Assembly: GCA_964016885.1 (NCBI GenBank)
Contig: OZ024741.1
Span: 340,938,001-341,002,000 of the forward strand
Length of the DNA stretch: 64,000 nucleotides
Source of the DNA: Eledone cirrhosa
Taxonomy: Eukaryota
Reading direction: 5' to 3'
In this document: positions 1-64,000 of the stretch, piece after piece
How the letters are laid out: every line of letters begins with the position of its first letter
Numbering within the stretch: position 1 is the first letter of the stretch
Notes under the pieces: model-generated
What the model was told of the DNA's origin: nothing
What the model saw: only the letters and a program-made list of their open reading frames with translations
The model's database searches: none
Position numbers and translations under genes: made by a program

Positions 1-1452
<1,452 letters not shown>

Positions 1453-1607
1453 TTGTTATACTTTGGGAGGGTCATGTTGCCAATAAGAAACACACGCACC
1501 AGTTGCTTTCACTTCAGTTTACTATATATTTATAAATTTACGAGTTTATAAAGTTATAAATTTCTGGTTGGTTGGTTGGTTCCACAACCAGATAGTTGTT
1601 TATATAT

Positions 1608-1652
1608 AGTCATAGTCCTTTCGTCACACACTCTGTGACCTCTTCAGTGACT
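1608..1652 (-). ncRNA. Minimal type I hammerhead ribozyme
   Basis: Minus strand: AGTCA CTGAAGA GGTCACA GAGTG TGTGAC GAAA GGAC TA TGACT; stems I and II pair. Confidence 0.8.
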
Positions 1653-1864
1653 GGGGATTCCTTTCTTTGTTTCTGTGCCTCTCCTTTGTTCTGTCCTACG
1701 CTATTTTGTTTCTGTGTGTGTGTTGTGTGCTCAGTCTGCGCATGCGCCACATCCGGGTGTCTGTGTGTGTTTATGTTCATTTATCTATTTGTTTATTTAT
1801 TTATTTATTTACATGTTACTGGTTGGTTGTTTGTTCTATGTGTGTGTGTGTTTTCACTTTGTCC

Positions 1865-2069
1865 TTAATTGTAAGTTGTAATGTTGCTGTTCCACTCATA
1901 TTTTCTATTTAATTTTGGTTGTAATTCTTTTATGTTTATTGCCTCTGTAATTTGTCTAAACATTGCATCTTTTCTGTGTGTAGATTCTATTTTTATTTCT
2001 ATGTTCTCTAATTTACCCTTGTGTTCTATCTTAGCATGTTGGTAGAGTACAGATGATTCTTTATTATCT
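1865..2069 (-). pseudogene. Inverted copy of PLE GIY-YIG C-terminal fragment
   Basis: Same peptide DNKESS...ITTYN on the minus strand. Confidence 0.8.
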
Positions 2070-2070
2070 G

Positions 2071-2307
2071 GAACGGATAAATGAACACTGGCGAGACCTT
2101 CAAGATAATAAAGAATCATCTGTACTCTACCAACATGCTAAAATAGAACATAAGGGTAAATTAGAGAACATAGAAATAAAAATAGAATCTACACACAGAA
2201 AAGACGCAATGTTTAGACAAATCACAGAGGCAATAAACATAAAAGAACTACAACCAAAATTAAATAGAAAATATGAGTGGAACAGCAACATCACAACTTA
2301 CAATTAA
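2071..2307 (+). pseudogene. PLE GIY-YIG endonuclease C-terminal fragment
   Basis: ERINEHWRDLQDNKESSVLYQH...RQITEAINIKELQPKLNRKYEW fits the R..EH / S....H / EA..I / LN pattern of Penelope GIY-YIG domains. Confidence 0.8.
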
Positions 2308-2508
2308 GGACAAAATGAAAACACACACGCACATAGAACAAACAACCAACCGGTAACATGTAAATAAACAAATAAATAAACGAATATAAACACACACAGA
2401 CACCCGGATGTGGCGCATGCGCAGACTGAGCACACAACACACACACAGAAACAAAATGGCGTAGGACAGAACAAAGGAGAGGCACAAAAACAAAGAAAAG
2501 AATTTCAA

Positions 2509-2551
2509 GTCACTGAAGAGGTCACAGAATATGTGACGAAAGAACTTTGAC
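2509..2551 (+). ncRNA. Minimal type I hammerhead ribozyme
   Basis: GTCA CTGAAGA GGTCACA GAATA TGTGAC GAAA GAAC TT TGAC. Confidence 0.75.
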
Positions 2552-2761
2552 AATATATAAACAACTACCTGGTTGTGGAACCAACCAATCAACCAGAAAT
2601 TTATAAATTCCTAAATTTATAAATTTATTATAATAAATTGAAGTGAAAGCAGCTGGTGCGTGTGTTTCTTATTGGCAACATGACCATCCCAAAGTATAAC
2701 AATATCGGTCTCAACATACGATTTCAGATGAAGAATTTTGCTAAACAAATTCAGAAACGAA

Positions 2762-5625
<2,864 letters not shown>

Positions 5626-5630
5626 ATATA

Positions 5631-7011
5631 TCATCATCATCATCATCATCGTTTAACGTCCGTGTTCCATGCTTGCATGGGTTTGGACGGGAGTTTTCCC
5701 ACTTGAGGCAAGAGTGGTTGTCTTGCTCGCATAGGACTGTTTGGCGGGTTTTCTACAGTTGGATGCCCTTCCTAACACCAACCACATTTACAGTGTGGGG
5801 CTGGGAGGTTTTTACCGTGTTGCCTACACGGCCACATTACAGCGTGGACTGTCTGGCAGGTTTTCTACAGCTGGATGCCCTTCCTAACACCAACCACATT
5901 TACAGTGTGGGACTGGGACGTTTTTACCGTGTTGCCTACACGGTCACATTACAGCGTGGACTGTGTGTTTTTTTTCGTGACACCTACACGATCTCATTTG
6001 TTTCGGCCTGGATGTTGTGGACCAACATAACTTTACATTGAAAGGGGCGGTGTGGATGGGGTGGGGGTGGTGGGACGGGGGTGTATTTTGTTAGAGATGC
6101 CTACTGACTGTAGTTGGTTTTACTTTGTATTTAGGTAACGCGGGTCTTCTCTGTTACTGAGTACCGCCAAAGGTCTCGGTCCAGTGACATTGTCTTGGAG
6201 AGGTGTAAGTGTGTGAGGTCGGAATTTATCAGCTCGTCCCAGGTTTTTCTGGGTCTGCCTACTCCGTGGCTACCATCTATCTTTATTGCCCTGCACTTTG
6301 TTATACAGCTGTCGTCTTTCATGCGCATCACGTGACCATACCAACGTCGCCTTCTATCGAGTAAACAACATCTGATCCTTCTTATTTCTAATTTTTTCCT
6401 TAGTTCGTTTATGCTTTGCCGTTCGCGTATATTACTATTACACATCCAGCGGAGCATGCAAGCTTCGTTCCTCTCTAGTCTGCGTATATCCTCTGCACAC
6501 AATGCCCAGGTCTCACTGCCATGCAACATTGCTGTTCGTATGCAGGCATCATACAACCTGCCTTTCACTTTTAGGGAGAACCCTTTAGCGGCTAATAGTG
6601 GTATAAGCTCTCTGAACTTTTTCCATCCAGTTCTGACTCTAGCTACTGTACTTTCGGAGCACCCTCCCCCACTGCTGATTTTGTCACCCAGGTAACGGAA
6701 GCTGTCCACTATTTCTATAGAACCCTCTGCGCAGTTGAAAGAGCTAGTATTTTGTGGGCACTTGCTGCTACTTATTGCACCAGAGCACCGGCCACATGTA
6801 AAATCTGTGTTCTTAGTTAGCTTACCTGTGATCCCACTACATCTTTTATGCACCCATACTTTGCATTTGGGACATAAAATGGAGTTTCTACCTACGCCTT
6901 TCCTACACACTGAGCATGGCCATTTCCCGGAAGGGACCGGCGCCTTATTTTCTTTGCTACAAACTAGAACTTTAGTCTTAGCCATGTTAATTTTAAGGCC
7001 TTTTGATTCTA
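5631..7011 (-). mobile_element. 5'-truncated RTE-clade LINE (RT C-terminal part with Cys-rich PHD-like insert, 3' UTR, (GAT)n tail)
   Basis: Minus-strand ORF ESKGLKINMAKTK...VDSFRYLG...MLHGSETW...RWYGHV.R...GRPRKTW...DRDLWR; (CAT)n tail at 5631-5650; GGATGCCCTTCCT motif duplicated in the 3' UTR. Confidence 0.9.
6131..7011 (-). pseudogene. RTE LINE ORF2 C-terminal fragment (open frame)
   Basis: ORF 6131..7144; the N-terminal ~44 aa run into the adjacent PLE UTR and are spurious. Confidence 0.85.
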
Positions 7012-7700
7012 TGCATGCAACAAAATAGAGAGATGGAGAAATAGATAAAGAGAAGAACTTCATGTAAAGAAACAGAGAGAGATATATAGAGAGAGGAAAT
7101 AGATAGAGATAGATATATATAGAGAAAAGTAGGTAGTTGAACATCCGTTGAATGATGTATCAATGATACATTTATTTATTTATTTATTTATTTATTTAGC
7201 TCTAGTATTAATGTAAGGGAGATATATGTGGTTCGGAAAGAAACCAGCCGTTATATATATAGAAAAAATGAAAAGTAACCAGACCTAGGCGAATTTAAAA
7301 ACCCTATGTTTCAATGTAGAGATATTAGTTCGTATAAAAACCAGGCACTATAATGTAAATATCAGTATTCATGAATGAGACACGTATCTAAATGTGTGAA
7401 AAGTAATGATCTTATGTCTAGTTTTAAAAATTCATATGTTTATATGATAACTACAAACATCGATGTGAATTTACGTGATCAACTCTGCAAACTCGTATTT
7501 CACACGGAGAACATTCTCATTGTGCTATAAAAATTTAAGTATACATATATGTGTATATATACACATATATATATAGAGTCTATATTAATTTTAATTTTAA
7601 CAATACTATTCTTGTCTTTACTCTACATGATTATCTATCAAGCAGAAATAGAGAACAGATTTCAATATATTAATAAAAAATATCAGAAACAAAAACAAAA

Positions 7701-7752
<52 letters not shown>

Positions 7753-8583
7753 AAATAAATAAAATAGAAAACTAAAAATATTACATATTAAAAATAAAAA
7801 TATTAAAAAATATTAAAATAATAAAAATAAAAATAAAAACATAGTATGCCACGCAAATCGACCACAAAGATCAACCCTTCAAAATTAATTGACAATATAT
7901 TGTCAAGTTCATTATAAGCATCAGAGTCGAAAACAGATAAAGCTAAAAATTATTTACCAAATCGCGTCTAGCAGAAATCATTTCAAAAGTTTAGGATGCC
8001 CATTTGGTCTACATATGTTCTTATATTTAATATAGAAGTTTATCTAGTGTAACGTTTATTCGATATATTTGGAGCATCAACTTTTAGGGTAGTTTAATTT
8101 TTCATGAAGAATGTTTAAAATAAAAATAAAAAGAAGAATAAAAAGAAGAAATCGAAAGATTTATCGGCTAGTTTCCCAAATAATTACAAATCAAACTAAA
8201 TATACTACATTTTAAATTTAAATTTATATTTAAAAGTTGAGTTCAATCTATGTTTGCAGCAACTGAATAAATTTGTCCGTAGATTAAGGGAATTTTTCGA
8301 TATTAGTATAAAGAATATCTCCTCCGCGCAGAGGTCACATGTCTCAGAGGATGAATTAAAAGGAATCCCTCTTGAGACTATATTCCAAGCCGTCGAATAT
8401 CTAACGTTATCTTGCCTAAGTTGCCAGAGTACGCCTGATAGTGCTGTTGAAGATTTTTTGCTTGGATCTGTGAAAGAATTCTTGTGGTTATTATAGCGAA
8501 GTTTAAATTCCGTCGATGTGGAACCGACGTAGTTAAAAGAATTAGAGTCCGTTTTAACATTACAGTTGTATATTATATTTTTA
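7012..8583 (-). mobile_element. Naiad-type PLE fragment (endonuclease C-terminus 8208-8583 + partial 3' UTR)
   Basis: Closely matches 25122-25500 ([20 protein letters not shown]...CCKHR); UTR matches 23705-25120. Confidence 0.9.
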
Positions 8584-10865
<2,282 letters not shown>

Positions 10866-10974
10866 TCTATCTATCTATCTAAGGTGGGTAAAATTCCGAG
10901 ATCCATGGACGAGTTCTGTCCAGCGATCTCTGTCCCTCATTATCGCTGCCATATCCTGCATCTCCAACAGACCA
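10866..10974 (-). mobile_element. Very short 3' end of an RTE-like LINE with (AGAT)n tail
   Basis: Minus strand translates [22 protein letters not shown] (DR..W terminal motif), followed by an AGAT repeat tail. Confidence 0.6.
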
Positions 10975-13742
<2,768 letters not shown>

Positions 13743-13743
13743 A

Positions 13744-13955
13744 TTAGAAAGTGAGGTTTTTTTTTTACAAAATGAAAAATAACCGAGGTGTCCTACACGA
13801 GTGAACGTATAAAGAAAAAAGATGAAATCGAAAATGTAACTGGAGTCTTATTTTTTTAAAAAATATATATATTTATTTGGTTCCTGTACCGGTTTCGCAG
13901 TTCTTCTCTTTTTCAAAAGTAGAGTTGAGATGGAGGGTCTGTGGTTTTTCTCACA
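13744..13955 (-). mobile_element. Short non-autonomous PLE-like (pLTR/retrozyme) family X, copy 1 (long terminus)
   Basis: Homologous to 29044-29257, 33692-33810 and 60926-61070; flanked by (TA)n; HHR-like motif. Confidence 0.75.
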
Positions 13956-14009
13956 TATTTATATATATATATATATTTATAAATATATATATATATTTAT
14001 ATTTATATT

Positions 14010-14040
<31 letters not shown>

Positions 14041-14067
14041 ATTATATAATATATATATATTTATATA

Positions 14068-14098
<31 letters not shown>

Positions 14099-14244
14099 AT
14101 ATATATTATTATATAATATATATATATATATAATATATTTATATAATATATATATATATATTTATATAATATATATATATTTATATAATATATATATATA
14201 TTTATATAATATATATATATATATTTATATAATATATATATATT

Positions 14245-14288
<44 letters not shown>

Positions 14289-14370
14289 ATTATATCTTAT
14301 ATATATATATATTATATAAATATATATATATATATATTATATAAATATATATATATTTATATATATATAT

Positions 14371-14584
14371 AACTAAGGAAGTGTGGTAAGGAACCAGATG
14401 GACCATAATTCACCAGAGTACTCAATACTTGGGGTAGTAGAGTGGGTAATAGGTAAAATGTTTAATCCCGGCGGCAGAGCTCAAGCCGTTTCGACGACTA
14501 TTTCTGGACTGAAATAGTCGTCTAGTCCAGAAATAGCTGTCGAAACGGCTTGAGCTCTGCCGTCGGGGTTAAACATTTTCCTAT
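14371..14584. mobile_element. Mini fold-back of the PLE-3 family 3' end
   Basis: 14449-14510 is inverted relative to 14523-14584; homologous to 40461-40600 and 43975-44036; sits in (TA)n. Confidence 0.85.
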
Positions 14585-14877
14585 ATATATATATACAGAG
14601 ATAGAGAAAATTCAGAACTCATTTCGGATTGCCAGCATATGATATTCAAGAAATGTTCATATCACAGTCCCACACTATGCTCACACAGATGATATGAATT
14701 TACATACTTAACAACAAACAGATGGACTACATCTAGACACGGTAGTTTATTAGCTATTAAAATTGGAAAGATTGTAATTAAAACTCTAAATGTTTTTCAA
14801 TATTGTGAAGTATATAGTTGGAACATAATTTTATATGTATGTATATGTATATATACGCATATATATATATATCCACT

Positions 14878-14951
<74 letters not shown>

Positions 14952-15385
14952 AACACACACATACACACACACACACATACACGCACATATATATATACAT
15001 ATATATATATATATACATATATATATAAATACATTATGAAGAGAGAAGAAACATTTAGATATAATTAGTAATAAAATGTATCATACCTAAACTGTTCCTA
15101 AATTCCTCGACTACGTAGTTTGGTCTGTCCCAGTCATTCATTGAGCAACATCGGTGAAGTTGGCACCCTTAACTCACAGTTGGGTGCGGATGCATTCATG
15201 TATATATGTGTGCGTCCGCATGTATCTGTGTGTTTCTAAATATATTATATATATAAATATATATGTATATACATATATACATATATATTTATGTGTGTGT
15301 GTGTGTGTGAATGTGTGTCTGCGTGTGTGTGTGTGTTCGTGTGCGTGTGCATGTCCGTATATATGCATGTACGCCTATATGTGTA

Positions 15386-15507
15386 TCTGAGTTCAAATCC
15401 TGCAGAGTTTGGTTTTGCCTCTCATTCTTACAGAGTCGATAAATAAAGTACCAGTAATGCACTGGGATAATTACTGGCTTTGTGCCAAAAGTAGAAACAA
15501 TTATTGA
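15386..15507 (+). mobile_element. tRNA-derived SINE family A, partial
   Basis: B box GAGTTCAAATCC plus family body GTCGATAAATAAAGTACCAGTAATG...GTAGAAACAATTATT. Confidence 0.8.
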
Positions 15508-15841
15508 CATGTAGACGTAATCATGGATCTATTCAAATATTTGGGTTACTTAATTAGCTATATATATATATATCATTAGCTTATTAATAGATACACACTA
15601 TTTTTGTTCAATGACGTAAAATGAATTATGTCTAATCTAAGTTATACTTTCAGCGAAGTTCTGCTTCACGTCCACTTTTTATTCATTGTCTTTCTGAATT
15701 TTGAAAATATATATACTGTGCTAAAATGTTTATTTATTTAATATAGCCTAGTCTCTGAAGATCGCTTCAAAGTATAAAAGACTAGATTCTCTGCTTAAAT
15801 TTATACACCAGTTCAAAATAATAAATATTGCTCTTTTTACG

Positions 15842-15930
<89 letters not shown>

Positions 15931-15933
<3 letters not shown>

Positions 15934-16085
15934 AAAAGAGAAAACACGGGGTAAGCATTAAGAGAATACCTGGATAAAATCCTTCTCTTAATGCTTACCT
16001 GTGTTTTCTCTTTTATACTTTATACTCAAGATTGAACGAAATTTTTACAAACTTGTGGAGTTACCCCTAACCGTACGTTGAATGT
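15931..16085. mobile_element. Mini fold-back (36-bp arms plus ~65-nt one-sided tail) at a (TA)n edge
   Basis: 15931-15966 is inverted relative to 15983-16017. Confidence 0.65.
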
Positions 16086-16206
16086 ATGTATAGTATATTT
16101 GGCAATATACCGTATGTGTTAATTAAAATATTTAGAAGACCATACGCTATCGGTTTTAAAGTAGTGATTATGTCACTTACTTCTTTTCGGCGAAAGAAGG
16201 GAGAGA

Positions 16207-16248
16207 AGCTAACAATCTGTTTCACGCTGTTTGGCGATCATCAGAGCC
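16207..16248 (-). ncRNA. Type I hammerhead ribozyme in a short PLE-like insert (about 16100-16349)
   Basis: Minus strand: GGCT CTGATGA TCGCCAAACAGCGT GAA ACA GAT TGT T AGCT; stems I, II and III all pair. Confidence 0.7.
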
Positions 16249-16597
16249 ACGCACTCACCTGCTTCCGCCGAAAATTATAGAAGCTGGATTCTTATAGAAC
16301 TCCAGTAATAATCAGGAGCTGATTATAGAGAGCGATTGCCGGTCCAGAATATATATATATACATTTAGGTACATATTCTAAGGCTTAGGCTGATCTGTTT
16401 CGAAAAATCGGAGAAAAGACACAAACCATCAAACTTAGCAATTAATATCAATCCCCAATTTTGGTAATTCGCATCTCTAAGACAACAATTGTTTTAGATA
16501 CCGTTTTGTCCTTTAGACCTACTAATTAGCAATCTTTTAATTTAGCATAATAAAGTAAGTATATCCTCTATGTATATAAATATGTATGTATATATGC

Positions 16598-16649
<52 letters not shown>

Positions 16650-16742
16650 TAAGTGTTTCCGTCGGAAAGGTAAAAGAAAGGAGGGTGCTCTATGTAAGCT
16701 ACAGAGCTTTTTAGTTATGTAATAAACAACATAAGATAATTA

Positions 16743-16815
16743 TTTCATTTACCAAAGGTTTCACGAAGACAGACGAGCCTGACACAGACGTCTGAAATCG
16801 GTCGTCAGAATGAAA
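16743..16815 (-). ncRNA. Canonical type I hammerhead ribozyme
   Basis: Minus strand: TTTCATT CTGACGA CCGA..CAGACG..CGTCTG..TCGT GAA ACC TTT GGT A AATGAAA; 7-bp stem I, 3-bp stem III. Confidence 0.85.
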
Positions 16816-16852
16816 ATTTATTTAAAATGGAAGTCTTCCATTTTAAATAAAT

Positions 16853-16925
16853 TTTCATTCTGGCGACCGATTTCAGACGTCTGTGTCAGGCACGTCTGTC
16901 TTCGTGAAACCTTTGGTAAATGAAA
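16853..16925 (+). ncRNA. Hammerhead copy with core mutation (CTGGCGA, A6G), probably inactive
   Basis: Mirror of 16743-16815 with an A6G change. Confidence 0.65.
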
Positions 16926-17442
16926 TAATTATCAGCCATTTCTATCTCCAAATATTTCATCATGCTTTCGCTGTGACCATTCTTCTCTCTCCTTCTACCT
17001 ATTTCGCTATTTTCTACTTTCACGCCTCTTTCTTCCTCTCCCTTTCTCCCTCTCACTTTCACCCCCTCGCCTGACCCTCAAGTAGTTCTTTTCTCACTTA
17101 CAACTGCTGGGATCAGACGTGTGTTTTTTTTTCTCTCGACCACTCAGTCTTGAACTTAAGTTCTCTTATCGAGTGGTCTTGGATTTTCTTACCTTAAGTT
17201 CCTCGCACATTGCTCGGTTTGTTGTTTTTTCACTGTTAACTCTTTTCTTCCCTTTTGTTTTCCTTCCCTCCCTCCTCCCTTTTCCCAATAACTTATCCAG
17301 TTATTGACGCCCTGTGTGGTTGATATTTTGTCTTTAAAGCGTAGAAATATCCGAGATCCCCAGTAGACAACTGATGAGGACCCCCCCATTCTTGCTTTCT
17401 TCTTATTCCCACTCCATTTTAAGATATATATATATGTATATG

Positions 17443-17506
<64 letters not shown>

Positions 17507-17563
17507 TATGTATATGTATATGTATATATATATTTATATATATTTATATGTATATATATATAT

Positions 17564-19191
17564 GCACCATCAAATTCTGACCTGGGTAAACTTAGCAAGA
17601 ACATTCTAGACAGGGTGATACAGCAAATTAAGGACTTGAATTGTTTACCTGGCTTGACCTTGTGGAAGGGAACTGGGGAGGTCATTGAGTGGTTTAATGA
17701 AATTAAATATAACAATAATAATAAATTTATTCAACTAGATATTGCTAACTACTATTCATCCATTACCCCTAATCTACTTAATAAGGCACTAAATTACGCA
17801 TTCAAGCATACAGACCTAACTAGCAATGAAATGCACATTATATTATCGGCAAGGAAAACTTTGATAGAATTTAATAACCAACTATGGACTAGGGCAGATA
17901 GAGATAATAATTTTGACATTACTATGGGATCATCAGACTCAGCTCAGGTAACGGACCTTGTGGGCCTATTTATAATTAATTCGCTGCATAGGAAAATACC
18001 CGGTGTTACCGGAGGTTTATATAGAGATGACATGCTTTTACTTATTGAAAATAATAACTCTGAACTAAATAAGAAAAGAAAACAAATTATACAATTTTTT
18101 AATTACCTTAATCTAAAAATAGAAATTGAGAATAACCATAGAATAGTCAATTTCCTAGACGTAACATTTAATCTCAACACATGTCTTCACTATCCATTTC
18201 ACAAGTTAAATGAAAACTTGAATTATGTCAATTTTAGCTCCAATCACCCCAGATCTGTCAAAAATACTATAGTGAACTCTGTTCAAAAACGTATCTCTAG
18301 AATCTCTTCCAATAAAAATATTTTTGACGAAAAAGCCCAGTATTATAATGAAGCTTTAGCTAGAGCAGGATATAGTGATAAAATTATGTACATCGATAAT
18401 AGACAAACTAACCAAAATAACAACAATTTTAATTACAGTAACAACTTTAACAACTATAATAGAAAGCACTACAATAATTTCAAAAACCAGAAAAGAAATA
18501 GAACTAGAAATATAATATGGTTTGCCCCCCCCCCCCTTTCTCACTAAACATTAAAACCCACATCGCTAAACTATTTTTTAATGCTCTTGACAAACGCTTC
18601 CCTAGAACACATAAGTATCACTCAATTTTTAATAGACATACTATAAAATTAACATACTCGTCCACCAAAAATTTAGCACAAAATATTAATAGAATAAATA
18701 ATAGGAATCTAAAACCTAGCCAAAATACCGAAAATAGCCTAAACAATATTCAACTAAAAAACTGTAACTGTAGAGATAGATCTAAATGTCCGCTAAATAA
18801 CAATTGCTTAGTTAAAAATATAATATACAACTGTAATGTTAGAACTGATTTAAATTCTTTTAATTATGTTGGTTCCACCTCGACAGAATTTAAACTTCGC
18901 TATAATAATCACAAAAATTCTTTCACGGATCCAAATAAAAAATCTTCAACATCGCTGTCAGGGTTACTCTGGCAACTTAAGCATGATAAAGTTGGATATT
19001 CGATGGTTTGGAATATAGTCTCAAAAGGGATTCCTTTTAATTCCTCTTCTGAGACTTGTGACCTCTGCGCGGAGGAGATATTCTTTATATTAAAATCTAA
19101 AAATTCCCTTAATTTACGAACCAATTTATTCAGCTGTTGCAGACATAGATTGAACTCAACATTTAAATATAAATATAAATTTAAGATGTAA
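17564..19191 (+). pseudogene. PLE-1 RT (17564-18547) + GIY-YIG endonuclease (18517-19191), split by a single frameshift in a C12 run
   Basis: Two ORFs collinear with the continuous ORF 25122..26819. Confidence 0.9.
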
Positions 19192-20403
19192 TATAAAATG
19201 TAGTATATTTACTTAAGGTATTTAACTATTTGTGATACTTGGCGATAAATCTTTCGATTCCTTTTTTTTTTTTTTTTTTCTTTTAAACCTTTCTGCATGA
19301 ATATATAATTAATGAGATTAAATAAACTACCCTATAATTGGCGTTGTCCCCAATCTTTTGAATAAATTTTTAAGCTGGATAAACTTCTATAATAAATATA
19401 AGAGCATTTGTAGAATAAGTTTTGAATGAGTTCTGCTAAATAAGGCTTGATGAACAATTTTGGTTTTGTTTGCTTTTGACTCTGATTCTATGACCGATAT
19501 GCGTGGCATACTATGTTCTCTTGCGTCCCTAGATACTCTGTGGAGTGACGAAGATATTCTTGGCGTTTTTAATTTTAATATTGATATCTGTTGTCTACTC
19601 TATGCTTGATCGATGATCATGCAAGTGAGGCTGGAATGTTATTTTAGATGTTAATGTATATCTTATGTTTTATGTCTATATATATGTATATATGTATGTA
19701 AATGTATGTAGGGTGGAATCTTTTCTAACGCATTGAAGTTTTTCATGAAATATAAGAATCAGTGCAGCGTATCACGTAGGTTCACATGTGCGTCTATATT
19801 TATCAACTTGAATTTGAGATAACCTTCTCTTTTCTCTTTTTTCACGAGAATGCATATATACTTATGTTTGAAGTTTTATCTCAGATTTTGCTTATAGACC
19901 TAAGAATTTTTAACTGAGCATGTGGTCATTTTTTTCACACATTATGGATATGTGTCTCATTCATGAATACTGATATTTACATTATAATATCTAATTCATA
20001 AAAATTGATAATTCAAATGGATGAGACATAACATATTTTTAATATATTTTAAATATATCATCTTTCTTTCTTTTTCTCGTATACACTAATTTAACTGTAT
20101 CCCTTCCCTTAACCTCTCACATATACGATGATCATCTGTCAAAAAGCAGCCTACTAGGTTTTTTCACCATCAATGTATTTCTCTCTCTCCTTGTCTCTCT
20201 ATCTCGCTCCGTTGTTTTTCTTTGCATACATCTCTTCATCTTCTTATTTTTATTTGCATACATCTCTTCATCTTCTTCTTCTCATCTTCGTTTTCTTTCT
20301 ATATAACTATCATAACAGTTTCACTACCAAATCAACTTTTTAAAAGGAAGTTGCATTATCACAAGGTATGTCACTAATTATTTATAAAACAGCTTATGTA
20401 TTG

Positions 20404-20469
20404 TATTTTGTCTGAGGAAGGCATAACATATTTTTAATATGATATCCCAGAAATATATATAACGAAATA
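20404..20469 (+). ncRNA. Hammerhead ribozyme in PLE-1 3' end
   Basis: TATTTTGT CTGAGGA AGGCATAACATATT TTT AATATGATATCCCA GAAA TATATA TA ACGAAATA. Confidence 0.75.
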
Positions 20470-20516
20470 AATATGGTTTTATAAATATAAATATAGTTTC
20501 CATTTGTTTAATATCG

Positions 20517-23406
<2,890 letters not shown>

Positions 23407-23450
23407 ATCAATATTAAATAAATGGAAAACTATATTTATAAAACCATATT

Positions 23451-23516
23451 TATTTCATTATATATATTTCGGGGATATCATATTAACAATATGCTATGCC
23501 TTCATCAGACAAAATA
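23451..23516 (-). ncRNA. Hammerhead ribozyme in PLE-2 3' end
   Basis: Minus strand: TATTTTGT CTGATGA AGGCATAGCATATT GTT AATATGATATCCCC GAAA TATATA TA ATGAAATA. Confidence 0.78.
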
Positions 23517-23882
23517 CAATATAAACAGTTTTATAGATAAATATATTCGACATACCGTAATAAACTTCAACTTCATTTGAAGAGGTTTACGCTAGCAGTG
23601 AAAATACAGAGAGAAAGAAAGAGAGAAAGAAAAGAGGGAAAAACGAAAGAAAGAAAGACAAAACGAAGAAAAGGAAGAAAAAGAAGAAAAAGAAAAAGAA
23701 GAAATGCATGGAACAAAATAGAGAGATGGAAAAATAGATAAAGTGAACAGCTTCATGTAAAGAGACAGAAAGATATATATATATATATATAGAGAGAGAG
23801 AGGAAATAGAGATAGATACATATATATATATAGAAAATTAGGTAGTGGTAGGTCATTTTGAGTAAGTGTATCAATGATACAT

Positions 23883-23917
<35 letters not shown>

Positions 23918-25121
23918 GCTCAAGTATTAATGTAAGGGAGATATATAGAGAGATATAGAGAGATATAGAGAGAGAAAAAAAAAATTTAAAAATATCCAGA
24001 CATATTCGAGGCGTAGAAAACATAGAGAGATATAGAGAGAGAAAAAAAAAATTTAAAAATATCCAGACATATTCGAGGCGTAGAAAACCCTATGTTTTAA
24101 TGTATTAGTATTTATAAAACTTACACTACACTGTAAATATCAGTATTCCTGAATGAAACAAGTATTCACAATGTGTGAAAATTCATTATCTTATGTTTAG
24201 TTTTAAAAATTCACATGTCTATGTGACAGCTACAAATCTCAATGTGAATCCAACTGATTCACTCCGCAAACTCTAAGTTATCGGAAAACATTCTCAATGT
24301 GGTATAAAAATTTGAGCGTATTATTATTCTTGCGATTACTCTACAAGATTATCTATCAAGCAGAAATAGAGAGCAGATTTCAATATACTAATCGAAAATA
24401 TATATTATATTATAAACAAAGATAACAATAATAATAATAATAAGTAAAAATATATAAAAATATAGAATAGAAAACTAACAAAATATTACGAAAGAATATT
24501 ACATAATAAAAATATTGCATATTAAAAATACTACGTATTAAAAAATATTACGTATTAAAGATTTACATATAAAAATTTACATATAAAAATATACATATAA
24601 AAATTTACATATAAAAATTTACATATAAAAATATATAAAAATATTAAAAAAATAAAATTAAAATAAAAATATTATAGAATACTACAATACTAAAAGAATA
24701 AAAGTAAAAATAAAAATAAAAATAAAAATAAAAATGAAAATAAAAATAAAAATAAACCACAAAAAACAACCCTTCAAAGTTAATTGACAATATATTGCCA
24801 AGTTCACTACAAGACAAAGCAAAAATTATCTATCAAATCACATCTAGCAAAGAATATCGTAAAAAGATTATGATGTCCAATAATGTCTACATATGTTCCT
24901 ATGTTTAATATAGAAGTTTATCTAGTGTAAGGTTAATTCAAAAAATTTTTGGAGCATCGGCTTTTAGGGTAGCTTAATTTTTCATGAGGAATGTTTAGAT
25001 AAAAATAAAAATAAATAAAATAAAATAAACAATAAAAAGAGTAAAACAAGGGAATCAAAGATTTAGGAATCAAAAGATTTATCGGCTAGTTCTCATATAA
25101 ATATAAATCAAACTAAATATA

Positions 25122-26819
25122 CTACATTTTAAATTTAAATTTATATTTAAACGTTGAGTTTAATCTATGTTTGCAACAACTGAATAAATTTGTCCGTAGG
25201 TTAAGGGAGTTTTTAGATTTTAGTATAAAGAATATCTCCTCTGTGCAGAGGTCACATGTCTCAGAGGATGAATTAAAAGGAATCCCTCTTGAAACTATAT
25301 TCCAAGCCGTCGAATATCTAACGTTATCTAGCTTAAGTTGCCAGAGTACCCCTGATAGTGCTGTTGAAGATTTTTTATTTGGATCTGTGAAAGAATTCTT
25401 GTGGTTATTATAGCGAAGTTTAAATTCCGTCGATGTGGAACCGACGTAGTTAAAAGAATTAGAGTCAGTATTAACATTACAATTGTATACTATATTTTTA
25501 ACTAAGCAGTTGTTATTTAACGGACATTTAGATCTATCTCTACAGTTACATTTGTTAACTTGTATATTATTTATGCTATTATCAGTAGGTTTTAAGTTCC
25601 TATTATTTATTCTATTAATATTTTGTGCTAAATTTTTGGTGGATGAGTAGGTTAATTTAATTGTATGCCTATTGAAGATTGAGTGATACCTATGTGTTCT
25701 AGGGAAGCGATTATCAAGAGCTTTGAAAAATAATTTAGCGATGTGGGTTTTAATGTTTAGTGAGAAAGGGGGGGGGGGGGCAAACCAAATTATGTTCCTA
25801 GTTCTATTTCTTTTTTGTCCTTTGGAATTATTGTAATGCTTTCTATTATAGTTGTTAATGTTGTTGCCGTAATTAAAAAAGTTGTTACTTTGTTTAGTTT
25901 GTCTATCATTATCTATGTATACAATCTTATCAGCATACCCTGCCCTAGCTAGTGCATCATTATAGTATTGGGCCTTTTCGTCAAAAATCTTTCTATTCGA
26001 CGAGATCCTAGAGATACGTTTTTGGACTGAGTTTACTATAGTGTTTTTGACAGATCTGGGGTGGTTAGAGTTAAAGTTGACATAGTTTAAGTTTTCATTC
26101 AACTTGTGAAAAGGATAGTGGAGACATGTGTTGAGATTTAATGTTATATCTAGGAAATTGACTATTCTATGGTTGTTCTCAATTTCTATTTTAAGGTTAA
26201 AGTAATTAAAAAATTTTGTAATTTGTTTACATTTTCTATTTAGTTCAGGGTTATTATTATTAATAAGTAAAAGCATGTCATCCCTATATAAACCTCCGGT
26301 AGTACCAGGTATTTTCCTATGTAGCGAATTGATTAAAAATAAGCCCACAAGGTCAGTTACCTGAGCTGAGTCGGAAGATCCCATAGTTATGTCAAAATTG
26401 CTATCTCTATCTGCTCTAGTCCATAATTTGTCATTAAATTCTATCAGAGTTTTCCTAGCCGATAATATAATATGCATTTCTTTGCTAGTTAGGTCCGTAT
26501 GTTTGAATGCGTAATTTAGTGCCCTATTTAGTAGACTAGGGGTAATAGAAGAATAATAGTTAGCTATATCAAGTTGAATAAACCTATTATTATTGTCATA
26601 TTTAATTTGCCTAAACCACTCAACAACCTCTCCAGTTCCCTTCCACAAGCTCAGGTTAGATACACAATCCAAGTTCTTAATTTGCAGTATCACCCTGTCA
26701 AGAATGCTTTTACTTAATTTTCCCAGGTCCGATTTTGAAGGTGCGATCAATCTCACTGGCAGGTCATTTTCAAAATTGCTCTTGTGGTCCTTCATATTGA
26801 TCTTCGGTTTCCTGGGCAC
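25122..26819 (-). CDS. PLE reverse transcriptase + GIY-YIG endonuclease (uninterrupted frame, N-terminally truncated, no native ATG)
   Basis: KDHKSNF..P.RLIAP.KSDLGK, LDIANYY, FDITMG, GLYRDD, WFAPPPPFS, CNCRDRSKCPLNNNC, IVY..YVG, CDLC..E, CKH. Confidence 0.9.
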   Translation of the reverse strand: MPRKPKINMKDHKSNFENDLPVRLIAPSKSDLGKLSKSILDRVILQIKNLDCVSNLSLWKGTGEVVEWFRQIKYDNNNRFIQLDIANYYSSITPSLLNRALNYAFKHTDLTSKEMHIILSARKTLIEFNDKLWTRADRDSNFDITMGSSDSAQVTDLVGLFLINSLHRKIPGTTGGLYRDDMLLLINNNNPELNRKCKQITKFFNYFNLKIEIENNHRIVNFLDITLNLNTCLHYPFHKLNENLNYVNFNSNHPRSVKNTIVNSVQKRISRISSNRKIFDEKAQYYNDALARAGYADKIVYIDNDRQTKQSNNFFNYGNNINNYNRKHYNNSKGQKRNRTRNIIWFAPPPPFSLNIKTHIAKLFFKALDNRFPRTHRYHSIFNRHTIKLTYSSTKNLAQNINRINNRNLKPTDNSINNIQVNKCNCRDRSKCPLNNNCLVKNIVYNCNVNTDSNSFNYVGSTSTEFKLRYNNHKNSFTDPNKKSSTALSGVLWQLKLDNVRYSTAWNIVSRGIPFNSSSETCDLCTEEIFFILKSKNSLNLRTNLFSCCKHRLNSTFKYKFKFKM

Positions 26820-27612
26820 GAAAGGTGGTTTATTTTTATTTTTATTTTTATTTTCATTTTTATTTTTATTTTTATTTTTATTTTTATTTTTACTTTTATT
26901 CTTTTAGTATTGTAGTATTCTATAATATTTTTATTTTAATTTTATTTTTTTAATATTTTTATATATTTTTATATGTAAATTTTTATATGTAAATTTTTAT
27001 ATGTATATTTTTATATGTAAATTTTTATATGTAAATCTTTAATACGTAATATTTTTTAATACGTAGTATTTTTAATATGCAATATTTTTATTATGTAATA
27101 TTCTTTCGTAATATTTTGTTAGTTTTCTATTCTATATTTTTATATATTTTTACTTATTATTATTATTATTGTTATCTTTGTTTATAATATAATATATATT
27201 TTCGATTAGTATATTGAAATCTGCTCTCTATTTCTGCTTGATAGATAATCTTGTAGAGTAATCGCAAGAATAATAATACGCTCAAATTTTTATACCACAT
27301 TGAGAATGTTTTCCGATAACTTAGAGTTTGCGGAGTGAATCAGTTGGATTCACATTGAGATTTGTAGCTGTCACATAGACATGTGAATTTTTAAAACTAA
27401 ACATAAGATAATGAATTTTCACACATTGTGAATACTTGTTTCATTCAGGAATACTGATATTTACAGTGTAGTGTAAGTTTTATAAATACTAATACATTAA
27501 AACATAGGGTTTTCTACGCCTCGAATATGTCTGGATATTTTTAAATTTTTTTTTTCTCTCTCTATATCTCTCTATATCTCTCTATATATCTCCCTTACAT
27601 TAATACTTGAGC

Positions 27613-27647
<35 letters not shown>

Positions 27648-28013
27648 ATGTATCATTGATACACTTACTCAAAATGACCTACCACTACCTAATTTTCTAT
27701 ATATATATATGTATCTATCTCTATTTCCTCTCTCTCTCTATATATATATATATATATCTTTCTGTCTCTTTACATGAAGCTCTTCACTTTATCTATTTTT
27801 CCATCTCTCTATTTTGTTCCATGCATTTCTTCTTTTTCTTTTTCTTCTTTTTCTTCCTTTTCTTCGTTTTGTCTTTCTTTCTTTCGTTTTTCCCTCTTTT
27901 CTTTCTCTCTTTCTTTCTCTCTGTATTTTCACTGCTAGCGTAAACCTCTTCAAATGAAGTTGAAGTTTATTACGGTATGTCGAATATATTTATCTATAAA
28001 ACTGTTTATATTG

Positions 28014-28079
28014 TATTTTGTCTGATGAAGGCATAGCATATTGTTAATATGATATCCCCGAAATATATATAATGAAATA
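28014..28079 (+). ncRNA. Hammerhead ribozyme in PLE-2 inverted arm
   Basis: Same motif on the plus strand. Confidence 0.78.
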
Positions 28080-28212
28080 AATATGGTTTTATAAATATAG
28101 TTTTCCATTTATTTAATATTGCAAATATACTCCAAATATTTGTCGAGTGCTTTTATATCAGTTATAAATATTTACTAGTTGTAACCCAACAATTTTAAAT
28201 ATAACTTTACAT

Positions 28213-28786
<574 letters not shown>

Positions 28787-28982
28787 ATTTAGCAAACATC
28801 ACGAGCGCTCTATCTCAAAATTATTTTTGAAAAGTATTAGAAATACGCAACCGGTCAAAACTTAAAACTAAAACTGAATACTAACCAATACTTATTACTA
28901 ATTTATACTTATTCCTAATTAAACTAATTTTCACTGGGAAAAATTTGTCACCATTTTCTTTTCCTTTTACTAATATATATAT

Positions 28983-29033
<51 letters not shown>

Positions 29034-29043
29034 ATATATATAT

Positions 29044-29257
29044 TATAAAGTGAGGTTTTTTTACAATATGAAAAATAACCGAGGTATCGTACACGAGTGA
29101 AAGTATAAAGAAAAAAAGATGAAATCGAAAATGCAACTGGAGTCTTATTTAAAAAAAAATATATATATTTATTTGGTTCCTTTACCGGTTTCGCAGTTCT
29201 TCTGCTTTTCAAAAGTAGAGTTGAGATGGAGGGTCTGTGGTTTTTCTCACATCTGTG

Positions 29258-29299
<42 letters not shown>

Positions 29300-29343
29300 A
29301 ATAAGACTCTAGTTGCATTTTCGATTTCATCTTATTTTCTTTA
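29044..29343 (-). mobile_element. Family X copy 2 (long terminus, 29044-29257) plus inverted short-terminus fragment (29297-29343)
   Basis: 29297-29343 is the reverse complement of about 29104-29153. Confidence 0.8.
29180..29215 (-). ncRNA. Variant minimal hammerhead (U3-A8 core)
   Basis: Minus strand: CTT TTGAAAA GCAG AAGAA CTGC GAAA CCGG TA AAG. Confidence 0.6.
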
Positions 29344-29347
29344 TATA

Positions 29348-29394
<47 letters not shown>

Positions 29395-29398
<4 letters not shown>

Positions 29399-29663
29399 GT
29401 AGACATTACAATACAACGGGAAGAAACATAATAGTACCACTGATGATGTCACAGATGTGTGACGAAAGAACTTTGATAGACATATATATATTTATATCTG
29501 TATTTTTAACCGTTGGTCAATCAATGATAAACATTGATTGTCAGATAAACTAACTATGGAGATATAAAATATACAGAATTGAAAACCAATACAAACCAAA
29601 CTGAGTGTGTTTTATTATTATTTCTGGCAACGTTATAACAATATAACCCTCCCCAAATATAAC

Positions 29664-29668
<5 letters not shown>
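29395..29668 (+). mobile_element. Short PLE pLTR fragment with hammerhead (29436-29477), related to the 1451-2761 family
   Basis: CTGATGA TGTCACA GATG TGTGAC GAAA GAAC TT TGAT; 3' terminus CCCTCCCCAAATATAACA resembles CCCAAAGTATAACA; second copy at 47426-47674. Confidence 0.75.
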
Positions 29669-29731
<63 letters not shown>

Positions 29732-29837
29732 TCAAAAGAAATAAAAATAAAAAGGATTGAAGGAAGCAGTCGGTGACATGTTTCTCTAATCTCTTCGTTT
29801 CGTTTCTTCCGTTCTGGCTTCCTCTTCAGTATTTGTT

Positions 29838-29839
29838 AT

Positions 29840-29911
<72 letters not shown>

Positions 29912-29992
29912 AGTGAGAGTGTGTGTGTGAGAGTGAGAGTGTGTGTGAGAGATTGTGTGTGTGTGTGTTTATGTGTGTATTTGTGTGTGTGT
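29838..29992. repeat. (TG)n/(GA) microsatellite
   Basis: Direct reading. Confidence 0.95.
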
Positions 29993-30239
29993 AGTGGTAA
30001 TATGAAGGGCCCTCTAGAAAGAAGTAGGTAGGTGTACGGCTGAGAAGGTCTGATAACGATGTATCTGTATCTGTCCCTTTCTCTTGTACAGATCACGTGT
30101 CGGCATCTGTCTAAATTGTCATTCACGGCTTCTAGGATGGCTCAATTCTAGGATCATCTCAAAGAACATCCTACATTGTACAATCCTTAAATAATAACCA
30201 AAGAAATAAAGACAAATTGGATAATGTTGTCCTAGATAC

Positions 30240-30912
30240 AATATGTTGGAAAGAAAAGAGTGGCTGCTCGCTCAGCTCTTGAACCTCATTCATCAGAGAT
30301 CTTCACATTCTGACGAAGATCGAGTTATATAACACCACCTCTACTAACTCTTATAACAGGTAGGGCAACCTTTTCGACCCTACAACTTTCACTGAACCCT
30401 ACAAGCTCTAGCTCCAATACTAGATCTCTTGTGTTAATATCAGATTGCAGTTTTTGTTCGGTTGTTCCACCAGAATTTCTTATTTTTAGAGGTGTGGAGA
30501 CCTATTGGTTCTAGTATGTACTTGGTATGCTCTGCCCTCCCCCACCAGGACAATCTTTCCTGAAGAGTAAAGTTACTAGGTAAAGAGCATAGCTCGGAGA
30601 TCAGAGAGTCGCTTCAGACATAACTGCTATTTCTCCGAATTGAGAGATCACAGCTTCGACAATACTATGGACATGTGGTTAGAATGTCTCAAGAAAGAAT
30701 CGCTGGACAGATTTTACTGGCAAAATCAACCGGCAGGATATCCAGGGGTAGAATCCGAGCAAGTGGGTTGAATTACATCCATGCGCTCAGCTGGTCTCGT
30801 TTGGGATCCAGCCGGATCAATTGGAGACGGTTGCTTCTGACATGACCCGCTGGAACGTGTGCTTGTAGACTCTGCCCCACGACCCTCCCAGGAGTAAGTG
30901 GGTGAAGAAGAT
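30240..30912 (+). mobile_element. Degenerate non-LTR retrotransposon (RTE-like) 3' part
   Basis: Broken frames with GHV.R, QILLAKSTGR..RGR....W and D...W motifs. Confidence 0.5.
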
Positions 30913-31404
30913 ATCGTATCTTAAGGGGAGGTAATTAGTAGCATGCAAACATTTTTGGACAGTTTCTGTTTTGAGTGATATCTTTCATACTGGTATGACA
31001 CAATCGATGTTTCCTTTCACAACATAGACAGTTTGAAGGTATCCTTATCACTCCAGGGATTTAGTAGCTATCTACAGTTCTTGGACAACGAAGGTTTGGA
31101 TTATATGCTCAGCCTCTTGCACGTAAAATTCACAAGCAGGTTGTTTCCTTGCTCAAATAACTGGAACACATGCCGCAGTCGGATCCGATGAAAGGCGACC
31201 CCCCACCCCCCACACACACACGTCGCACACACGTGTGTGCGAGTATTTATGTATGGGTATTTGTATGTTGATGTACGTGAAAAAACAAGTGAAATATTAT
31301 AGCTCACACCTATGTAGGTTTAGCTGACCTCCTACCAGGTTGTGTCACAAAGGATTTTCTGGTGTTTCAATATGGATCGCAGTCATATCTTGAAAAGCAA
31401 TGTG

Positions 31405-31514
31405 GAATAGAGTGCATTGCTTAAGAATACAACGCACCGGACGTTCTAGGAATCGAACTGACGACAATATGATCATGAGTCCAACACCCTAACTACTAGG
31501 CCACGCACTTTCAC
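31405..31514 (-). mobile_element. tRNA-derived SINE family B head
   Basis: Minus strand A box GTGGCCTAGTAGTTAG and B box GTTCGATTCC; similar to 44410-44526 and 38255-38343. Confidence 0.65.
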
Positions 31515-32329
31515 AATGTGCATACATGTTATTTGTCTAATGTGTTAGGAATGTTATAAAGTAAAGGAGGTAGTTGCATCAGTAGTTAGTTATACTTCTA
31601 GGTGTCGCCAATTTCGTAACTATCTGTTTGGCAGTGGATAAGATTATGTTTATGCACGTGAAAGGAAACAGGGTGCGAGTAATCTCTCCCAACCCCCCAA
31701 CCCCATACAGACACACACATCTCACTTATATCACTGTATTTTGACAGGCATATACAAGAGTGTATCTATGAAGTCTACACATAAACATGGAGATTGGGCG
31801 AGGTTTTATATATATATATATATATTATCATGGATGAACATATGTGCGAGGCTGTTATTCAATATTGTTTTGACTGAACATTGGAGATTATCACGTGACA
31901 GGAGGAGAATGTATGTTTATAACAAATCTACTCTCCATCTCTAGTGATTTTGTCACGTGATGAATATACCAGGTCTATAGAAAATCTGAAACTCGGCTGC
32001 TTCCTTATTACATCCACTCAGTAACTTCACTGTTGATATGTATAAAATATAGAATACGTCGTGTCATATGTTGTTGGATGTGTTCATGCTTCAGTTCTTG
32101 CTTTTGTCCCGTAACCTAGTAGTTCGACAAATCGAGATCGATAAAATAATAGACAGAAATAAGTACAGGGATGGATATAATCGCCGAAACTCTTTAACAC
32201 TGTCGAATAACTGAAATGAAATCAGTGGAAGATCTGTTTCGTATTTATTATTGTTCATTTTCTCTCTAGATTGTATATGTATGGAACTAAAATATCACCG
32301 CATCTCATCATCCTTAAACACGAATAGCA

Positions 32330-32572
32330 CGCAATTAGAAGTCTCCGTGTTCGCTCCATTAAGGATCTCTCATTGTGAAGGCTCATCTTAAACATAGCTA
32401 GAACTGTATCTAAAAGACTAGCTCTTATCTTCAGCCCATAACAACGGCTGATTTTTTACAAAGCTCTGAAAAGACCCACAGTGAAGTAATGCTCTGACAT
32501 TTGGGACAGTGTAGCTGCCACACCCACAAATGTCCTAGACCACATCCAGAAAAAGATTACTCGCCTGGTCGG
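32330..32572 (+). mobile_element. Degenerate CR1/L2/Jockey-group LINE RT C-terminal remnant
   Basis: Translates LIFYKALKRPTVK*CSDIW...LDHIQKKITRLV, matching LYK..IRP..EYC..W...L..IQ. Confidence 0.55.
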
Positions 32573-32577
32573 CATTT

Positions 32578-33048
32578 TACGGGGTCAATAAAATAAAGTA
32601 CCAGTAATGTACTGGGTAATTGCTGGCCTTGTGCCTAAAATAGAAACAATTATTAAGGAGAGCGTCAGACAACATGCTTTGTGGCATATAGTTACGTTCC
32701 ATTATGTTCTGAGTTTAAATCCTGCTAGGGTTACCTTTGCTTGTCATCCTTACGGGGGTCGATAAGATAAAATACCAGTAATGCGCTGGGGCCTATTTTA
32801 TCGACTTATCCTTCCTCCATAAATGGTTGGCCTTGTGCCTAAATCAGAAACCATTATAAGAAAATTGGCAGTATCGGTAGAGGGTCGGACGCCATGCTTT
32901 GACGCATAGAGTTACGGCCCTTGCCATTCTGAGTTCAAATCCCGCCGATGTTGACTTTGCTTTCATCCTTATGGGGTCGATAAAATAAAGTACCACTAAT
33001 GTACTGGGTAATTGCTGGCCTTGGGCCAAAAAGTAGAAACAATTATTA
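32578..33048 (+). mobile_element. Tandem cluster of three SINE family A copies
   Basis: Repeated A box TGGCAGTATCGG, B box GAGTT(C/T)AAATCC and GGGGTCGATAAAATAAAGTACCA...GGCCTTGTGCC..AAGTAGAAAC body. Confidence 0.85.
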
Positions 33049-33691
33049 AGAAGCTGCTCTTGTTCAGGTTTTCCCTGTGTCTGAAGAGAAGCAAACCGAG
33101 TACGACTGGGTGAAGAATTTACTAAGAGAATCAGCAATACTAGCTGCACTCCATTTGTGGGTTTGATGAAAACATTTAATTTAATTTACAGCTTGCACTT
33201 ATGTAAATTCAGCTGGTTCCCTACGGAGTAGGTTTCTCGGGTGTTTAATGATAGTGTCCAGTCTTGTTACAGTTGTCACAGCTCCCACATATATAAGTTT
33301 AGCAGGCCACCAGGGCTCTACCAAAATCGAGAGTTTGGTTTATTGATGATCGATTGCTTAGATCGATTTTCACTCCGGTTTTACGAACTATGAAACGACG
33401 GCCGTAAAGAAAATAACTTTTCCACCTTAAAGTATATACTGTTTCACAAACATTATATGCTTTTTACATATATATGTAGAAAATATTGTTTCTCTAATGA
33501 TATATGGCTATATACATATATGTCTTTATTTGAATTATTGATGCTCTGGAAAACGTCCATTGACCTTTTCTACTGAGAAACATATTCATCATACATATGT
33601 GTGTTATAATACTTTACATTAGTATACATATATATGTGTGTGTGTTTGTGTGTGTATATACATATACATATATATATATATATATATACAT

Positions 33692-33809
33692 ATATAAGAA
33701 AAAGAAATCAAAAATGCAGCTGGAGTCTTTTGAGAATATTTATTTATTTCCTTTACCGGTTTCACAGTTCTTATGCTTTTCAAAAGTAAAATTGAGACGG
33801 AGGGTCTGT

Positions 33810-33810
<1 letters not shown>
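33692..33810 (-). mobile_element. Family X copy 3 (short terminus)
   Basis: Homology to 29104-29240. Confidence 0.75.
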
Positions 33811-33855
<45 letters not shown>

Positions 33856-33884
33856 GCTCTCTCTCTCTCTCTCTCTCTCTCTCT

Positions 33885-33921
<37 letters not shown>

Positions 33922-33946
33922 TCTCCCTCTCTCTCTCTCTCTCTCT

Positions 33947-33972
<26 letters not shown>
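33811..33972. repeat. (CT)n then (TA)n microsatellite
   Basis: Direct reading. Confidence 0.95.
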
Positions 33973-33978
<6 letters not shown>

Positions 33979-34694
33979 TTTGCTTTTATTATGAAAAGTT
34001 GCCACAATCCAATAGTCAGTTAAACTACACCTGGAGGCGGTGAAAAGGTGAACAAAGACACCTTACACCAGCTGTATAGTTGTTTTTCGCAGTCGACTCC
34101 GTGACAGCTTTTCATAATATATACAAATAAATTTCAAATTTTCAAACTTAGCAAATTGCTTTGTAAACTTAGCTGTTTGTGTCCGTGTGCTCGCGCGCAA
34201 ATATTGATTTTATTGAATAAGACATGAATGATATTATTTACAAAATTCATAAAAGAAAGGAAAATTTATAAATGCCGTTTATGGTTTAGCCAAGATATAA
34301 GACATCAAACAGTTTCTTCGTCAAGTGGTATTTTCCTTCTTCCCTCAATTAATCTTTCAATATTTCACCTCTCTCCTCTCCATTCCTCTTCACTCTTCTA
34401 TTTTCAACTCCTACACTTATTCCTTCCCTGCCTCCCTGACTGTTTCACTTTATTCTCGCTTCTGTTACCTATGGCACCCACCAACATTCTCCCAAAGAAA
34501 CTAACGAAGTATATTTAAGTTAATACATACTTTAAATGCAACAAACAAACTGCAAGGAAACATTAAATTAGTCCATTCATCCATTGTTTGTATGGCTTAC
34601 CATTCGCTAAGACAGCTTCCAATACGGTTTAACACTGATAAACACTTGCCAGATCTTACGTCAAACAGACTTCGTTAAAGAACAGATTTAAAGG

Positions 34695-34940
34695 ATCATT
34701 GACGCGAAATAGATAATGACGTGGAAGAATGTGATTGGAGGCTTACATGATATCAAGAGGAAAAGATCCGGTTTGAAGTGTAATATTGTAAGTAATACAA
34801 CAATGGGGGTTGGTTCATTCACTGTTGGCCACGAGACAAGTAAGAATATGATTGGATGTCTACATAAAAAGTATAAAGAAAACGTCCGGACGGAAGTACA
34901 TTTTAAATGCAGCAATATAAAATGATTTTGATTGGTCCCA
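34695..34940. promoter_or_regulatory. Candidate promoter/enhancer motif cluster
   Basis: Three GATTGG (inverted CCAAT), TGACGT (CRE-like), CGGAAGT (ETS) and CGCGAAA (E2F-like) in apparently non-repeat DNA. Confidence 0.3.
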
Positions 34941-35181
34941 AGAAGAATATTTGAATATTCTTACTATTTCATCTCTTGCTCTCTTCACGTTTTCTCTCCT
35001 TTAGACCTGTGAGTTTGTGTATGTCTGATAAAACGTGCAAAGGCAATGAATTGGCTTCCCGTGATTGATTCTCGTCACATACGATGTGTTTTGGATACTC
35101 TTCCCAGGTCTAAAAAAATAACAACCGATTTATTCCAGAGAGAGAAGCGGGGGCAGAAACGAGAAAGAGATATAGAGGAAA

Positions 35182-35335
35182 TATCGACCCCAGTACTAGA
35201 CAGTTATTTTTTTATCGACCCGGAAAGGCTGAAAAGCAAAGTTGATCTCAGCGGGATTTGAACTCCGAGAGTACAGTGCCACAGCTTAGTTCACACTGCA
35301 TTCTATCCGACATTCTAAGGACCCTGCCAATACAC
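35182..35335 (-). mobile_element. SINE family A
   Basis: GGATTTGAACTC (B box, reverse) and TTTATCGACCCC body. Confidence 0.7.
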
Positions 35336-36126
35336 CTCCTATACTCGTCAAGTACTGGTGTTGATATAATTGACTTTCCCCATCCACCAAACAATTTCTG
35401 GACTCATGTCTAAATTAGATACCAGTATATTAAAATATTACACTTTCCAAGAGAGGTGAGTTCCTAGAATCGTTAGAGCGTCGTATAAATGCTTTACAGT
35501 ATTTAAGAACAATGTTTTATTTCATCCTTTCGGGGTCGATAAATAAAGTACTAGTCCAGAAGTGAAGGATTGGCAGAATTGTTAAGAGTCGGTCAAGATA
35601 CTTTGCAGTTTCAAATCCGGCACTGTGTCCCACCTCTTCGTGCCAAGAGTCACGATAGGTGTCAGTAATAGGAAGACCAATGGAAGCGTAGCTTCCTTGA
35701 TCCAGTCTGACAATTGGCTCCTTTCATGTCCTTTTTTTTCTTAATTACACATACATATGGAATGGACGTCCGTCGATTTCGACGACGAGTGTTCTAGCGT
35801 TTCAGAATTAACGTGCAAGTTAGTGAATATTCCACAGACATGTGAATACTTAACGTAGTTCTCATGGAGATTCAGCGGGACATACCGTGTGACAAGGCTG
35901 GACCTTTGAATTGCATGTATTGTTCATCTGGTTAGTTTCCAAACAGTTTCTGTCCCCCCAATTTCACTCAAAAGGCCCTGATAGACCTGAGGCTAGGGCA
36001 AATAACGTATGCAAGATGCCACGTAGTGGGACCGAAATAGAGATATAATAATTGAGAAGCGAACTTCTTAACCATTCAGCCAAACAGTAACCTCTCACAC
36101 ACACATGCACACACACACACACACAC

Positions 36127-36244
<118 letters not shown>

Positions 36245-36270
36245 GAGAAGAGAGAGAGAGAGAAAGAGAA

Positions 36271-36411
36271 ATCTGTAAAATCCTGACCGCGGCGCCAAGC
36301 CGAAACCGCTTGGCGCCGCGATCGGGATTTTACACACCTCTATACCCACTCTGCATCTCCCCATGTATCGAGTACTCATGCATAGTGGTCTCCTCGGTCT
36401 CAACACCGCAG

Positions 36412-36413
<2 letters not shown>
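36271..36413. mobile_element. GC-rich mini fold-back (arms 36274-36300 and 36308-36334, plus tail), distant relative of the PLE-3 3' end
   Basis: Hairpin; shares GAAAC.GCTT..TCGGG..CTAT.ACCCACTCT..GTAT.GAGTACT with the reverse complement of 40461-40585. Confidence 0.65.
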
Positions 36414-36500
<87 letters not shown>

Positions 36501-37324
36501 ACTGATTCCGAAACTGCAACAGTAATACGTGTTATTTCAGTGATGACCATGTTTGCTCTATAAAACTATGTTTGAATAATGAGCTCAATTCTATATTGCT
36601 TGACAACCTTAAGTTGAATTAAGCACATTTGTAATAACTGTGTTTTTTTTCTTCTTTCTTTCTTTCTTTAATAACACATTAACAGTAATAATGTTTAATA
36701 TAGTTAAATGAACATTTATTTTCGCTGACGTGGACCGGAAATAAAGTTACAGGAAAAGAAAAAAGACGCAATTTTGGGCTACGAAAATAATTCAGAGAGG
36801 AAAAATATCACAATTTATTTAAATCTTTCGTTTATCATATTCTAATGAAAGACACTGCCTCTGATGTTCAAATAATTCTTAATATAGTCAAGAAGAATTT
36901 GGAGGGATTTAGTAAAATAACTAAGTTTCATGCTATTAAGCTGAAGTTTGGAATAGTAACTTAACAAAGGTTCTTATATAAAATCTAGGTGGAATGCTTT
37001 TGGATAAATTTAAACATTTGAAAACAGTTTTGTATCATAGAACCAGATGCGGTTTTCAGATGGCTTCGTATCAAAAGATTTAAACATAAAAAAAAATGAC
37101 TAATGTAACCAAAGAAATGTCCTTAGTATTATCAACTGAAAATACATGACTTGAACACAATGACAATAATTTATTTGTGAGAAAAATCACATTTTATCCA
37201 ATGTCTTCAATAAAGCAATGAAGCAAAATTAAAAAACTACTACCCTTTTGACACCAATCCCTCGAAATGGTCCCGATTCTATGAAACAACGCCCCACCCT
37301 AAATTAAAAAGTTCCTCTCTAATC

Positions 37325-37665
37325 CTGTTGATACCAACCCCACCAAAAACCGGTTCTGATTATATGCAAAAAGATTAGCCACTATAAAGGGTTCCTACTT
37401 AAATTAAAACCATCCAATATAATGTTATATAAGATCAATATGTTAAGTTACTACTTTTAGAATTAAGTAATTAAAAATCTTGGTAAATCCTTCAAAATTC
37501 TTCATTAACTTCTTTGATACCAACCGGATCAAAACCTGTTCTAGTCCTATGAGTGTTCCTATTGAAATTAAAATCATCCAACATAATTTTCTATAAGAAT
37601 CATATGTTAAGTTACTATCTTAGTAAAGAAGTTTTAGTATATCCCTCAAAATTCTTCATTAATTA
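37325..37665. repeat. Diverged ~185-bp tandem duplication
   Basis: TTGATACCAACC...AAATTAAAA.CATCCAA...ATGTTAAGTTACTA...TCAAAATTCTTCATTAA occurs twice. Confidence 0.7.
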
Positions 37666-38947
37666 ACTAAAATAGAATGTATGTCATTAGAATATGTCTT
37701 CTTCCTGTAACGTTTCCCTGATACATATTTTTTTACCTAAACGACATGTATGCCTTTATTCTTTTACTGGATTCAATCATTGGACTGCGGCTATATTGGG
37801 GCACCGCCCGAAATGGATTTCGTCAACTGGCGGTGATAGTAGATGACACTTGCTCAAAGTTTTACGCAATGGAATTGAAACCGAAACCATGTAGTCGTCA
37901 ATTGAATTCCATAAGCACAGAGCCATGTCTGTGCTTCTACTGTGTAACTATAATTTCAGCATGATTTAGTTGTATTGTTGCTGCAGCATTCTCGTTGTTA
38001 TGTCGTCTCTAGCTGAATGAAAATATTTAATGACTTTCAGCGACTCCAGACATGCTTCAGGATATTTTGGAGAGAATAATCTTTGTTAAAATATTGATTG
38101 AATGTTTTGAAAATAAAATGAAAGAGGAATTAAATTTACAGCTCACAACTATGCAGGTTTAGTTGTCTTTCTACAAGGTTGGATCTCACAGGCGATTTCT
38201 TGGATGCTTTAAAGTTAGGGATCCCAGTCCTATCACAAAAGTAACATGAAATGAAGCGTCTTGCACAAGAGCACCATGCACCATTCATTTAATGAATCGA
38301 TCCCATGAGTCCAACACCCTAACCGTTATGCCACGTTCCTTCACATAGTGCATTTTATTTGGGAACAAACACCAACGCGGTTTTTAATGTAACCATGTTC
38401 CTACTGAACACCTTAAATATCCCATCTCACTGTACACAAACATGCCCCATCTGTTACCTTATACACAGAAAACTGTCGTAGTCTATTTTATTATTTCTAT
38501 CAATAGAAGTGCCAACATAACAGGGAATTACTGATTTTTGCTTGTTAGAAGATTAATCTACACTCTCACTTTTATTAACTTCACTGGACAATAATAATTA
38601 GGATTACCATATACTTCTAGCTCAAGAAAAAGAGAGCTCAGAACGTTTGTAGAGTAAATGTTTATTATCTTTGGACCAACCAGATTGTCAGATGTCCTTA
38701 TACATCACTGATTACAATGCGTTATACATCACTGATCACAATGCGTACCGCTCTTCCATTTTGACTCGAATCATTTGACTGTGTCGTTTTGTCATTGCCT
38801 TGAAGGTCTTCCGAATGGCCCCTTCGATCTCTTGGATATCACTCAACAACTGCATGGGTCTACCTATTGTTTGTAAACTTTGAGACATGTCCAAATCATC
38901 AGTCACTGCGAGTTATTGAACCTTCCAATATATATGTATATATGTGT

Positions 38948-38992
<45 letters not shown>

Positions 38993-39174
38993 TTGTTTCT
39001 GAGGAAGACAGTGTGATGGATCAGGGATTTCGAGACTAGAGATAGGTAGTGACATAATCACTAGTCATTATATCGATCTACCATGGTCAATCAACGCTCA
39101 GAAACAATCGGAAAACAATTAAGAAACTATCTCCGACTTTTGTTTTATTTTCATTGCACAACACACGCACACGC

Positions 39175-39247
<73 letters not shown>

Positions 39248-39251
<4 letters not shown>

Positions 39252-40420
39252 TCGAAATAACAATAAACAAACAAACGCAGGAGTAAATGTTACATGGTCT
39301 TATTAGCTTCACGCTTGGTGGGAGGAGGGCGGGGTATTTATGACGTTTCGGACATAAGTCCTTCATCAGGAGAATGGGGAGAGGAACTCCAAGAGGGAGT
39401 GAGGGGGGAGTTGGCGGGAAGTACATGAAAGGACGGGAAAAATAGAAATAAAAATAAATATAAAACATGAAATAAAAATAAATAAAAACAGAGATATATA
39501 TAGAGAAAACACAGAATTAAAAAAAACAACAGAATATTAAAAAGTGAGAGGGGTGTGGGAAGGAAAGGGTGTGGTGGTGCGTGAGGGGTGGGTGGAGGGG
39601 GAGAGAGGGAGGAAGAATATTAAAGTCCGAGCGGGGATGGCGGAAGGTAAGAGGTGTGTGTGTGTGTGTGTGTGTAGATGTAAGTGTGTGTGTATGCGTG
39701 AATGTAAGTGTGAGAGTCTGGGAGAAAGCTAGTGTATGTGATTGTATGTTTTGAAAAACCATTGTGTGTGTGTTGGAGTGGAGTGTATGTCTGTGTGTAT
39801 ATAGTTCCTGTATGGGTGGAGGTGTATGTGTGTGTGTGTGTGGACGGAAAGGGTCGGATGAGATGAGATCGTGTCGAATCCGGGGGTTGTGTGGGATTGG
39901 AGTGTAGGTGTATGTGAAGATGTGTTTGTGTGGTTTAAGAGAGGATGATGTTGGTGGTAGGTCTGTAGGTGATGTGGGTTCGTGTGAAATGTGTAGTTGC
40001 GTGTGTGCGAAAATGGCGCAAGTGTCTGTGTATCTAAGTTTCTGAATGGATGTCGGTCGGTGTGTGTATGTATGTGGATAGTAAAGATACGGATGTAAAA
40101 TTGCGTCGATATCCAAGTGATAGATTCATTGTGGTAGGGTCGAAAAAAATAGACGAGGGAGGACAGTGGAATGTTATAGGGTCGCGTCGCAAACAGGAAG
40201 TGGTCAGATGGTCAAAGAGTGGGAGAGGGTTTGGCTTGGGGGTGGTGAGGTCAAGAGAGATGGGGTAGGAGGGTGGCCGAGGAGGTGAAGATGGCCGGAA
40301 ATGTATGTGGAAGGAGGGGAGGAGGGTGGAGCGACAGAGCAGCTGTGAATGATAGGCTAGTAGTATTGCTCTCTGTGTGGGAGGTAGTAGGTGAGAGCAG
40401 GCAGGTTGTGTGGATATATT
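39248..40420 (-). mobile_element. Probable PLE 3' UTR/pLTR fragment ending at a (CA)n array, with hammerhead
   Basis: Pyrimidine-rich minus strand; HHR near the 3' end; downstream AGCGTGAA..TAATAA motif shared with 48516-48720. Confidence 0.6.
39338..39374 (-). ncRNA. Minimal hammerhead motif
   Basis: Minus strand: CTGATGA AGGAC TTAT GTCC GAAAC GTC; stem I weak. Confidence 0.7.
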
Positions 40421-40426
40421 TATTCT

Positions 40427-40461
<35 letters not shown>

Positions 40462-40850
40462 ACGAAGGAAATGTAGTAAGGAACCAAGATGGATCATAAC
40501 CGCACCAAAGTACTCAATACTTAGGGTAGTAGAGTGGGTAATAGGAACAAGTATGACCCCGACGGCAGAGCTCAAGCCGTTTCGGACGGCTAATTCCTGG
40601 TAAATAAATAGCCGAACTTCTCAGGGGGTAATTCCATATATGGGAAGATAGTAATTGTCAAAAGGATTGGTCAACATTTGTTGTAAAGGACAGATGATTC
40701 TATCATGGTATTTAGTGGAAGGTAGGGGTTAGCTGAACTTGCCGGTAGAACAAAGAGGGAGTGGGGGAAACCGAGTCAAGCGTTGAAAGTGAAATCTATA
40801 CAGCAGATTCTAAGGATAGTGTATAGAAGGTCGAAAAAGGTGTACTGGAG

Positions 40851-42735
40851 CATTAAATTCAAACCCAGACAACAGATTCCTACAAAAACTCCGTAGCAAA
40901 TTAACAGAGTATGAAAACACCAACGACATCATGGTGCACTCGGACAAAACTGGTAACCTCTACTTCGTCAACCCCGACAGATACCACACACTGATCAGGA
41001 ATAGCCTAAACTCCACCTATAAAAAGGCTAACCATTCAAGTACCGAGGACATAAATCGAAATGGACAACAAATTAACTCCAGCATCGGGGTCGCCGACCG
41101 CACCGACCCCTAGACCCACGGACTCCCTACTTCACACTGAAGGACCACAAATCCGATTTCGACCGTAAACCATCCATCAGGCTTATAAACCCAACGAAGT
41201 CGGACATAGGGAGAATCAGTTAAAAAAATCCTAGACCGAGTTATACCAAAAGTTAAGCAAAACGCGAGACTTAGCCTATTGGTCAACATCCAGGAAGTAA
41301 TCTCATGGTTCAGCAATATGGAGGACAAACGAGACACAAAATTCATCCAGTTTGACATAAAGAGTTACTATGCTTCAATTACCTTACCGCTCCTTACGGC
41401 CGCCTTGGACTTTGCCGAAACACTCACGCCCATCACCGACCAGGAAAGAAATATCATCCTCCACGCCAGGAAGACAGTCCTACTCTTCAACAACTCCAAA
41501 TGGATAAAGAGAGCTTCTGACTCCCCCTTCGACGTCAGTATGGGCGCGACGGATTCGGCTGAGGTCACTGATCTTATAGGATTATTCCTACTATTTAAAC
41601 TCGCCAAAATGTTTCCTGCATTCAGCGGTAGATTGTACCGTGATGATGGGTTCGTTACTCTCAAAGGGTACAACCCCAGTAGTACAGACAGGGTCTGTAA
41701 CCAATTAATCAGCTTCTTCCGCGACTGGGGATTTAAAATAACCCTACAAACGTCCCTAACCCGAGTAAACTTCCTGGACGTTACCCTTAACCTCGATAAT
41801 GATCTGTACTACCCATACAGGAAACCAAACGACAACCTGCATTACATCCACCGCCGGTCGAACCATCCTAGAAACATCACCAATAACCTGGTTAAAAACA
41901 TCTCCCTCCGCATATCTCGTTTGTCCGCTAATAAGCAGATATTCGATGAACACGCGCCTCATTACAACCAGGCCCTCAAGCGGAGTGGCTTCCGGGAGGA
42001 AATATCCTATTATCCAGCTTCCATTAGCGGAACCAGCAGGCGACACCGCCGCTCACGCAACGTAACGTGGTTCAATCCTCCCCCACAATGCCGAGGTGAC
42101 AACACCTATCGGGAAAATCTTCTTTAGGCTCATCGAAAAACACTTCCCACTACAACACCGCTACCACAACATAATCAACAAAAACACCATCAAACTCTCC
42201 TACAGCACCACACCTAACTTTGCACAAAACATCGTCTCCTCTAACAACAAAAAACTCAACCCCTATGGAAGAAATAACCTAGACATCAGTGGAGAGCCGA
42301 CCAGGAGGTGTAACTGACCTGATAGATCCCTTTGCCTCCTCAACAACAGATGCCGAGATCGTAATGTGATCTACCAGTGCAACGTGAGGACGGACACCTC
42401 CAACAAAGCTTATATAGGATTAACGGCTTGTGACTTCAAGACCCGGCTCTACCTACACAGACATACTTTCCGAAACCCGACCCGGCGTCACGCCACTACA
42501 CTTTCGGGTCACATCTGGGACCTCACAGATAATAATATAACCTACAATCTCACTTGGAGCTTACTGTCCAGAGCTAACTGTTACACGGGAGGACGCCGTC
42601 CGTGTAACTTATGCTCGGAGGAAACATTACAAATGCTGTTTTCGAAGGACCAACTCCTAAACAAGAAAAACGAATTAGTAACTGCATGCAAACACTGATT
42701 GCGTAGGACTTACCTCGCCCTCAAACCCCATAATG
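40851..42735 (+). pseudogene. PLE-3 RT + GIY-YIG ORF with frameshifts/stops and an in-frame UGA at a conserved Cys
   Basis: SDKTGNLY, LKDHK, FIQFDIKSYY, FDVSMG, RLYRDDG, WFNPP, CN*PDRSLC, IYQC..YIG, CNLCSEE, CKH. Confidence 0.9.
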
Positions 42736-42794
42736 ACCGGGGGGGGGGGGTAGACAAGGGCTGAAACACCCCACTTGCCGACTTTGTAAGGGGT
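42726..42794 (+). promoter_or_regulatory. Candidate SECIS-like stem-loop
   Basis: ATGA at 42733; G-run pairs with ACCCCACTTGCC; A-containing apical loop; GA at 42780; outer CCCC/GGGG helix. Confidence 0.4.
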
Positions 42795-43091
42795 AACCCC
42801 TGCTTACATAGGTAGACGTAACTTTTATATTTTTTTTAATCTTTTCCTCTATATTTCCTTATTCCTCCCATCTCTCCCTAGTCCTTCCACCCCAGATCTC
42901 CTTCCTTGTCGTCTTTTTTTTTTCACCTTTTCGCCCACCCCGATGCAGCCCATCTGTCCTCTGTAGCCTCAGTACCCCCCCCCCCCTCTAATTTTAAGAT
43001 AGAATTGGCCCATTACGCTTTTTATAGCAGATGTGTTAGACCCCAGATAATTGCTTTCTTTCTGGTTGCTGCTCCATTTCCGTGATTTCTA

Positions 43092-43482
43092 AATTTCTTA
43101 GTGGTATTTTTGCATTAGTATTCTTGTATTAGTATTTATGTATTAGTATTCTGAATTAATATTTCGTATTAGTTTTTTAGTATGTTTGTCCTCAACTTAT
43201 TATCCTGTCATTGTAAGATAGCATTGGCTGATTACTACTAACTATAGCAGTGGTGTTAGACTCCCTGTAAAGATGGCTTTATGAAATTCTTAGTGGTATT
43301 TTTGCATTAGTATTCTTGTATTAGTATTTATGTATTAGTATTCTGAATTAATATTTCTTATTAGTTTTTTTTTAGTATGTTTGTCCTCAACTTATTAAAC
43401 TGGCATTGTAAGATAGCATTGGCTGATTACTACTATCTATAGCAGTGGTGTTAGACCCCCCTGTTAAGATGGCTTTATAAAA
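43092..43482. repeat. ~195-bp tandem duplication in PLE-3 3' UTR
   Basis: TTCTTAGTGGTATTTTTGCATTAG...AAGATGGCTTTAT occurs twice. Confidence 0.9.
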
Positions 43483-44056
43483 TTATTTCTCTACAATCTC
43501 GTATTAGCATTTTTCTCCACCTATTAAACTTTTCTATAGCTTAGCAATACCAATGAGAGATTTGGTGATTGTGGGGATGGACTAGTAACCAGAAATTATT
43601 TTTTATATATTTTTTTTTATATATATTTATTTCCTCATTTTTATAATGGCTTTTTGTTTACTCCCTTTCGATTTACCTATTTTTTCACCCCCCCCCCCCC
43701 CCCTCTCCAGTACACTTTTTTCGACCTTCTATACACTATCCTTTAGAATCTGCTGTATAGATTTCACTTTCAACGCTTGACTGGGTTTCCCCCACTCCCT
43801 CTTTGTTCTACCGGCAAGTTCAGCTACCCCTACCTCACACCAAATGCCATGATAGAATCATCTGTCTTTACAACAAATGTTTGACCAATCCTTTTGACAA
43901 TTACTATCTTCCCATATATGGAATTACCCTCTGAGAAATTCGGCTATTTATTTACCAGGCTAAAAATTCTTATTTAGTCCAGAATTAGCCGTCGAAACGG
44001 CTTCAGCTCTGCCGTCGGGGTCATACTTGCTCCTATATATATATATATATATATAC

Positions 44057-44089
<33 letters not shown>

Positions 44090-44409
44090 TATGTGTATAC
44101 ACTTCATTCATGATTTCGAGCAAGATACTTTATTTCTCGTTGCTCCAGTTTATTCAGCTGGAAAAATGAGTTTTACTTATAAATTGAAAGGGTCATCTTT
44201 GTCAAAGACTGTATCACACTGAATTCCCTTTAAATGACGTTATTGGTGCACATGGCTGTGGAATGCTCAGCCACTTGCATATTCATTTCACGAGTAAGCT
44301 ATAATAAAGAGTCGATCGACTTTCGTCAAATCGGACCGAGGAAACAATGTTTTCATTGGTCTTTCCAATTGCTAATGCATTCTATCGGTCGCAACTCCAG
44401 GTAGAAGAA

Positions 44410-44526
44410 GCAACGCGAAATAAAGTGTCTTGCCCAAGGACATAGCGCATCACCCGGTCCGGGAATCGAACTCGCAACCTCACGATTGAGAGTCCAGTTC
44501 TCTAATCACACAGCCACGCGCCTTCA
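44410..44526 (-). mobile_element. tRNA-derived SINE family B head
   Basis: Minus strand: GCGTGGCTGTGTGATTAG...GAGTTCGATTCCCGG...TGTCCTTGGGCAAGACACT. Confidence 0.75.
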
Positions 44527-45751
44527 CTGTTGATTAAACAACCGGAATACTCTGTAGCGGATAATATGGGTGATAATATTTGATGGGTTGTTTTGAGGAA
44601 AAAAAATAATGCCATGATTGAGTTGTTAACAACGTTTATTTTATAATAACAATATTCACTTTGAACATCGAGTAATAATATTTATGACATGAATACATTA
44701 ATTTGCTGACTAACTTCTACGAGTTAGCGTAAATGCATGTATCACAGAAAACGATATAGTAAAAGTTGTGTTGTATCTAACAGATACAATATGACAGGAA
44801 GAATAGAATGAGCGTAGAATGTAAAGAATATGAACTTACTATGTGTGTGTGTGTGTGTGTGCGTGCCTATTCTTAGAATACATTATTGTCGTAGTAGTAG
44901 TGGTCAAGCTGTCAGGAAGCATGGCTGTCTGGCTGTGTCTGTAGCCGAGAAAGAGAGAGATAGAGTGAAAGGTCTGCTACATCGTGAACCTTAGCACTGA
45001 CTGCTCGCTTCGATCTCTCTGGCCCTTAGATTCCTTAACTCCTTGTATTTATAATAGTGATATAGTTAGAAGGATGTGTATATGAGTTGATTTATGGGCA
45101 GCCATGTGGATATCGTCTCCCAGGAAGCTGGTATTAGAGGTCAAGTGGTATGTACGTTTATCATCGTTGACTTGACAGGACAACTGTGGGAAACTTTCCA
45201 ATAATGGGTGGTCCCAGAGGCGAGAAACCTCAGATTCGGTTTCGAATCTTCCCCGGTAAAATATAGGAGTATTCCGTTATAACTCGTCATCTGCATACGT
45301 ACTTATCTCTTTATTCCCTAGCTGTGCTGATATCCACTGCTAATATCCTATCTTCGCATATCCCAATTTCCTGTCTGCAGCTAATTCTCTTCTCTCTTTT
45401 TTCTTCCTTCTTGACCATTTCCGTCTCTATTAACCACTCTACGTTTTGCAATGTCTGTAGTTTCAAACTTACACTTCTCTCCAGTCTCTCTCACTTTCTC
45501 ACTGAAATACTATTCTCCCCTTCTACCAGTTTTACTCTTCTATGTTGTTTCATGTATTATTTAATCCAAATACTATATATTCTATGACACTGTATGATTA
45601 CTTTAACATACAGTTATATACTTTATTTCTAGTTACGTTTCTTTTTTTTTTTTTTTTTTCATGGGGCGGAAGGTGGAGAAAGAGAATGAATAATAAAACT
45701 CACACGAAAGAGAGTGAACAACGGAGACACAGACAATGTTGTTATTCAGGC

Positions 45752-45958
<207 letters not shown>

Positions 45959-46269
45959 AAAGAAAAGTCTGTTTTTTAGTTGTTAGTATGTTACCTATAG
46001 AAAATGAAATAGTTGACCTTCCAAATTTTAAAATAACTTTCTGATAAAAAATGTTCACACGAAACTTTATGGTGCATTGCTACTTATTTTATATTTGATG
46101 TAGTATTTAATGAAGAAACTGACACTTAATCATTATTGCATTGTTTTAATGTAATAAATAAATTCAGGCTGATATGATACCTTGAAACATTTCCTTCGTT
46201 CAGGAAAAGTAAAAAAAAAAAACTATATTCACCTGGTATATTTAGGTACAACCTTCAAATATAAATGTT

Positions 46270-46815
46270 CATTTTCAATTCCATTTGGTCCGCGGGTCGA
46301 AGCCGAAACACCACTCTGAGAATGTCGAGGCTGCGAAAAGGAAGAAAAGGAAAGTAGTTGAGTGGAGAGGGGGGAAGAAAGAAACGATTAACAATCACGA
46401 CTATATATATGTCTAGATGTGTAGGTAACTTTGCTAATCACCAGTTGATGGGCAACCAGAAACTGACCAAATTCCAAGTGCTTACCAATGTGTCCGAACA
46501 CAGAAGAGCCGAACTCCCACTGTCATCGCCTCCATCTTTCTCGCCCTCCCCAACTCTCTGTATTGTGAGCAAATGGGGTCCCACGTGCTGGCCGCCCCAC
46601 AGCCCCAGCGGACAGAATGGAGAAGGCGTTTCCCCGGATGATGGTAAGGGAGATCGCTGGAAGAGCCATTCCATCTCGCGAGGCCCCTGCAGCTGACCAG
46701 CTCAGCACTCTTGGTGGTAAGTGGGGAGGTAGCCATAGGGCCAAGGACACCAGAAGTCTCCACTGCCAAGGGCACAACCGCAAACCTGTCGGAGAGCCAC
46801 CGGTAGGTGTAGAGT
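46270..46815 (-). mobile_element. 3' fragment of a restriction-like-endonuclease non-LTR retrotransposon (CRE-like)
   Basis: Frameshifted pieces YRWLSDRFAVVPLAVETSGVLGP / EWLFQR / ISLTIIRGNAFSIL match the P.A.ET.G..G...QR.S....RGNA C-terminal signature. Confidence 0.7.
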
Positions 46816-47262
46816 CTGTCACTCACTCTCCTTCCCCATTCTTTCTTCTGTTGCCTAATAATCCTTGCTCTTTCCTTCAGTTTCCTCTCATCCCTTATAT
46901 GCAACAAAGAAAAATATTTAAAATAATGTGTTTACTAAAATTCTGTAATTGTTTTATAATTTTCGTAGAATACATTTTTCTATTATTTTCTTTATTTAGA
47001 TATTCAAATAAATGTTTAAAGTTATGTAATGCAATATTCTAATAACTTTTAACATCTTTTATTTCAAAGAAAATGGGCATTATGACAGATGCCTTTCAAA
47101 TAGATTTGAGCACAGTACAGACCGGGAAGCCATTAATATATGTATATCTAAAGAAGTGCGCTGGCAGAACGAAGTGTATGATAAAGTTACACCTATAGAA
47201 ATACAGATATAACTTTATCATACACTACAGAGCGTGTAACCGAGACTGCACCAACATGTATA

Positions 47263-47318
<56 letters not shown>

Positions 47319-47369
47319 ATATATATTGTTATGTAATTGATGTGGGATGCTTAAAGCGTCCGTAAGCGT

Positions 47370-47425
<56 letters not shown>

Positions 47426-47430
<5 letters not shown>

Positions 47431-47674
47431 ATATTTGGAGAGGGTCATATTGTTATAATATTGCCAGAAATAATAATAAAACGCACTGCTTGGTTTGGAT
47501 TGGTTTTCGCTTCTGTATCCTTGATATCTCCATAATTAATTTATCTTGGCAATCAATGTTTATCATTGATTGACCAACGGTTAAAAATAGAGATATAAAT
47601 ATATATATCTATCAAAGTTCTTTCACCACGGTACTATTATGTTTCCTCCCGTTCTATTGTAATGTCTATGCCAT
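47426..47674 (-). mobile_element. Second copy of the 29395-29668 element with the HHR core deleted
   Basis: Reverse-complement homology; the CTGATGA-stem II segment is missing. Confidence 0.8.
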
Positions 47675-47821
47675 AATAGTACCGTGTGGTTCATTAGATG
47701 ATATTATGAGGGTTCAATTAGATCCGAAACCGATTAAAGATGTTCATCATTTATTTTTTTTCAATTTACAAGGAATTTCGTATTTTCTGGTGGTATGTTT
47801 CCATGTCGACATGTTATATAA

Positions 47822-50378
<2,557 letters not shown>

Positions 50379-50383
<5 letters not shown>

Positions 50384-51135
50384 ACTTGGGAGTAACCGTG
50401 GACAGCAACATAAGCTGGACCACGCATATAAGCAGCAAAGTTGACATGGCCCGCAGAATGTGTTCCTGGATCCTCAGAACCTTCCAGTCGAGAGATTCCC
50501 GCACCATTATCCTTCTCTTCTCTACTTTCGCCCGACCACACCTTGAATACTGTTGTCCACTGTGGTCTCCCCACACGAAACAAAGTATCATGAAACTTGA
50601 AGCTCCTCAAAGGGCAATCACGAAAAAGATAGATGGCATGTCAGACCTTGACTACTGGGGTCGATTGGAAAACCTGAAACTTTACTCACTCCAACGTCGC
50701 CGTGAGCGTTATATTATCTGCATGATGTGGAAAATGTTCCATCATCACTGCCCAAATGATGTTGGCATCGCCTTCAAGATACACCCAAGGCTTGGGCCCC
50801 GTGCTATCCGTCCCATTCAAAAATCTAAATCGCAACTCATAACAACAATACGGCACAATTATTTCACCTCAATCGGCCCTGCTCTCTTCAACATCACACC
50901 AGGACACGTCAAAACAGAAACTGACCACACAAAATTCAAGAAGTCTTTGGACAAATTCCTCCAAGTAATCCCGGACAAACCACCCACACCCGGATATGTC
51001 TCCGCAAACAGTAATTCTCTTCTCGAATGGGCCATGGTGCCCAAATCCTGAATTGAAAGACTTCGCCAGGTGGTGCTATTAAGTTAGACATGGCCTGGGC
51101 CAATACTGGCCAAAACATTTCAAAGTTATTCAAAG

Positions 51136-51138
<3 letters not shown>
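50379..51138 (+). mobile_element. 5'-truncated CR1-group LINE, open ORF2 C-terminus (to 51051), short tandem-repeat tail
   Basis: [43 protein letters not shown]; tail TTCAAAGTTA x2. Confidence 0.9.
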
Positions 51139-51220
<82 letters not shown>

Positions 51221-51228
51221 TGTATACA

Positions 51229-51314
<86 letters not shown>

Positions 51315-51421
51315 CATATATATATATACATATATATATATACATATATATATATACATATATATACATATATATATACATATATATATATACATATATA
51401 TATATACATATATATATATAC

Positions 51422-51456
<35 letters not shown>

Positions 51457-51560
51457 CATATATACATATATACATATATATATATACATATATATATTTA
51501 TATATACACACACACCACACACACATATATGCGTGTATGTGTGTGTGTGTGCATATGTAA
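51139..51560. repeat. (TA)n/(TACA)/(TG) array
   Basis: Direct reading. Confidence 0.95.
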
Positions 51561-51762
51561 TGTGAGTATCTGCTGTCAGTCTGTGTGAGTGTATGTGTAT
51601 GTAATATGCAAAAGTGTATTTTTGGGGGGGTATTTATCAAATATTTATGCATTATAGAAGAGAACATTCTGTTTTTCTTTTCAATATTTAACGTTAAGAC
51701 ATGAAGAGGGAATACGGGGGAGGTAATTGATGTTTGGTCTGTTGCCACCTTTATAGATATAG

Positions 51763-53620
51763 AGGTGGTGGTGGTGGTGGTGGTGTTGGTGGTGGTAGTA
51801 GTGGAGGTGGTGGAGGTAGTGGTGGTGGTGGTGGTGGTGGTGGTGGTAGTCGTGATGGTGGTGGTGTTGATGTAGGTGATAGTGGTGGTGGAGATGGTGG
51901 TGTTGATGTAGGTGGTAGTGGTGGTGGTGGTGGTGTTGATGGTGGTAGTAGTGGAGGTAGTGGTGGTGGTGGTGGTGGTGGAGGTAGTGGTAGTGGTGTT
52001 GATGGTGGTGGTAGTGAAGGTAGTGGTGGTGGAGGTAGTGGTGGTGTTGATGGTGGTGGAGGTAGTGGTGGTGGTGATGGTAGTGATAGTGGTCGTGATG
52101 GTGATGGTGGTGGTGGAGGTAGTGGTGGTGGTGGAGGTAGTGGTGGTGGTGGTGGTGGTGGTGGTTGTGCATTGGAGGTGGTGTTGATGGTGGTGATAGT
52201 AGTGGTGGTGGTGGTGGTGGTTGTGCAGTGGAGGTGGGGTTGATGGTGGTGATAGTGGAGGTGGTGGTGGTGGTGGTGGTGATAGTAGAGGTAGTGGTGG
52301 TGGTGGTGGTTGTGCAGTGGTGTTGGTGTTGATGGTGGTGATAGTGGAGGTAGTGGTGGTGGTTGTGCAGTGGAGGTGGTGTTGATGGTGGTCATAGTGG
52401 AGGTAGTGGTGGTGGTGGTGGTGGTGCAGTGGTGGTGATAGTGGAGGTAGTGGTGGTGGTGGTGGTGCAGTGGTGGTGATAGTGGAGGTAGTGGTGGTGG
52501 TGGTTGTGCAGCGGAGGTGGTGTTGATGGTGGTGATAGTGGAGGTAGTGGTGGTGGTGGTGGTTGTGCAGTGGAGGTGGTGTTGATGGTGGTGATAGTGG
52601 TGGTGGTGGTGGTGGTGATGGTTTTTGCAGTGGAGGTGGTGTTGATGGTGGTGATAGTGGAGGTAAAGGTGGTGGTGGTGTTGATGGTGGTGGTGATAGT
52701 GGAGGTGGTGTTGATGGTGGTGGTGGTTGTGCAGTGGAGGTGGTGTTGATGGTGGTAGTGGTGGTGGTGGTGGTGTTGTGGGTGGTGGTAGTGGAGGTAG
52801 TGGTGGTGGTGGTGGTGTGGTAGTTGTGCAGTGGAGGTGGTGGTGGTGGTGGTGGTTGTGCAGTGGAGGTGGTGTTGATGGTGGTGATAGTGGAGGTAGT
52901 GGTGGTGGTGGTGGTGGTGGTTGTGCAGTGGAGGTGGTGTTGATGGTGGTGATAGTTGAGGTAGTGGTGGTGGTGGTGGTATTGATGGTGGTGGTGATAG
53001 TGGAGGTAGTGGTGGTGGTGGTGGTGATAGTGGAGTTAGTGGTGGTGGTGGTGGTGATAGTGGAGGTAGTGGTGGTGGTGGTTGTGCAGTGGAGGTGGTG
53101 TTGATGGTGGAGGTAGTGGTGGTGGTGGTGTTGATGGTGTTGGTGTTGGTGGTTGTGATAGTGGAGGTAGTGGTGGTGGTGGTGGTAGTTGTGGCAGTGA
53201 CGGTGGTGTCAGAAGTAATAGAGTTTATTGGAAAACAGAGCTGCAGAAATGTGTGGAAGTAATTGTTTCAATTTTATGAGAACAGAACTTAAGTGGTTGC
53301 GATGGTGGTGAAGGCGGTGAAGGGTGTGCAGATGGTGGTCAATGTGATGGTGAAGATCATGCTGGTGGTGGTGCTAGTGGTGGTAGTGATGCCAGTGATG
53401 ATAAAAATGATGCTGGTGATGGTGGTGATAGCAATGATGATGGAGATGACGCTGGTTATGGTGGGCGTGCTAGTGGTGCTGATGATGGTGGGGATGATGA
53501 TGGTTGAAGGAAGTGGTGGGCGAGCTAGTGGGGTACTGGTGATATCAGTAATGGGTGATGATGATGTTGGTGGTGGGGGTGGTAGTCATCGTGGATGGTG
53601 GTGTTCGTAGTGGTTGTAGT
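51763..53620. repeat. (GGT)n-derived complex minisatellite, degenerating distally to GAT/GGT
   Basis: Recurrent units GGTTGTGCAGTGGAGGTGGTGTTGATGGTGGTGATAGTGGAGGTAGT. Confidence 0.92.
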
Positions 53621-53889
53621 AGTCGTAGCAAGTCTGGAATGATAAATTTGACTTATTAATGTATTAAAACGCAAAAACATTAGATTTTCTCTTAGTGGTA
53701 ATTAGTGATATAAACATAATGTGTTGGTGCGTCATTATATTTTGGATGCGTCAATTGGTATCGAACCATAGACACCTTCGCAGATGCATATATCACCATC
53801 ATCATCATCATCATCATCCTCATCATCATCACCGCTTAAGGTCTATATTCTATGCTTGGATAAGCTAGACGAGATGTCATGTTCTGAAT

Positions 53890-54017
53890 AAGCGGTGAAC
53901 TGGCAGAATCATTAGAATGTCGAACAGTGTACTATACGGTATTCGTTCCGGCTCACAGGGCACAGGGTTGAAATCCCACCGAAATCAGCTTTGCCTTCCA
54001 TCCTTTTGAAGCCGATA
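53890..54017 (+). mobile_element. SINE family A, diverged
   Basis: GCGGTGAACTGGCAGAATC head, GGTTGAAATCC B box. Confidence 0.6.
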
Positions 54018-54281
54018 CCCCCCCCCCCTCCTCTCTCTCTATATCTCTCTTTTTTTCTTTCTCCACAAAAAAGAAGAAATCGGTTGTATTCAGACCTGAA
54101 GAGTGGATGGTCTCCACCAGGTTTAACATATCCATGATGGCGCCCATGTGACTCCATCAAGAGTTGCGGGTCCATACCTACTTGTTCTGACACTTGACCG
54201 TTCAGGTGACCACAACTTGCTCATACGTTCGGTTTTTTTGGTATGGTTACCATGGCTAAATGCCTTTCCTAACGTCTTGGC

Positions 54282-54412
54282 CTGGTACTTTATTTTATCG
54301 ACTTCAAAAGGCTGAAAGGAAAAGTTGTCCTCGGGGGATTTGAACTCAGATTTCGGAGAGACGGAACAGGTACTGCAATATATGTTGTCTTACGAGTTAG
54401 AGACTCTACTAA
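54282..54412 (-). mobile_element. SINE family A
   Basis: CTGGTACTTTATTTTATCGAC...GGATTTGAACTCAGA. Confidence 0.7.
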
Positions 54413-54699
54413 TGAATGACTGTTTTAGTTTGTATTCTTGCTGTCGGTAATGAGGAATTTGAAAGTGTTGATACGATTTGTTGTAAATGTTGATGAATGG
54501 TGGGATTTCTTCAGGCCTTAGCTGGCATTTTAGTTGTCTCGTCGACGAAAGAGGTCATATAATAGTCTAAAGACAAAAGTTCCCAAATAGGTCAATATCA
54601 TATCCCAGATATCGATGGGACTGCCCGAGTGTTTGATTGAAATTTGGGGCGCAAACCTGACATTTGATAAGAAATGAAAATGCATAAAATAATACAAAA

Positions 54700-54890
54700 T
54701 AGAACTTGCTGGTCCATAAAGAGACAGGTGAGGACCTCTCTTAAATGGATGCCTGAAGGGGGATGTAGAAAACAATTCAGACCCGTCAAGACCTGGCTGA
54801 GGTTTGTGGAGGAAAATTTGGCAGTTATGGGTCTGACTTGGCCCAGAGCATTTCTCGTCACCTGATGCTCCATAGGGAGAAAAATAAACG
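54700..54890 (+). mobile_element. RTE-like LINE 3' remnant
   Basis: RTSLKWMPEGGCRKQFRPVKTWLRFVEENLAVMGLTW resembles AL.W.P.G.R..GRP..TW.R.VE. Confidence 0.6.
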
Positions 54891-56125
54891 AAATGTATAT
54901 ACAATTATTCGCTATTGTATATTTATTTACTTGTTTATATTTTGGACATGTCTTCGTGGAAATGAAAGGGTGAATGATTCCCAGAAGTGGCCGATGATCT
55001 AAAAATTTGGAGATCCCTGGTCAAGGTAGAAGGTGTGCATATTTCATTATGTAATTTTGTGTATGAGTAGTTTCAGTGGCTGATAGTAAAAACAATGTTT
55101 GCTAATGGCGTTAACTCGGTATCACATTATAGATATCTTCATTGGCGTTATTGTGCCATAGTATGTAGGAAGACCGTTGTTTTTGATGATGATGCTAATT
55201 ACTTTAAATGGTAAATGCAAGCTTCTCAATCGCAGAAAATAACTGTAATAACAGCCACTTTCTATAGATGGCAGTCAAGAAAATTAGGTAAATTCCCCTT
55301 AATCAATCAATAACAATCAATCAAGTTCTAGCAACTGGTACAGCCAGTCGATGGAGTTCCACCCTAGACGTTTCAATGGACCTTAAAAATGCTTGCTAGT
55401 GCGCTACTTCTCTCCTAAAATTTAACCTTAGACATGGAGAAAAATGTACGCAATTTTCTTAACTATTATTTATAATGACCAACTATTATTACAGATATTT
55501 TTTGTGTTTTGGGTGCTCACATTTTAAAATTGCAAATACTTCAGGCGCTTCGATAATTCATAAGGTCTGTTTTCTCTAAATAGTGTTTTATTGTTGACCT
55601 TGCCGTTTAAGTTGGATATACCCGTTTACAAGTTTTCTGGTTCTGTAAGTTATATTTCTATATTGTTTCTAGTTATTTCTGTTTCGTCTTTTGTTGCTGA
55701 GTAAATATTCCAGTAATATGTGATGCATCATGTTTGAAGTAATCATTGCTTTTTATGAGGTGGCCTATTTCTGTTTTGTAATTGAGGTCGTATCCTTTTA
55801 TGTTGCTTTCTGAGATATATTTAAGCGCGTCTATAGATATTTTATTGAATGTATGCAGAGCCAAGCAAATGGGTATTTAGCACCCTAGATTAGTCCTGCA
55901 ATGTGTGCCCCTTCTTCCAGTTATGCTCCCTATACTCACAAATAAAATAATTTCAACTTGCAGTTTGGTAATCCGACGAACATATTTTTTAATTTTTACA
56001 AGCCTGTATTTTCTACTCATACGAAATCGAAATCATAGGACAGGCCATAACACTAAACGACCCTCTTCATCAAGAAGGTGTTTCGTAATTTATTAATTGA
56101 TCGCAAAAAAAAAATATATATATAT

Positions 56126-56462
56126 AGAAAGATACACAGTAGGCTTTGTTTATAAACAGCGAAGATTTGAAAAGTAGCTAGTAATATGTGCTTACGCTGT
56201 ATTTAACTAAAATAAATTAGTGTATTAGTTGGGATTTAAAAAAGCCTTCTGAATGAAAAAAAGGGTGAACATTGACGTACATCGGACACGAACCACCAAC
56301 ATTGTAAATAGTTAGCACATTTGTTCGGCAAACCAAAGATGTGAGTTCGTGTTCCATGTACGTCAATGATCATCCTTTTTCCATTCAGAGGGGTTTTTTT
56401 TAAATCCCAACTAATACACTAATTTATTTTAGTGAAATACGACGTAAGTACATATTACTAGC
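56126..56462. mobile_element. Diverged fold-back (arms about 56177-56293 and 56345-56462) with a ~50-nt left tail
   Basis: Long inverted repeat with scattered mismatches; short TA runs at both outer edges. Confidence 0.7.
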
Positions 56463-56758
56463 AATTATATATTTAATTCAATTATACAAATTAGTATAAA
56501 ATTGCAATCCTTTAACGTTCACTAATGTACCTTTCTGAAGTATGTACACTAGGCGGCTGCCAAGTTGTCTTTAGTGTTAGCGCCGGCCCATTGAAGGCAT
56601 GCACTGCAATGCTTTTTATAGGTTACTGTATATTGTTGAATTCTGAAAATCTTGATTCTGTCTCTTGTGATACCTAGTTAGCATGTGTTTTGTGCTTTGT
56701 TTTCTTTGTTGATATGCTATTACATTGTGGGCTACTAGTCACCAGATAAGAAACCAAT

Positions 56759-56777
56759 GTATACATACATACATACA

Positions 56778-56839
<62 letters not shown>

Positions 56840-57011
56840 CATACATACACACATACACATATATATGTATATACATACACACATACATATATACATATAT
56901 TCACACATACACACAAACACACACGCATATATATATATGTGTGTGTGTGTGTGTATTTTGACGGTGCAAACGGGAGAAGCAAAACTTGCCCTCTCTCTCC
57001 CTCTCTCTCTT

Positions 57012-57042
<31 letters not shown>

Positions 57043-57045
57043 AAT
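56759..57045. repeat. (TACA)n/(TG)n/(CT)n/(TA)n compound microsatellite
   Basis: Direct reading. Confidence 0.93.
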
Positions 57046-57150
57046 ATATAAAGTGTGTGCGTAGTTCACAAGACATAACTGTCAACACAAAGACATGGCC
57101 TTGGATTTGTTGAATTAGCCCGCACCCACTTTACTATAAAAATGTGTGTA

Positions 57151-57200
<50 letters not shown>

Positions 57201-57286
57201 CAAACTAGTTTCTATATTTTAAGAATCAAAACATTTCAATTGTTCGGTCAGAATGACACGACCTAGAAAATGTGTGGCATTGAGAT

Positions 57287-57485
57287 CGGTGGTGGATTGG
57301 CAGTATCGGTTGAGCGTCGGACAATTTACTTTGTGGCATAGAGTTATGGCCCTTTGCTTTCTGAGTTCAAATCCCGCTGAGGATCGATAAATAAAGCCCC
57401 AGTGATGTACTGGGGTCGATTTAATCGACTTTCCCCTCACCCAAAATTGTTGGCCTTATGCCTTAAGTAGAAATAATAATTATTA
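57287..57485 (+). mobile_element. SINE family A, near full length
   Basis: GGTGGTGGATTGGCAGTATCGG A box, GAGTTCAAATCC B box, (ATT)n tail. Confidence 0.85.
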
Positions 57486-57770
57486 TTATCGTTGTTGTTG
57501 TTTTACAGTTGAACACATAACCATGTAACTTGGGTCCATGCATTATTTTTATTAAGTGTAAAGTCGCAATCGTATCAAATTATTTGATGCATGATGACTT
57601 GGTCAGAAATATTATTTTTGTAAATAATGTATAAAGAATTCAATGTGTGGTAATTTGACCTATTACGTGTTGGTGTGTGTGGACTTTGTTGTGGAAAATG
57701 TAATCTTGGTAAAAAGTTTTCTAGTTTTGTTAGCTTACTAAACTACATTGAAATTAGTATTATTTTAATA

Positions 57771-57966
57771 AGGGCGGTGGATTGGAAGTATCGGTTGAGG
57801 GTTGAACGCCATGGTTTACAGCATAGAGTTACGCCCCTTTATGATCTGAGTTCAAATCCCACCAAGGTTAACTTTGCCTTTCATCCTTAAGGGGTCGATA
57901 AAATAAAGCACCAGTAATGCACTGGGTTAATTGCTGGCCTTGTGCCAAAAGTAGAAATAATTATTT
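57771..57966 (+). mobile_element. SINE family A, near full length
   Basis: A and B boxes plus conserved body. Confidence 0.85.
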
Positions 57967-58460
57967 TAATGAGAATGGGACGCATAACTAGAAGAAGAGG
58001 ACATTCTTTGTAGAGCTAGCCTAGGGTGATAAACACCCATGTGTTGGGTCTGTTAATGACATGCTTATGACATTTAGGCATGTAACTTTACATTTTTAGT
58101 TGATATCCCACCGGGTTGACATTGTTTTTGATAGTTCTGGTAAGTAGATTAAATCAGAATTATACACCCTATGTGTCGTAATAGGTAACTAAAAAGGAAA
58201 GGGTTGGGACCATAATGGGCACCCACGATGAGTATGTTTTTTGTCATGGGGCCTGCAAAGCTAACCTCTTTTCAACCAAGGAAAACGGCCTTAATACGCT
58301 TGTACGCAGCCATGGCAAAACAGTAACATAAAAGCGTTAGATAATAAAATGCCAGCATAAGAACAGCACAAGGTTTAAGAGATTTTATCTCAAAATATTA
58401 AGAACTAATTAAACACTTCCAACAATTACAACAATTTTGTTGTCATTTTTTTAACCCTTT

Positions 58461-58584
58461 CCATTCTGAGTTCAAATCCCGCCGATCTCAACTTTGCCTT
58501 TCATCCTTAGGGGGTCGATAAAATAAAGTATCAGTAATGTACTGGGTAATTGCTGGCCTTGTGCCAAAAGTAAAAACATTTATT
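58461..58584 (+). mobile_element. SINE family A, partial
   Basis: B box and body. Confidence 0.8.
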
Positions 58585-58985
58585 TGTAACACTTGATGTC
58601 CTATTTCCATTGCTCTAGTCCTCTAATATAAAAAAAGAACACTCTATTTTCTACACTTTTCACAATGCTCCAAGCAAACTATAACACACTCTAAAGTTTT
58701 GTATTGTAATATTTATATTAATTTTTAAAAGTATATTTACAAATTCTCGATTCTTTTTTATTTTCAGTTAAAAAAAGTCACGGAATGAATTACAATCGAC
58801 TGGGATTTCGTCACATCATCTCAACAATGTCATAGGATTTGGATGTACAATGAAGCATTCTTTTTGCGGTTATCATCTTGTTGAAAGGGAAGATGAAAGG
58901 AATACAAATAGATAAAGAGACAAGAAGACTCTAGAGAGAAAAAAACATACAATTGCTAGATAGACAGACAGACAGATAGATAGAT

Positions 58986-59026
<41 letters not shown>

Positions 59027-59661
59027 TGTTTCTTTATTAGCCACAGGGGCACAAAAGAAGGGGACAAATACAAAGGGGGAAGTTTACATACAATAAAAAC
59101 GTGTAAAATGTTATCACAAATAGATAGATAGATAGATAGATATAGACAGATATAGACAGATAAGTGAACTTATAACAGCAATTCAATTATTACTAAACAA
59201 TATGGCGCTAAAACATTTTAGTGGGATATTTTGTTTCAAGTCTTTTTGTTTTATTTCATTTTCCCATCACTTTCCCGTTCTCAAAATACAAGGATTTTAT
59301 TGTCGACGCCACAACGATGATATTTCAAAGAATTCTGTCATTTCAACATTGAATGGCAATAACAACAATACCATAACCAGCGGCAACACAAACATCAGCA
59401 ACAACAAAAATCACAAAGCCGTGTTACATTGAAATGACATCATCATCAGCACGATCTTCATCAAGAAGAAGAACATAATCCTCAACAACAGCAACGACGA
59501 CAACAACATCAAAAACTATAATAATAATTATTATTTCTTTTATTAACCACAATGGATCTAGACGTTCGAGAACAATACAAGGAAGAAATAATACAAACAC
59601 ATTAGAGGGAGTTATACCGAGAGAAAAAAAGAGCTAAATCAGTAACAACAATAAAGAAATA

Positions 59662-59884
59662 ATAATAATTGTTTCTACTTTAGGCACAAGGCCAGCAATT
59701 TAAAGGGGATGGGAAAGTCGATTAAATCAACCCCGGTGTTTATTGGTACTTTACTTTATCGACCCTGTAAGGTTGAAACGCAAAGCTAACCTCGGCAGCA
59801 TTTGAACTCGGGTCGTAAAGGGGTGTAACTTTATGCTGCAAAGAATGGTGTCCGACACTCTACCAATACTGCCAATCAACCGCC

Positions 59885-59887
<3 letters not shown>
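59662..59887 (-). mobile_element. SINE family A, full length
   Basis: Reverse complement of the family pattern; flanked by (AAT)n. Confidence 0.85.
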
Positions 59888-59921
<34 letters not shown>

Positions 59922-60127
59922 TAATAGTGATTTTTGTTTTGTGAAAAGAAAATTTTTAAAAGAAAATTTCTAATCCAAAAGACATGAAAAGGAAATGAAA
60001 ACATAGGAATGAACAAAACGAGAAATGGTTAAATAATGAGAAAATTAATGAAATAATAACTGTGGATCGAAAGCAGAGAAAAGGATAAAGAGAATAAAGA
60101 AACGTGTAAAATAAACTAAGAATAAGT

Positions 60128-60427
60128 ATGAATGATATTAGTTTAACAACTCACGTAATAGCTGTAACGAATGTTGGAACAGCTGTGACCAATGACTCAG
60201 AATGGAGTTTGAGTCAACGACAAAACCACAGTATGCAGGTTTCAAGTATTATGTTTGGAACTGGCGTCTTTGGGAATATTTTAGCTTTGGTATTTCTCGC
60301 TAATTCAAAGAAGGAGCAAAGGCAGACGATATTCTACAAGTTGGCTGCAAGCCTCGTTGTCACCGATCTAATCGGAACAGTGGGTACGTCTCCTATCGTG
60401 ATAGCATCCTATGCCAATAACCAAACG
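60128..60427 (+). CDS. PTGER4: First coding exon of a prostanoid (prostaglandin E2 EP4-like) class A GPCR, N-terminus to TM2
   Basis: SSIMFGTGVFGNILALVFLANSKKEQRQTIFYKLAASLVVTDLIGTVGTSPIVIASY aligns to EP4 (MFIFGVVGN..KEQKETTFY..LAVTDLLGT..SP); N-glycosylation sequons NDS/NHS; GTAAGC donor at 60428 (phase 0). Orthology is not established. Confidence 0.85.
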
Positions 60428-60440
60428 GTAAGCAAGAACA

Positions 60441-60475
<35 letters not shown>

Positions 60476-60508
60476 GTGTGTTGTTTGTTTTGTTGTTTAT
60501 TGTCGTTT

Positions 60509-60898
60509 ATCTATATAATACTAAAAGTCTGTCATTGCTTGCTTGTTTGTATGTTAGGTAATACAGCCAAAAGGGCGCATAATGGGAAAATACTTTCAAA
60601 GGAAGTTGACCCTGAAATGCGAATACAAATGGAAAAAAACAAGTTTCGCGTAAATCGTTACACGGGTTCCCGAGATATGGGCTTTTCCGTGTAGCTTCAT
60701 AAACAGAGAGAGTGGCTATGAGAAAGTAGATTGAAAGAGAAACATAGAGAGAGGGAGAGGAGACAGAGAAGGAGAATGAAAGAGAGAAAGAGAGCTGGTG
60801 TTGTTGTTGTGTATATATATATGTGAGTGTGTGTGTGTATATATATGTGTGTATAGGGGGGTATATATGTGTGTGTGTATAAGCAGTGTATATAGATC
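60509..60898. mobile_element. Possible Helitron/Helentron-associated (DINE/Lep1-like) non-autonomous element in the GPCR intron
   Basis: ATCTATATA...TATATAGAT ends, AAGTTTCGCGTAAATCG...GGTTCCCGAGATAT motif, internal microsatellites. Confidence 0.4.
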
Positions 60899-60925
60899 AC
60901 AGTCACCCACATATATATATATATA

Positions 60926-61070
60926 TATAACAAAGATGAAATCAAAAATGCAACTGTAGTGTTATTTAAAAAAATATATATATATTTATTTGGTTCCTTT
61001 ACCGGTTTCGCAATTCTTCTGCTTTTCAAAAGTAGAGTTGAGATGGAGGGTGTGTAGTTTTTCTCACATC
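60926..61070 (-). mobile_element. Family X copy 4 (short terminus)
   Basis: Homology to 29115-29255; abuts (TA)n. Confidence 0.78.
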
Positions 61071-61428
61071 TGGTTGGTCTTTGAATGTTACTTGTTTTAT
61101 ATGGAAAAGAAGTGGCTTGAAACGCCAGGTTTTTAGAGAAGTAATTTGATTGGTTGGTCAATAATTATAATAAATTTCGCGCCAGTTCGCGTTACAAAGT
61201 TCTTCAAACAAGGGGGGAGGGGGCTCAGGTTGTTTTTTCATATATGAGTGTTTGAATTTCTTTTTACTTAAAAAAAGGGGGGCTCACGAAGGCTTTTTTT
61301 TAATAAACGTAATTTGATTGGTTATAAATTAAATTATGCTGTCACGTGAACAAGTTTTCATTAAATTTCGCGCCCTTATTTGGAAATCTATTCTGTAGCC
61401 TTTTTAGAGAATTTTATGACAAGCAAAA

Positions 61429-61607
61429 GATAATTGTTTCTACTTTTGGCACAAGGCCAGCAATTATTCCAGTATATTACTGGTACTTTATTTTATCGAC
61501 CCCGTAAGGATGAAAGGCTAAGTTAACCTCGGCAGGATTTGAACTCAGATTGTAAAGGGACATAACTATGCTGGAAAGCATGTCCGACACTCTACCGATA
61601 CTGCCGA
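61429..61607 (-). mobile_element. SINE family A
   Basis: Reverse A and B boxes plus body. Confidence 0.82.
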
Positions 61608-61673
61608 TAATGGTCAAGAGAAATGGGATGGGAGAATTGTTCTAGTTCAGTGAATATGGTTAGTTCGCTGGGG

Positions 61674-61860
61674 TGTCAGAATTCAGATTTTCTATTGAAA
61701 TAAAGAAAGTAAAGATATGTATGTTTATTTGTGTGCTTGTGTGTGTGTGTGTGTTGTCTGTGTGTTTGAATTTCAAACACACACACACAACACACAAGCA
61801 CACAAATAAACATACATATCTTTACTTTCTTTATTTCAATAGAAAATCTGAATTCTGACA
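61674..61860. repeat. Near-perfect 187-bp palindrome abutting (TA)n
   Basis: TGTCAGAATTCAG...TTTGAA T TTCAAA...CTGAATTCTGACA. Confidence 0.9.
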
Positions 61861-62034
61861 TGTATATATATGTATATATATATGTATATATGTATATATA
61901 TATGTGTATATATATATGTATGTATATGTATGTATATATATGTATATATATATATGTGTATATATATGTATATATATATGTTTCTATATATATGTGTATA
62001 TATATATGTGTATATATATATATATATGTATATA

Positions 62035-62073
<39 letters not shown>

Positions 62074-62190
62074 AAATATATATGTATATATATATGTATG
62101 TATATATATATATGTATATGTATATATATGTATATGTATATATATGTATATATATATGTATATATATGTATGTATATGTATATATATATG

Positions 62191-62241
<51 letters not shown>

Positions 62242-62344
62242 GTATATGCATATGTATATATATATATGTATATATATATATGTATATATATATATGTATG
62301 TATATATATATATGTATATATATATGTATATATATATGTATATA

Positions 62345-62389
<45 letters not shown>

Positions 62390-62836
62390 GTTTATATATG
62401 TATATATATATATCTTTATATATGTATGTATATATATGTGTATATATGTATGTATATATATGTATATATGTATGTATATATATGTATATATATGTGTATG
62501 TATATGTATATATATGTGTATATATATGTATATGTATATATATGTATGTATATGTATGTATATGTATATATATGTATGTATATATATATGTATATATATG
62601 TATATATATGTATATATATGTATATATATATGTATATATATATCTATATATATGTATATATATATGTATATATATGTATATATATGTATATGTATATATA
62701 TGTATATCTGTATATATATGTATATCTATATATATATATGTATATCTATATATATATGTATATGTATATATATATGTATATATATGTATATATATATGTA
62801 TATATATATATATATGTATATATATGTATATATATG

Positions 62837-62868
<32 letters not shown>

Positions 62869-62894
62869 TTATATATATATATATATATATAATA

Positions 62895-62941
<47 letters not shown>

Positions 62942-62958
62942 ATGTATATATATATGTT

Positions 62959-62994
<36 letters not shown>

Positions 62995-63084
62995 TATATA
63001 TATATATTTATATATATATATTTATATATATATTTATATATATATATTTATATATATTTATATATATTTATATATATATATATT

Positions 63085-63119
<35 letters not shown>

Positions 63120-63122
63120 ATT

Positions 63123-63195
<73 letters not shown>

Positions 63196-63264
63196 TTATA
63201 TATATTTATATATATATTTATATATATATTATATTTATATATTATATATATTTATATATATATT

Positions 63265-63295
<31 letters not shown>

Positions 63296-63643
63296 ATATT
63301 TATATATATATTTATATATATATATATATATATATATAAATATATTTATATATATAAATATATATATATATATAAATATATTTATATATATATTTATATA
63401 TATATATATATATATAAATATATTTATATATATATTTATATATATATATATTTATATATATATTTATATATATATTTATATATTTATATATATATATTTA
63501 TATATATATATATATTAATATATATATATATATACATATATATAAATATATTTATATATAAATATATATATATATATATAAATATATTTATATATAAATA
63601 TATATATATATATATTTATATATATATTTATATATATATAAAT

Positions 63644-63689
<46 letters not shown>

Positions 63690-63723
63690 ATACATATATA
63701 TACATATATATACATATATATAC

Positions 63724-63766
<43 letters not shown>

Positions 63767-64000
63767 TATATAGATATATATACATATATATATACATATA
63801 TATACATATACATATATATATAGATATACATATACATACATATATATATACATATATACATATACATACATATATATATATATACATATACATATATATA
63901 TACATATATATATACATATATATACATATATATATACATATACATACATATATATATACATATATATACATATACATACATATATATACATATACATACA
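61861..64000. repeat. (TA)n array with polarity change (TATG/TTTA variants, then TAAA/CATA variants)
   Basis: Direct reading. Confidence 0.96.

Follow-up and report, generated by a model that had tools for sequence, protein, structure and literature searches.

How does one inverted repeat come to carry two arms that trace to two different sources? The question is raised by the window analysed here, a 64,000-nucleotide stretch of the Eledone cirrhosa genome (assembly GCA_964016885.1, contig OZ024741.1, positions 340,938,001 to 341,002,000), which starts in a (TA)n array and has a 1.3-kb inverted repeat, or fold-back, embedded in that array. For the head-to-head repeats of Penelope elements, passages of two papers offer different routes: one antisense template that primes itself (PMC3846280), or primers supplied by both cut strands (PMC11167929). 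With thousands of young copies in resolvable subfamilies, the mechanism by which fold-backs form becomes a question that can be approached by counting in this genome. An initial annotation, made from the sequence of the locus, had proposed that both arms were copied from two RNAs in one insertion, and the evidence bearing on that proposal is set out below.

The locus and its element

The fold-back and its surroundings consist of the following features, numbered from the first letter of the window.

1..1449, no strand: (TA)n target array, left flank, with T-run interruptions on the + strand
1450..2069, - strand: left arm, a 5′-truncated Penelope-like copy without a tail, assigned to subfamily A, sub-type A1, by alignment, tree and markers
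1608..1652, - strand: left-arm hammerhead-like motif (core CUGAAGA, stem II, loop GAGUG, GAAA), by motif and fold
1865..2068, - strand: left-arm coding part, 67 codons plus stop, peptide identical to that of the right arm (arm alignment)
2069..2070, no strand: head-to-head junction, blunt (2069 / 2070), with an imperfect 3/4-base overlap (arm alignment)
2070..2760, + strand: right arm, a 5′-truncated copy with a 56-nt tail, of the older subfamily B type at every marker site from 2142 on
2108..2108, + strand: single A-type base near the junction on the B arm (Asn; the B-type base gives Ser)
2508..2552, + strand: right-arm hammerhead-like motif, loop GAAUA
2706..2760, + strand: tail, the first 56 nt of the element unit, on the right arm only
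2761..5620, no strand: (TA)n target array, right flank, with the same interruption polarity as the left flank

The left arm contains the last 67 codons of a GIY-YIG domain, then a stop codon and then the 3′ pseudo-LTR, and the 5′ ends of the two arms lie 33 nt apart in element coordinates. The array that holds them is unstable, with a 4.76-kb tandem duplicate and a second small fold-back. Located 4,763 bp upstream is a second copy of the entire fold-back, its arms 100% identical (G000:C2:340934687-340935997; L031 6687-7997), which by its sequence is a recent tandem duplication or an assembly duplication; the (TA)n flanking this duplicate shows many slippage indels relative to the present locus. 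The small fold-back, of the same family and in the same array, lies 1.1 kb upstream of the duplicate (L031 5295-5600; G000:C2:340933295) and has one tailed and one tailless arm with 1 difference in 80. Perfect local inverted repeats other than this Penelope family were also observed upstream of the window (L031 ~2950-3300 and L032 ~1780-1870).

Longer copies in the same genome (3.0 Gb) comprise a 4.1-kb unit with one ORF encoding a reverse transcriptase (RT), a CxxxxCxxC linker and a GIY-YIG endonuclease, and the coding part inside the window covers only the last 67-78 codons. Evidence for the RT in long copies comes from a YVDD motif, an RT match and a weak Pfam RVT_1 match on one long copy, and that for the GIY-YIG domain from VVY..YIG with the conserved E, R and N and a weak I-TevI match (E=0.12); a Pfam search with the 90-aa peptides gave no match. 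In 20 aligned proteins, C297, C302 and C305 of the linker between RT and endonuclease are invariant, as are C324, H351, H367 and H372 of the CCHH in the GIY-YIG domain, with the second cysteine in most rows. An extra Cx2-5CxxC motif between RT and endonuclease is given as a Neptune/Nematis feature in a passage of PMC8557442, and the element is, on its sequence, an endonuclease-positive (EN+) Penelope-like retroelement of Neptune/Nematis type, the type being assigned by this linker motif rather than by placement of the clade in a tree with named members. The partial tandems of the pseudo-LTR, the inverted 5′ copy and the tail on one end are all present in this element.

A hammerhead-like core with stems I and II lies in the pseudo-LTR and is conserved among copies by motif and fold; an Rfam search for hammerheads returned no match, just hairpin-shaped chance ones under the gathering score. 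We call the motif hammerhead-like after a familiar pattern and its predicted fold. Another such motif, about 85% like that of this element, was observed in the window at 29438-29488, outside any matching copy, and probably belongs to another Penelope family or to a retrozyme. Frames at 17423-19188 (+), 25125-26903 (-) and 41210-42124 (+) are presumably RT-like frames of another Penelope-like family, to go by known motifs. The segments 17564-19262 and 25065-26744 are 86% identical in inverted orientation, and a 342-aa frame at 6134-7159 (-) has a PHD finger and the C-terminus of a LINE-like RT.

The family numbers more than 2,700 copies, in (TA)n (exact 38-mer counts of 1,548 + 1,185 + 5 places), and its sole named animal relative among 113 matches is an uncharacterised protein of Octopus bimaculoides with 56% identity. 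Near-identical words of the family were also seen in public runs X4-X20, labelled as 15 other organisms, and would derive either from close relatives or from transfer; one low-depth contig from a public run of organism B carries A-type bases.

Differences between the arms

The arms share 67 codons (2104-2304 on the + strand of the right arm and 2068-1868 on the - strand of the left) that encode the same peptide and differ at six positions, all of them synonymous: AAA/AAG, CAT/CAC, GAC/GAT, ATC/ATT, CTA/TTA and ATC/ATT, right arm first. The initial annotation had reported precisely this pattern, along with a hammerhead-like motif whose core and stem II are kept while loop bases differ, and arm comparison and folding agree on the latter as well: the core CUGAAGA..GAAA and stem II (GUCACA/UGUGAC) are identical between the arms, and loop II reads GAGUG in the left arm and GAAUA in the right. 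The peptides are identical because the right arm has the A-type base at 2108. Over the full arms, 36 substitutions were counted in 607 aligned bases, plus indels.

Neutral decay had been expected to give mostly non-synonymous changes, and so it does in the 47 other fold-backs for which coding differences between arms were counted, with 106 synonymous against 321 non-synonymous (25% synonymous) overall and 32 against 88 in the same 67 codons. Relative to the ratio in these fold-backs, the six out of six synonymous differences at this locus have a P of about 2-4e-4.

Two source subfamilies

The copies compared here come from a sample of 364 loci with 563 distinct segments, a minority of the family, part of which was chosen by likeness to the two arms and part by position on contig C1 via exact marker patterns; sampling through such patterns biases the frequencies at two marker sites. 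Before counting, we removed the tandem duplicate of this locus as well as one member of a segmental duplicate pair. The copies form a ladder with old lineages at one end, young A at the other, and B followed by intermediates between them. In the tree, the left arm falls within A1, a small sub-type of A, and the right arm within a B branch; the copies nearest to the left arm are 1.4% away. A sister relation of the two arms is rejected (AU p=2.7e-5; 41 rows), and the arms are discordant at 15 of 23 lineage markers. Judged by their sequences, the left arm is a member of the young subfamily A and the right arm of the older subfamily B.

Across 685 codons, the comparison of A with B yields 23 synonymous and 16 non-synonymous codon differences, a ratio that departs from the 25% synonymous of neutral decay (Fisher p=2e-5). 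Because the A/B ratio is 23:16 and that in fold-back arms 106:321, the synonymous excess points to selection between source lineages. The marker discordance, the AU test and the Fisher test together bear out the earlier claim that the arms were copied from two separately evolving lineages. Since they belong to two lineages, the locus is also no sequencing fold-back artefact of one template, as had been argued. The arms do fall into different subfamilies, but not all six synonymous sites are diagnostic of these: four are clean A/B markers (2142, 2151, 2205 and 2223), one, at 2248, reflects a minority variant, and at 2292/1880 the left arm has its base almost to itself. As a set, the six variants are not private to the locus.

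Fold-backs across the genome

A head-to-head partner is present in 90 of the 164 positionally sampled copies with both ends visible. Exactly one arm is tailed in 101 of 105 fold-backs, a rule that this locus obeys with its tailless left and tailed right arm; solo copies are tailed in 43 cases and not in 33. The shorter arm can be either one (37 vs 45), and snap-back copying of a tailless cDNA was rejected as an origin, as it cannot yield a tailed arm and the tailed arm is the shorter in 37 of 90. Near-symmetric 5′ ends, within 35 nt, occur in 10 of 104 other fold-backs. Exactly symmetric 5′ ends were observed in several, among them L213, L215, L219 and L107.

Partners were compared in 65 other fold-backs with at least ten informative sites. 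Marker discordance is 2.1% between partners; it rises to 12.6% when the partner is replaced by a random same-class copy and to 38% with any copy, and two or more rare bases are shared by 37% of partners, against 0.5%. Mixed lineages occur in none of these 65 (upper bound 4.5%). When the 82 fold-backs of the final set, all with sufficient markers, are ranked, this locus stands first with 15/23 discordant sites, followed by one with 8/33 and the rest with at most 3/18, and it alone shows a whole-arm mismatch (0 of the 81 others). Fold-back arms, to judge from these markers, normally come from one source, a pattern compatible with one RNA or with two RNAs of the same source. The present locus breaks this pattern in its markers (15/23), in the AU test (p=2.7e-5) and in its 6:0 synonymous differences.

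Candidates for further mixed pairs were rejected. C1:89107862/89112224 and C1:120599961/120603550 have same-lineage arms with one recurrent site each, and finer mismatches at L066, L044, L014, L092, L101, L122, L089 and L094 come without a coherent second haplotype. Homogenisation near fold-back centres was not seen in nine near-symmetric loci (10/720 vs about 1.9% further out). Very young fold-backs were observed at L219 (G000:C1:110473542) and L069 (G000:C4:324713732), with arms 0.1% and 0.6% apart and 12 and 26 shared rare bases, respectively, and these shared bases in near-identical arms indicate that divergent sources were still mobilised recently.

Arm ages and private bases

Rare bases number 3 in 526 (0.57%) in the left arm and 7 in 582 (1.2%) in the right, a difference that is not significant (binomial p=0.22); the pooled loads are 0.62% for A1 copies, 0.98% for the right arm's B branch and 1.12% for all B. 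Each arm's mutation load thus appears to fit its own lineage. Within fold-backs, arms are 1.25-1.3% apart in A1 (2 loci) and 2.1-2.8% apart in the right arm's B branch (3 loci). The closest B fold-back arms are 0.8% apart and, because some are this close, B and A activity overlapped.

Among the sampled copies, none holds more than two of the nine private bases of the right arm or more than two of the five of the left; two places share part of one right-arm private cluster and nothing else, and the right-arm tail has no other place in the genome within 2 mismatches. This absence of donors fits in-place mutation together with the arrival of A1 while it was active; a decayed, lost B source would look alike, so the evidence is indirect.

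Clues to overwriting

Position 2108 is the only right-arm marker 5′ of 2142, with A in 56 of 57 A copies and G in 126 of 129 B copies. Genome-wide, A was found there in 34 places (two being this locus and its duplicate) against G in 1,146, and 2108-A recurs in about 2.7% of B-type copies. The other 32 places are dispersed among B and intermediate copies, and three of these, too, lie close to a junction. Either the first 39-72 nt of the right arm derive from A or the A-type base at 2108 arose by recurrent mutation, and the base may serve as a weak clue to overwriting. A separate B lineage with 2108-A was considered and rejected, since the 30 such copies listed are dispersed and contain none of the clusters private to the right arm.

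An insertion in five pieces at G000:C1:29029351 (L345 1052-4125) has a left B arm with an internal A-type patch, and its partner arm stays B. The patch covers eight marker sites and 330-580 nt and is the one clear mosaic among 355 copies scanned, which makes this the best additional locus for the question of templates; outside it, the arms are about 2% apart, older than typical A copies. Because this B arm has an A-type patch, it follows that A sequence gets written over B copies. A change cluster at reference positions 3277-3282 of the partner arm was dismissed as a second patch, being a local mutation. An A-type copy with three consecutive B-type markers was also observed (L263 2064-5001; G000:C1:106549163), which would carry either a short patch or the ancestral state. 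Independent copies lie side by side in (TA)n at L106, L053 and L047, those at L106 being of different lineages and 42 nt apart.

Origin of the mixed fold-back

What is directly seen at this locus is the subfamily assignment, the head-to-head layout, and one tailless and one tailed end. By the sequence evidence, two templates for the two arms hold, and the best reading, which we hold with a modest leaning towards its being correct, is that a resident B copy was later joined by a reverse-transcribed A RNA. A B copy, either solo or part of an ordinary B+B fold-back, would already have been in the (TA)n array, and A1 RNA would later have been reverse-transcribed from a nick to its left. The resulting A1 cDNA would have extended from the tailless start site to the present junction, where it would have replaced an earlier left arm by homology or joined the resident copy. 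The broken strand of the resident copy may also have primed on the A1 RNA, in a twin-priming-like manner, and so gained the A-type base at 2108.

This two-step origin is favoured because mixed arms are exceptional (1/82 with a whole-arm mismatch, partners being normally single-source), because the loads match their own lineages and the arm distances of A1 and B-branch fold-backs differ, because neither arm's private bases have a genomic donor, and because A has replaced B at G000:C1:29029351, (TA)n can receive adjacent copies and this array is prone to rearrangement. Also counted in its favour are statements, in passages of the respective papers, that Penelope enzymes nick AT-rich DNA, their own pLTR included (PMC11167929), and that L1 twin-priming breakpoints fall within a few bases of each other (PMC11702581). 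Against it stand the arm-age difference at p=0.22 and the overlap of B and A activity, the one-tail rule, typical of single events and expected of two independent copies in about half of cases, 5′ ends as near-symmetric as in 10/104 ordinary fold-backs, and the dependence of the 2108 clue on one site that recurs in about 2.7% of B-type copies. No pre-insertion allele was seen either, in public runs that carry little information on this locus. A single event or an inherited B+B structure would better account for the tail rule and the symmetric ends, the two main arguments against a plain side-by-side fusion.

The single event proposed by the initial annotation would require one integration complex with two RNAs, A1 and B, each cut strand priming one arm, and a final B-to-A1 switch near the junction. 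We regard this as a minority possibility, unlikely though worth keeping in view. One tailed and one tailless arm, as in 101/105 fold-backs, the symmetric ends and the overlapping activity of the lineages all agree with it; the Anolis enzyme, a predicted dimer in passages of PMC11167929, starts RT at two sites and cleaves as well as extends both strands; and the A patch at C1:29029351 could represent a double template switch, internal template jumps being common in the family. However, no other informative fold-back is mixed (0/65, upper bound 4.5%; 0/81 for whole arms), the right arm has a B-age load and no source copy, and at C1:29029351 the arms diverge by about 2% beyond the patch, which makes them older than typical A copies. 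The claim of one event with two RNAs thus loses ground to the 65 single-source fold-backs, the arm ages and the A patch in a B arm; an inter-template switch, the annotation's second option, may be a candidate for the mixed arms. A broader version, that each Penelope complex normally carries two RNAs of the same source, one per cut strand, with this locus a rare two-subfamily case and the C1:29029351 patch a second trace of switching between co-packaged RNAs, is likewise doubtful.

A change at the DNA level, in which the left arm of a B+B fold-back was converted by an ectopic A1 copy, or neighbours were fused by hairpin-driven deletion or recombination, is rather improbable. With it, both the tail rule and the symmetric junction would simply be inherited; one B arm does hold an A patch of 330-580 nt, and the array around the palindrome is unstable and contains a tandem duplicate. 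It also has a reported precedent in a LINE whose break was repaired by conversion with other LINEs. However, the A tract spans every marker site of the left arm (at least 546 of 620 nt), no DNA donor was seen (two at most of the left arm's five private bases in any copy), and there is but one clear patch in 355 copies, with no general homogenisation near fold-back centres.

Very little credence can be given to a composite source, with A and B units in tandem, whose single RNA would have supplied both arms: partial tandems are the normal source form (also in a passage of PMC11167929) and the L106 neighbours, 42 nt from each other, are of different lineages, but no A+B tandem was found among 18 same-strand neighbour pairs with marker sites, nor any source with the private bases. 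An assembly or library chimera that joined two real loci via homology is just as hard to credit, for while no contig crosses the junction in 6 distinct public runs and the unit is tandemly duplicated with arms 100% identical, the best run holds 69% of the words when 85% of 31-mers occur in other copies, the runs are probably of another individual, array polarity does not change from one flank to the other, the locus conforms to the tail rule and the duplicate's array differs by many slippage indels.

The locus is then a rare chimera of a known kind of element, for which the two-RNA reading is possible, not likeliest. If the mixed locus arose in one step, it would prove two RNAs and, should the two-RNA reading be true, supply the first proof from a genome that Penelope inverted repeats form by a two-RNA, two-primer mechanism. 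If it arose in the two steps favoured here, young copies overwrite old ones and so blur subfamily dating.

Comparison with known systems

Replacement between subfamilies of LINEs and SINEs, by gene conversion or cDNA recombination, is said to place young sequence over an older resident copy or to join it to one; in the present case an entire arm of an inverted repeat would be involved. No description of a Penelope fold-back with mixed subfamilies turned up in a literature search that covered mainly open-access papers; insertion structures relevant to novelty may be shown in the supplements of PMC11167929 and PMC8557442.

The inverted copy and the one-sided tail are already known for Penelope-like elements from passages of PMC8557442 and PMC3846280. 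The same passages describe EN+ elements, including the Neptune/Nematis type, that are like the present one in their RT, CxxxxCxxC linker and GIY-YIG domain with CCHH, and in their partial tandems, pseudo-LTR with a hammerhead-like motif, inverted 5′-truncated copy, one-end tail and (TA)n targets. The tail is 56 nt here and 30-40 in those elements, and inverted arms from two subfamilies, as found here, are undescribed in these passages. For Poseidon of Anolis carolinensis (PAc), an element of another clade, passages of PMC11167929 report two RT start sites that define the tail, each end being used once in 101/105 fold-backs here, and cutting and extension of both strands at AT-rich targets, as here; the in vitro work described in them leaves one and two RNAs undistinguished.

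Among L1 elements, chimeric bridges from two synchronous insertions have been described (in passages of bioRxiv 10.1101/2024.08.27.596794), whereas the present locus has no sign of translocation, both flanks sharing the same array polarity. Twin priming of L1, in passages of PMC11702581, likewise joins two primed strands head to head with breakpoints close to each other; however, it joins non-overlapping pieces of one RNA, while here both arms cover the same 3′ region and come from different subfamilies.
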